Source of the DNA: Chrysemys picta bellii
Lineage: Eukaryota
Length of the DNA: 64,000 nucleotides
Assembly (NCBI RefSeq): GCF_011386835.1
Contig: NC_088796.1
Location: 71,486,001-71,550,000 of the forward strand
Reading direction: 5' to 3'
Made by a program: the position numbers and the translations under genes. Positions 1 through 64,000 of the stretch are shown in pieces (the first letter of the stretch is position 1; the number at the start of each line of letters is the position of its first letter). Under the pieces are notes generated by a model, which had not been told where the DNA came from, searched no databases, and saw only the letters and a program-made list of their open reading frames with translations.

Positions 1-846
1 GCCTTTTAACAAAGCAAACTGATTTTTTTTCCTAGTACAGTGTGAGAAACTGAAAGCTTGCATTCCCTCTCTCAATGTATGTGCATAACTGTAATTAACT
101 TAATTCAATTACTCAGGCATCCAGAGGAAAAAATACAGGAGTTTTTACAATGATGTAGTTTAAACAGTGCATTTTCATGCTGACATATTAACAGCATAAT
201 TCAGAAAAACATGTTTGATATATATTTTGAAATTTATTGTTATTTAGAGGTAAGTTGCAAGTTAAATTCAATAGGACAATAAAATTAATATAGTGACAAG
301 TATTCTGGTTATTTAGCTGCTGGTCAGATAAAAGTTTTTTTTTTTTAATTAAAAAGAAACTCACTTATCACTGTATTTTCATCAGGTTCAAACACCTTCT
401 AACCCAATCCATTTCAGACTGAACAGGGCTAATATCTGTATCTAGTCATGTAGGTATAGGAAGATTCTTGACTGTTATAACATTATTGATGAAATCTGAC
501 TTGTTTTGTTTCTCTTCCTATATCTACTTGTCATGATACTGAGGCTTTAAGGAATGTTTTGGCTTTCTTTCATACAGTATGAGTAAACCTTTACCTCCCT
601 TTTTGAATTCAACTTTAACCATGACAAATAATAGTCTTGAGGACATCACATTTTCTTGCTCTTTCTTTTTTGCGGTGTTGAGGAAGCATGCTTCTCATTG
701 TACCAGACACATAACCAGTTCTGACTTTACACAAAGTACTCAAGGCATTGTCCATGCAGTTATTTGTTCTTGTAAGTTATATGCATGCTCTTTAGAAGTC
801 CTAAGCTGGAAAAAAACATATCTGACCTCAAATTCCACCTTTTTAG

Positions 847-916
847 ATTACGAAGTGTAAAAATGGAGCAAAGGAAACTGAACGATCAAGCAAACACTTT
901 GGTGGACCTTGCGAAG
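847..916 (+). CDS. KCNN2: KCNN2 (SK2) penultimate coding exon, calmodulin-binding domain C-terminal part
   Basis: ttttag|A TTA CGA...GCG AAG|gttagt translates [23 protein letters not shown], the SK-channel CaMBD helix; canonical AG/GT ends; joins in frame to the 2536 exon. Confidence 0.97.
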
Positions 917-1282
917 GTTAGTAGGCAATTATCAAATATTTCATTTGTTCTTTTGTAAATTAATATTTATCTTCTCAAAATGAATAGTTCAGAATAAAAA
1001 GCTCATCTCTTCACTGTAGTTCACAGGTACACATACACATTCTTCTTCAGTCTGTCATTATAGGAAAATAGACCAATTGTCTTATCTGCTGTGGTAAATT
1101 CTGTTAAAGCCAGTCTGAAATGGCAAATACTTGATACTTCAGAAAAAAGGCAAAGCCCTTGTATAATGCACATAACAAGGAGCCTGATCCGATGTTTAGC
1201 CTCTTTCAGGAATGGGCCACGTTTGTGTGATGGTATATATGTGAAAGAGTAAATTCTTCCCTATATTTACATATGATGTGAG

Positions 1283-1510
1283 AGGAAGCATAGCCTACTG
1301 GTTACAGCAAGGGACTGGAACTCAGGAGTTCTGGGTTCATGTCCAGCACTGCTAGTGTGACCTTAGGCAAGTTACATTACATCTGTGTTTCTGGTCCATA
1401 TCTGTAAAATAGGGACAATACTTACCTATTTTGATAGTGTGCTATGAAGCTTGATTAATTAAACTTCTTAAAACCCTTTGAGATCTTCAGATGAAATGTG
1501 TGATTCAGGT
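1283..1510 (+). mobile_element. MIR-like CORE-SINE in last KCNN2 intron
   Basis: tRNA-like head (gcctactggttacagca...ctgggttcatgtcc) followed by the core gtgaccttaggcaagtta...tctgtaaaataggg. Confidence 0.75.
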
Positions 1511-2535
1511 GCAAAGTTCTATTATATTATGTGCTTTCTGTAGGGAATAATAATCAGATTTATAGGATTGAGGCCAAAATGTACAAGCTTTCACATCCGC
1601 ATATGTGTACATAGCAGCTGCTCAATCTGAACTTCATATGTCACTAAGCGAGACGTGTATATATTTTAAATAAAGAGATTTAGCAATACAACCATGCAAA
1701 TATGAATGTACTTTTAAATTCAAATTGTCAAGGGATATCCGTTCTGCTTACTCGTAAAGCTAGTGAACTCTGAAAATAAATTAAACTCTGTTTAATCATT
1801 TAAGGATCATTGATTCAACAAGTCCCAGTGTAGACCCGTCATTTGTAGCAGTGAAAATGAAGTATAAAAATTCTATGCTTCATATTTACGATAGAGCATG
1901 TGGTTATTTTCAAAGCACTTCGTATTACCAAATCACTTGTATTATCACTTTTATTTTTGTTTTCTGGGGGGAGGGATGGTTGTACCTTTAAAAATATATT
2001 TTCTCCTTGGTCGGCATAAGGAGCTCCATTAACACCAATGAGAGCTTCATGTGCTGATCAAGGGAAGAACATACCGCTTAGAAGTATGAAAATCCATGTA
2101 ACACAAATATAGAAAAGGATAAAAATTCCAGAATTTATCCCATATACAGTGGAACCTTTGGACTTCCTCCACTTGTTGAATAAATCCAATATTAAGGTAG
2201 CACATTTCTAAATCTCTGTACTTCTGAAAGGTCTTCTGTTTTACCCAATTCATCAACAGTTTTTGAAATTAAAACAGCTTCATTAAGAAATTAATGTTAA
2301 CTTCATTGAATGTTGCACCAAGGAGGGATTTGTACTGAAGCCCTGAGTAAAATTACTTCATGAGACAGGTGCTTGTCGTAGTATCATCAGCCCTCCACTC
2401 ATGCTGACCTTTTCTTTCAGTACCAACTTTAAAGGGCAGGGGAAAAAACAAAAACAAAACCCTACTGGAATAACACTTCATACTGAAATGTTTGCAAACT
2501 AGTTCTAAAGCTCTGCTTGCATCCTCTCCTTTCAG

Positions 2536-2820
2536 ACTCAAAACATCATGTACGACCTGATTTCTGACTTAAATGAAAGAAGTGAAGATTTTGAGAAGAG
2601 GATTGTTACTCTGGAAACTAAACTGGAAACCTTAATTGGTAGCATTCAAGCTCTCCCAGGACTGATTAGCCAGACAATCAGCCAACAACAGAGGGATTTT
2701 CTTGAAGCTCAGATACAAAATTACGACAAGCATGTTGCCTACAGTGCTGAGAGATCACGATCTTTGTCGAGACGGAGATCCTCCTCCACAGCACCACCGA
2801 CCTCGTCAGAGAGTAGCTAG
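2536..2820 (+). CDS. KCNN2: KCNN2 (SK2) terminal coding exon (coiled coil and C-tail)
   Basis: Acceptor ctctcctttcag|ACT CAA AAC ATC ATG; [46 protein letters not shown]...[16 protein letters not shown] matches the SK2 C-terminus as recalled. Confidence 0.98.
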
Positions 2821-3108
2821 AAGAGAATACGTTAACAACAAAATAAAGACTTTTTGCCATCATATGGTCGATATTTTAGCTTTTATTGTAAAGCCCTATG
2901 GTTCTAATCAGTGTTATCTTGGTTCTGATGTCAGAATCCTGGAAACCTGAACACAAAGTTTTAGGCCAAAATGAGTGAGAACTTTTTTTTTCCTGTCAGA
3001 TGCACACTGAATGCACCTATTATTGCTATATAGATTATTCCTCCTGTAATTTCACTAACTTTTTATTCATGCACTTCAAACAAACTTTACTATTATAGTA
3101 TATAATAT

Positions 3109-3114
3109 AATAAA
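3109..3114 (+). promoter_or_regulatory. Candidate KCNN2 polyadenylation signal
   Basis: AATAAA about 290 nt after the stop, in an AU-rich tract; cleavage site not demonstrable from sequence. Confidence 0.5.
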
Positions 3115-5244
3115 AAGGTTAATTTCTGCACATACCTGCTTGGTCACTTCGGCTTTAACATTCTTAAAGATTTATTAAGCATTATTTTAAGAAGATGATT
3201 CTAACTAAAGAAAAACAAAGTTTAAGCATAATTAGCCTTCAGATGTGAATATTGATTTTCTAAACTCCGCCCCCAGGGGAGAAAAAAACTATTGCTGGAT
3301 GAACATTAAGTTTGCTTGTGTATAATCACTTGAGAGGGACAATGTTAACTTGAATTTTTTTAAAGTGATTATTTCTTAAAAAAAAAAAAAACAATTTCTG
3401 CTACACCCTTTATAAAATGTTCCATTAATTTTTTTTAAAAGTATTATTTTTATTGGAGAGGGGTTCTGCTCACCTCTTTGTTTATAAAGGCCTTTTTCAG
3501 TAGTGGGAAACTATTTAACTTCCTATACAGTGAAATTGACTATTCATAAAATGCTGCAAATACACAAAGTAAGCACAGTAAAAACACCAGAGGGGAAATA
3601 ATTCCGCCTAATTCATGCAGTTATAATCAGTTTAGTAGTGACTTGTAACTATAGCAGATACAATATTTCCAGACCGATATGATTTTCAAGTCGATAGTGT
3701 CCCCAAATTACTCTGCATTTTTAATTTGCGTTTCAAAAGGGTGTTTGTTTTGTTTTTTGTTGTTTTTGTCATATATCTCTGTATGGTGGGTACAAGCTAC
3801 AGAGAAAAGCCTAAATTACTGTGTCATAGCAGCTCAGTGCTAAATGTCATGTCACATTTAGATAATCCCTTTGATTTCAACTACATAGCAAACTAACATA
3901 GAAATGAAGTAAGGATTAACCTAAGAGGCTCTTTATGATGGTCGTAAAACAGCTGTTGGAAGCTAGTGTTCCAGGTGATGGAACTGAACTGGTGGGTACT
4001 CCATTGCTTTCCTGTCATTCACTAATAATGAAGTCTCTTTGATATTTTGAAGAGGCATAAGTATGCATTAGGGAAGTGTTCTCTTTGGCTTTTCTACTGC
4101 ATATATCCATGAGTGGGAATCCTGAGTAAATTATTTGTGTAAGGCACAAGAGTATTACATGCAGGGTTCCCATTTATAAAAACAGGATGTAGGGGGCTTT
4201 AACTCCCTATGTTGGTGTCATCTTTTATCTCTCAACTGATGGAGTCGATCCAAATGAGTACTTGAAGATAATTGGTAAGTATAGCTATTTCATGTTTTCA
4301 TAAAATATATTTATGAAATAGATCTAGATATGAACTATATGCATGTTGGAGGAAATTGATGTTGTTATATTAAAAGATTGCAAGTTCCACTCTACAGAAA
4401 TTAATTTTTGGTAAACAATTAAAGGAAATTGCTGTTCTCATCTTGGAAACACAGGGACATTTCTAGGATGAATCCTTCCATGAATACCTTTGTGCTGGGA
4501 GATAAAATTTCACTGCTTTATACACCAGTGCACTTAGCACATAGCACTGGGAAATCCAGACCTCTTCTAAGCAGCTTCATTTTTGCCCAGTTAAGGGCCA
4601 GGTGCTACCGTTCTAGGGGAAACACTTGTGTAACATACATTATGGTGGATCATTAGCCATGTTTTCTGCCATCACAGGGTGTGTCTTAGAACAGACGGCA
4701 GAGCATTTGTTACTGCTCCTCTGAACAGATAACTTATGCTGGTCAGCTTGTTCGTGGCAACAAACGTATGCTGACTTCTGGACCAGCCTCATCCTATTCA
4801 TGTTGTTAGATGGGCATAATTGCCAGAATGCTTTTGTATGCCAGTTCAGGATGCCAGCTAACAATCCACATTGTATATGTTTGGGATTTGAGACCAACAT
4901 TTTCTAAAGTGATGTCTGATTTCAAGTGACTCTACGTTTGGGTGCCCAACTTAAGACACTTTTAGCCTGATTTACAGAAACACTGGGCACCCACATCTCC
5001 AACTGAAGTGTTTCTTTTCCCAAAAATATGAATGCTCTTGCAATATTTTCATATATTTCTTGCCTACCTCTGATACCATATTGCACATAGGAACTTTTTT
5101 ATTTGAAACAATTCTGCCTGAAATGCTTCTAAGGTACTCCCCTTCCTCTTAGTCCGTGATCATCTTTTAAAGTAAGTAAGATGGGTTGCTGGAATTCATC
5201 CATTTATACTGTGTTCTTTAGTAGAAGCTATAATAAAAATGCCT

Positions 5245-5420
5245 AGATCTTATATACTGCTGTTTGTCAGTAGATCTCAAAGCACTTTACAAAGGTGGTC
5301 AGTATTATTATTCCCATTTTACAGATAGGGGAAATTGATGTCACCTAGCAGGCCAGTGATGTAGCCAGAAATAGAACCCAGGTCTCCTGAATACCACGCC
5401 AATGCTCTAGGCAACACTGC
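5245..5420 (-). mobile_element. MIR-like CORE-SINE fragment
   Basis: attattattcccattttacagataggggaaa...agaaatagaacccaggtctcctga is the reverse-complemented core and B-box. Confidence 0.7.
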
Positions 5421-5556
5421 CATAAGAGAAACCAGAGTAATGAGGACCTTAAATTGCTATCCTTTATGTGACACACAATATTTTTTTAAATCATAAGCTG
5501 CATGGCTGAAGCAAGTTTTGTGAGGCCTCTGTATAATTTCCAAAAAATTATTTTCT

Positions 5557-6610
5557 CATAAGAATGGCCTACTGGGTCAGACCAATGGTCCTTCTAGCCC
5601 AGTGTCCTGTCTTCCAACAGTGGCCAATTCCGGGTGCTTCAGAGGGAATGAACAAAATGAACAGGCCATCATTGAGTGATCCATCACCTGTCGTCCACTC
5701 CCAGCTTCTGGCAAATAGAGACTAGGGACACTCAGAGCATGGTGTTGCATCCCTGAGCATCTTGACTAATAGCAATGGATGGACCTTCCTCCATTAACTT
5801 ATCTAGTTCTTTTTTGAACCATGTTATAGTTTTGGCCTTCACAACATCCCCTGGCAAAGCATTCCACAAGTTGACTGTGTGTTGCATGAAGAAGTACTTC
5901 CTCTTGTTTGTTTTAAACCTGTTACATATTAATTTCATTGGGTGACCCTTGGTTCTTGCGTTATGTGAAGGAGTAAATTACATTTCCTTATTCACTTTCT
6001 CCACACCAGTCAAGATTTTATAGATCTTGATCACATCCCCTCTAAGGCAGTGCTTCTTAAAGTTGGGCCGCCGCTTGTTCAGGGAAAGCCCCTGGTGGTC
6101 CGGGCTGGTTTGTTTACCTGCCGCGTCCACAGGTTCGGCCGATCGCGGCTCCCACTGGCTGCGGTTCGCTGCTCCAGGCCAATGGGGGCTGCGGGAAGGG
6201 TGGCCAGCACATCCCTCGGCCCGCACCACTTCCCACAGCCCCCATTGGCCTGGGACGGCGAACCGCGGCCAGTGGGAGCCGCGATCGGCCAAACCTGCGG
6301 ACACAGCAGGTAAACAAACCGGCCCCGGACCACCAGGGGCTTTCCCTGAACAAGCGGCGACCTGCTTTGAGAAGCACTGCTCTAAGTCATCTCTCTCCCA
6401 AGCTGAAAATGTCCTATCTTTTTAATGTCTCCTCATACAAAAGCTGTTTCATGCCCCTAATCATTTTTGTTGCCATTCTCTATACCTTTTCCAATTCTAA
6501 TGTATCTTTTTTGAGATGGGATGACCAGATCTGCATGCAGTATTCAAGATGTGGATTTACATAAGAGGCATTATGATATTTTCTGTGTCTTATTATCTGT
6601 CCCTTCTTTT
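5557..6610 (-). mobile_element. 5'-truncated CR1 LINE (ORF2 C-terminus plus 3' UTR), split by a hAT MITE
   Basis: Minus ORFs give ...PHLEYCMQIWSSHLKKD... and ...[22 protein letters not shown]..., typical CR1 ORF2; tail cataagaa at the left end. Confidence 0.9.
6048..6379. mobile_element. Palindromic hAT MITE
   Basis: TIR cagtgcttct(t/c)aaag; whole element folds into a hairpin with ~150-bp arms; 8-bp TSD ctctaagg/ctctaagt inside the CR1. Confidence 0.92.
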
Positions 6611-6638
6611 TATTCTCCACTTTCAGAAACCAATAGGT

Positions 6639-6897
6639 TAAGAATGGCCATACTGGGTCAGACCAGTGGTCCATCTAGCCCAGTATTCTGTCCTCCAGCA
6701 GCGGCCAATGCCAGGTGCTTCAGAGGGAATTAACAAAACAGGTAATCATTAAGTGATCCTGCCCTTGTTGCACATTCCCAGCTTCTGGCAAACAGAGGCT
6801 AGGGACACTTCAGAGCATGGTTTTGCATCCCTGCCCATCCTGGCTAATAGCCGTTGATGGACCTATTCTCCATGAACTTATCTGGTTCTCTTTTGAA
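6639..6897 (-). mobile_element. CR1 3' UTR fragment
   Basis: taagaatggccatactgggtcagacc... same 3' UTR type as the copies at 5557 and 13497. Confidence 0.85.
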
Positions 6898-7457
6898 TGG
6901 TTGACAGTGATGGCAGAGGGACGCAATCATGCAAAAAGTGATGGACATAGCCAAACAGAGCAACATAGCATACATATTCTCCCCTTCCAAAAATGAAAAT
7001 CTTCCCTAATCCACAATGTAGCACAAACTATAGTTTGTGGTTGTATTTTTGTCTGTTTAGGGCTACATGTTTACTTTTCTGTTGGCTGTGCATAAATGAC
7101 TCTTGCTACATATAAGCAGTCTAGAGGGATTGTTTGGTCATAATGAGAAGCAATCGTCCACCTTTGTGAGGGCTGAATAATTTAAAGTTGTCTAACTTTA
7201 GGTATAACTTATATAGCTTTTCTAAATGTCACAATGTGGCTTCCAATAATTCATGTGTGGTGTTTTCTGGTTGATTGTAATCGGTAGCAGGTATAGTATT
7301 TACAATCTGGTTTATTTCAGTATACCACTTGCTCTTAGCTATATCTGGTTTACCGACTCTGAGTTTCTCTCTTTCAAGATTCAAAATGAAAAACTGGATT
7401 AAGTGCTCAATCAGTTATATGCTACTAGCTCTGCACTATTAATCTGAAGTCAATATT

Positions 7458-7960
7458 CATAGAATCACATAGACTAGATGGGACCGCTGGAAGGTCATGT
7501 CAGCCTTGCCCCTGCTTTGTGACCATATCTTAATATTTCTTCTAATCCATGACTAACAGCTACTTATAAAATCATGTCTTGAAAATTTTCAGTGATGTTC
7601 CTTCCTCTAATTGATTTTTTTGGATTAGAACATTTCCCCTACTATTGAATTGGAACTATCCTCTTTTGTGGCTTAAACATGTTACTTCTGGTCTTGTCAT
7701 CTTGGGGAAGCAAGAATGATTACTCCTTTCTTGCTTACAACATCCTTTTTATTGGACTCATAAAATATTATCAAGTGTCTCCTTGGCTGTTGTTCTCCAA
7801 ATTGTACAAACTTTGCTCTCTCAACTGTTCTTAATACTGTAGGTCTTATTTTGAAGGTTTTTATTAACTTTTTTGAAATAAGGTGATGAGGAAGAGCACT
7901 TGGTACTTCATCTCACTTTGCTGCTGAGATAATCTCCCTGTTTTACATATAGTATCTTTA
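7458..7960 (-). mobile_element. Old degraded CR1 3' fragment
   Basis: catagaatc tail, ggaaggtcat...cagcc and ttgaaaatt...ttcct motifs of a CR1 3' end; heavily diverged. Confidence 0.6.
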
Positions 7961-7981
7961 CTTATACAGTACAACCCATGA

Positions 7982-8085
7982 GCATGATCTTGCAAACTCT
8001 TGCTCATTTGAGTACTTCTTATGCAAGTAACTCCTTAACTTTAACAAAACTACTCAAATGAGCAAGAGTTGCAGGATTAGGACCA
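7982..8085. mobile_element. Short hairpin MITE-like element
   Basis: atcttgcaaactcttgctcatttgagta (7987-8014) pairs with tactcaaatgagcaagagttgcaggat (8051-8077). Confidence 0.7.
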
Positions 8086-8849
8086 AATATTTTCAATTTC
8101 ATGGGACTGGAAATAGTCAAGGGAAACTTTTTGTCTGAAGATTTGGGGGGGAGGGTTGTTTGTTTAAAAAATAGCCTTTTTATGGGTTAAAAACATTCAA
8201 ACAGTCCAATTTTAAGATTTTTTTCATCCTTTTTTTTGCAAATTATTTGTTCAAAAATTTTAATTTTTTGAAGTGAAACATTGATAATTTTTATTAAAAT
8301 CTTTTGGGTTTTGTTTATCAGAGTTTGGGTTTTCCTTCTTTCCTTTTTTCCTCTTATTTGTAAATATCCTTTTCCTTCCCCTCTCCCTTTTTTTCTAAAA
8401 TTATTGGGGGGAAAGGGCAGGGAGGAAAAGAGAAAAGGAAGAAAGAAACAACAAAAAAAAATGTGTAATGGAAATTCTTGACTAAAAAGAAATTCTATAA
8501 AAAAGTTTTTAAAAGCTGAAAAAAATCACAAATATTTGAATGGAAATGAGTCCATTCTAAACTCTACAAAAATGAAAATCTTTTAGAAAATAAAAACTTT
8601 TTCACAACGTTTTTCCATTTTCAACCAAGTTTAATTGAAAATTAGAAATGAAAAATATTAGGATCTTGGGCCCCAATCCAGCAAAATACTTATGTATGTG
8701 CTTTAACATACAGTAGTCCCATTGGCTTAAGTACATACCAAAGGGCTTGTCTGAATTGGGGCTCTGAATCTGATCTCACACCTGTTTACTCAACTGTAAT
8801 CTCAGAATCAAGTATTATGTCTACTAATCTCTTTCCTCTGATGAATCTG

Positions 8850-9030
8850 CAGTCTGGTGTCCTGAGTACAGGGAAGGGAGTCAGCCAATCTAGATTCTAT
8901 TCCTGAATATACTACCGATCATGGTGTGATCTTGGCAAATCATTTAGCTCCTTTCTGCCTCTGTAAAATAAGAATGAATGTACAGTGCTTTGAGATCTAT
9001 GAGTGAACAGGATTCTAAAAGGAGAGGCAT
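8850..9030 (+). mobile_element. MIR-like CORE-SINE
   Basis: gtgtgatcttggcaaatcatttagc...ctctgtaaaataaga core and gtgctttgagatctat tail. Confidence 0.7.
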
Positions 9031-11002
9031 TTTTCTTTACTACTGCAGGATTGTTCCCTACAGTGATGCCTTGTTGTATCCAGGTTTTAAGTGACTCATG
9101 TAATAGGGCTTTCATCAAGTGGAACCCATTTAATCATTAAAACAGTTTTTCCTGACACTGAATCTAAATTTTATTTTATTCACTTTCACCCCATTACTTA
9201 TCATTCTCACTCACCTTCTCTGAAGAATGGACTTATTCTCAACTGTTTGGCAGATCTCTTTTGCTGAAAAGAGATATTTTCTAATTGTCAGGTCACATGA
9301 TTTTGATTCTATACAAGCATTCTAGATTCATTAGCTCGCTTCTGGATCTCTGCCCATGGATGGCATAAACAATGCTGAGTTCTCCTTTTTCTTTACATAT
9401 GCAGAACAGCACAATGTTATGATACAGTGCACCCTTTAATGGTGTTCCTTCCATGTATATGTAGCTGTGTCTTTTCCAGCATTCATTCACAAAATTGTAA
9501 TTTTTAAATCTTTCAACACTTTTAGTTTCACCTACATTCTAAATGTGGACTCTGAATCTAGTCATTCCATTTACACATGTTCCTCTTTTTTCCCCTTTAG
9601 AAAAAAATAATACAAGGATGTATGTGCCTGTAAGGTAGCTCAATCCATCATCTGCTGGTCTGGAATGGAGGTATTAGGTCTAAAGAGCTAGTTTGCAGAA
9701 AAGCTGGTGCACCTACCTCAGGACCCATGAATAGAAGCCACATCTCTGATGCAGGAGCAGAGGATGGGATTGTCTTCAGTAGCAGGGCAATAGGATCTGA
9801 GTAGAAAAAAATCAACACCTAGGCAATCAGGTTGCTTAGAACAGGACTGCTCTTTGTGGAAGTGGCCAGGCAAAGGAATTTAGTGTAGGCTCTTCTAGTT
9901 CTATTTATTTGTTATATTTTAAAACTTGTTCTTTGTGTTAGGGGAAGAGAGTCCCTCTTTGTCTTTATCTGAGGCTAAACTTTGAAACTAGGTGCCCAAA
10001 TTTAGGCACCTATATCCAAACGTAGGCACCTGTTTGTCAGAGCTGCTGAGTCGCACACCTCAACTGAAGTCAGTGGGAGCTGCAAGTGCTCAGCACTTCT
10101 GTTTAGATGCCTAAGTGTAGGCTTCGGTCCTTAATTTGAAAACGCTGGCCTTCGTGATGTCCCTGAGCAGCCTCATTTTCCTCACTCACATCAATAACAG
10201 GTTCTCTTCCAGAGGTGCTCAGTGTACAGCCCAGAGCCAGATGCAATAGCACAGAAGCTGGCAATGCATTCAGTGGCTGCCTTTTCCTATAACTGCAGGG
10301 TCAGGACGAAGCCAGTGAACTGTGTGTGTTTTTATGGGAATCCTGATTGCAGGCTATGGCCCAGATCATGCAACGTCTTGCACATAATTGGACTGCTGCA
10401 CCTGCTTACAACCCCATTGCATTTAACAGGGCTCCCTTTGGGTGCAGCAATCTCCTCAGATGTATGAAATTGCAGGATTTGGGCCTAGTTCAGCAATTGC
10501 TATTAATCTTTCAGGAATGATTTCCACAACCATAACATCTGTTTTCACTTGAATTTATCTTTACTTTAGAGGATAGTTAGGGTTATATGCAAATTAGCTG
10601 TGATCCATAGACTCAAGTCAATCACCAATGTTCCTTCAATCCCTCATTACAAAATGCTCTCCCCATGCTGGGGTCCAGAGTTCACCCTCAGCAAATTTGG
10701 ACTAGAGAGTTGGATCATCGGCTCTTGATTCCTGGCGCATCATTAGGCAAGTTACTTAACTTTATTCTGCCTTTTTGTTCTCTAACTAAAGATCTATCAA
10801 GTAACAAAATTATCTTTCCTGGCATAGCAGATTCATGCAGTAAAAAAAAAAAAAAACCTGGCTGAGGAAAGGTAAATCTACTTAAAGCTGTTAACAAGAA
10901 AATAAAACCTAACTTCAAAGTGGGTTTCTCCAAAAGCCAGATGTGCGGAGTGTTGATGGGCAAACTTCTTCAATAAACAGATCTTACAAGCGTCACTTAA
11001 AT

Positions 11003-11327
11003 CAATGCTTCTCAAAGTTGGGCCGCCGCTTGTTCAGGCAAAGCCCCTGGCGGTCCGGGCCGGTTTGTTTACTTGCCACATCTGCAGGTTTGGCTGATCG
11101 CGGCTCCCACTGGCCATGGTTCGCTGCTCCAGGCCAATGCGGGAAGCGGCGCGGGCTGAGGGATGTGCTGGCCGCCCTTCCCACAGCCCCCATTGGCCTG
11201 GAGCGGCGAACCGTGGCCAGTGGGAACCGCGATCGGCCGAACCTGTGGATGTGGCAGGTAAACAAACCGACCCAGACTGCCAGGGGCTTTCCCTGAACAA
11301 GCGGTGGCCCAACTTTGAGAAGCATTG
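11003..11327. mobile_element. Palindromic hAT MITE, same family as 6048-6379, with inverted flanks
   Basis: TIR caatgcttctcaaagttgggcc at both ends; internal sequence closely similar to the 6048 copy; no direct TSD. Confidence 0.92.
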
Positions 11328-13241
11328 ATTTAAGTGACGCTTGTAAGGAATGAGATCTCTGAACAGACTGGAGAACAAAGTGAGGAGATGCTTGGAAAGC
11401 TAACAGAGAGCCAATTACCAGATTTAATGTATAATCTAACATATTTTAATGGAGTGTAGTATACAGGTCTGTATTTGATGTAGTATCTCACAACAGCATC
11501 TACAAGCACAGGTAAGTCTGTATCTTTTCTGGCTTGAACCATCTTACATTTTCCTTCATCCTCCATATTGAGAATTACAAACCTCCCACTGAGAGAGGAA
11601 CATAAAGCTTCTCCTTCCTCGGATTTGATAGCAGGAAGACACAATACAGCTAAAACCACAGACAGAAGGCATCAAAGCAGTTGTATGCATAGCTACTGCA
11701 CCAGAGCAGGTTAAGTACAAACAACTCTCAGGGCCCAATGCAAAGACAATGTGTAAAATGCCTTTAATAATGTTGTCTTCCCTACACTTGGACTCACTTA
11801 AGCCAATTTTGTAAGGGAGTCTAAACTGGTGTAAGTTACATACGGAGATGCCTGAAGAAGATATAAGCTAACGTGACTTATGCCTTTTTGCACTCTAGAG
11901 TTGCTTTCTATTCTCCTCAGGTCTGACCCCACAATATGTTACACTTTCTTAAACTCCTTTAGACTTCAGTGAAACAAATTCAGTGGTGATGGATGTGGGG
12001 GTGCGAGTTCCATGTTGGTGAGCAGTTTGAGTCTATCTCTATAGACAGTCTAGCACCAGAGTGAACTTTCCCACCGTTCTGCTTACAGAGGTCGCTATGG
12101 GTCTGAGATGATCTGTGACAGAGACAGTGTGCTGGAAGAAAATGAACACCAGTGGCAGGAATATGGTCTGATATAGGCAGACTCGGACATTTGTAGGGAA
12201 TTTCTGTGAATCTATGCCATTGCTGGGACCAAAGAGAACTTGCCTCTCCTTTGCCATAGAATCAGAGAAGAGAAATAGAAACATAGAAACTCATGCCCTG
12301 GAGACCCTCCCCAGACTGCCTCCACTCTACCCCACAGCCACTGCAGGGGATGATCATTCAAGTTCACAGCAATGATCCACCAAATCCAATAAGTGTCAGA
12401 TTTGGGGGCACAGGTAACAAGATCTGAAGGACTCCGCTTCCAAGTAGTTAAATGATAAATGCTATTTAATGACTAAGAGGCTCAGGTCAAACACTGCAGA
12501 AAGAAGTTAGAACCTTGTGTTAAGATGGGCATTGATTTTTGGCTGATATACCTTAGCGCTTATTGATGTTTCTGCTCACTCAGAGGCAGATTCTGATCTC
12601 AGTTACACCACAAAGTAACTATAGATTTACCCCAGTGTGCATAAGTTCAGAATCTGGCCTTGAGGGGGAACTCTCCTAGCAAGCACCCTGGCTTCATTAG
12701 TTCAACTCTGAGATAAAGTTTTTGAGAAGTTTGACTAATAAGTGTGGATTAAATTTATTGCATTAGTGATTTTAATGTGTTTTAAGGTCAGTGCGTTACA
12801 ACTCTACTTACTGCTGATGGGTTCATGGTCCCTGGAGCATTTTATTGACTTTAGATAGCTATGCTAACCTGTAGTCAGGCTCAGTCCCACGAGGTGCTGA
12901 AAAGCCTGAACTCCTATTAAAGCCAGTGGGAGCTCAGGGTATTGCAGCAGAACCAAGTGTTCAGCAACTCAAAGGAGCAAGCCCTTAGCAAAGAGGAGGA
13001 GATGCTTTCCCATGAAATCAAAAGCTTGACTGAAAGGCAATATTTGATTAGCTATCTGGTTATCTGTTCCTTCAGCCTGTTTAATTACAGTCTATGCATC
13101 AAGGAGGCCACACAGTCAGTTGGGTGCGGCAGTAGAAAGTGAAGGCCTTGCTGATTTCAAATATAAAGGGCATGAAAAGAAACATTCACTATTTCTTTAC
13201 AAAGAGATAGAAGTTGCTTTTTATAGTTTAGGGTCATGTTT

Positions 13242-13493
13242 CATAGAACCATAGGGTTAGAAGGGACCGCGGGGGTCATCTAGTCTAACTCCCTGCCAAA
13301 ATGCAGGATTTGTTGTCGCTAAACCATCCAAGACAGATGGCTATCTAGCCTCCTTTTGAAAACCTCCTGTGAAGAAGCTTCCACAACCTCCCCAGGCAGT
13401 CTGTTCCATTGTCCTACTGTCCTTACAGTTAGGTAGTTTTTCCTGAGATTTAATCTAAATCTGCTCTGCTGTACTTTGAACACATTGCCTCTT
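13242..13493 (-). mobile_element. CR1 3' fragment
   Basis: catagaaccatag tail; minus ORF ...RFRLNLRKNYLTVRTVGQWNRLPGEVVEASSQEVFKRRLDSHLSWMV. Confidence 0.88.
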
Positions 13494-13616
13494 ACGTAAC
13501 ATAAGAACATATGAAAGGCCATATTTCATCAGACCAAAGGTTGTTCTTACCCAGTATCCTGTCTTCCGACAGTGGCCAATGCCACGTGCCCCAGAAGGAA
13601 TGAACAGAACAGGTAA

Positions 13617-16169
13617 CACTGATCTACAATTTTTGAGAAGTCGTCTGCTTCAGAGATAAAATGTGCTATTTCTTATGTATTTTGATGTGCTGAATTCAAA
13701 TATGACAATTAAAACAACTGATTGGCTACTGTTTCTAAGATATTTAAGTTTTTACATTTTATGTCTATGTATATTGTGTAGATGATAGAGTTTTAATCAT
13801 AAATTGTAAACCTAGGTCTTTTCATGTGTTTATGGTTGCTTTACATGATAATATTTCACCTGTCCTGTTTATGTAACACTTTAAAAATCAGCAAAAGGGT
13901 TATATAAATAAAATGTATTATGAAACAAAAGGCAAAAAACTATTATGTACATAGTTTAGTCCTAGTCAGTGTCTACTCGGCGCTTCTTGGCTTGTCTCTT
14001 GTATTCATTAAATGGAGCATCTCTTGTCACTGTCCAGCAATAGTCTGCAAGCATTGATGGGCTCCATTTGCCCTGATAGCGTTTCTCCATTGTTGCAATG
14101 TCCTGGTAAAATCGCTTGCCTTGCTTGTCGCTCACTGCTCCACAGTTCGGTGGAAAAAAATCTAGATGAGAGTGCAAAAAATGTATCTTTAGTGACATGT
14201 TGCAACCAAGGCTTTTGTATGCCTTGAGGAGGTTTTCCACCAACAACCTGTAGTTGTCTGCCTTGTTGTTTCCGAGAAAATTTATTGCCACTAACCGGAA
14301 GGCTTTCCACGCCGTCTTTTCTTTGCCATGCAGTGCATGGTCAAATGCATCATCTTGAAGAAGTTCACGAATCTGAGGACCAACAAAGACACCTTCCTTT
14401 ATCTTAGCTTCACTTAACCTTGGAAATTTTCCACGGAGGAACTTGAAAGCTGCTTGTGTTTTGTCAATAGCCTTGACAAAGTTCTTCATTAGACCCAGCT
14501 TGATGTGTAAGGGTGGTAACAAAATCTTCCTTGATTCAATAAGTGGTAGATGCTGAACACTTTTCCTCCCAGGCTCCAATGACTGTCGGAGTGGCCAATC
14601 TTTCTTGATGTAGTGGGAATCTCTTGCACGACTATCCCATTCGCAGAGAAAACAGCAGTACTTTGTGTATCCAGTCTGCAGACCAAGCAAGAGAGCAACA
14701 ACCTTCAAATCACCATAAAGCTGCCACTGATGTTGGTCATAGTTTATGCACCTCAAAAGTTGTTTCCTGTTGTCATAGGTTTCCTTCATATGGACTGCAT
14801 GACCAACTGGAATTGATGGCAAAACATTGCCATTATGCAGTAAAACAGCTTTAAGACTCGTCTTCGATGAATCAATGAACAGTCTCCACTCATCTGGATC
14901 GTGAACCATGTTGAGGGCTGCCATCACACCATCGATGGTTGTTGCAGGCTACAAGATCACCTTCCATGAAGAAGAATGGGACAAGATCCTTTTGACGGTC
15001 ACGGAACATGGAAACCCTAACATCACCTGCCAGGAGATTCCACTGCTGAAGTCTGGAGCCCAACAGCTCTGCCTTACTCTTGGGTAGTTCCAAATCCCTG
15101 ACAAGGTCATTCAGTTCACCTTGTGTTATGAGGTGTGTGGTTCAGAGGAGGAGGATGGGAGAAAATGTGGGTCCTGTGACATTGATGGTTCAGGACCAGA
15201 AGTTTCATCCTCTTCCTCTTCCTCATATGACTCAAGTGAGAATGATTCTGGTGCATCAGGAACCGGCAGTCCTTCTCCGTAGGTTACTGGGTGTATAGCT
15301 GATGGAATGTTTGGATAATGCACAGTCCACTTTTTCTTCTTTGACACACCTTTCCCAACTGGAGGCACCATGCAGAAGTAACAATTGCTGGTATGATCTG
15401 TTGGCTTTCTCCAAATCATTGGCGCTGCAAAAGGCATAGATTTCCTTTTCCTGTTCAACCACTGGCGAAGATTTGTTGCACAAGTGTTGCAGCATATGTG
15501 TTGGGCCCACCTCTTGTCCTGATCTCCAATTTTGCAGCCAAAATAAAGGTGACAGGCTTTCTTAACCATAGTGGTTATACTGCGCTTTTGTGATGCAAAA
15601 GTCACTTCACCACAAACATAGCAGAAGTTATCTGCACTGTTCACACAAGTACAAGGCATCTCTGCTCACTTTGGCTAAACAGAAATGTGTCCCTTTGCAA
15701 AATCAAACACTGACAAATAAGAGAGCACGACACTGTATGATTTCTAGAGCTGATATAGGGCAATTTGTTCAGCAGAGTGATGTAAGCTTCGTTATGATTG
15801 CATCATCCATGACTTCTAGGAATAACATGATGCAATTCAGATCATGTATGACACAATACCAGCTTCAGATTGCATCATTCATTGTTTTGCCTAAAAAGCA
15901 AGTACTGTCCAAACCCAGTCATAGATTTAGTCATAGATCCAGTCAAAGATGTATTTTAGTCATTTCTGGTTTAAATTGAGATCCCTTCCCTTTATAACTC
16001 ACTTATCCTCCGCCATTCCCAAGTCAACGGTCGTATATACTGACCCAATAGTATATCTTGAAAACTAGAGCCAATCAACAATTTTAAGCATCATTTTTGT
16101 TCTCAATGACCCAGAATTAGTAAAGTTTGACTACATTTATTTCAGAAGCATTTTGGCTGTAGAGCAGTG
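13617..16169 (-). mobile_element. Full-length Chapaev3-type (CMC superfamily) DNA transposon, 2553 bp
   Basis: Ends CACTGATCTACA... and ...TGTAGAGCAGTG (imperfect TIR); 3-bp TSD TAA (13614-13616, 16170-16172); internal transposase. Confidence 0.92.
13962..15659 (-). pseudogene. Chapaev transposase, two frameshifts (~564 aa when repaired)
   Basis: N-terminal FCYVCG..CC..C..CYFC zinc region, RLFIDSSKTSLKAVLLHNGN, GDLKVV, CCFLCEWDSR, LPPLHIKLGLMKNFVKA, GAVSD.xG.RF.QD; apparent +2 (CA slippage, ~15135) and +1 (~14937) insertions; no in-frame stop in the joined frames. Confidence 0.9.
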
Positions 16170-17059
16170 TAATCATCAAGTGATCCATTCCCTGTCGCCC
16201 ATTTCCAGTTTCTGGCAAACAGAGGCTAGGGACACCATCCCTGCCTATCCTGGCTAATAGCCATTGATGGACCTATCCTCCAGGAATTTAATAATTTTTT
16301 GGAACCCTGTTATAATCTTGGCCTTCACAACATCCTCTGGCAAAGAGTTCTGCAGGTTGACTGTGCGTTGTTTGAATACTTCCTTTTGTTTGTTTTAAAC
16401 CTGCTGCCTATTAATTTCATTTGGTAGCCCCTAATTCTTGGGTTATGAGAAGGAGTAAATAACACTTCCTTATTTCCTTTCTCCACACCAGTCATGATTT
16501 TATAGACCTCTATCATATCCCCCCTTAGTCGTCTCTTTTCCAAGTGAAAAGTCCCAATGTTATTACTCTGTCCTCATACGGAAGCTGTTGCATACACCTA
16601 ATCATTTTTGTTGTCCTTTACTGAACCTTTTCCAATTCCAATATATCTTTTTTGAGATGTGGCGACCACATCTGCACACAGTATTCAAGATGTGGGCGTA
16701 CCATATGGATTTATATAGAGGCAATATAATATTTTCTGTTTTATTATCTATCCCTTTCTTAATGATTCCCAATATTCTGTTCGTTTTTTTGATTGTCGCT
16801 GCACATTGAGTGGATGTTTTCAGAGAACTATCCACAATGACTCCAAGATCTCTTTCTTGAGTGGTAAAAGCTAATTTAGATCCTATCATTTTATATGTAT
16901 AGTTGAGATTATATTTCCCAATGTGCATTACTTTGCATTTATCAACAGTGAATTTCATCTGCTGTTTTGTTGCCCCATCACCCAGTTTTGTGAGACCCCT
17001 TTGTAGCTCTTTGCAGTCTGCTTTGGACTACTATGACATCATCTGGAAGGAGACATCAT

Positions 17060-17890
17060 CTTGTCCTGCCCTCTATGGCGAAAAGAGAACAACTTTTCTT
17101 CATCTTTTTTATAGCAGCTTTTCAAGTATCTGAAGACTGCTATCATATACCCCCCCTTAATCTCCTCTTTTCAGAACCAAACGCACCCAGTTCCTTTAGT
17201 CTTTGCTTCTTGCATTCCATTCCTTTGGTCATCTTTGTCGCTCACGTCTGAATCCTTTCCAGTTTGTCTACATCCTTTTTACACATTGGTGACTAAAATT
17301 GGACACAGTACACCAGCTGAGTCCTAACCAGCACCGAGTAGAGTGGTAATATCACATCCTGTGACTTGCATGCTATGCAACCTAAAGTTGCATTTGCTTT
17401 TTTTGCAACAGCATTGCATTGCTGACTCATGTTGAAGTTGTGATCCACCATAACTCCCAGATCCTTTTGAGCAGTTCTGCTGCCAAGCCAGTTATCTCCC
17501 ATTCTGTATTTGCGCAATTGGCTTTTCTTCCCTAAGTGTAACACCTTACATTTGTCTTTGTTGGATTTCATTTTGTTGTCTGTAGACCAGTTCTCCGATT
17601 TAACAAGATCCCTCTGAATTTTAGCTCTATCCTCCAAAGAATTGGCAGCCCCCCTCATTTTGTGTCATCTGCAAACCTGATCAGTATGCTCTCTATTCCT
17701 ACATCGTCCAGGTCATCAGTAAAGATGTTAAACAACACTGGACCCAGAATAGAGCGCAGTGGAACCCCACGTGTGACCTCCCTCCACTCCAATCTCATTC
17801 CATTAATAGTTACTTGGTGTTTGCTTGTTTAACAAATTATGTATCCACTTGATGTAGTTCTTTCAAGCCCACATTTCTGCAGCTTACTTA
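17060..17890 (-). mobile_element. CR1 ORF2 fragment (different, older subfamily)
   Basis: Minus ORF ...DKCKVLHLGKK...YRMGDNWLGS..AQKDLGVMVDH..NMSQQC..VAKKANATLGCI. Confidence 0.88.
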
Positions 17891-20335
17891 TCTATCCGAG
17901 TTTCATGCTTCCCTTGCTACCATGTTTTCCATCTTGCAAACGTAGTTAATTCTTCTGCTATATTTTTAGTTTGAAGCAATTATAGTACAAAGAAAAGACT
18001 AGCTCAAAAGTTGTTTGTTTGTTTTGTTTTTTCATAAAGGTATTGACGACTCTGAACATAGATGACTTTCCAAAGATGTTTTGCACCCAAGTACCTCTAT
18101 GCTGGTCATGGTAGAAATATTTAGATACATTAAATATACAGGTGAGACAGACAGAGGGCTAGATCCTCGTCTGATATCAACTAACATAGCTCCTTTTATG
18201 TCAGTGTTTTGCTGATTTATCAGGTATGGATCTGACTCAGATTAGCTAAAGTAAGATTAAATTTAATAACATGACATAAAAGAAAAGAAAATTCTCGTGT
18301 AGCTTTGCATCAAAGATTTGGATCCAGTTCCTCAGCCTGGCAAATCAGCATCACTTCAGTCAATGGTGCTGCTCCAATGTTGTTCAAGGTAAACCTCACA
18401 TTGAAGTCCGGATCTGCTCGCACAGTGCTTTCTACTATGAGTCCCATTCGTGGTGCAATAGTAAGCACTATTTTCAGTAGGTGCTTGCAGGATCAGATCT
18501 AGGCCTTAAAGAGCTGGGGAAAACCCATAATCCCTTAGAAAGCTCTTGGAACCCTGCAGCTGGTCAGTGTGGGGACACTGAGCAGTGGGCTGCTCAGGAG
18601 GCGGTGTGATATTGCATGGAAGTGATTCCCTCAATATGCTACAGTGTGCTTCTTATTTGCTCTTCAGTTTTATCTGCCAACATTTCACTGGGAAAGACTG
18701 TTAAAGTTACATTTCATACTCCCACATGGCAATTGTATTTGCTGTTGGTTATTTGGGTTTTTTGTAAATACTCAGGAAGTGGATACAATCCAAGGAATAA
18801 TTATTGGTTTCTGAGTCCCAGTTTGCCACCTGTACAAACCAATAGAGGGTTCCTGCTTATTCATGTCCTCATCCCACATAGGTTCACACTCTTTGGCCAG
18901 CCAGCTCCATCTCCTTGTCTCTGTCTGTGCCTTCCTCCTGTCTTGCTTGAGAGAGGCGGCTACAGAAGCCTCCACCAGTTTGGCTTTTGTCAAAACTTTT
19001 GGGGTTTTATGTTCCTCAAGCGTGTTTGTTGCAAATATGAAGCAGAAACAGGAAAAGAAAATGCTAAAGAAATCATCACTTATTGTTATGACTAAATATT
19101 AGTGTCTTGAGGTCCCAGCTGTGCTGGGCACTGTACCAACACAGATACTGTCCCTGCTCTTAAGAGCTCACAACCTGAATACACAAGATAGACAAAGGAT
19201 GGCAAAGAAAACAGAGGAACAGAGGTTGAGTTAGCACTCTTCAGTCTCTTTCAACCCTGCTGCTGAGACAGTCCTGGGCCCACCCTTCCAGGATGCAGCT
19301 TCTGCAGGGAGATTAAACGAGCAGACATGGCTTCTTGCTGGCCAGCCAGCCCATTCCATAGAGGGCAGAACAAGTTTTGGCTCTCCAGATCCCACTATGA
19401 AGGAGGAATCTCAGAAGGTGGTGGCGGAAGAAGAAACGGAGGGGCCCTGCTTTCACCAAGAATAGTGGTAGGGACCAGCCAAGCAGATACTATTGGGTTG
19501 CCTATGTTCAGGGGCTTCATGATGTATGGATTGTTTGTCGAGCAAATCTTCAAAGTTAAATGCATCCAAAGCCATAGCAGCAATGACCACGCGAGTCCCC
19601 TTTTTGATTGGATCGTCACAATTGTCACAGCTGCTGCTTCTCCTTCAGGCACAGGGCCTTCTACACCGATTGCTCCCCCACGCCCCAGCAGTACTTATTT
19701 CCATGCTTCAATCTTCACCTGTCAGACTAGTTTGTTTTCTGTCCAGAGATCTCAGAGGATTCAGAGAGGACCAGGCAAAACTAGAGAGATCATCTTACTG
19801 CTCCCATAGAAACATTTGCTTTTAAACCTTTAACATTTGCTTTGTTTTGCCCTTGTATTGAAAAGATTAAAACTGAAGGGGGAAAGTGTGATGCAATATG
19901 CTAGGTTTTTTTTCTGTAAGAACAGCTTGTTTCCATGACATTTATACAGTAAGCTTTTTCTAAATAACAGGCAGATTGGTGAAATATGTTATTTTCTGTA
20001 ATTTTCCCCCTTTGATCTTTGCTTGGCTGATTTAATGTAAAAGAGCTATAGCCTTTATATGGAGACCTCTTGTAACATATTAGGCTGCTGGATAGAAAGC
20101 CTGTTTGTTTGGGGAATGATTGGATGTTAGCGAGTGAATTAGAATGCTGAATTCATGTGAAAAACATTGGGCTGGATTGTGACTCACACCACATGCCCAT
20201 GCACGGGACTAAGGGGGAGTAAGAATTCACCTTGCCCCCCTATGTGGGTTACTTGGACCTTGGGCAATGGCCACATACTCCTCACAGAGCAGATGGGTGG
20301 GAAAGGCAGGGAATGGGCACAACTTTGGTATAGAC

Positions 20336-21122
20336 CAGGAGTCTCAAACTCAGTTTACCTTAGGGCCAGTGCCAATCCTCCCAGCCGGCCAATGTCACTC
20401 ATGCTGCCCAGAACCCACCCCCCAAAAACTCTGCCCCCCCAAAAAACTCTGTCCCCACCTGCCTAAGGCTCTGGGATGGAGTTTGGGTGGGGGAGGAGGT
20501 CTGGGGTAGGGGATTGGCATGCAGGGTGCAGGCTCTGGGAGGGAGTTTGGGTGCAGAAGGGGTGAGAGGTTGGGCTCTGGGAGGGAGTTTGGGTGGGGAA
20601 GGAGGTCTGGGGTGCAGGCTCTGGGATGGAGTTTGGGGGCCTGGGTGCAGGCTCTGGGAGGGAGTTTGGAGGTGTGAGGGGGGGTGTAAGAAGGGGGTGC
20701 AGGCTCGGGGGGAGTTTGAGGGCAGGGGGAATGTGGGGAGGGGGTGCGTGGGAAGGGTGAGAGGGTGCAGGCTCTGGGAGGGGGTCAGGGGTGAGGCGCT
20801 TACCTGGGCCTCCACGCGCGTCTGCCCCCAGGCACCGTTCCTGCAGCGTTCCATTGGCTGAAGGGGTGCTCGGGGCAGGGGCAGCACGGGAAGACACAGC
20901 CCCACCCCTGGGCCACAGGGAGGGGCTAGCAGCCACTGGAGCGAGCAGGCAGATGCCGCTCAGCTCTGCTCCGCTGCAGGGGCCCCTGAGGGGGGAGCAC
21001 CCGGGGGTGGCAGGTGGGGCCAAGGGAGAGACCCAGCCCCAAAATTGCTGGAGCTCCGCCAGCCACACTGGGGAGGCTCATGAGCCGCAGATGGCCCGCA
21101 GGCTGGGAGTTTGAGACTCCTG
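20336..21122. mobile_element. Non-autonomous hAT (Charlie-like) element, 787 bp
   Basis: Perfect TIR caggagtctcaaactc; perfect 8-bp TSD GTATAGAC; internal G-rich tandem units ggggtgcaggctctggga. Confidence 0.93.
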
Positions 21123-23801
21123 GTATAGACCATACCATCCTCACCCCACTTGCAGAGCAAGGAGGAAGCAGGGAGGAGCAGTGATTCAGAGGTGTCTGAG
21201 TTACAGGTCTTCCCTTAGGCACAGCAGTTTATGCACCCCTCCTTGCTCAGGGTTGTAGCTTCAGTTACAATCTAGCTCTTTGGGACTATCCCTAAGACAC
21301 AATCCCAAGATCCAGGAAAATATCTGATGCTTGATCTTTAGTCTTCTCCTGTAGAAGTGATTTTAGTGCTGACGTGGGCTGTCACATGAATAGCTCCGGA
21401 AAATGGACTTCTCCATGGCAAGGATACAGCAAAGGTGGCAGCTGTGCAAGTTCCCCCCAGAACCCTGTACTGAGCCTCAAGCCAGTTCGAGAAGAATCAT
21501 TTCTACAGGTGAGGAGCCCTGTTGTCAGTCTTTGGGCCCAGTCAATCCTGGCTCTATTGGCTGCCAGCAAAAGGGTTCATTGGTTTTGATGAATTGGTAA
21601 GTGGTCTGAAACCGCTTCCTAATGTATTAATAGAGGCCACCAGCCATTCTGAAGCTCTTTGGATATTACTACTCTACGTTTCTTTTAGGATGGTTGAGAG
21701 AAAAAGAGACTGTGTCATTTTGCTTTCTCCTTTAGAAATGCTACATCATTTAAGAAGCATTTTTACTTGAAAAACAAACTGAAACCAATTATTTTTCTGG
21801 AAAATAAATCTGCACTTTCCTACTGACTATTTGTGGAATTAGCCTGTGAAGACAGGCATTTTCATTTGGTTTTCCCTACTGTAGCTCACTCCTTGTGCTT
21901 TCCGATGGTATATTTCAATACAGCAACATCTAGGTTCATAAACACAAATTAAAGTTAACTCCCGCATAGTGTCCCAAACATGACAGATCACCAGATTTTT
22001 GGCACGACAATGAAAATACACATGGATCTGTCCCCAAAATTTGTTTATATCTATCTAGCCAGCTAGTTAGTTATCATACTAAGCATGGTATCTGAGCACA
22101 TGGTGGCAGCATAATAGTGAATACCATACAAAAATGCCTTACTGTAATTGGTATGTGTGTCTACAGCACTTATCACAATGGGGCCCTGATCCCCATTTGG
22201 TGCCTCTTGGTGCCACCATAACACAAATAAATAATAATAAATTGAGTGGTAAAAGGGTTAGATGTATAGTGCCAGGCACAATCATGCTGTATATAAAAAT
22301 TGGGCCTTGTGAGCTAAATTCTGCAGAACTCTAATGCAAATGATATTTTTTTTAATTATGAACCTGGATAAATAAATATAATTGTCCTAATACAAATGTT
22401 TATACCCAAATAAAGTATTTTGTTGTTAGTTTTGCAGTTTAATAACCATCTTATTTGCCCTGTAAGTATCCAGATCACTTTATGTAACAGAAACCCATTT
22501 CGGATGTTTCCCTAGGTAGGAAACACAAGTAAAATGGAATATGTATGACCTAAATTACCTTAAAGAATGTATTTTACTGTAAGTTTTGCTGTCTTGGGAA
22601 GAGAAGGCTAGGAAATCACAGAATACCAAGACTAGAACTTTTGGGAGAGTACCATCATTAGCAAATGTATTTATATTCTTACGGTGTACTAGGATGAAAC
22701 AGGCAACTAGTGAGTATATGTAGGTTCTACATCAGAGCTGATTTTCACAGTTTTATTGCTGTTTCCAGGATAAAACTGGCAATGTGATACAAAATTAAAC
22801 TGAATGCCACTTAAATTAAATTGTGGTTACAGGGATGGAACTGTTATATTTATTGAGGTAAAAATTGCCCAAGCATGTAAATGTACAGAATGACTGTTTG
22901 GTTGTGATAATTAAAGTCCCAAGGCGTTAACTGCCATTTTGCTGCAAATCTTATATGGAAGAATTGCAATGTGAATTGTCCAATTAGCTCACCATGAGAA
23001 AGACTTGCATATCGACATGGAAGCAAGGATTATTTGAGGCTGTCTCTGATTTAAGAGACAGTCAAAGGAGAAAGACACAGATATATCATCATGCATACAG
23101 GCACATTGACAACATTCTCAAGGGCTAGAGCAACTTTTAGAAGGGATATGCAGGACAAGTAATTCAATCAATTTGTCTCTCTCGCAGCCCCAGCCAAATA
23201 GCAGGCCAGAAGAGCGCTCCTTTCCTTAAATAAAATGTTATTTTGTACAATGAAAAGAAAAGAGCAAGGAAAATGGTGTGTTTCATACACAGGGAAGAAA
23301 TTACAGCCTTGTGGGTTAACACAGTGGATGGAGACTCATGAGACCTAGATTCGGTTCCTGGCTCTGCAACATATTTACTATGGGGACCTTGGACAAGTTA
23401 CTTAAGGGCTAGATTTGCAAAGGGGGCATAGCCTCAGTGTTACAACACTTAACATTTAGGGGGCCCATCACTTAGTGAAATCCACAGTCCTGAGTTTGAT
23501 GCCCAGACTCCCTATACAATGATGGGGACAATTAGGTACTAAAACAGCATCTGCAAAAGCCAGCCAGCTGCACAGAATCTGGCTAAGCTAGCCAATAGGA
23601 AATGCTGAGGGGAGGGGCATGTGCCCTAAACCCTGCTCCTCAAAGGGAATTAGGTGCACAAGGCTAGCCCAGACTTAGACACTGTCCTTGGCTTGGTATT
23701 CCCAGTTGGGAATCCTTTCTTGGAGTTAGGTGCCTAACCCCTTCCTCACAAAAAAATGAGGAGGGGCTGCTCCCTTAAAACCTTTATCCCACTGGTTAAA
23801 C

Positions 23802-24109
23802 CAGTGGTTCTCAACCAGGGGCGGGGGATGCAGAGGTCTTCCAGGGGCTACATCAACTCAACTAGATATTTGCCTAGTTTTACAACCGGCTACATAAAAA
23901 GCACTAGCAAAGTCAGTACAAACTAAAGTTTCATACAGACAAATAAGAAAGTAAGCAATTTTTCAGTAATAGTGCACTGTGACACTTTTGTATTTTTATG
24001 TCTGATTTTGAAAGCAAGTAGTTTTTAAGTGAGGTGAAACTTGGGAGTATGCAAGACAAATCAGACTTCTGAAAGGGGTACAGTAGTCTGGAAAGGGTGA
24101 GAGCCACTG
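23802..24109. mobile_element. hAT MITE nested in the TIR element
   Basis: TIR cagtggttctcaacc / ggtgagagccactg; TSD degenerate (ggttaaac / gttagagc). Confidence 0.8.
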
Positions 24110-24829
24110 GTTAGAGCACTCTCCCAGCATGCGGGAGACATAGAATAAAATCCTTACTCTGATGTAGAGCAGAGATTCAAAGACTGGTCTCACACCCTCC
24201 AGGTGAGTGCACTAACCACTGAGTTATGGGGCATTCTAGGGAGCTGGTTTCTCAGTCTCTCCTGTTGAAGCTGTTCCACTTCAAAATAAATTTTATAAAA
24301 TGTATCAGTGTAAAATAAACTGTGTAAAATAAATTCAATAGTCATTGGAGCAGGACCTTGAACCTGCCTCTCCCATATCCCAGATAAGTGTTCTAAGCAT
24401 TGGGCCATAGAGACATTCACACTTTCTCACACAAAGAACAGTTCCCACAAGAGAGTGTCCCACACCAGCCTACCCCAGCCATTACAGCGCTCACCTGGGA
24501 GGTGGGAGACGTTGCTCCACATGAGGCAGAGGGAGGATTTGATTCCTATATCCTATTTGAGTGCTCTTATCACTGTGCTATAGGGTATAAGGAGGGTGGG
24601 GGAGGGGAGAGGAACCACCTCTGCCATTGTTTAGTGCAAGGCCCAGTCAGCAGCAACCTCTGACTATGGCTATCACCTCAGGCTCTGCATGTGAGACAGG
24701 CAGGGCAATGCCTAGTCTGCGGATCCTACTGGAGTTTAGGTACGAACAGGACATCAGGACTCAGATGGCTGAGCACATGCCCAGCAGCAGTAATTTTAGT
24801 GCCACAGTGACTTTACTGGCAGACACCTA

Positions 24830-24917
24830 GGGTGGGATTCACAGAGGTCCCTAGGTGCTTAATGCCAATTGAAATCAATTGGTGTGAGGTGCCTAAATGT
24901 CTTTGTGAATCCCACCT
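24830..24917. mobile_element. Short hairpin MITE nested in the TIR element
   Basis: gggtgggattcaca...tgtgaatcccacct with CTA on both sides and a central caattgaaatcaattg palindrome. Confidence 0.7.
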
Positions 24918-26106
24918 CTAAGGACTTTAGGTGCCTACAAGATTTGGCAGCAGCTGAGCAGGGGGTTTGAGGATCTACATTTTGGACTTAGGTACCTAAA
25001 GTGTCAGTTTGTCGCTCTAGCCCTTAATCTCTCCAGGCCTCAGTTCTCTAGCTATAAAATGGGGATGATACCTCTCCCTATTTCACTACAGTGGTGTGAG
25101 GACAGTTCAGGTGTGGTTGTTGGGGGCCCTGATACTATGGTGATGAGGGCCATAGAAGTACCTAGTTATCTGGCATATAAAAGGAAACACTAAAATAGTA
25201 TCACTGTTATTGCATTTTATTTACTTAAAGACTATAAAAAATTAATGATACATGAAATGCTGTAAGTGCTTTTCCTTTAGAAAGGGTGCACTATTTCAGA
25301 GGTAATTTAAGACGTGTATCCATTTGTGCGTTAAGCACTCACTTTAAAAGAAGGATTACATAGGGATTTACAGCTGAAATATGGATGTACCCTAGTTGTT
25401 TGTGACTATTGCAGACTGTGTATGGAGTATGCTGATTCCTCTGGTGAGATGACATACTACATTTGAGCCTTCCATCAGATTTGCATTATTTGAATATGCT
25501 GTGAATTATAAAGTCAAGAGAACAGAGTTGTAGTTTGAGAAGAGAACTTAATACTGAATTTTGATGTAGTGCTTTCAGAAGGATGTTCCTGTAATCTTAA
25601 ACATTTTCCCATTTACTGTAGATGACCCACTTGTTTTCAGGTGCTCAAACATTTGTCATTACTTACTTGACAGTCATTAAGCAAAATATTATACAAGTGA
25701 CTAGTATCTACCAGCCTATTCAGTGGCTTGAAGATGAGTTTTCCTTAGTTCTGATATAAATAACTGAACTGGAATGTCACAAATTTCATCAGCAGGTGAA
25801 GTCTTTGCATTTATGGGTGAAATCTTCACATTTACTGCCATGGGCTGTATTTAGGTCAGGCCATAGTAGCACTATAACATGAAGGCAAAAACAGAAGCGT
25901 AAGGACCTCAAGTGCACCAATAATGGGGACGATGATAGAAGCGTATGAGGAAAAGATGGAAGTAGTTTTGTTTTAAACAATGAGAAAACAGATATAGAAA
26001 AGATTGCATGCACTCCAGTGTGAAATGTATACATTTCAGGGGGCTAAGGGTATGATGCCAAGTCAACTAGAATCTTTTCACGGATTCCAAGGGGCTTTAG
26101 GCTCTA

Positions 26107-26345
26107 AGGTATGTCTACACCTGACTCTGGCCCATGGGCTGAGGAGCTGTTTAATTGCAATGTTGATGGGTGGGCTTGGGCTGGAGTCCAGCCTCTAGGA
26201 CCCTGCAAGGTGGGAGGGTTCCAGAGCTCAGGCTGTAGCCTGAGCCCAAACGCGTACATGGCAGTTAAACAGACCGTTAGCCTGAGCCCATGTCAGCTGG
26301 CACAGACCAGCCATGGGTTTTTAATTGCAGTGTGTAGACATACCC
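26107..26345. mobile_element. PIF/Harbinger-type MITE
   Basis: TIR ggtatgtctacac / gtgtagacatacc. Confidence 0.75.
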
Positions 26346-29300
26346 GCTATGGCTTAAGGGGATCAGGCATGAGATATAGTGCTGCTCACCTCTAGGTTGC
26401 TCATTAAAATCCAGCCAGTTTAGTTTGTTGCAACCAGAAGCCATTATCCTCTCACAACTGTATTGGCTTATGTGAAATAGGTTGATAGTCTCAGTCCAAT
26501 TCCGAGTAACAGTATTTGCATCACACTGTCAAATACAATGGTCATTTTAACTGCACACTTGTTGTCAATCTCAACAGCATCCAAGGACTGATTGGATAGG
26601 GAGGCTGAACTACTCTGTCTAACCAAGGGGGAGAGTGCAGATTTACTCTGCCCATGGAAGCTTGCATTGCTGGTACTTTTGCTGCAGTTGTTCTACATGA
26701 TAGAGGATTTCAGAACTGACATCATAAATGCATATTTAACTGGGGGGAAGGGGGAATTCTGTAATTGAATGTATTTCTTTCTACTTACCCTTACTGTGGG
26801 CATGCCCAACTTCCTGTTTGCTAATACCTCTAACATTGAAGTTATAGTTCTACAGGAGTCTTGGGCCCAACTGAACCACTACATGGAGTACAAAAAATGT
26901 CATTCATTCAGAGTTTGTGTGTGTCTGGTTGTGTGAGTCTTTCATTTCAAGCCAGTATCTCTGAAGGACTGTTTTGATACCCCATAACAATAGAATACAG
27001 GGTATGCTACAAAATAATCCAATTCCAAGTCTGTAACCAGCAGTCCACCTACCATTCTGCTTTTGCTTGTGTATAAATAACAAAGAAACCCTGACTGTAG
27101 CTATTTAGCCAGCTCTAAATATCTTGGTACCTCAGTAGATAAACAGAATGAAAGAAAAAAACTCTCGTTTTCTTTTTATCTAGATGGTCCCCCTCACCAT
27201 AGTATGTGAACTGACCACAGAGAAACTCGTTTAGCCTGAAATTTTAATGCATTCGTCCCATTAATAAAAGATTATGTCTTCATAGCTGCATCTATTCATA
27301 TTCTTTGTTTGTGTTACCAGTATAATTCAGTTGTTTATTCTATGCTGTTATGTTTCATATTTTCAGATGTATGCTCTCTCCTACAATTTCTGGTGTAACA
27401 AAACTATTTTTATATGATAAGGCACGCTCATCCTTGGTGTTCAGGAGCAGGAAGGAGAGGGATCAAATCTTTAACTGACGCAGGACTTTAAAAAGTCCAA
27501 CCTCCCATAATTTGAATGATTTGTCCTCTTCCTGGTAGTGTTTTCTCTGTTTTTGTATTCATCTCTTTAGCTGATAAATTGTGATGTAATTAATGGGGTT
27601 GTGTTTTTTATAACTTTTTCAGAATGACATAATTGAATTGTATATTTACCTATGGGCATTTTTTTTTAATTTAAAATGGATTTTATTATAAAAATACTGT
27701 GGAACTGTATATTATAATGGACTATTCTCTATCTTCATGTAAATGTAACACTTTTAAAATAGACTGGAACAGCTATCTGATTAGTATTCTTGTTTGTCAG
27801 CATTTCCTTCATTAACCTCTACCAAAATATGCCAAAGTAATGCTGAAACTGATGCTATATCCTCTGCTCAGGGTGTGATGTGATGTAATATCTAGGCATA
27901 TGGGCCCCCACTCCCTTTGTCATTGCTGCTACAGGAAGCTGCAATAGCCTGCAGTAGTATTTGTACATGTGATAGTGAGGATAATAGATCAAATCTACTA
28001 ACTCCGCACCTGCTCCAGACACTTCCTCTATGGAGTGGAGCCCAGGAAACTATATGTGGGTATCCTACCCCATATGAGAGCACCCCTTATACTTCTCACA
28101 AGAACCACATTGTTTCTTCTTCAAGTAGGGCTGTTTATACCCACAGAGGAGACAAGAGGGATGTGTTTGTCTGACAGCTGCCATCTTTGTCTTCACCTCT
28201 GAGCTTGTCCTGAGTGTCTGAGGCCCACAGTTGTTTGAATCCCAAATGTGGCCCCACTTAGGATAGCTGCCATCTTGGGCAATGTAGCAAAGGTTGAACT
28301 GTGGACCTGAGGCACTAAAGAGCTCTAGCTCTTTAATGGGGCCTGTAACAGACTCCTCCTCTGTGGACTGGACACCAAGGAGGACCTGTAGCACACATGC
28401 ACCAGTAGGCTACACTTGCTCCTAGATACAGATTACATGGGAATACGACTCAACTGTCAAATACAGTTAAAAATCTGTCTTCCCCAAAGGCATTCTTTTA
28501 GAATGCATGTCATAGTGTTTGAGGCAAAAAATAAACTAGGAATAACACTAATACTGATCTGGTAGTGGAAAGACTCTCATATTCCATAGGATGTTCAAAA
28601 AAGATGCACTGCACTTTTTTCTCATCTGTTTAAAAAAATTGAACACCTTATGAGTAGTCTTAGTCAAAATGTTATTGTTTCAAAAGCTCAGAGAGGCTTT
28701 AATAGCTCTTTCTACAATAAATGCAGCTTAAACATTTTTTCTTAGGAACAGTGGTCTACATTTAATGGAGGTGCTTATACATTATTTATTGATTTTTCCT
28801 TCACTTTGGCAGAAGTGATGGAACAATTGCATAGTATTGCCATGGATTATCTTTGCAGTACACAAAATTAATCAAATTGGAACAGATATGCAGATGCTCT
28901 TTGTAAGTAGTCATCTAATGCACACTTCAAGTGGATGGACATCTATTGGAGCAGTAAAGAAAGGTACTAAAGCCCCTACCTAGTCACTTCATGAGCTGAT
29001 GCCCAGCTACAGTGTGTATCACCATCATACAAAGCATAAGCCACTTTCCCCGTATTGATTCCTTTTGCTACACAGAGGGGTTGTGCTAACGCTGATATCT
29101 CCCACCAGGCTTCTGAACAGAGTGAGTCATTTTGGTTTCAGGTGTGATGCATTGTCTGCACTCAACTACAGTGTGTTTCTGTCCCTGAAATTCTTTGGTA
29201 CAGTACTTGCTAATCATTGTCTTGGCCAACACGTGACAGACCACCGAAAGGGAGTCCTTTATTTCCTAACAAAGCACTTTCCTTCGGTGAGGTGTCTTTG

Positions 29301-29984
29301 TGTGGGAGTAATCCTGTATTAGCACAGACTGATGAATAGGGAGAAAAGCAGGAGGTATGTACCAAAAAGAGTTCTTCAAAATTCACTTTTTTAAAAAAGA
29401 GCAACATTCATTATTCTGAGTGTCACTGTCAGTAAAAAAAAAAAAAAAATAGAGCTCTGCAAACAGTTTGACTCAACGTGCCAAAGTGCTTTTATGCACA
29501 TTTCACTTCATCTGCAAACCAGCAACAATTTATTTTCACTTTTAGCCAGGAAGTGACCTTATAATTATTATTAATATTACTGTAGCACTAAGAGACCTCA
29601 GCAAAGATCAGGGCCTCATTGTTTTTTACAAACATAGTGAGAGACAGTCTGTGTCCAGAAGAGATTATGATCTAAATAGGCAAGACAAACAAAGGGTTTG
29701 AAAGGAGGGAAGAGGCACAGAGAAGTCACAGAGCAGAGCAAGCAATAGAACCTAGTCTCTCTGCTCCCAAGCCAATGCTTTGGCCCGTAGACAACAGTGC
29801 CTCTCAAGAAAGCACTTTGCTCACTCAAGCCAATGAGTGTGCCAATAACTTGGATTATAGGCTTGCTTTTTGCTGGATCTGTTCAAGCTTCTGGTGGTGG
29901 TCCGTTTCCAGCTGAACCCAGTTCTGTTAGGCATGTGGGGCATGTCACATGGTGGAAGGCACATGGTATTCTCTTGTTTCACTG

Positions 29985-30082
29985 GTTTCAGAGTAGCAGC
30001 CGTGTTAGTCTGTATCCGCAAAAAGAAGAACAGGAGTACTTGTGGCACCTTAGGTGCCACAAGTACTCCTGTTCTTCTTCTT
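29985..30082. mobile_element. Penelope-like element terminus collapsed to a hairpin
   Basis: gtttcagagtagcagccgtgttagtctgtatccgc is a Penelope-type end recalled from turtle genomes; followed by a 28-bp perfect inverted repeat with a 1-nt loop. Confidence 0.7.
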
Positions 30083-31007
30083 GTTTCACGGAATGACTTA
30101 GCCTAATAAAGGAATCAGGAGGTCACACCACATCAGCAGAAGCTATTTGCAGATGGTGTCTCAAAGAGAAAAAGTGACATTTTTATCTGAGCTAGTTGGA
30201 ATAACCAAATGGTGTCAAAACTGCTGTCACCAGTTCTGAATTTGGTCTCCGTGTCCATTTGCTCAATGGTGTGGACCAGATCATACAACCTAGCCCTTAT
30301 AGGTTGCCTAGCGTTGTTAGTATGATGTCAGTTTGGCATTTACTATGGAATAGTTTCAGTTTGTCACCACTGCGGCATGTTGTCCTCAAGGGTGCAATGA
30401 CCTCACCACAGCAATAACAGTTTTGTGCTCATATATAGTGGGGGAAAGGAGCACTTTAAACGTGCCTTGCCCATTCGAAGGGAGCATATGCGTATTTGGT
30501 ATTTGCTACAGCTGATTTCTGAAAAGTCATGCCTACTTTTTCCATGCCCTGAACGAACCATAAGCTGTCACTGAGCACTTCATTATGCCTTCCCTGGTCC
30601 CCATCTGCTCATAACTGGAACGTGGGCCATAGGGTAGCACCTTTCTTAGTGTAACAGGCACTCAGTTTTGAGATGGGAGGGGGGGTAAGTGCACCTTCTT
30701 TGTCAAAAAGCAAGACGTGCAACAGAGGAATTCATGCACCATTAGGTCTCAAGCTTGGATATTTGCCTGGATTAATAAGTCATATGTGTCTGGTTCCTAT
30801 TGCCTGATTATTTTATATGACTCTGATTTCATTCCTCTAGCAAGAAATACAAGGACCGTGAACCAGCCGATTACCACGTAAGCCCTGGGTGGAGGCTAAA
30901 CTGCAACTTAAGTAAGTGGTTCATTGCCTTTGTGCTGGGTTTTTGCAAGGGGAAGAATTTTCCTCATAGTTCTTAGTGGTTGATTTGTTACCTGCTTCTG
31001 ATGTTTT

Positions 31008-31243
31008 ACAGAAATGTAGGGCTGGAAGGGGGCTGGAGAGATTTTCAAGTCCAGACCCCCCGCTACACTCCTCCCTGCCCCACCCCCAAAGCAGCACCAA
31101 GTAAGTCTAGACCAGCCCTGACCCCTGTTTGTCAAACCTGTTCTTAAAAACTTCCAGTGCTTGGGCTTCCACAACCACTCTTTGAAGCCCATTCAAGAAC
31201 TTAACTACACTTACAGTTAGCTTTTTTCCTAATATCTAATCTA
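31008..31243 (-). mobile_element. Degraded CR1 3' fragment
   Basis: gggctggaaggg...aagtccagacccc...ttcttaaaaacttccag...ttcctaatatctaatcta; minus ORF LKISPAPFQP tail. Confidence 0.7.
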
Positions 31244-32476
31244 ATTTTTCACCTTTTAGATTATAGTGCTCTGTGGAATAAGAGGCTAAAATGTATCAGT
31301 TTAGAAGTCTATTTGTTACCCCCTGAAAAAGACTTAGCTTTTCATCCTGATGTATGCAGGACTTTTGCAATCAAAACTTTGATTATCTTATCAAATGATG
31401 CAATATTACCAGTTCTGCTGGCTCAATAATACATTTTAATGGTTTGTTTATGTGCATGGGATGGCCCCCCAAACTGCACACAACTTCATCTTTACTATTG
31501 AATGTATAAATAAATAGAGAGCGACTAAATGCCTTTACTTGTGTTAGGCTTTATTTTGCAATGTAGCTGTAGGCCATGGCATGTTGTTGTTTCTGCACTT
31601 CACTTAGCTGATTATTTGCCTTTTGTATTTAAAGAGAAAAAAAGTTGTTAAAATGCCTGGCTAGATTCTGCTACTGTAATTCAGGGGACCAAGAATAAAG
31701 GTCTGTTGCAAATGGGTTACAGAGGCACATGCAACCCGCACTCCGGGGATGGGCACAATACCAAGTACTGCAGTCCCCACAATGGGTTAGAAGTCTGGAG
31801 AGCGGATGTAGTGAGGGTGACCAAGGGGTATACATTCACCAAGCAGTCTTGGCTGGTTAGAGTCCGGTGGAGCCTTGCCTGCAATTTAAAGTTGACTGAC
31901 TTGTTGAAACGTCTAAGAGAATAGCAGTTCTAGCACTGCCTGCCATCCATGCCCCAGGGATGAATGTCTCTTCAGTTACAACGCCCCAAGACTGATGCTC
32001 TTTTGCAATCTTCCTATGTGAGCAAAGGCAGATGAAGCCAATATGTTTTACATGAAGAGTGACAGAAATATTATGTTCACCAACTTACATGCAACAATCA
32101 GAAAAAGACTAATGCAAACCCAATCCCCTCCCTCTTTCCTTTGTTAGGACCACATCTTCAGCTGATGTAAGTTGACATAGTTCCACAAACTTCAACTGAT
32201 ATCAGCTCAGGATCTGGTCTGTAGGGCCTGACCTCAAATCCACAGAAGTCAGCTCAATGACTTCCATTGTCTTCCTTGGGCTTTGCATCAGGCCCTTAAC
32301 TTGGAGGGCTATAAAAATTGTGAGGAATGTTGAACCAAAATTTAACCGCTTCAGTTAGCCTTAGCCTTCACTCCCTAAGCCTTAATTTAGAGCTTTGATC
32401 TATTGATCCATTGAACTGATAATTTTAGTCATGTCTCTTTTTTTACTATCCCTTAGATTTTGAATAATAATCCTGT

Positions 32477-32500
32477 TCTCTCTCTCTCTCTCTCTCTCTC
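32477..32500. repeat. (TC)12 microsatellite
   Basis: Direct read. Confidence 0.95.
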
Positions 32501-33573
32501 AATTCCCGTCAACTTCTACACCAACTGCCTTTGCTTTTCAAGCTCTTACTTGGGAACTTGAGTCCTTGGAGTTTTGCAGCGCTGATATCACTTTCCATGG
32601 AGAGAAAGCAGTGGGGAAGACCTAACAAGCTGTAACTCCCCTAGGAAAAGTAGCGACATGGACTCCAAAACAAAACTAATCTCAAATAACAGGAGAAGGA
32701 AAAAGCATTCATGCTAATTAGGGGCCCTGAATTGCAGGATAAAACAATCACATTAGAAAATGTTTTTGTGACTTGAGACAGTATACAAAGAATGTCAAGC
32801 TGTTTGCAGATTATAAGCAGCAGCTGTAGAGTGAAGGAAAGAAAAAGGGTCTCTGACTACCACTGCCACTTGCATATTGCCAGGCATAATCTTCTGGTAG
32901 CAGATACTGAATAATTCCCAGTGTCAACAATTTAAATATTAAAACCAGTTTCATCATGGCAGCTTGTACAAGCTCAGCAGCCTGTCTGTTTACATGCAGC
33001 TAGCTTTTTCACAGCTATCAACTTTTTTGTTACTAAACCTCAGAGAAAGGTGGGTTTCTCCCGTAACAACAGAGCAACCGATTAAGAGAGGGTTGTCTGA
33101 AGGGTGATAAATATAGTATAGGTTTTCAAACCAGTCATGTACATGTTGGCATTTGCTTACAAAGCAGCTGATCTTGAAACACAAGAGTACATATCATTCA
33201 TACATGTCCTGTATGGGGCCTTTAAAGACCAATTTGAAAAATGTTGTACATCTGTTTCCAATTAATAACAGAGTAAGCTATCACATAACATCAAGTTAGG
33301 GCTTGTGTTACTATTAATAGAAGGGACAGGAGAGTTCCTAGCTTAACAGATGAAGCCATGGCGTTTCACCTCTGGAATCTATGTACTGCACATTCATATG
33401 CTAAAGTACCATACACAATTTACATTTTCTAGCAGCAGTTCTTTAGGAGTTACTGAGGCCTGGTCTATACTACACAGTTACATTGACGCAAGGCAGCTTA
33501 CGTTGACTTGGTAGGCACGTGCACAACTCTCAAATTGGTCTCCCATTTTTAAGCGCCTCATTAAGCAGACTTA

Positions 33574-33882
33574 CTGTACATCCACACTACCCGCTGGATG
33601 GGCGGGGTAGCGATCGATCTATTGGGGATCGATTTCTCGCATATCATCTAGACGCGATAAATCGATCCCTGAACACGCTCCCCATCGACTCCGGAACTCC
33701 ACCAGGGTGAGAGGCAGAAGCGGAGTTGACGGGGAAGCCGCGGCCGTCAATCCCGTGCCGTGAGGACAGGAGGTAAGTCGATCTAAGATGCGTCGACTTC
33801 AGCTACGCTATTCTCGTAGCTGAAGTTGCATATCTTAGATCGATTTCCCCCCTCCCCCCCCGCCCCAGTGTGGACTAGGCCC
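33574..33882. mobile_element. CpG-rich Harbinger-type MITE nested near the left end
   Basis: tccacact...agtgtgga termini; internal hairpins gatcgatctaag...cttagatcgat and cttcagctacg...cgtagctgaag. Confidence 0.7.
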
Positions 33883-34179
33883 ATAGTAACACAACCTTCC
33901 TGAGCAGCGTAGAGCTTTGGTTGATGCACTTAGGGTCACCATAAGTAACACATTATCTACACTTGCACTGCGTTGACCTAACTGTCCTTGAGCATCTGTC
34001 TCACAATGCCCACACTGACTGCGCTGGTCACCATTGTGAACTGCACTGTCCAGGGGTCACAGAGACCAGAAGATGCCCCCACACACACCCTATAAAGTCC
34101 TGTAGATCTTTCAATGCCTTCTCCTGGTTGTCCAGCTTGGGAAGCACACATAACAGCACATTGTTGAGTGCAACTGCCC

Positions 34180-34745
34180 AGCTGACCATGACGTAGACAG
34201 GAGAGATTGGATCTCCTGGACCTGTGGAGGGAAGAGGTTGTGTAGGCACATCTCTGAACCAGCTGTACAAACAGCATCTACAAGCAGATTGCTCATAGAA
34301 TCATAGAATATCAGAGTTGGAAGGGACCTCAAGAGGTCATCTAGTCCAACCCCCTGCTCAAAGCAGGACCAATTCCCAGCTAAATCATCCCAGCCAGGGC
34401 TTTGTCAAGCCGGGCCTTAAAAACCTCCAAGGAAGGAGACTCCACCACCTCCCTAGGTAACGCATTCCAGTGTTTCACCACCCTCCTAGTGAAATAGTTT
34501 TTCCTGATATCCAACCTGGACCTCCCCCACTGCAACTTGAGACCATTGCTCCTTGTTCTGTCATCTGCCACCACTGAGAACAGAGAATGAGAATAGAGTT
34601 GCTCAGGGGTTGCAGGAGAAGGGGTATGGCAGGGACCAGCAGCAGCGCCATGTGCAAGCCAAGGAGCTGCAGCAGGCATACCAGAGGACAAAGGAGGCCA
34701 ACAATCAAGCCCGCACTTTTACAAAGAGCTGCATGCCATTTTTGA
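34180..34745 (+). pseudogene. Harbinger Myb/SANT-like (trihelix) DNA-binding gene, N-terminal part, split by CR1
   Basis: ...LDLWREEVV...IYKQIA|[34 protein letters not shown]...ELHAIF, a typical trihelix pattern with indels. Confidence 0.8.
34296..34583 (-). mobile_element. Young 5'-truncated CR1 3' end
   Basis: tagaatcatagaatatcag tail; ORF ...[47 protein letters not shown]; flanked by ttgctca direct repeats. Confidence 0.92.
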
Positions 34746-35512
34746 CAGAGACACCCCACCCCCATACCTGAGACACAGGCCCCTGCCATGGACAGCGAGG
34801 AGGAGGAGGGACAGACAACTAGGGGATCCAGCTGCGCAGTGGGCCAGGACGTGCTTTTAACTCAACTGCAGTCCGGCAAGTTCCACCAGTTAAGCATGGG
34901 TGAGCCTGATGCAGGAGAGGGAATTTCGAGGGAGTAGAGGGTAGATTAATTTTCAGTTACAGGTGTGGCCCCTACAAAATAGCGGGACACATCTTTTGTC
35001 TTTTCATTAAATATACTCACACTAGAAGAGGTAGTGGTCCAATTAAGAGAAGTAGAGTTGCTGTCTGCTTTCCATTGCCCTCTAGAGTTAGGAATCCTCT
35101 GCCCAAGGTGTCTAGGGAGGGCTGCCTTATTTCTTCCTCTGCCATAGGACACTTTCCCACACCACTAACCTCATCAGGCACCATTGCAGTACACAAGCGA
35201 GCAGCATACAGGCCTGGGCAGCCAGCAGTAGGTGGCCTCTCTCTGCCTTTGTTACCCTCAGGAGTGAGATACCAGCTAAAATCACCACAGCCTATGGTTC
35301 AGTGCCTGGACAGTGCTGGGTTTACAATGGCGCCAGTGGCTCCATGGAGTCAGGCCCATGCTCAGAAGGGGCCCTGGCTTGCTCTGCTTGCACTGTGCCG
35401 TGAGCCCCCACCAGACCCCCCCCCAACTCCACCCACCACTTGCTCCTCTTGGTCTACCCACCAGCCGGTTGAGGGCTCCTCTCCACCCCCTAACCCCACC
35501 CTCCAACTTCTT

Positions 35513-37305
35513 GCCAGCAAGTTAAAGAAGTATGGGCTGGATGAATGGACTATTAGGTGGATAGAAAGCTGACTAGATTGTCGGGCTCAACGGCCCCATG
35601 TCTAGTTGGCAGCCGGTATCAAGCGGAGTGCCCCAGGGGTTGGGCCTGGGCCGTGTTCCAGCTAATTTTCCCCACCCATTTGCAGAATTAATTTTGTTAT
35701 GTGCACCAATATAGAGGCGATATGTGAGGTTTGCGGTGCAGGGGTGTGAGGACTCCAGCTGGGGGTGCGGGCTCTGGGGGTGGGGCTGGGGATGAGGGGT
35801 TTGGGGTGCGGGAGGAGGCTCTGGGGCTAAGGCATGGAGAGAGGACCCCACACACACACCTCCCCCAGCTCTCTTGCCCCTCAGCAACACCTGGGCTGTG
35901 AGGGAGAGGTTCCTTTCCCCGCAGCAGCAGCAGCAGCTCTGGGGTTGGGGCTGCAGGATAGGTGCCCCTTCCCTGGCCCTGGCAGGTCCAGGCCGGGGCT
36001 GGATTCAGGCTTGGGGAGGAGTGCTCCAGCTGTGCCTGGGGCCGCGCCGCCCTGGGCACGCCTGGGTTCAGCCTGGGCCGCTCCGGCCGCACGTGGGTCC
36101 ACACCACCCTGGCTGCACCTGGGTCTGGGCTGGGCCAGGCCGCTCTGTTCATGCTTGGGTCTGCACTGCCCTGAGCCGCGCCTGGGTCCGGGCTGGGCCG
36201 GGCCGCTCCTGGCTCCAGGCCATGGGGTTGGGGGAGAGGCACCCCTCTCCCGGCTGGTCCCCAGCTACAGCCGGTCCCCAGGCAGGTTCCCTGAGCACCT
36301 GTGTGGCGCTAAACAGACTGATGCGTGGCCGCGCAGCTTACCGGGAACTTACGTCTTGGGGTCAGTTTTGTTCAACATCTTCATTAATGATCTGGATGAT
36401 GGGGTGGATTGTACCCTCGGCAAGTTTGCGGATGACACTAACCTGGAGGGGGGGGGGGTGAAGTAGATGCGCTGGAGGGTAGGGATAGGGTCCAGAGTGA
36501 CCTAGACAAATTGGAGGATTGGGCCAAAAGAAATCTGATGAGGCTCAACAAGGACAAGGCCAAAGTCCTGCACTTAGGATGGAAAAATCCCATGCACCAC
36601 TCCAGGCTGGGGACCGACTGGTTAAGCAGCAGGTTCTGCAGAACAGGACCTGGGCATTACAGTGGATGAGCAGCTGGCTATGAGTCAAGAAGACTAATGG
36701 CATATTGGGCTGCATTAGTAGGGGCATTGCCAGCAGATTGAGGGATGTGATCATTCCCCTCTATTTGACACTGGTGGCGCCACATCTGGAGTAGTGTGTC
36801 CAGTTTTGGTTACCCCCACCCCCACCATCACTGAAAGGATTTGGACAAATTGAAGAGAGTCCAGCAGAGGGCAATGAAAACGATTAGGGGGCTGGGGCAC
36901 ATGACTTATGAGGAGCTTCTAAGGGATCTGGGGTTATTTAGTCTGCAGAAGAGAAGAGTGGGGGGGGGGGGGAATTTGATATCAGCCTTCAACTACCTGA
37001 AGGGGGTTCCAAAGAGGATGGAGCTAGGCTGTTCTCAGTGGTGGCAGATGACGGAGCAATGGTCTCAAGTTGCAGTGCGGGAGGTCTAGGTTGAATATTA
37101 GGAAAAACTATTTCACTAGGAGGATGGTGAAGCACTGGAATGGGTTACCTAGGGAGGTGGTGGAATCTCAATCCATAGAGGTTTTTAAGGCCTGGCTTGA
37201 CAAAGCCCTGGCTGGGACGATTTAGTTGGGATTGTTCCTGCTTTGAGGAGGGGGTTGGACTAGCTGACCTCCTGAGGTCTCTTCCAACTCTCATCTTCTC
37301 TGATT
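35513..37305 (+). mobile_element. 5'-truncated CR1 (RT domain to 3' end), split by a hAT MITE
   Basis: LLASKLKKYGLDEWTIRWIES, SGVPQG, VLFNIFINDLDDGVDCTLGKFADDT (RT motif), DKLKRVQQRAMK; ends ttctctgattct. Confidence 0.92.
35651..36352. mobile_element. GC-rich hAT-like non-autonomous element inside CR1
   Basis: Interrupts the GVPQG|SVL coding segment; flanks ggcctggg / gtcttggg (6/8); degenerate gttcc..taa ends. Confidence 0.7.
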
Positions 37306-37611
37306 CTCTCTGCTCCCTAGCCAGATCCCCAGTGCACCTCCAGCTCCGGGCAGTCTCTGTTTCCCACCACCTGTGCGACCCCTCCTGTCTCCCTGGAGCT
37401 GAGCTGCCTGGGACTGGTGCAGAAGCTGGCCAATCTCAGCCAGTTGATTGGGGGCAGTGTGGGGGGGGGGAGGCTGGGTCCCTCCAGGCAAGTGGGTCCT
37501 GAGGGAGTCTGGCTGGGGCAGGCTCTGGCCTGGCTGATCATGCCAGTCCTGGGGAGCTGGAGTGATTCTCTGCCCCAGGACCAGCCCTGGCTGCACTAGC
37601 AGCTCAACCTA

Positions 37612-37847
37612 CCCTGTTTCCCCGAAAATAAGACAGTGTCTTATATTAATTTTTGCTCCCAAAGATGCGCTAGGTCTTATTTTCAGGGGATGTCTTATTT
37701 TTCAGAAATGAAAAATGCCTTATTATCGGTGGATGCCTTATTATCGGGGAGGTCTTATTATCGGGGGGATGCCTTATATTACAACGAGAGGCAAAACTGT
37801 AAGTAGGCCTTATTTTCGGAGGATGTCTTATTTTCGGGGAAACAGGG
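37612..37847. mobile_element. Tc1/mariner-class (Tc2/pogo-like) MITE
   Basis: Perfect 24-bp TIR ccctgtttccccgaaaataagaca; TA TSD; internal repeats cttattatcgg x3. Confidence 0.9.
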
Positions 37848-38394
37848 TAGCAGACACAGTCGCCTCCCAGCAGGGCCAATGAGTGTGGCCGGGAGGCAGG
37901 GCATGGGGGAGTGGGCCTCTGGGGAACCTGGGGGCGGGTGCTGGCCTATGAGAGAGCGGGGAAGATCTGTGTGTTGGGGCTCTGGGGAGTGGGGATTCTG
38001 GGCAGTTATGGGGCTGTGGGCAGGGGGACACAGGACAGGGGTGGTGGTGTGCAGGGTGCTGTGCATTTGTGGTAGGGTTGGGGGGGCTCTGGATCCAAGG
38101 GGGCTCTGGCCATAGGAAATCGGGGGGGGGGGGGGGCGGCGGAACATGGCCACTGTGCGTCTTGCCACTGCCGGTTTGTAAATAGTGCCCTCGCACTGGG
38201 CTGGACAGAGTGGGGCTGCCCCTGCCATGCCATGCCATACCCCTGGCCAGCCACTCGCTCTGGGGGCCGGCCCCCCCCTGCACCATGCTCCATTGCCCCC
38301 ATAGGGGCCCACAAAAGGTTAATCTGGCCCTGCCTCTACTAGAATCATGCAACCGATCAATTCCTTCTTTATTTCCTCAACCGCAGGCAGGCCT

Positions 38395-38890
38395 GACTCA
38401 CCGTGGCTAATGCTGGGACTGGTGCCGTGTTCCAGCAGTCCCAAGCAGAAGTGAGAATGGAGTGCTTAAAACTAGAGCGGAGCAAGGAGAGCGAGTTTGG
38501 CATCCTAAGTTTCACTGTCTGTAATGCATATGCTGACACTGGTACCTATGTGATTTTTATCTTCAGCTGCTGCCACCCCAGCCTCCAGGGTTTCCCCCTC
38601 CACCCTGTGGAAGCCCTGAGCCAGATAAGGAGGAGGAAGAAGGGGATGCCGAGTTCAAAGAGATCCTGCAAACCAGTGGTGCATCAGACCATGAGCATGG
38701 GACCTGGAGGGTGCCCACTGCAGACAGCCCAACAAAAGAAAGACCAGAGAGGAGAAAGGCCCAGCAGGAAAATGAGATGATGCACCAGGACATAATGGGG
38801 CTGCTTAGGCAGTTGGTGGTGCTGCAGGTTCAACAATTCCAGGTTCACCTCCCTCTGAAGCCCATTGAGAACTTAATATTGGGCCCTTCC
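38395..38890 (+). pseudogene. Harbinger Myb-like gene, C-terminal part
   Basis: LSQIRRRKK...KERPERRKAQQENEMMHQDIMGLLRQLVVLQVQQFQVHLPLKPIEN; frameshifted acidic/basic coiled segment typical of this partner protein. Confidence 0.6.
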
Positions 38891-39368
38891 TAACTACTCC
38901 CCCCCCCCAATACTCTCTGTGGCATCGGGGTCGCTACACTACCCCTTCCACTCCCCACCAGGGGACATTACACATACTTACAGCTTCACATACACTGACC
39001 CGGGAAGGCCCACAGGTGGTGTAGGTGAAAAATAAAATGAAATAAATTGAGAATAAAACTTACAAAGTTTTTAATGTATTTGTGTTAGAGTTGCATGGGG
39101 TTTTTTTACACTGATTTTGTTACAGAATAAAAATTCTATTATTTGGAACATGAATTCATCTTTATTAGTTCACAGCAGATGCTGCCAGGTACTCAGCAGT
39201 CCTAAAAGAAACCAATTTTCCTTTTACTGCACAGTGTCACACAACCCATAGGACCATTCACAAACAAAATTAATAGGTACATTGACAATGTTATATTCCT
39301 ACATGTACAGCAATCACCACATGATTCCTGCCAGGCCACAAAAGAGCAGGGCCAGGTAGAGCACACTA

Positions 39369-40507
39369 CTATGGTTCACTGTTAAAATGGTCTTTCAAAA
39401 CCTCCCTCAGCTCTATAGCTCTACGTTGAGCCTTGTATCTGGCTGGTCAAATTCAGCAGAAAGGCACTCCACCTCCACCCTGGTGGAAATTTTTCCCCCT
39501 TTGTGTCACAGATATCATGCAGGACATGGCATGCAGCTCTAATCATTGGGATTCAGTGAGAAAAATATCCCAATCTTGTGAGTAGAGATTCATGGCCCTG
39601 CACACTTGTATCACAATGGCCTCTGTGGTGAATTTCCCAACTCCGAATTGATTCCTGACTCACCATAATCTGGCATTGCAAGTTTCCAGAATGTGATCGC
39701 CACTCGCTTCTCCACTGTCAGTGCAGCTCTGGTTTTGGTGTCCCTTGGCTGGAGGAAACTCGATGCACAGATCCAGGAATGTGACCTTGAGCATCCATAA
39801 GTTCTGCAGCCACTGCTTGTCATCCCAAACCTGCATTACAATGCAATCCCACCGATCAATGCTTGGGTCTTGGGCCCAGAAAGGACACTCCACTATCTGA
39901 AGCTGTTCCGAGACTGCCACCAACACCATTGAATTGGTTCCCTCTATAGCTGACAGCAATCTCGCCTCCAAGAACTCATCATGTTCCCCACTCATTGGGT
40001 TCTTCTTGTGGCTCTGCAAATACTCCAGTGGCACAGCGGGGCTAAGGCAGGCTCCCTGTCTGCCCTGGCCCCACTGTCAGAAGCGGCCTACTTATCCATG
40101 CAACCCCTGGGGGGGGCGGGGCTCTGCATGTTGTCTCCACCCGCAGACACCATCCTGGGAGCTCCCGTTGGCCACAGTTCCCGGCCAATAGGAGCTGCGG
40201 AGTTGGCGCTCAGGGCAAGGGCAGTGCACAGAGACCCTCTGCCCTCCCCAGGGGGCGCAGGGACGTGCTGGCTGCTTCTGGGAGCAGTGCAGAGCCAGGG
40301 CAGGTAAGGAGTGTGCCTTAGCCCCACTGTGCCGCCAGACTTTTAGTGGCCTAAAATCTCCCAGTTTGGCTTCAGTAGCCTCTGGGAGATAGAACCCGAT
40401 TCTGGCAGACTCCCAGCGAAACTGGGAGGGTTGGCGGTCCTACTCCAGGGCCATGCGCCCTGTGCTTGCAACGCTCATGAGAATAGTGCACCACTGTGCA
40501 GCTCCAT
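39369..40507 (-). pseudogene. Harbinger DDE transposase (HARBI1-like), internally deleted and interrupted
   Basis: CTILMSVASTGRMALE|YLQSHKKN...FWAQ...WDCIVMQVWDDKQWLQN, RAALTVEKRVAITFWKLA, then a jump to IPM..ACHVLHDICDTKGEKFPPG...LREVLKDHF; most of the catalytic core appears missing. Confidence 0.85.
40029..40442. mobile_element. Truncated GC-rich hAT element inserted in the Harbinger transposase 5' end
   Basis: Right end gggttggcggtccta resembles TGGCAACCCTA; left TIR absent; (TA)CTCCAG duplicated on both sides. Confidence 0.7.
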
Positions 40508-41313
40508 GATTGTGTCAGAGATGGCGGCCAGCGAGGATGTAACTTCAGTTGACATAATTTGTAGACATGGCCTGAGAACTGAGTCCATGTAGAGATCTCA
40601 CAACCAAAGGTTTGCTCCCTCCATTTTCTGATGAAGCTTTTCAACCCAGATTGGAAATGTCATGTAAGCACTGAGCTTGCTGTATACTTAAAGCCTCCTC
40701 AGTGTAAACACAAAATATTCTATATTCCCTTGATGCGCACATCTACCATTGACACGCTTTTATTTCTCCTGATGTTGCACAATATCAGCAAACAAAAATT
40801 ATGTTTAGTGACATTTAAGTTTGCAGCAGGACACATCCCAGCCACCAAAAATACCTTAAATAACTGACAATAAGAAGCTAAGGGGAAAGACTTCTGCATT
40901 CTGTTTCTTCTTCATATTGCCTCCAACACTGTCAATAACACACTCCACGTCCATGTCCAAAAGATACCCAATGTCATCAAACTTGCTGTTTACTGCAAAA
41001 CATTAACAATGACCTTATATGCTTTTTATACCAACAGATCAGCCCATCTGACTGTCACACATTTCACACAGTTGGGAATGTGTGTACATGGTAGAATCTG
41101 TTTATAGTGAAGTCAAACAAGTAAACAGCTAGATTAGATTGCCAAATTTCAAACGCCAGTGTCTGTGAAGTGCACATGCAACGCCCAGATTTGCACACAT
41201 AAGCCTGGCAACTGCATGTGTATATAGATTCATATAGGTATGTAAATAACTTACCTGATACTGAAAAATGCTGAGTACCTACACACTTCTATTGAATGTC
41301 TGTGTGCTTAGCA

Positions 41314-41795
41314 TAGGGTTACCATATTTTAATTTTTAAAAAGGAGGACACTCCATGGGTCCCCGGCCCCGCCCCAACTCCGCTCCTTCCCTGCCCCAAC
41401 TCCGCCCCCAGCCCCGCCCCAACTCTGCCCCCTCCCCTGAACGCTCCGCCCCCTGCTCCTCCCCCTCCCCTGCTTCCCGTCAATCAAATGTTCACGGGAA
41501 GCCTCAAACAGGGAGGCAGCAGGTAAGCTGGGGCGGGGTCTGGCGCAGCTCAGTCCGGCCCCCCTGGCTGAGCGGCTCCCTTTGGCAGCTGGCCGGCCCA
41601 GGCCAAGAGGCTCTGGCCCCGGCATCTCCCGCCCGGCTGGGGCCCCGGCCAAGGGCCCGCACCCCCTGCCGAGCACCGCGCCGGCCCCGCACCGCCAGGC
41701 CCTACCTCCCTATTTTCCCGGACATGTCCGGCTTTTGGGGATTTCCCCCCGGATGGGGATTTGAGGCCCGAAAATCCGGACGTATGGTAACCCTA
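41314..41795. mobile_element. Non-autonomous hAT (Tip100-like) element, 482 bp
   Basis: Perfect TIR TAGGGTTACCATA; perfect 8-bp TSD GCTTAGCA; CpG-rich interior. Confidence 0.93.
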
Positions 41796-43433
41796 GCTTA
41801 GCATGTTGGAACATCAGGCTACTAAATTTGTACCCCTAAACACTGACCTAGGAGCCTATTTTTGAAAGCTTTTGCTGTTAAATTAGTGACTTATTTTCTA
41901 GTGAATAAATAAAAACTAAAGCTGAAGTACTGATCAGCTACAAAATATCCTCTGATTTCATCAGCCCACCGTTGGCCTCCCTTCTCTCACTTTCAGAACC
42001 AATGTATGTTTGTTCAAATGTTTACACTTGGTCTTCTTGCCCCAACTGTTGTGGCCACTAAGGCCTGGTTTCCCTGGAGAGGAAATGTCTCTCAGGGGCT
42101 ATTTTAATTGAGAAGCTATTATCCAGTCTAAATAGCATGTCCATATGCTATTGAATTGAAACTAGGCAGCAAAAAAGATCCAGAGACAAAAAAGAGACAA
42201 AAACCACCACTTTTTCCTGAAAGTGGATTGAGTACAATAAGCAATGCAGAAAGCAGGGTTGTTTAGGACTCCAGTTTATAAAGACAGACAATATCTAAGT
42301 TAACCACCTTGAAAAGAATGTTTATACTATCTGCTCACAAGGTTAGGAGTAGAAAGAACAAATCAGCAGTCCTTCAAGTGAACCTAATGTTTCCTGGATA
42401 TAAATAGTTTGCAGTAGGTCGGAAGAAAAGAAAAAGTGCCAGCAAATTTGATGTACCTTCATATCCATTTTACCCTCTTATCACCAGGCAGATGAAAAGT
42501 GTTTCTAGTTAATCTGTTTGTTTGAGAAAGAAGAAGATATATTTCAGTCGCATGTGGTTGCTGTAGAATTGATTCTCTTAGAATAAATTAGCATAACACT
42601 TACTGAAAAATACAAAACTCATAAAATATTATATTGCAAAATAAAATGTAACCACAACTGTAAAATGCACCTAAGGTGAAAGTTTTTCAAAGCCTTGTCT
42701 CTCACAAGGTTGTGAAGCATTATTTGGGAACCTGGAGAATACAGAATAGTTGGTTACATGCTGTATACTAACTGAAAACCACATTGGCACGAGCATAAAA
42801 AAAGAGCAGCCTGTTATGCGTCCAATACAGAGATGTGGCCTGTGGACTCAGTGTACCTTTGTTCTGCATTCTACACTTGAGTGACCTCTGGCATATGCTG
42901 TTACTCTGTTCCCTAGTGCACAGCTTGGTTCCCCATACTTTATTCTGTGTTGTTTTGTGCTTTGGCAAGAACTTCTCTTCAAGCCTACTACAGGTATGGA
43001 GTATATACAGCTTGCGCCAATCATGACTTCTTTTCAGTGTACAGCACCTTTAAATGGAAAGAAATCCCCCTTCCTACTGGGGAGGCAGCAGCCATTTTGT
43101 GCCCACAAGCAATCTGCTACTGAGTAGGCACATGCTATGTGATCTGACCCTGGGCCCTTACTTTTGTTCTTTCTTGTATGGCTGTAAAACAAAATAAAGG
43201 TCATTCTAATTGAAAGGGCATAGCTGGCTCTTTGTGCATGCACAACATATTACACTGGAAATGAAGCACTTTCAGCTTCGCATTAGGACTACTCATGCTT
43301 CACCCTGAAAAGTGTAGGTTTTTGAGTGAAGCTACTTGATGTAAAATAGAAGGCTTTGGATTAAAAATGGGTATCGATCTAAGAGGAATGCCATGTTATT
43401 TAGTGTTGGTAAACAAATAGCTTCAAGATCTAA

Positions 43434-43637
43434 CAGCTTGTCTACATGGGGAAATTTCACAGAATACCTACATCAGAGTAATTATTCCACTACAGTTATA
43501 CCAGTGTAAATCCTTTGGCAAGTAATTATTTTGGAATAAAATCTCCTATTCTGGAATGGGGTTTATACCGGTATAACTGTAGTGGAATAATTATTCCTGT
43601 ATAGCAATGCTGGGAAATTTCTCCATGCAGACAAGTC
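43434..43637. mobile_element. Harbinger-type palindromic MITE
   Basis: cttgtctacatgg / ccatgcagacaag termini, TAA flanks, internal 23-bp perfect inverted repeat aattattccactacagttatacc. Confidence 0.75.
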
Positions 43638-46514
43638 TAAGAATATGCCCTGTGTGTGACTAGAGAATAAAACCTTCTTTAAGAGCCAGATCCTGCCCTC
43701 TCTTGTGCAACAGCAAAGCAAGAATCCAGTTTGGGGGCCTGTTCAAAAGCTCATTGACTCTAATAAATACACTCCGATTAACTACAATAGGTTTTGGATC
43801 AGGCCCACAAAGCACTAGAGATGACCTGCACGAATGCCCCAAGGAAAAACTGTCCTGATACGCTCTTGATGACAGGATAGGAAATTAGCATTGTTAAATA
43901 AGCTCAAAATGTAGTTAATTTCCCCCTCTGAAAATAGCAAAGGGAGATGATTTAGCCTCATTCTACAAATAGAAAATGCACCAATTTAACTAAATCAGTT
44001 TCTAAATTGATTAAGTTAAATTGGTGTAACCACCATTGTGTGGTCACTAGTAGATTGCAGACTGCCTTTTTTCAATTAAACTTAATTTCTGTAACGAACC
44101 AAATGAAATAGGTATTAGTCACTCTTAAATCAGTACTGCAGTATGCAAAACTTTCTCTACTACATACAGAAATAAAAAAGAAAGAAAATCTTGCCAGGAC
44201 TAAACACTAAAGGAATTCTTTCTTATATGTACTATAGTAAGAACTCTTGGGGTTTAAGATACCAGTGTACACCTCTCAAGTTCATGTTGATCAACAGACT
44301 AGTCAATGTTAAACTGAAACACTAAAACCATGCAGGAATGCCTGCAATAAACTCATTGCAAAGCCTCTGATGACAATGCCCAGTGCCACTGGTTCTCAAA
44401 TGGCACTCCCTTTGGCCATCAAACTGTGTCACAGCCCTTGGCAAGACAGCATATACAACAGGCTCTTCTCAAGAAGGAAAACAGACTCTTGTGAGACCCA
44501 AAGCACCTCCTTAAACTTAATGAACAGTATCTAGCTGAACAAGTGAAAGCTTAAATTAGGCTGCTATAAATATCGACAATCCCAATGTCAATTCTGAGTG
44601 AGATTCAATTAACTCAGATTGGTCAGAAAAAAACCCATATTCTGAAAATCAGATAATAAAGGAATGCTACATGGGGTTTTAAATTAGGCATTTTGTTGGT
44701 AGATCAGTGGTGTCAGAAACAAAGAGTCTTTTCTCTTTGAATGCAACAGCTGCTTATAAGGGCTTCTTGAAGTCATCATGAAACTTGAGCTGCACTGGAG
44801 GCAAGACTCAGAAACAAAATATCCCTAAAGAGCAGCTGTGCCTAGGAGCTCAGCACTGGTGCTAGTGCTATTAAATTTTCAACTCTGCACTCGCACAGTG
44901 AGTGTTCTGATCTCAGACAAAGCTCTGTTGCCTCTACAAGCTCTGTACAAGCCTGAGTAGAATTAGAGGAACTTTTAAACACTCACCTGATTGGAAAGCT
45001 CAGTTTTACTTATTTATTTATTTCTACTTTTCAAGACAAGCCCATCAGACATGCAAATGATGATAATAGCCCTCTAACAGGTGATTGACAAGAGAGGAAC
45101 CTCACTGATGATTAGTGAGACAGCATTTGACATTGCAGTCTCAAGAGTACAGATTAGTTTACAACGCAAATGACCCATCTTTTAGCCAGTGTCTTTCCCT
45201 ACCACAGGCAGTAAGTAGAGGCCACCAGGGCGATTTTCAGTGTGTTGCCTGCCCCTAAGTAACGGGGCAAAAAGTGAAAGCAAAAGCCATTGCCAAGTTC
45301 ATAGCGGGTTTTGTGAGTGTTGCTGCTGCACATTTATTATTAGAGGGGTAACACACACAAAACTTTCATAACAGTTTACAAATTAGTCATTCTCTCATTA
45401 AATATAAAAACAGGAATTTTTTTTTTTAATTCAGAGGCCCTGAAACTGGCCCCTGAACTGGCCTTAACGTACCAGCAGGCAACTTACTTCTCATTTGGTT
45501 TGTCAACTGGGTTGTTTTTCCTTTTGGTTTGGATTTTAATTCTGCAGAACTCCCTGAAAAGATTTCTGTGCGTAGACACACGCAACATGCCCAGGCACCA
45601 GAATGAGCCCAGATGCCAGAAATCGCTGTTGAATTGGACCAATCGTGTTCTATGTGGAAATGTGGTATCAGGATTCCTACCACCCCAAACAGCTGCTTTG
45701 TGTTTTGTCCTTTGCCCTTCTAGGGATGATAAGTCCTACAAAGTGTAAGACAAAGTCAAATGCACATCCAGTAGAGATGTGGAGGCCCTGGGCCCAATTC
45801 TTGAGTCCAAACTGAGCTCAGCTTAGCACAGGAACTGGAAGAGGGGGAGGTATGGTGGCATTACGTGTCTTATAATGATTGCCACGATTGGCGGTCATTC
45901 ATGACTTTTGAGGTAAAAACAGTTGAGGTAGTCAGACACACATGCTCAGCACAGCTATCGCTACCTGCATTTTACAAACTTAGCACTATCATTACTCAAA
46001 ATTGTAGCCTATTATTTTTATATTAGGTTGAAGACCTTGGAAGCCTGGGTTCCCCAGTAGCCTGCCAGGGAGATTGCGGGAAAGCTGGTAGGAAATCCCC
46101 CAGAGCCATGCCTGGTTTCTGTCAGAGCTTTGTCGAAATCAAGCTCACCACAGAGTGTTTTGATTTTGACAAACTGGCAAATTCTTATGAAAAAATATTT
46201 CAGTGGAATTTTTCCAACCAGCTGTACACAAAACATGGTCAAAGCAAAGCCAGTTTTCACCCTAACGTTTAAAGACATTCCTCTACAGTGAAAGTGTATT
46301 TACTGCCAAAATTCAATTTTCTACCCCTAAGTCATTTTGGTGCTGGAGCTGGTCAGAAAGTCTCATTTTTTTCATAGAGGGGGAAGCATACATTTAGCCG
46401 CTCCTCAAAATGCTGCACCATTTTTTGTACATACATGCATATCATCCCAATGCAAAGCCCAAGCCTTGAAAATGAGCATCTAAAAACAGAGGCTTAGACT
46501 GGAAGTTGTTATAG

Positions 46515-47098
46515 TAGGGTTACCATATCTCATAAATAAAAAAAGAGGACCCTCCACGGCCCTGGCCCCGCCCATTTCCCCACCCTAGCCCCGCCCCAAC
46601 TCCACCCCTTCCCGCCCTAACTCCGCCCCCTCCTCCCTCCCACTCCCAGCCAGGGGGAAAGGGCTGCCCCAGCTCTACCGGCTTCAGGGTTTGCCGGGCA
46701 GCCCCCAGACCCTGCGCCCCCAGCCGGCGCTTCCCCAGCGCAGCTGGAGCCCGGGAGGGGAAGCGCCCAGCCGGGGGCGCAGGGTCTGGAGGCTGCCCGG
46801 CAAACCGTGAAGCTGGTAGCGCTCGGGCTTTGGGCAGCCCCTATGCCTCTGGACCCTGCGCCCCCAGCCGGGCACTTCCCCTCCCGGGCTCCGGCGGCGC
46901 AGGGTCCAGAGGCACGGGGCTGCCCGAAGCCGGTAGCGCTCGGGCAGCCCGGCTCTTAAACAGAGCCGCCGAGACGGGGAGGAGCAGAGCCGCCATTTTC
47001 CCGGACATGTTCGGCTTTTTGGCAATACCCCCCGGACGGGGGTTTGACTGCCGAAAAGCCGGACATGTCCGGGAAAAAGAGGACGTATGGTAACCCTA
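46515..47098. mobile_element. Non-autonomous hAT (Tip100-like) element, 584 bp
   Basis: Same TIR TAGGGTTACCATA and subterminal ccggacatgtcc motifs as 41314; GTTATAG duplicated; two internal GC hairpins. Confidence 0.92.
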
Positions 47099-47914
47099 GT
47101 TATAGAACCTTAACTACAACAGTCCTTGCCACTCCCACTAGAAATAATATTTTCTACTTCTATAGTACTTTCCGTCTGAAGCTCTCAAAACATATTACAT
47201 TCACTAATCAACCCCCACAACACTCAGGAGACTTAAAAAAGAGTTATCTGGAATGTTGTGGAGTGAAACCAAAAGAGAGTGGTTGTTAGTTACCCATCAT
47301 TATGTAGCAATTAAAGGCCACAATCATGAAGGGAACCAAGCTCTTCCAAGAAGAGAAGTATCAGCCTTGTGCTTTAACTTCCAGACCAAATTCCATCACT
47401 TTGCAATCAGAAAATGTCAAAAGTGAGGCTACTAACCACACGTTTTAGGTTAAAAATGTTGGTGGCAACTGATGTCCCTTTGAAGCCTACTTTATCTTCT
47501 CCCAAAGAAAGGAATCTAAATACAAAATTATGTCCTGATCATCAAAAGTCAATGCACTGCATTGCTCCCAGGTTAGCCAGCTTTATTCTAGAGTATTTCA
47601 ACTACTTTCAGGTCTCAAGGGAAGAGACGTTACCAATGTGGAGCTATTTCCTTTTTCCTGAGCTGTCACTTTAGTACCAGCTGCAATGGTTAACATTTAG
47701 CAGCTCAGATAGTGCAGGGGTTCTGTAGTGGGAACCATAAGAGCACAGATAGAACTAATCAAATAATGGGAGGGATAGAGAAGGACAACCACCCTTCAAA
47801 GAATCCTTGAGCTCAATTGTGCATTAAAGCAGTTTTAATGGAAGCCCAGAAAGCATTGCACCCCAGCTATCACAATGTCTTTTGGAATGCAAACTACCTA
47901 GCTATTCAGAAGTT

Positions 47915-48150
47915 TTGGGTACTTATATGCCCCTCCTCACTGCAGTACCTGAGCACCTCACTATCTTTAATGTATTTATTCTCACAACACTACTGTGAAG
48001 TATGGAAGTACGATTATTCCCATTTTACAGATGGGGAACTGAGGGACAGCGAGACTAAGTGACATGTTCAGGGTCACACAGGAAGCCTGTTGCAGAGTAG
48101 AGAATTGAACCCAGGTGTTCCACAGCCCAGACTATCACCCTAAGTTCTGG
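47915..48150 (-). mobile_element. MIR-like CORE-SINE
   Basis: attattcccattttacagatggggaactgagg...agggtcacacag...gaattgaacccagg. Confidence 0.78.
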
Positions 48151-50087
48151 ACAAGCCTTTCTCCTTGATCTGGAGCAGTACATGCTCCCTCCCTTTCCAC
48201 AGTGGTCAACAGACCACTCAAGGACTGCATGTGTGCCCACCTCCTGTAGAGAGGTGCAAAGGGGATGGGGAAGGGCATTTCCTTGCCCCCTCTCCCTCCA
48301 TTGTGCACCCATAAAGGAGTATGCACAATGGAGTCTTGTATTTGCAGGTGTTTTTCCCTTCAGCTGTAAGGATTCCTTCTTAAATCTCAAAAGGCCAGGA
48401 CTCTTCACTATGTTTTTCTGCTAAGTGCCTACTTTGTCTCTCTCCTCTGTTGCTGCTGAACTTTGCTTCTTCCTGCCCCTGGCTGGGTCACTGTAAATGC
48501 TGGCAGGCAGTACTTGCAGAGAGAAGCTCAGTGGAGAGCAGCACATTGCAGCCAGTTTAATTTTTGAAACCTAAGGGATGAATCAGCTAGAAGAGAAGCA
48601 GGGAATCAAAATTCTCAGTGTCCGAGTACCCTGCCAACAGCAAGACAATCAGCCAGGAGGAGGCTGGAATTTTTCCACCCTTAAGGACTCAGGGTAGCTG
48701 CAGTACTGTGTCAGGAATTGCCAGCATCACTGGATGATATAAAGACTTGATTCTTGTTCTGTTATGAAACTATCTGCCTTAAATGTTTTCAAGCCATCAC
48801 CAATACACTGATAGCAGTTGGATTGTGTTACTATTTGCATCATGTTTTACAGGTACATAGTCTACAATGTAACTTTCATTGATTTGTTTAGATATAAAAA
48901 AAGCACAAATAATTTATGAAAAATTGTATATATTACAATTGTAACCCTCTCATCCTTCTATGGAACTATGTCTCCATTCTGCATCGGATCTGCTAGCACT
49001 GACCTCAGTGCCTGTGCAGAATCCCAAGCATCTGCCCTAGCAGATCTTAGACAGGATCAAATCCTTAAATAATAACCTCTTCAAGTAGAGACCATGTCCC
49101 TTGATATATATGCACAGGTCCTACTACAATGGGGCCCTGACTCTGACTGGGGAACCTGGGCAGTATTGTAACACCAAGTAACAGTAATCACAATCATAAT
49201 CTTGATTCTGATTTTAGAATACACCAGGAGTAAATCCAATGAAATATCTGAAGATGCAGCCATTTTTAAATTGGGGTAATGAGCTCTAAACGAGGCCTGC
49301 TGAATTTAAATACTATTAGGAGTACTTCCACTTTTTTTAATGCTTAATACTCATACGGTCTGATCCAAACCTCATTACAGTCAATGAGAATTCGATTGAC
49401 TTAAATAGACTTTGGGTCAGGCCCACACAGCACTCCTCCCGTCTGTGAAACACAAAACAGGGACAGGGCTGAATGAGACAGATTATAGTCTTTCTATATT
49501 TATTCTCTTGTTCTTTCAAAATGGCCATATTTTCATTTATTAAAAAAACAACACTATAAAACAGAGAAAACTGTTGCATTAGAGTGCCAGAAATTGTTTC
49601 TTTAAATGATCTGCATCTATTCCTACAAAAAACGATAACAAAATGTAAAATGTTTCATTGCAAAGATGTGTGTGGGTGTTTCTTGAGCAAGGTGCCATGT
49701 ATTTCTGAAGTTCAGAAGCATGTGAACTATATAACAAAAAAGGTTGCCATGGTAAGCAGGTTGTTTTTCTTCTTTTTCTTTTCTTTTTTTAAAATGAAAC
49801 CCCATCCACAGTAATCACATAACCTTCAGTAAATTATTGGTATATAAAACACTACTGATGTTCCTCGTTGCCACCGCCGCCCCCTCTAAATTGCTTTCTT
49901 TGTCTTGTTCACGGGTATTGCCAAGGCCTCTCTCTTTCTTGACCCCAGCTCCCCTGTGGAGCTGAACATTTCTACTATTCAAAACTGAAACTTAAAGGAT
50001 ATGAAGAATTACGGACATTATATAATGACAACAAATTGTGTATATACACACACACATAGACCCAAGTGTGCATATAGAAAGATAGAA

Positions 50088-51085
50088 ATGGTGGGTAGGA
50101 TCTCTTTTATTGGACCAATTTCTGTTGGTGATAGAGAAAGCTTGTCTTTGTGACCAACAGAAGTTGGTTAACTATAAGATATTACCTCATGCACCTTGTC
50201 TTCATTTCTCAATGGACGCTGCTCAAAACACAAATCCCACTCAGTCTGCCTTGGAGTAACCCTAGATAAATTTCTCACATATCTTAACCACCTGAGGGAA
50301 ACTGCAGCTAAGGTGATGACGTTTAACAGACTTCTAAGCATACTGACCGGCACTTCATGGGGAACAAATGTTCAAACTCTCCAATAATCCAATTTAGGCC
50401 CTCTGTTATTTTACAGCAGAATACTGTGGACCGGTCTGGCGCCATTCGTCTCATGTCAAGTTGGTTGAGACTCAACTATACTCAACCATGAGCATCAAAA
50501 CTGGGGCAATTTGACCCACATCAGTACCTTGGCTCCCTGCGTTAAGCAAAAATCACTCCTCCATCGTGAGGATGCTAAAGCTGGAATGGTTGAAAAGATC
50601 AGGCCAAACGGGAGCCTACCACCATATACCACTGAAAAGTGTGCTTGTTGTCAGGGCACCCACTGTGGGCCCACTTGCCCTGCCCAGAGTTCTCTGTGAT
50701 GTTGATGTGGCATGAAGAATGGTCTGCAACTGATGTCAGAAACCAATCTCTTAAAACTGACCCAAACACGCGTGTATCTTTCTTTGACTTGCCACACTAC
50801 TCATGGGCCCTTCTGAATGGATTTTGAATGGGCCAGGATCAATGTGCAGCCATCCTTCACACCTGGGGCCTATGAGATAATCCCACATGTGGCTGTGGCC
50901 AAAGACAGACAGACAATGTAACACATCACTGACAACTGCCCTCTGACCAGATTTGATGGTGGTCTGAGGGCTCTGCACTTCAGAGATGAGGCTGCTGCAA
51001 ATTGGCTTGGCAAGGTCTGCATCCAGTAAAAAGACGACATTGTATCTCTAATATCCTGGGGGGGAGGGGCCAACATAGCTACAAC
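50088..51085. mobile_element. Penelope-like palindromic terminus, split by RTE-X
   Basis: ttttattggaccaatttctgttggtg...aagctt...accaacagaagttggt...agatattacctc...ccttgtc; resumes at tctctaatatcctggg...gctacaacaacactg after the LINE. Confidence 0.65.
50201..51038 (+). mobile_element. 5'-truncated RTE-X-like LINE (ORF2 C-terminus)
   Basis: LGVTLDKFLTYLNHLRETAAKV..N.LL..L.GTSWG.N.QTL, ALCY..AEYC..VW, C-terminal CGCGQ.QT..HI..NCPLTRFDGGL..LH.....A.NWL, then an aaagacgac tail; stops and frameshifts present. Confidence 0.75.
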
Positions 51086-51214
51086 AACACTGTTAGCAAA
51101 GTGTACACACACACACAAAATAATTTGAGAAGTGATTGACATGCAAGGAGCAAGGGGATATGATTATGCAGATCCAATAAACAGTCCTTTTTTAAGGGAT
51201 GGGGAAACGTATAA

Positions 51215-51400
51215 CTTAAGGTGGTGAAAAAGACAAGCCTTTGAACTTCACAAAGCTCTTTTCAAGTCTGGGAAAGGTAACCAGAATGTCTGAACAAAAT
51301 ACAAGATTTGTAAAACATAGGGGGTTAACATGTTGCAAGAAACCACTTAAAAGAAAATGGGCAATTAACACCTCCACCATCATAGGACAAAGGAGGATAG
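51215..51400. mobile_element. Second Penelope-like fragment
   Basis: gacaagcctttgaacttcacaaagctctttttcaagtctgggaaaggta... resembles the recalled internal continuation of the 50088 family. Confidence 0.5.
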
Positions 51401-53396
51401 CAGGTTACAGATTGTTGTAATGATCCATAAAACTAGTGTCTCTGTTGATATCATGATTTATTCTCCGTCATACTTCAGCTTGTTTGCACATTTTGAGCCA
51501 GATTTTGCTTTCATTTACACTGGTCTAAATCCAGAGTAATTCCACTGACCTCTATGGAATTATACTGTATTTACTACAGTGTAAGAGAGCCAAACTTGGC
51601 CCTTAGACTTGTCTATACCACTCATCTTATAGTCACTGAATGCTATAAAACATCCTTAGCTTGATATTACATGCTCACAATACTTATGTTCCTTGCTGTT
51701 GCCCTTTTCATCTCCACCCACATACCCACTGTACCTGTTTTCACCCCCTCAATGTATTCCTCTGTCCTCTACTTCCCACAAACTCTACCACATTCTTATC
51801 TCCCATCACCTCACCATGAGGTACCTCTTTTCAAAAGTGCAATATGCTGGGTGGGAAGTGAGGGAGATCATATCTCCCACAACTTTTCACTGTCTTCTAG
51901 ATGTCCTTTTCACCATGGATGGAAGGCTATTGCATTGTCATGTAAAGTCCCCAATTGTATGTGGTCCCACTACAGCTCCTCTCAGCATCCTTCTTATCCC
52001 ATAAATCTGACCATTTTCCAACAAAATTCAACACTGTATTATTCATACTGTTCCATATGCTAGACACACCTCTCCCAAATAACTTACATCAGTGTTCCCT
52101 CCCTCTCTTTTTGTAAGCTGCTTCACTGACACATTCTAAGACATCTTTAAGACCTTTCAACTTTTTTCCATTTTGTTTATTTCAACTTGTAAGGTTTTGG
52201 GGACAGAGAACAGTGGCTTCCTATGTATATCTACAGTGCCTAGCACAATGAGCCTCAGTCCCAACTGGGTCTCTAGGCACTACTACAATACAAATAATAA
52301 ATATAAATCAAAGACCTCATGTCCCCTGGGTCTGTTTGCATTGTTTTGCACCATAGCATTACAGCTCCGGTCTTCATATTGGTAGCCCTACCCCAGGCAG
52401 GGATTCTGTTACTTGTTTGGCACAACTCACCTGCTATACAGACTTAGATACACTTCAGGTGCTCCAGATAAAATAAGAAGTTATGAATTATTAAAACTGT
52501 AGAATTATTCCCTAACCAGTGGGGCAGTCATATTAACAAGATGGCATTAATTGGGTTTGTTTGCTGAATTTTTGTTTACCCTTTGTTTGGTTCTATGATT
52601 TATGTTTCTCTTTTTCGTGGCCTGAAAAGATTTTTAAGTAAGTATTTGGTGTGCCTAGCTGGAGAAAAGAAGTCAACTTTATTCCTGGAACAAAAATGTA
52701 TTCCATGGAAGTTCTATGTGCAATATAATATATTATTACTTTAAACATGATCAATACAAGCAAAATTTAATTGTGGGGGGAGGGAGAAAGTTGTTCTTCC
52801 TACCACAAAGAATGAAAGCTTAACTCCTCCCCGCCCCCATTGCTTTGATATTGAAACACAGGTGTACTGATCAAGTTGGCAAGAGCAAACGGGACAAATG
52901 CCCCCTTTTGCCAAAAAAGTCTGGACAGCCAGGACAGGGCTTAAAAAAAGGACTGTCGCTGCCAAAACAGGATGTATGATCAACCTAAGCATATTGTGTG
53001 CTGCTAACCAGGACACCAGGAGCTTCCCTTGGAGGCTTAGAATCTTGAAGAATACCTCAATGAGAAGTAGAGAGATACTCAGTCTGTTTTCTACCCTCTT
53101 AAAAGGCAGCAAAGCACTTGAATATTGAGAACATTGAGGCAGGAGCAAACCACAACACTCTTTTAGATTAATGGATTTCAGAAAGTTTAGACTCCTACAC
53201 TTAATTTAGAGAAAGACCTTGTTACAATTGACTAGATCTTTCTTGAAACCAATGAGCAAGTGGTGAAAAGTACTAACCAATCCATTACCAATCATGTGAA
53301 AGATCCACATCCCACCTCTATTACAGCACAAAATTTTACACTTAAATGAACAGATCTGGAAGATGCCCTACTAGAATCTGAGGTTTAACTTAAACC

Positions 53397-53820
53397 AGAA
53401 GTTCCCAAATCTTTTTGTCAGCACAATCCCATTTTAACAAAGTATCTCCTACTGAGATTCCCAGATAGCATGGAAGATGCCATTTTGAAGAGCAAAATGG
53501 CATCCTCCGCATGGCGTGACCTCTTATACATGGAGCATGCGAGTCATGCTGCATGAAGGACACCATTTAGCTCTTCAAAATGGCATCCTCAGCATAGTGT
53601 GACCTCATATGTACAGTGCATGTGAGGTCACTGTGTGGAAGATGCCATTTTGCAGAGCAAAATGACATCCTCTATGCATCATGACCTCACACGCACTGTA
53701 CATGTGAGGTCACACTGGTAGGAGCAAAATGGCATCCTCCACACACTAGGGAGTGCCATGACTCCATCTGCTGATGGTGCAGCCCCACTTGGGGTCACCA
53801 CCCACAGTTTAAGTCATCAG
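53397..53820. repeat. Hairpin array (~83-bp period) inside a probable old hAT MITE
   Basis: Alternating hairpins ggaagatgccattttg..caaaatggcatcctcc and gtgacctca..tgaggtcac, about 3.5 units; left end cagaagttcccaaa is hAT-like. Confidence 0.75.
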
Positions 53821-53999
53821 TTCGCAAACTAATGCAACACAATTCTCCTTTGTCTATTGAATAAGAATATCTATATTCTTAATGTTCTACATGTAGGATA
53901 CATTTCTTTTATCTTTACTTGTCTTTGATTAAATACATCCCTGCAGTTTATAATGTATTACGTTAATAATTTTCTTCCATGTCTTCTGATTTAGCTGCA

Positions 54000-54041
54000 A
54001 GTTGTTTCCAAAGCTGTTGTAGTTGTTTCCAAAGCTGTTGT
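54000..54041. repeat. Perfect 21-bp tandem duplication
   Basis: agttgtttccaaagctgttgt x2. Confidence 0.95.
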
Positions 54042-54064
54042 ATCTGTAAATTACATATATTCAA

Positions 54065-54150
54065 ATATTCCAAGGCCAGAAGGGACCATTGTGATCCTCT
54101 AGTCTGACCTCCTGTTATAACTCGGGTCATAAAACTTCCCAAAAATAATT
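54065..54150 (-). mobile_element. CR1 3' end fragment
   Basis: aaggccagaagggaccattgtgatcctctagtctgacctcctg. Confidence 0.7.
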
Positions 54151-55427
54151 ATTTGAGCATATCTATATATGTACACTAGTTCTTTGTCCTTAACCTCCTT
54201 TTCACCAATGCTGTACAACTGTCAATCTCCCACTGTGAAATGATACTTCTGGTTTTAATTCAGTTATTTTCAGCTTTTAGATTATGTCCTCCACTTGCCC
54301 TCTTTAATTTATGTTCTAGGAGTCTTGTGGGAGGCTCTCTTTCATATTATGCTAAAATACTGTAAGTAGTGCCAGGTTCTGATTTACAGAGTAAAGGATG
54401 TATACTTTAGTAAGTCAGTTGATTCTATTTTGGGATGTGCAATAGCAAAATAACCATAGACGCACTCTTCCCCCTCTGCCCCCTATTGGATGAATATAAA
54501 TGTTAGGACCTGAGGATCATCTAGAGCTGGATATATCACAAGCCTCCCTATGCACTTCATTCTTAATTAGCAACACTCCTGCTATTGCAGTCCTGGGTCT
54601 CCCCGGAATCACACTGAATAGTTTAAGATGTTTTTTAATGTAGGCAGATGTCTGCTTGATAATGAGGATGATGTTACTAAAATCATTTGTTGCTCTTGAA
54701 CAGGTTGGGAGCCCAGGTCTCCAAGTGAAAGAATAGTGCATATTCACTGAATTGTCTATCTTTGGATATCATGATCCCAGATGCAACCTAACTGGATGGC
54801 AAAGGGGAAAGAAGGAGGATGCTAGAGTTTGCAAGTTAATCATGAAAATCTTGGAGTGGATATTATTTTTTATTTGCTGCCATGAGGGCTATTCACATGC
54901 TATGGTATCTCTCAACATGAGGTATGTCTCTTCAGTGAAATCGGAGTGTTTTAGAGTTATTGGCAACTTCTAGCTAGATTTAAGAAAGAGCAAATAGTTC
55001 TTTAAAATGAATTTGTAGTAATATCTGTTTCCTATCTCGTATTATGTATTTAACATTACCTCCACTGTAACTATGTCACCTCTGGTTGCAATCTTGTCAC
55101 ATATCATAAAGCGAAACAGTATCAGTACTGGTCAGTACTCAAAGGATCAGTCAGGTACTTCAGTGGTGGTGGTAACTCACTGAGTGATTCTCTTTCCTCT
55201 GTGAGAGCTGAGACAATACTCCAGTATGGTATTTGGAAGCTAAAGACACTTTTTATAAGAATAGGAAACTGTTAATCTTGGTGATCTGGCCAAATTCCAA
55301 TTTATTGTATTTCATTCTGAGACTACAGAGGAGAACAATAAAAAAAAGATAAAAAGTTTAGAAAACATGACCTATGAGTAAAAAAGTTAAAAGTAAGTTA
55401 TATATACATACATATACATGGGGGGTG

Positions 55428-55746
55428 TTCAGTCTTGAGAAGAGACAGCTAAAAGGGGAACTGATAGTCTTCAAATATGTTAAAGGCTGCTAGAAAGAGG
55501 ACCGTGATAATTTATTCTCCGTGTCCACTGAAGGTTGGACAAGAAGTAATGCATTAGATTTAGGAAAAACTCTGTAACTAGAAGAATCGTTAAGATCTAA
55601 ACTAGACTTCTAAAGGATGTTGTGGATTCCCCATTATTAGAGGGTTTTAAGACCAGGTGGGACAAACACCTGTCAGGAATGGCATAGGTTCTGCCTCAGA
55701 TGACCTCTCATGGTCCCTTCCTACCCTACATTGCTTTGATTTGATT
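55428..55746 (+). mobile_element. CR1 3' fragment
   Basis: gtcttgagaagaga...gtcttcaaatatgttaaagg...gatgacctctcatggtcccttcc...tgatttgatt. Confidence 0.8.
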
Positions 55747-58019
55747 ATCTTTATTAATGCATAGTGTGATATAATATAATGATTAATGCTCTGAACTAAA
55801 TTTCTCCATGAAACTGTATCCGTACTATTGCTAAAGGTACATGACTCATACACTGTCTCACCTCAAGGTGAACAAATCAGTTATACAAGAACCCTTTCCT
55901 ATATCATTCACCATGAAAGTTCCTGTAAACCAATTCTCAAAAAAATAAAATAAACACAGGTACATGTTATTACTTCAATTTCCATGGAGATAACAAAAAT
56001 TACATTTTCAATAACATTTTCAGAGGTGAGAATATGACACAAAAGTTGTTTTTAAATGTAGCCATCTTATAGGTGGCTCCTGAAATATTTGGGATGAGCA
56101 TTTGACCACCCAACTTATTACAATACTGGCTTGAGCAGTAGGATGTTATTAACATTCCTTCTCCCTTTGATTGTCAAAGAAGCTGAGTGTGCTGGAGATA
56201 ATTGGCTACAGACTAAGAGTAGCCTTGGTTAGCCACTCATTTCCAAATGCAGAAGCCTCATGGTGGAGTTTGTGGAGATGCAGCGAAAAAGCCTGTTTTC
56301 ACTATTATTCTAATGGGACTGAATCTGGGAGAGGAGGAGCCCACATTTTGTGACCAGCCAGCTCTCTGTGGACAACTAGCAAGTGATTTGCAGACCAACA
56401 GTGGTCTGGGTACCAAAGTCTGTGAACTGCTGCACTAGAATATTCTTGGACAAAAAGTGCAAGAGGGATACAAACAAAAACTAAGTGGCTTTGTTTAACA
56501 ATTCAAATGACTATTCATGGAAAATATTCCACCCAGCTCTAATCTAAAGCAGATGAATTTATTTTATCAGATTCAGCAACAGAAAATGTTACTCCAATAA
56601 CACTGATCTTATCATTGGAAAAGCTTAAAAACAAACTGTTGAACTAGAAACAAGACATAAATAGGCAATGATGGGATTCCAAAACTTGACAGGAGCAGGG
56701 GGCCTGGCTATTGCTAGGAGGGGTTACTGCTGTGTAAGAATACAGGAACAGGAACTGCCTTCAGGATCAGAGCATGTTAAAGACAAAGAAGTCAGGGAAT
56801 GCAGTACTTAAAGGTCCTCATATTAACATTAGCTTGCCCCATATTGCACACACAAAACATTTTCAGGCTTCTAAGTATATAGACCTAAGGCACCCATCCT
56901 GAAAACACATCTGTGCTTAAGAGGATCACATTAGGTAACATGGGCATAAATGTTTACAGAACCAAAGCCTTCGATATATATACAGTCTATGCAATGTGCT
57001 TGATTAAATATTACTATAAGAATCTGTTACAGGAGCTTTTCAATTTCATTTTTAAAAATATGCTCATCCTATTTTCTCTTTGTAAAATTCTCCATATCTG
57101 CTGAAATAAGTCACCAGAATTGGAGAAACAACTCAATATTGTTACATATATATATTTTTAAAGCAGTAGAATGACTAGCTGCTTTTTGGAGTATGAAAAT
57201 TTCACCTAAGTATATATTTTATTAATATCAAGAGGTACTACTTCCTTCTAATTTGAGGTTAAAAGATTATCACAGCTTTTAGCTTACTGAAGCAGGTTTT
57301 TGGCTTTAATAAAAATTGTGACTATTTTATGTTCTCTTTTTTAGAAGCCCTAGATACAGCAAGCAATGAACATCTGGTCCTTTTGGACTCAGTAATGTTT
57401 ATTGGCTTAAATTAGCATACAGGTCTCATTGTCTCCAAGAATGTGATATAATGCATTATTGAGATTGCAGTGAAATATCAATGATGATATAGTTTTTAGC
57501 AGAATTTCCAACAAGTTTACAAGAAGCAAGTCTCCATGGTTAAAGAGGGCTTTGAAAAATGCAAATTCACTATCCTCAGCAATATAAAGATGTTCCCCAA
57601 AGAGTAAGCAAAATATTCCCATTTCAAACACCAGACCCTAACCTAACCTCATTCTAAGAAGGAGATGGTGTTTATTTGCTCACCATTACTCTGTGTTATG
57701 GATGTATACGGTGAGCCAAATTCAGAGGTCATGGGTAAAGACATGTAAACTACGCACCAAAAATTGGGCACATGGGTCTAAGTTCATGTAAATTACATAC
57801 TGAAGGGTCAATCACTTAGAACCCTCCTCAACTCACTTCTGATTTGAGCCCAATTTGTCTAAAAGGTATAAAGCATGTTAAAAGGACACACAAAGAAAAG
57901 TGAGCAAAAACAATGACTTCTTCTTAACTCAACATTTCTGTGTCCTTGGGTCACAGACACATACTATACTAACACAATATTCTTGCTGATAGCTAGTCTG
58001 CTTCTGCTAGGCTAAGGAA

Positions 58020-58839
58020 GAGTCACATGACTCTGGTCTCAATTTTGGGGTGCCTGTATTTTTCCACAAGCTGGTCTGGGAACTGAGTTTGGAACAAAGG
58101 GTTCCCGCCATATGCTAAAGCTATATAAAGGCAGGGAGTGACACTCCCTTCATTCCCTCCACCCCCAACTGAACATGTAAGAGAAGCTCCAAAGAGAAAG
58201 AACTTGGAACACGAATGGGGATCCCAAGCTGCAAAGCAAGTGCAGCTTGTGCCTTAAGAATCTGCAAGCCTGCTTGTCTCATCAGACAGGGTGAGAGATT
58301 GCTAATTCATATGCAATCTATCTAGTAGGTTAAGCTTAGTTTGCAGTTTTGTTTATTTGCTAGATAATCTGCTGTCATCTGTTTGCTATCCCTTATAATC
58401 ACTTAAAATGTATCTTTTGTAGTTAATAAACTTGCTTTTGCTTTATCTAAACCAGTGAGTTTGAATGAAGTGCTTGGAAATCTTAGCTCAATGTGCAAAG
58501 GCTGTTGCATTTTTGAGGCGGAGTCGAACTGGATAATAAATTCATACTGGTTGGGGTTTTGACCAGGGCAGGATGGTACAGCTCTGGGGTCCTAGATTGG
58601 GAAGTTGGTGGTTATTTTGGCTGTAGCCTCTCTATTGTTGGTTCAGGTAGTGGCTGGTCAGCCTACATGTAACTGCATGGGTGTGTCCCTAGCTGTGGTG
58701 AATGCTGGTGGAAGTGTAGAACTGGGAGTGGGTCTGCAACTTGTCACAGCAACACCATGTGAGAGGAAGCCCAGGCTGGTGAGCCAGAGGGCTCAGTGGT
58801 ACCCTAGTTCCAGATGGCACCCCAGCGGGACCCATCACA
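58020..58839 (+). mobile_element. 5'-truncated LTR (Gypsy-like)
   Basis: TATATAAA 58122-58129, AATAAA 58425-58430, ends cccatcaca; no matching 5' TG end or TSD found. Confidence 0.65.
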
Positions 58840-59904
58840 AGGGGGATTGTTATAAAGAGTCTGAATGTTTTACATTTACATGGTGAGGCAGTTGAATTGA
58901 GGTGCATGGTAATATTGTCATAAGTGGCAATTTCCTTGATTTCTTAAAGGAATTTTTTAAGTGAAATTCTCTTAAGCAACCTTCAGTAAGCTTTTATTAT
59001 AATTACACCCACCCACCTGTGGCATGTAGCGGGTTCCAGGTCATTTCTGTTAAGGAAGGAAAAGATAGAGATGCTCAGAGAGTATGCAAAATGTCTGAAA
59101 AAGGCACAAGAAATCAAACTACTGAGCAGGAACTCTCAACTGTACAGAAACCCTGAGTGCAAAGAGGATGTCCCACAGGAAAGGCTAGAGATAGGTTGAC
59201 CTGATCCATATTTGTTGAAAATTCTGAATTTCATCAACTTTTTTCTTTAAAAAAAAATAAAAATTGTCCATTAAAAATGTTCAGTATTTTTAATCGCTCT
59301 AGAGTTGGATGACTAATGGAAAAATATAGCCATCAAAGTCAACTTGAACAATGGTTTCAACTAACTAAAAAAAAAATCAATTAATATATTCTTGAATTAT
59401 GAACTGGTCAAATAATAGAAAACAATATTAAAATAATTTTAAAGGTACTACAAAATTCAGCAGCTAATTTATTTGACCAGTTCTAGAAGACACACAACAA
59501 GTTGAAATCGCAAATGGGAAAGACAGTGGACCATGAAATTTAAAAAAACAGAAGCTCTAGGAAGAGGTAAACAAGGAAACAGGCATGAAACCATTGAACC
59601 TTGATACCTACATAAGAACTCTTCCCTCAACAAGACTGGGAGTAAGAAAATACTGAAAGGAGCCCCCCCCCCCAAAAAAAACCAACCAAACCAAACAAAA
59701 AAAACCACAACAACAACCCACCAAACAAACCAAAAACACAACAACCCTGGAAAGCAATAATGCTGAAAGAAATCTACTGTAGGAGTGAGAGTAGGTAGCA
59801 AATAGCTATATTTGCAAGGCCATTTGGCAGGGGCTGGGGGAAATCAGCACAATTGTAGACTGTATATGCAGAGACATATCAGGAAGAAATGGGGAGCTAG
59901 AGGC

Positions 59905-60150
59905 CGTCTCTGTGCAGCCTTGATTACACCTGGAATATTTTGTTCACTTCTGGATACCTCATTATAAGAAAGATATAGATGGGATTAAGAAAAAAAGCAA
60001 CAAAAATGATTAAGGCCCTGGAGGGACTGACCTTTAAATTAGTTAAATATGTACAGCTCAGCTAAGAGGGGACAAATGAAAGGGACTTGATTATCTACAA
60101 ATACTGAACTGTCTAAACAAGGAGGATGGAAAGGAATTATTCAGGATAGT
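59905..60150 (+). mobile_element. Old CR1 ORF2 fragment
   Basis: cacctggaatattttgttcacttctgg...aaaatgattaaggccctggag...gacttgattatctacaaata. Confidence 0.65.
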
Positions 60151-61244
60151 ACAAAATACCGAACAAAAGATGCCAAACATCCTATACCACAAGCAGAGCT
60201 TTCCATAACCTGATACAGGAGATGAGCCAGTGATTTCATGAAGTCCATGAGGGAACTCACTATTGCTAATCATTCTTACATGGAAAGTACTCAGATACTA
60301 TAGTGATGGGTGCAGTCCAAAACTAAGATAGACAGAACTGGGAAATATGTAGGATAGGACTGTACTTCCTATCTGTCTCAATGGCTGAATCGTATGTCCA
60401 TGCCCTAATCACCCCCGGTCTTCATCACCGAAAATTTGCTCTCTGTGATGCCAGCATTGCCCCCTCTTTTCCCTATTCAAAATGCTGCCACTAAAGTAAT
60501 CTTCTTTGCCACTCATTCAGGCTGTGCCACCCACCCTTCCACTATTTTCCCTTCATTCTACATAGCAAGATAAAACTAATTCTTGCATTCAAGGCCCTGC
60601 ACCACTCTGCCCCAGCCTACATCTCTGTACCTGTCTCCTATCGTGTTCCCTTCTGACCCCTCTGATTTGGCAGTGATGGTAGACTGGATGGCCCAACCAC
60701 TTCTTTTTCCCAATCCCATCTCTTTGACTTCTTCTATGCTATACCTTGTTTACAGAATTCCTTCCTGAAACCTGCTCACAAATCTATCACCTGCTCCTCA
60801 TTTAAATCCCTCTTAAAATCCATATTTCCCCATGTTGTCTGCAAGAAATGGTTTAATATATCATCATTTTAAAAAGATAGCAAAACCACCCAGGTGTACA
60901 CATATCAAGGTAATTGTGTTATTACCACAGCCCTTGTTCTTACTTATTTGTTATTTTCATTAGTTTTGACACAACTCAAATTAGATTGTAACCTCTTGGG
61001 GCTAGGACAATGGGCTAAATCCCAGATTCTTAAAGATATTTAGGCACCTAACTCCCATTTAAATTGATGGAAGCTCAGCACCTAAGTACCTTTGAAGATC
61101 TGGACCTAAATCCTTTGCTGGCAAAACTCTATTATTAGTATTATCATAGCACCTAGGAGCCACTGACCTAATTTTTGGTCTCTAAAGTGCCTAGCACATT
61201 TTTGGGTACTCTCTAAAGAATAAAGATATTTTAAGAGCAATTAT

Positions 61245-61470
61245 GGCTAGGAATAAAGGGCAGAAATTTACACAGGAAAAATTCAATCAATGTTAGGACC
61301 AAACTTCCTGGCTGCAAAACGGTCTCCCAGGAGGCATATGGAATCCCATGTTTGGGACATTTTAAAAATCAGGTTGTACAAAGCACATAATAGAGAAAAA
61401 CCATATGTTAGAAGGAGGATGCACTAGATGACCATACAGGTTTTTTTCTTCTCTAATTTCTATGACTCTT
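61245..61470 (+). mobile_element. Old CR1 3' fragment
   Basis: ctcccaggagg...ttttaaaaatcaggttg...actagatgacc...ctaatttctatgactct. Confidence 0.6.
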
Positions 61471-62825
61471 TGATCTTGTTGGCTGACATATTGATTGGCA
61501 TCACTCACATTAAAAGAAACATGATTGTCTGGAACTGGCTTGTCAAAGTTTTGAAATAAAACAAGCCTGTTATAACTAGCATCTTGCTGGTGTTTTGGTG
61601 CACCTCAAACCACTACCGATTTCAAAGAAGCTTGCAGTGCCCGCTTTCCTGCAATAAAATGTCTCTAATGGTCTGAATTTCAGGACAATATCAATGCACT
61701 AATAGTTTTATAAATACGAAAGGCCCTGAGTAAAGGTTTCTTCTTAGTCTGAATAGAGCTATTTGGCGCTCTGGTTGTGCTGAAAGCTTGACAACTAGCA
61801 TGTTGGAAATGTCTCACTAAGTATAAATTATAAAACGGGGGATCATCTTTTTGTTCAGTAAAAAGAATAATCCTCATGCTAATAAGAAGTGAGTGAAACG
61901 CTGGCCCCAGTAAAGTCAATGGGAAAACTCCCATAGACTGCAGTGAGGCCAGGATTTCGCTCCCTGGGGTTCTGCAAAGATTCAAGATGGAAAAGTCACT
62001 CAATCTAAGATTTTTAATCTGTACATTTATCACTAGTTCCAGCTGTTTTTGTTTGTTTAAATGTCCATTTTATCATTATATAGAACACCTGTAACCATGT
62101 TTTGAGGAAAAATATGCTATCCTTACTTTTCAGCTGATCCTTTGCATTGTGGCATGTTTTATCATGGTGTATTGATAGGGGATAAAAAGATTTTCAAAAC
62201 ATTTTTAAAAAAGTGTTCTGCCATGCTATTCACAGGACAGACAGTGCGACTTCTATTATTTCAAGTGCAGTGCTCCAGCTGGGAGCTGATGTATAAGCCC
62301 ACCGTATTTGGCCAGCCATTCACTATGTCCTTGTTTTAAATACCATTCTAAAAGAGCCACTTAAAACACATACAATGTGACTAACTTTTACTAGATACTG
62401 ATTGCCAGGATCTAGTGCATAACAGCTTGAATTCAAGCAGACCTTGACAAGATCCACCTGGGCCTTTAGGAGACTGAATAAAATTTCCTGACCAAATCAT
62501 CCTAGCTAACTGCAATACAAGATGGTAAATTCATGCTTAAAGAGAGAAAAATTCACCGGTTCTTCTGATCAGATCTATGAAAAAACAGACATCAGAAGAT
62601 AGTGTTCTAAAATAAAGCACTATATTAATAATTAGAAAGCACCTAAACTAAACAAACACTGAATGGGACAAAACAAACCATGGCTTGCATATTTAGTAAC
62701 ATTTTGTGGGTTGACCTACAACTTGGATATTCAAAGTATAAAGCAATAACTATTTGTGCAATCAAAACTGTAAAGAACCCAGTCAGATAGATAGCTAACA
62801 TTTGGATTCATATTACATCAGAGGT

Positions 62826-63569
62826 TGTCATAACTATAAAGGGAAGGGTAACAGCCCTTCTGTGCACAATACTATAAAATCCCTCCCGGCCAGAGACTCC
62901 AAAATCCTTTTACCTGTAAAGGGTTAAGAAGCTCAGGTAACCTGGTTGACACCTGACCCAAGGGACCAATAAGGGGACAAGATACTTTCAAATCTTGGTG
63001 GGGGGAGGGTTTTGTTTGTGCTCTTTGTTTTGTGGGGAGTTTGCTCTTGGGACTAAGAGGGACCAGACATCAATCCATGCTCTCCAAATCTTTCTGAACA
63101 AGTCTCTCATATTTCAAACTTGTAAGTACAGCCAGGCAAGGCGTGTTAGTTTTATCTTTGTTTTCTCAACTTGTAAATGTACTTTTTGCTAGAGTGTTTA
63201 CCTCTGTTTGCTGTAACTTTGAACCTAAGGCTAGAGGGGATTCCTCTGGGCTCTTTAAGTTTGATTACCCTGTGAAGTTATTTTCCATCCTGATTTTACA
63301 GAGATGATTTTACCTTTCTTTCTTTAATTAAAAGCCTTCTTTTTAAGACCCTGATTGATTTTTTCCTTGTTTTAAGATCCAAGGTGTTTTGGATCAGTGT
63401 TCACCAGGGAATTGGTGGAAGAGTCTCTCAAGGCTACCCAGGGAAGGGACTCACCACACTGGGAGTGGTGGCAGCGGACCAGATCTAAGCTGGTAGTTAA
63501 GCTTAGAAGTTTTCATGCAGGCCCCTACATCTGTACCCTAAAGTTCAGAGTGGGGAAGGAGCCTTGACA
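62826..63569. mobile_element. Intact solo LTR, 744 bp (Gypsy or ERV class)
   Basis: TGTCA...TGACA termini; perfect 5-bp TSD GAGGT; no adjacent PBS or internal genes seen. Confidence 0.9.
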
Positions 63570-64000
63570 GAGGTCACACAACTTTTTTTACACTAGAGGA
63601 GGGGCAAAATCAGGTAAACTGAGGTAAATTGAGTATGAACAACTAATCTAGAAGTTTGGAGATTAAATCAATGAAGGACAAGTACAGTCACTCAGTTTTC
63701 ACTACAAAGAAACCACAAGGAGGCATTAAGGCCAAAAGTTTCCCTTTTAAGAAATAATCACAAAAGCTACTTACACCATGGTCTCTGAGAAGAATATGTA
63801 TACAGGCAACCCTAAGGCACTTGGCGTGGGATTCATAGAAGTACTTTTATAGTTGCTGTGTAAACATACCCTTACATGTCTATCAAGCAGCTGCTAGCTC
63901 TGCTTCAGTTGCATGCTAGAAAGAGCAGTGTGGCTTGGGCTAGTTATCTGATTGCATTCCCACCTGACCACCCCCTCCTGCAGCTATGTATTCTGGCAGC

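What the first reader, a model, noticed from the sequence alone, without database searches (positions are those of the whole stretch)
13617..16169. Nearly resurrectable full-length Chapaev3-type transposon
Seen: complete ends, TAA TSD, an empty-site match in the sister CR1 at ~6740, and a transposase needing only removal of a 2-bp CA slippage and a 1-bp insertion to give ~564 aa without stops. It sits inside a CR1 3' UTR, so it post-dates that CR1. Known: Chapaev3 elements are patchily distributed and horizontal transfer among animals, including vertebrates, has been reported. Inference: a relatively recent invasion, and a good template for reconstructing an active enzyme from a superfamily with little biochemical characterisation.
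Basis: partly seen in the sequence, partly recalled or inferred. Interest (0 to 1): 0.72.

Follow-up and report, generated by a model that had tools for sequence, protein, structure and literature searches.

The report
Decayed Chapaev3 transposon copy in turtle
This is one dead copy of a very abundant turtle cut-and-paste jumping gene (Chapaev3 type, with an enzyme that folds like the antibody-gene recombinase RAG1); the anatomy is as described, but the copy has lost key enzyme residues, so it is an ordinary fossil of a family that probably entered several turtle lineages by horizontal transfer.

Summary
Window 13617-16169 is a 2553-bp element with CACTG...CAGTG ends and TAA on both sides. A sister CR1 3' UTR gives a clean empty site (TAA at 6743-6745). 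The minus-strand transposase frame has only two breaks.

Every Chapaev3 feature I could test is met, except the A/T bases beside the TAA repeat (half met) and the N-terminal zinc finger (weak fold match). An intact relative folds like RAG1/Transib (Z 19.6).

"Nearly resurrectable" fails for this copy. It has 35 private substitutions, 18 of them amino-acid changes. Eight hit columns that are at least 95% conserved in 84 homologs. Both glutamates of the invariant SDEHGERFHQ motif are now lysine. Turtle copies with open 560-562-aa frames also carry such hits.

"Recent invasion" holds only relative to the hosts. Copies from Pelodiscus, Macrochelys and emydids are 95-98% identical and form a star tree. 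Their founders differ by under 1%, against the 12-22% I estimate for vertical descent. This copy is 1.4-1.6% from its founder, roughly 20-40 My old.

The nearest non-turtle relative, in Tara Oceans marine metagenome contigs, is 84% identical across the ORF.

Whether this insertion is shared with other species could not be tested. The scan has met this family before on other DNA (s1-335692, s1-329903, s1-337954).

The parts
13617..16169 (-). Full-length Chapaev3-type DNA transposon, 2553 bp, transposase on the minus strand
   Evidence: It is 95-98% identical over its full length to copies in Chrysemys, Malaclemys, Macrochelys and Pelodiscus.
13614..13616 (.). Target-site duplication TAA, left copy
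16170..16172 (.). Target-site duplication TAA, right copy
13617..13628 (+). Terminal inverted repeat at the 3' end of the element: CACTGATCTACA. Other copies have CACTGGTCTACA.
16158..16169 (-). Terminal inverted repeat at the 5' end of the element: CACTGCTCTACA
13646..13662 (+). Second conserved end motif, TGCTTCnGAnAnAAAT-like, starting 30 nt from the 3' terminus (22-nt gap after a 7-nt CACTGnn)
   Evidence: (I20). Position and motif are kept in the marine relative L007 although the spacer sequence differs.
16134..16150 (-). The same motif at the 5' end, starting 20 nt from the terminus (12-nt gap)
15129..15659 (-). ORF piece 1 (177 codons): N-terminal Cys/His zinc-finger (Chapa-like) domain and acidic linker. 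It ends in the out-of-frame tail TS and a stop.
   Evidence: Model pLDDT 88.6; the only fold matches are ZAD domains.
15133..15139 (-). Frameshift 1: a CA run with 2 extra bases that are private to this copy
   Evidence: (table 4)
14893..15141 (-). ORF piece 2 (83 codons; in frame from HLITQ to ACNN)
14937..14938 (-). Frameshift 2: one extra base that is private to this copy
   Evidence: (table 4)
13965..14948 (-). ORF piece 3 (328 codons): RNase H-like DDE core with C(2)C, LH and H(4)H motifs; stop codon at 13962-13964
14103..14132 (-). Mutated catalytic-E motif. It reads SDKQGKRFYQ where 84 diverse homologs have SDE(H)GERFHQ; D, both E, F, the second H and Q are invariant and S, G and R at least 90% conserved.
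15797..15877 (.). Three TGATGCAAT (ATF4/C-EBP-type) sites within 81 bp, upstream of the ORF
   Evidence: 5 sites in the window, 1.14 expected. Conserved in the turtle copies, absent from the marine relative.
13495..13613 (-). Distal part of the host CR1-like LINE 3' UTR, interrupted by the insertion
   Evidence: Summed depth there is very high in four turtle runs. The CR1 name rests on my own knowledge of CR1 ORF2/3'UTR sequence; Pfam found nothing in the flanking ORF pieces.
16173..16330 (-). Proximal part of the same CR1-like 3' UTR
6743..6745 (.). Single TAA at the paralogous empty site in the sister CR1 3' UTR

Best explanation
What it is: a single, neutrally decayed, non-functional copy of a high-copy Chapaev3-type cut-and-paste DNA transposon family of turtles. 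It inserted at a TAA inside a CR1 3' UTR.

How the intact family works (inferred): the roughly 562-564-aa transposase has an N-terminal Cys/His zinc-finger (Chapa/NZD-like) domain and a RAG1/Transib-like DDE core. That core comprises an RNase H fold plus a C(2)C...H(4)H zinc module. By analogy with RAG1 and Transib it would bind the CAC-terminated ends, which carry a second conserved motif at unequal distances (12 and 22 nt). It would then nick next to CAC, release the element through hairpins on the flanking DNA, and reinsert with a 3-bp staggered cut that gives the TWA duplication.

State of this copy: after insertion it picked up two frameshifts and 35 substitutions, including loss of the glutamates in the catalytic-E motif.

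Family history: the family itself is much younger than the deep turtle splits. It most likely reached softshell, snapping and emydid turtles by separate horizontal transfers from aquatic donors.

Shown here: the element's anatomy, its homology, the predicted fold, the decay pattern, and the between-species identities. Inferred: the reaction chemistry, the dates and the horizontal transfer.
For: Anatomy.

Homology:
- 4476 relatives in animals and metagenomes, many on contigs of 2.1-2.7 kb.
- The 90% cluster holds Chrysemys, Malaclemys, Macrochelys and Pelodiscus proteins.

Chapaev3 hallmarks listed in PMC4079192, all seen here:
- TWA duplication and CAC...GTG ends.
- DDE with C(2)C, LH and H(4)H motifs.
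- A transposase of about 556 aa. The paper adds that most Chapaev3 transposases outside Merrow and Garfield are encoded by a single exon, as here.

Fold:
- The AlphaFold2 model of the intact turtle relative P0131 has pLDDT 87.3.
- It matches RAG1 core with Foldseek E 2e-7.
- By VIA-align, Z is 19.6 with rmsd 3.6 A over 366 residues; HzTransib scores 18.7, BbRAGL 17.4, P element 11.8 and Hermes 9.5.

Decay:
- 35 private substitutions, 18 non-synonymous to 6 synonymous in the ORF.
- Eight hits to columns at least 95% conserved.
- SDEHGERFHQ has become SDKQGKRFYQ.
- Both indels are private to this copy.

Family age:
- Pairwise divergence between copies is 1.0-5.1%.
- The ML tree is star-like with internal branches of 0.7% or less between species groups.
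- Non-coding parts are no more diverged than coding parts.
- An orthologous Chrysemys/Malaclemys insertion has flanks 2.4% diverged, which gives a local neutral yardstick.

Marine relative: 84% nucleotide identity over the ORF, dS 0.39-0.41, dN/dS 0.27, TAA duplication and the same two-part ends.
Against: - No Repbase or Dfam library was available, so homology to a named Chapaev3 reference transposase was not shown directly. Pfam, PHROGs and PDB sequence searches give nothing.
- The target is G-TAA...TAA-T, whereas PMC4079192 reports A-TWA...TWA-T.
- The N-terminal domain only matches ZAD domains weakly (Z 5.1; Foldseek E 0.26).
- The horizontal-transfer inference uses host divergence times from my own knowledge and only a 5.1-kb rate yardstick whose two halves differ (3.25% and 1.55%). 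Turtles evolve very slowly, which the authors of PMC11008031 warn can mimic recency.
- Only nine turtle copies were compared.
- No presence/absence test at orthologous sites was possible for this insertion or for the Pelodiscus and Macrochelys copies.
Confidence: 0.88

Rival explanations
1. The family is old and vertically inherited from the common ancestor of cryptodiran turtles. On this view the high identity between Pelodiscus, Macrochelys and emydid copies only reflects the very slow turtle clock.
For: Turtles evolve at about one third of the human rate. PMC11008031 warns that low divergence may reflect slow evolution. At least one insertion is orthologous between Chrysemys and Malaclemys, so part of the family predates that split.
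Against: - Founder-to-founder distances between the three turtle families are under 1%, and whole-copy distances are 3-5%.
- The Chrysemys/Malaclemys flanks alone are 2.4% apart, and those hosts split many times later than softshells.
- Macrochelys copies sit only 0.35-0.7% from their node.
- Non-coding parts are not more diverged than the ORF.
- All insertion sites compared differ, except the one emydid pair.
Confidence: 0.1
2. The copy is close to functional: correcting the two frameshifts would give an active transposase.
For: The ends and the duplication are complete, and there are no in-frame stops. D260, D314, C(2)C, LH and H(4)H equivalents are still present.
Against: - Both invariant glutamates and an invariant histidine of SDEHGERFHQ are replaced.
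- Invariant Y36 and P53 of the zinc-finger domain and the near-invariant Cys next to the second Asp are also replaced.
- In all, 8 of 157 conserved columns are hit, against a median of 1 in the 84 diverse homologs.
- The substitution pattern is neutral.
- The 3' terminal repeat also carries a private change.
Confidence: 0.03
3. It belongs to another superfamily (Transib proper, plant-type CACTA/En-Spm, or hAT) and not to Chapaev3.
For: The best solved folds are RAG1 and Transib. The termini CACTG and a 3-bp duplication also recall CACTA elements.
Against: - Transib and RAG make 5-bp duplications and hAT makes 8-bp ones; here the duplication is 3-bp TWA.
- No Pfam CACTA transposase family is hit.
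- The motif set and the N-terminal zinc-finger domain are those described for Chapaev/Chapaev3 (PMC4079192, PMC4411706).
- Kapitonov and Koonin place Chapaev3 as a clade beside Transib, which accounts for the fold match.
Confidence: 0.04

Closest known systems
Chapaev3 transposons (Merrow, Garfield and Conan families; Kapitonov and Jurka 2008; Zhang et al. 2014, PMC4079192)
   Same: 3-bp TWA duplication, CAC...GTG termini, element of about 2.3-2.6 kb, transposase of about 556-564 aa with DDE, C(2)C, LH and H(4)H motifs, patchy distribution, and very high identity across distant hosts.
   Different: This is a turtle family that the papers I could search do not describe. It has a single exon, unlike the two-exon Merrow and Garfield. 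The window target has G rather than A on one side of TAA. Its relation to the three named families was not tested, because no reference sequences were available.
RAG1 / Transib / ProtoRAG (BbRAGL) recombinases
   Same: The predicted core superposes on RAG1 residues 460-1008 (Z 19.6) and on HzTransib (Z 18.7). The ends start with CAC, like the RSS heptamer. A second end motif lies at two different distances (12 and 22 nt), reminiscent of 12/23 signals. From memory, the spacing of the second Asp to C(2)C is 19 residues, as for RAG1 D708 to C727.
   Different: Sequence identity is only about 12%, and there is no hit by sequence. The duplication is 3 bp, not 5 bp. There is no RAG2-like partner. 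The first-to-second Asp spacing is about half that of RAG1. A hairpin mechanism has not been shown for any Chapaev3.
hAT-6_XT horizontal transfer into turtles (Hassan et al. 2024, PMC11008031)
   Same: A DNA transposon with near-identical copies in several turtle lineages and in aquatic non-turtles, read as repeated horizontal transfer in aquatic settings.
   Different: It belongs to a different superfamily with an 8-bp duplication. hAT-6_XT copies are under 1% diverged and few. This family is 1-2.3% diverged and, by summed depth, very abundant.
CACTA/En-Spm and Mirage (the other CMC members, Yuan and Wessler 2011)
   Same: CACTG/CACTA-like termini, a 2-4-bp duplication, and DDE with C(2)C and H(4)H motifs.
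   Different: No Pfam CACTA transposase domains are hit. An N-terminal Chapa-type zinc finger is present. The hosts are animals.

Membership tests
Chapaev3 | 3-bp target-site duplication of consensus TWA | tested here: met
   TAA on both sides, and a single TAA at the paralogous empty site. Other copies, read in the transposase orientation: TTA/TTA (L004, L005a, L010), TAA/TAA (L006, marine L007), TCA/TCA (L005b), TAA/TTA (L003).
Chapaev3 | Invariable 5'-CAC ... GTG-3' termini | tested here: met
   CACTG...CAGTG in the window and at every terminus that was recovered complete in the other copies.
Chapaev3 | Insertion between A and T (A-TWA ... TWA-T) | tested here: inconclusive
   The window has G-TAA...TAA-T, so one side of two fits. 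L004 and L007 fit on both sides; L005a and L005b fit on one side.
Chapaev3 | DDE transposase with C(2)C, LH and H(4)H motifs | tested here: met
   In the family these are invariant: D260, D314, C333-x2-C336, L381-H382, H490-x4-H495, E509/E512. The window copy keeps all except the glutamates, which are both Lys.
Chapaev3 | N-terminal Chapa (RAG1 NZD-like) zinc-finger domain | tested here: inconclusive
   There are invariant or near-invariant Cys/His at C5, C13, C16, C57, C60, H89, C93 and C96. The model is confident (pLDDT above 90 over residues 10-140). The only fold matches are ZAD domains (Foldseek probability 0.84-0.87, Z 5.1), and they are the top six of only eight chains with Z of 2 or more. 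This mirrors what the 2026 preprint reports for NZD and Chapa. No RAG1 NZD entry appeared among the matches, so a direct comparison with NZD was not obtained.
Chapaev3 | Groups with named Chapaev3 reference transposases (Repbase) in a phylogeny | not testable with these tools
   No Repbase or Dfam sequences were available. Pfam has no model that hits.
Transib / RAG1-like | RAG1-type core fold (RNase H domain plus ZnC2/ZnH2 modules) | tested here: met
   Z 19.6, rmsd 3.6 A over 366 aligned residues to RAG1 460-1008. HzTransib Z 18.7, well above P element (11.8) and Hermes (9.5).
Transib / RAG1-like | 5-bp target-site duplication | tested here: not met
   The duplication is 3 bp here and in every copy checked.
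CACTA/En-Spm | Pfam CACTA transposase domains (Transposase_21/24) | tested here: not met
   No such hit at E of 0.1 or better in any of 85 family members.
hAT | 8-bp target-site duplication and hAT dimerisation domain | tested here: not met
   The duplication is 3 bp, there is no Pfam hAT domain, and Hermes scores only Z 9.5.

The most novel reading that the evidence does not exclude
One Chapaev3 lineage, carried by aquatic animals, entered at least three turtle families separately within roughly the last 10-60 My. A sister element with intact ORFs and perfect ends sits in Tara Oceans plankton metagenomes. In turtles the lineage amplified to thousands of copies. Its RAG1-like transposase uses ends with a conserved 12/22-nt asymmetric two-part signal. 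Natural intact relatives would then give a tractable model for how RAG-type recombinases choose paired ends.
Probability: 0.45. Interest if true: 0.6.

Novelty: new member of a known kind. Interest (0 to 1): 0.36.

Why it matters
The copy itself is an ordinary fossil. The family is more interesting, for three reasons:
- It adds turtles to the hosts in which Chapaev3 elements appear to have spread horizontally. Horizontal transfer of a DNA transposon between or into turtles was first documented in 2024, for hAT-6_XT.
- It gives a within-vertebrate, low-divergence family of a RAG1/Transib-like transposase, a group for which Chapa-domain function has not been tested experimentally (2026 preprint) and for which I know of no transposition assay.
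- Its ends carry a two-part signal with spacers one helical turn apart, which bears on the origin of the 12/23 rule.

For annotation, several RefSeq models in Chrysemys and Pelodiscus are simply this transposase ORF. They are named 'nuclear cap-binding protein subunit 3 isoform X2', 'protein boule-like isoform X2' and 'NMNAT3 isoform X1'.

Tried and rejected
- Pfam on the three ORF pieces and on 85 family members gave no family.
- PHROGs gave nothing.
- PDB sequence searches with single pieces and with a profile gave nothing meaningful.
- Exact-protein look-ups of the window's own 177-aa and 321-aa ORFs, tried as a way to find the same insertion in other assemblies, found nothing on record.
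- Read laying on four other turtle organisms was meant to test whether this insertion is shared. Logan contigs break where the CR1 starts (the unique contig ends at 13269). The 'joints' across 13612-16171 have sides of only 18-45 nt and come from CR1 paralogs, so orthology stayed open.
- Pfam on the CR1-like ORF pieces beside the element gave no hit, so the CR1 name rests on my own knowledge.
- Literature: searches for Chapaev plus turtle found no description of this family. The main text of Zhang et al. 2020 (PMC7070016) does not mention turtles or Chapaev.
- The idea that the window copy is a domesticated gene was rejected because of the frameshifts and the neutral substitution pattern.
- The summed depth, about 3e4 times the single-copy flank, was not turned into a copy number because the tool says it is not one.
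Full report
WHAT IS THERE

Window 13617-16169 is a 2553-bp element. Its termini are CACTGATCTACA on the left and CACTGCTCTACA on the right, read as reverse complement; they match at 11 of 12 positions. TAA directly abuts both ends (13614-16 and 16170-72).

The flanks belong to one interrupted repeat. With the element and one TAA removed they read GAACAGAACAGGTAA|TCATCAAGTGATCCA. The second copy of the same repeat at about 6730-6760 reads TAACAAAACAGGTAA|TCATTAAGTGATCCT, running on without a break. That is a clean paralogous empty site, and it proves a 3-bp TAA duplication.

From my own knowledge of turtle CR1 elements, the repeat is the 3' UTR of a minus-strand CR1-type LINE. Pfam did not recognise the short ORF2-tail pieces next to it.

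In four other turtle sequencing runs, many CR1 paralogs also skip 13612-16171. The window holds only this one copy of the element.

THE READING FRAME

The transposase lies on the minus strand in three pieces: 15659-15129, 15141-14893 and 14948-13965. The frames run 0, 2, 0, and no piece contains a stop.

Against eight other turtle copies, the breaks are two extra bases in the CA run 15133-15139 and one extra base at 14937/8. Both are private to this copy. About half of the contig depth at those places in four other runs also lacks them (table 4).

The read-through length of about 564 codons matches relatives of 562-564 aa.

WHAT FAMILY

Pfam, PHROGs and PDB sequence searches are blank.

The word search found 4476 relatives. 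Many are 550-570 aa long and sit on contigs of 2.1-2.7 kb, which is whole elements. Named ones come from moths, a firefly, a fruit fly, a pseudoscorpion, a leech, a frog and the painted turtle, at 60-77% identity to the C-terminal piece.

Zhang et al. 2014 (PMC4079192) list the Chapaev/Chapaev3 hallmarks:
- a 3-bp TWA duplication;
- invariable CAC...GTG termini;
- a DDE transposase with C(2)C, LH and H(4)H motifs;
- a transposase of about 556 aa.

They add that most Chapaev3 transposases outside the Merrow and Garfield families are encoded by a single exon.

All of these are present here. In an 85-sequence alignment the following are invariant, in P0131 numbering: D260, D314, C333-x2-C336, L381-H382, H490-x4-H495 and E509/E512.

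The reported A...T bases next to the duplication are only half met (G-TAA...TAA-T). I could not compare the protein with named Repbase references.

FOLD AND LIKELY MECHANISM

An AlphaFold2 model of the intact turtle relative P0131 is confident (pLDDT 87.3). Its residues 173-551 superpose on mouse RAG1 460-1008 with Z 19.6, rmsd 3.6 A over 366 residues. Other matches are HzTransib (Z 18.7), amphioxus RAG-like BbRAGL (17.4), P element transposase (11.8) and Hermes (9.5).

This agrees with Kapitonov and Koonin (PMC4411706), who place Chapaev3 as a clade beside Transib.

From memory, RAG1 has D600/D708/E962 and a zinc site of C727, C730, H937 and H942. The D314-to-C333 spacing of 19 residues equals that of D708 to C727. 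The H(4)H-then-Glu order also matches.

The N-terminal 140 residues, modelled from the window's own piece (pLDDT above 90), match only ZAD zinc-finger domains, and weakly. Foldseek probability is 0.84-0.87. The best Z is 5.1, and ZAD domains are the top six of only eight chains with Z of 2 or more among 48,161. [quoted passage not shown]

I therefore infer a RAG/Transib-like reaction: binding of the CAC ends, a nick beside CAC, hairpin formation on the flank, then integration with a 3-bp stagger. None of this chemistry is shown here.

THE ENDS

Both carry a second motif, TGCTTCnGAnAnAAAT. It starts at nucleotide 20 at the 5' end and nucleotide 30 at the 3' end, which gives gaps of 12 and 22 nt after a 7-nt CACTGnn.

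The same motif sits at the same two positions in the marine relative L007, although the longer spacer has a different sequence. This supports a functional, asymmetric two-part end signal.

STATE OF THIS COPY

Relative to the other turtle copies, the window copy has 35 private substitutions (1.37%; ML terminal branch 0.016). In the ORF, 18 are non-synonymous and 6 synonymous, which is the neutral ratio.

Eight replacements fall in the 157 columns that are at least 95% conserved among 84 diverse full-length homologs; the median for those homologs is 1. They are:
- Y36C, P53Q and E85K in the zinc-finger domain;
- H127Y;
- the Cys two residues before the second Asp, changed to Tyr;
- three positions of the motif after H(4)H, which reads SDKQGKRFYQ instead of SDEHGERFHQ.

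Both invariant glutamates, one of which must be the catalytic E, are therefore lysine. The 3' terminal repeat also has a private change.

Correcting the frame alone would give an open but disabled protein.

Annotated turtle copies with open 560-562-aa frames exist: P0128 in Malaclemys, and P0130 and P0131 in Chrysemys. They also carry 3-14 such hits. This agrees with two earlier notes of this scan on other copies (s1-329903, s1-335692).

AGE AND SPREAD

Full-length copies fetched from assemblies are 95-98% identical to the window copy over the whole 2.5 kb:
- Chrysemys: L003 and L010;
- Malaclemys: L004;
- Macrochelys: two copies in L005;
- Pelodiscus: L002, and L006 with an internal deletion.

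They lie at different sites, with one exception. L004 and L010 are the same insertion in Malaclemys and Chrysemys. Their flanks align over 7.6 kb, with flank substitutions of 121 in 5107 (2.4%) and element divergence of 2.0%. So the family was already inserting before that split, and 2.4% serves as a local neutral yardstick.

The ML tree, rooted with the marine relative, is star-like:
- terminal branches are 0.35-2.3%;
- the Pelodiscus pair and the Macrochelys pair are joined by internal branches of only 0.4% and 0.7%;
- non-coding parts are no more diverged than the ORF.

Trachemys and Malaclemys split about 15-16 My ago, and Chrysemys split somewhat earlier. That gives a rate of roughly 4-7e-10 per site per year.

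Softshells split from other cryptodires at least 150 My ago (my own knowledge). Vertical descent would therefore predict about 12-22% between founders. The observed value is under 1%.

Separate horizontal entries, or transfer between turtle lineages, is thus the best reading, at a probability of about 0.8. At the same rate this copy is about 20-40 My old.

The unique flank 12200-13269 differs by 1.3-2.1% from four closely related organisms. Per lineage that is less than the copy's own branch. The insertion is therefore probably shared with them, but this could not be tested.

NEAREST NON-TURTLE RELATIVE

The P0002 cluster comes from Tara Oceans marine metagenome contigs (L007-L009). Its features are:
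- 84% nucleotide identity over the whole ORF;
- dS 0.39-0.41 and dN/dS 0.27;
- a 12-bp perfect terminal repeat and a TAA duplication flanked by A and T;
- several intact 562-aa ORFs.

Its host is unknown.

NOVELTY

Chapaev3 elements, their TWA duplication, their horizontal transfer among animals including vertebrates, and their link to Transib and RAG1 are all published. I found no paper describing this family in turtles. PMC11008031 presents hAT-6_XT (2024) as the first documented horizontal transfer of a DNA transposon in or between turtles. Repbase probably already holds a turtle Chapaev3 consensus, but I could not check.

WHAT I LEFT OUT

Ages were taken from counts of private substitutions and from a tree. 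The ORF was searched piece by piece.

Noticed in passing
L004:2489-5020 and L010:2489-4942: This is the same Chapaev3 insertion in Malaclemys terrapin and Chrysemys picta (flanks align over 7.6 kb). Both species keep an open 562-aa frame. NG86 dN/dS between them is 0.33 (12.5 synonymous, 15.5 non-synonymous differences). It could be constraint (domestication) or chance: both share a Gly-to-Ser change in the invariant catalytic-E motif, and the counts are small.
   Followed up: partly
L007:154-2406 (also L008, L009): Tara Oceans marine metagenome contigs carry a sister element. It has 84% nucleotide identity over the ORF, a perfect 12-bp terminal repeat, a TAA duplication and several intact 562-aa ORFs. 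It looks like a possibly active family in an unknown marine animal.
   Followed up: partly
window 13646-13662 and 16134-16150: A second end motif (TGCTTCnGAnAnAAAT) lies 12 nt from the heptamer-like terminus at one end and 22 nt at the other. Positions and motif are conserved in the marine relative, while the long spacer sequence is not. This is reminiscent of 12/23 recombination signals.
   Followed up: partly
window 15797-15877: Three exact TGATGCAAT (ATF4/C-EBP-type) sites lie within 81 bp upstream of the transposase ORF (5 in the whole window against 1.14 expected). At least two of them are kept in every turtle copy checked (the third is missing in the two Pelodiscus copies), and none is present in the marine relative.
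   Followed up: partly
proteins P0131, P0121, P0126 (RefSeq models of Chrysemys picta and Pelodiscus sinensis): Three RefSeq models fall in the 90%-identity cluster of this transposase. They are named 'nuclear cap-binding protein subunit 3 isoform X2', 'protein boule-like isoform X2' and 'NMNAT3 isoform X1'. For P0131 and P0121 the whole CDS lies inside the element, so these look like annotation artefacts.
   Followed up: partly
window 13648-16181 in runs X4, X8, X9, X13: Summed contig depth over the element is about 3e4 times that of the single-copy flank, and it is even along the element. Joints at 14003/15352, 14163/14954 and 14587/15105 show internal-deletion derivatives. Macrochelys has two full copies within 47 kb (L005). 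Together this suggests thousands of mostly full-length copies, though the tool warns that depth is not a copy number.
   Followed up: no
window 6027-6425 and 10943-11442: ORFs on both strands share a repeated peptide (…SKLGRRLFRESPW.SG.VCLPA.STGSADRGSHW…). This points to another interspersed repeat family, which I did not identify.
   Followed up: no
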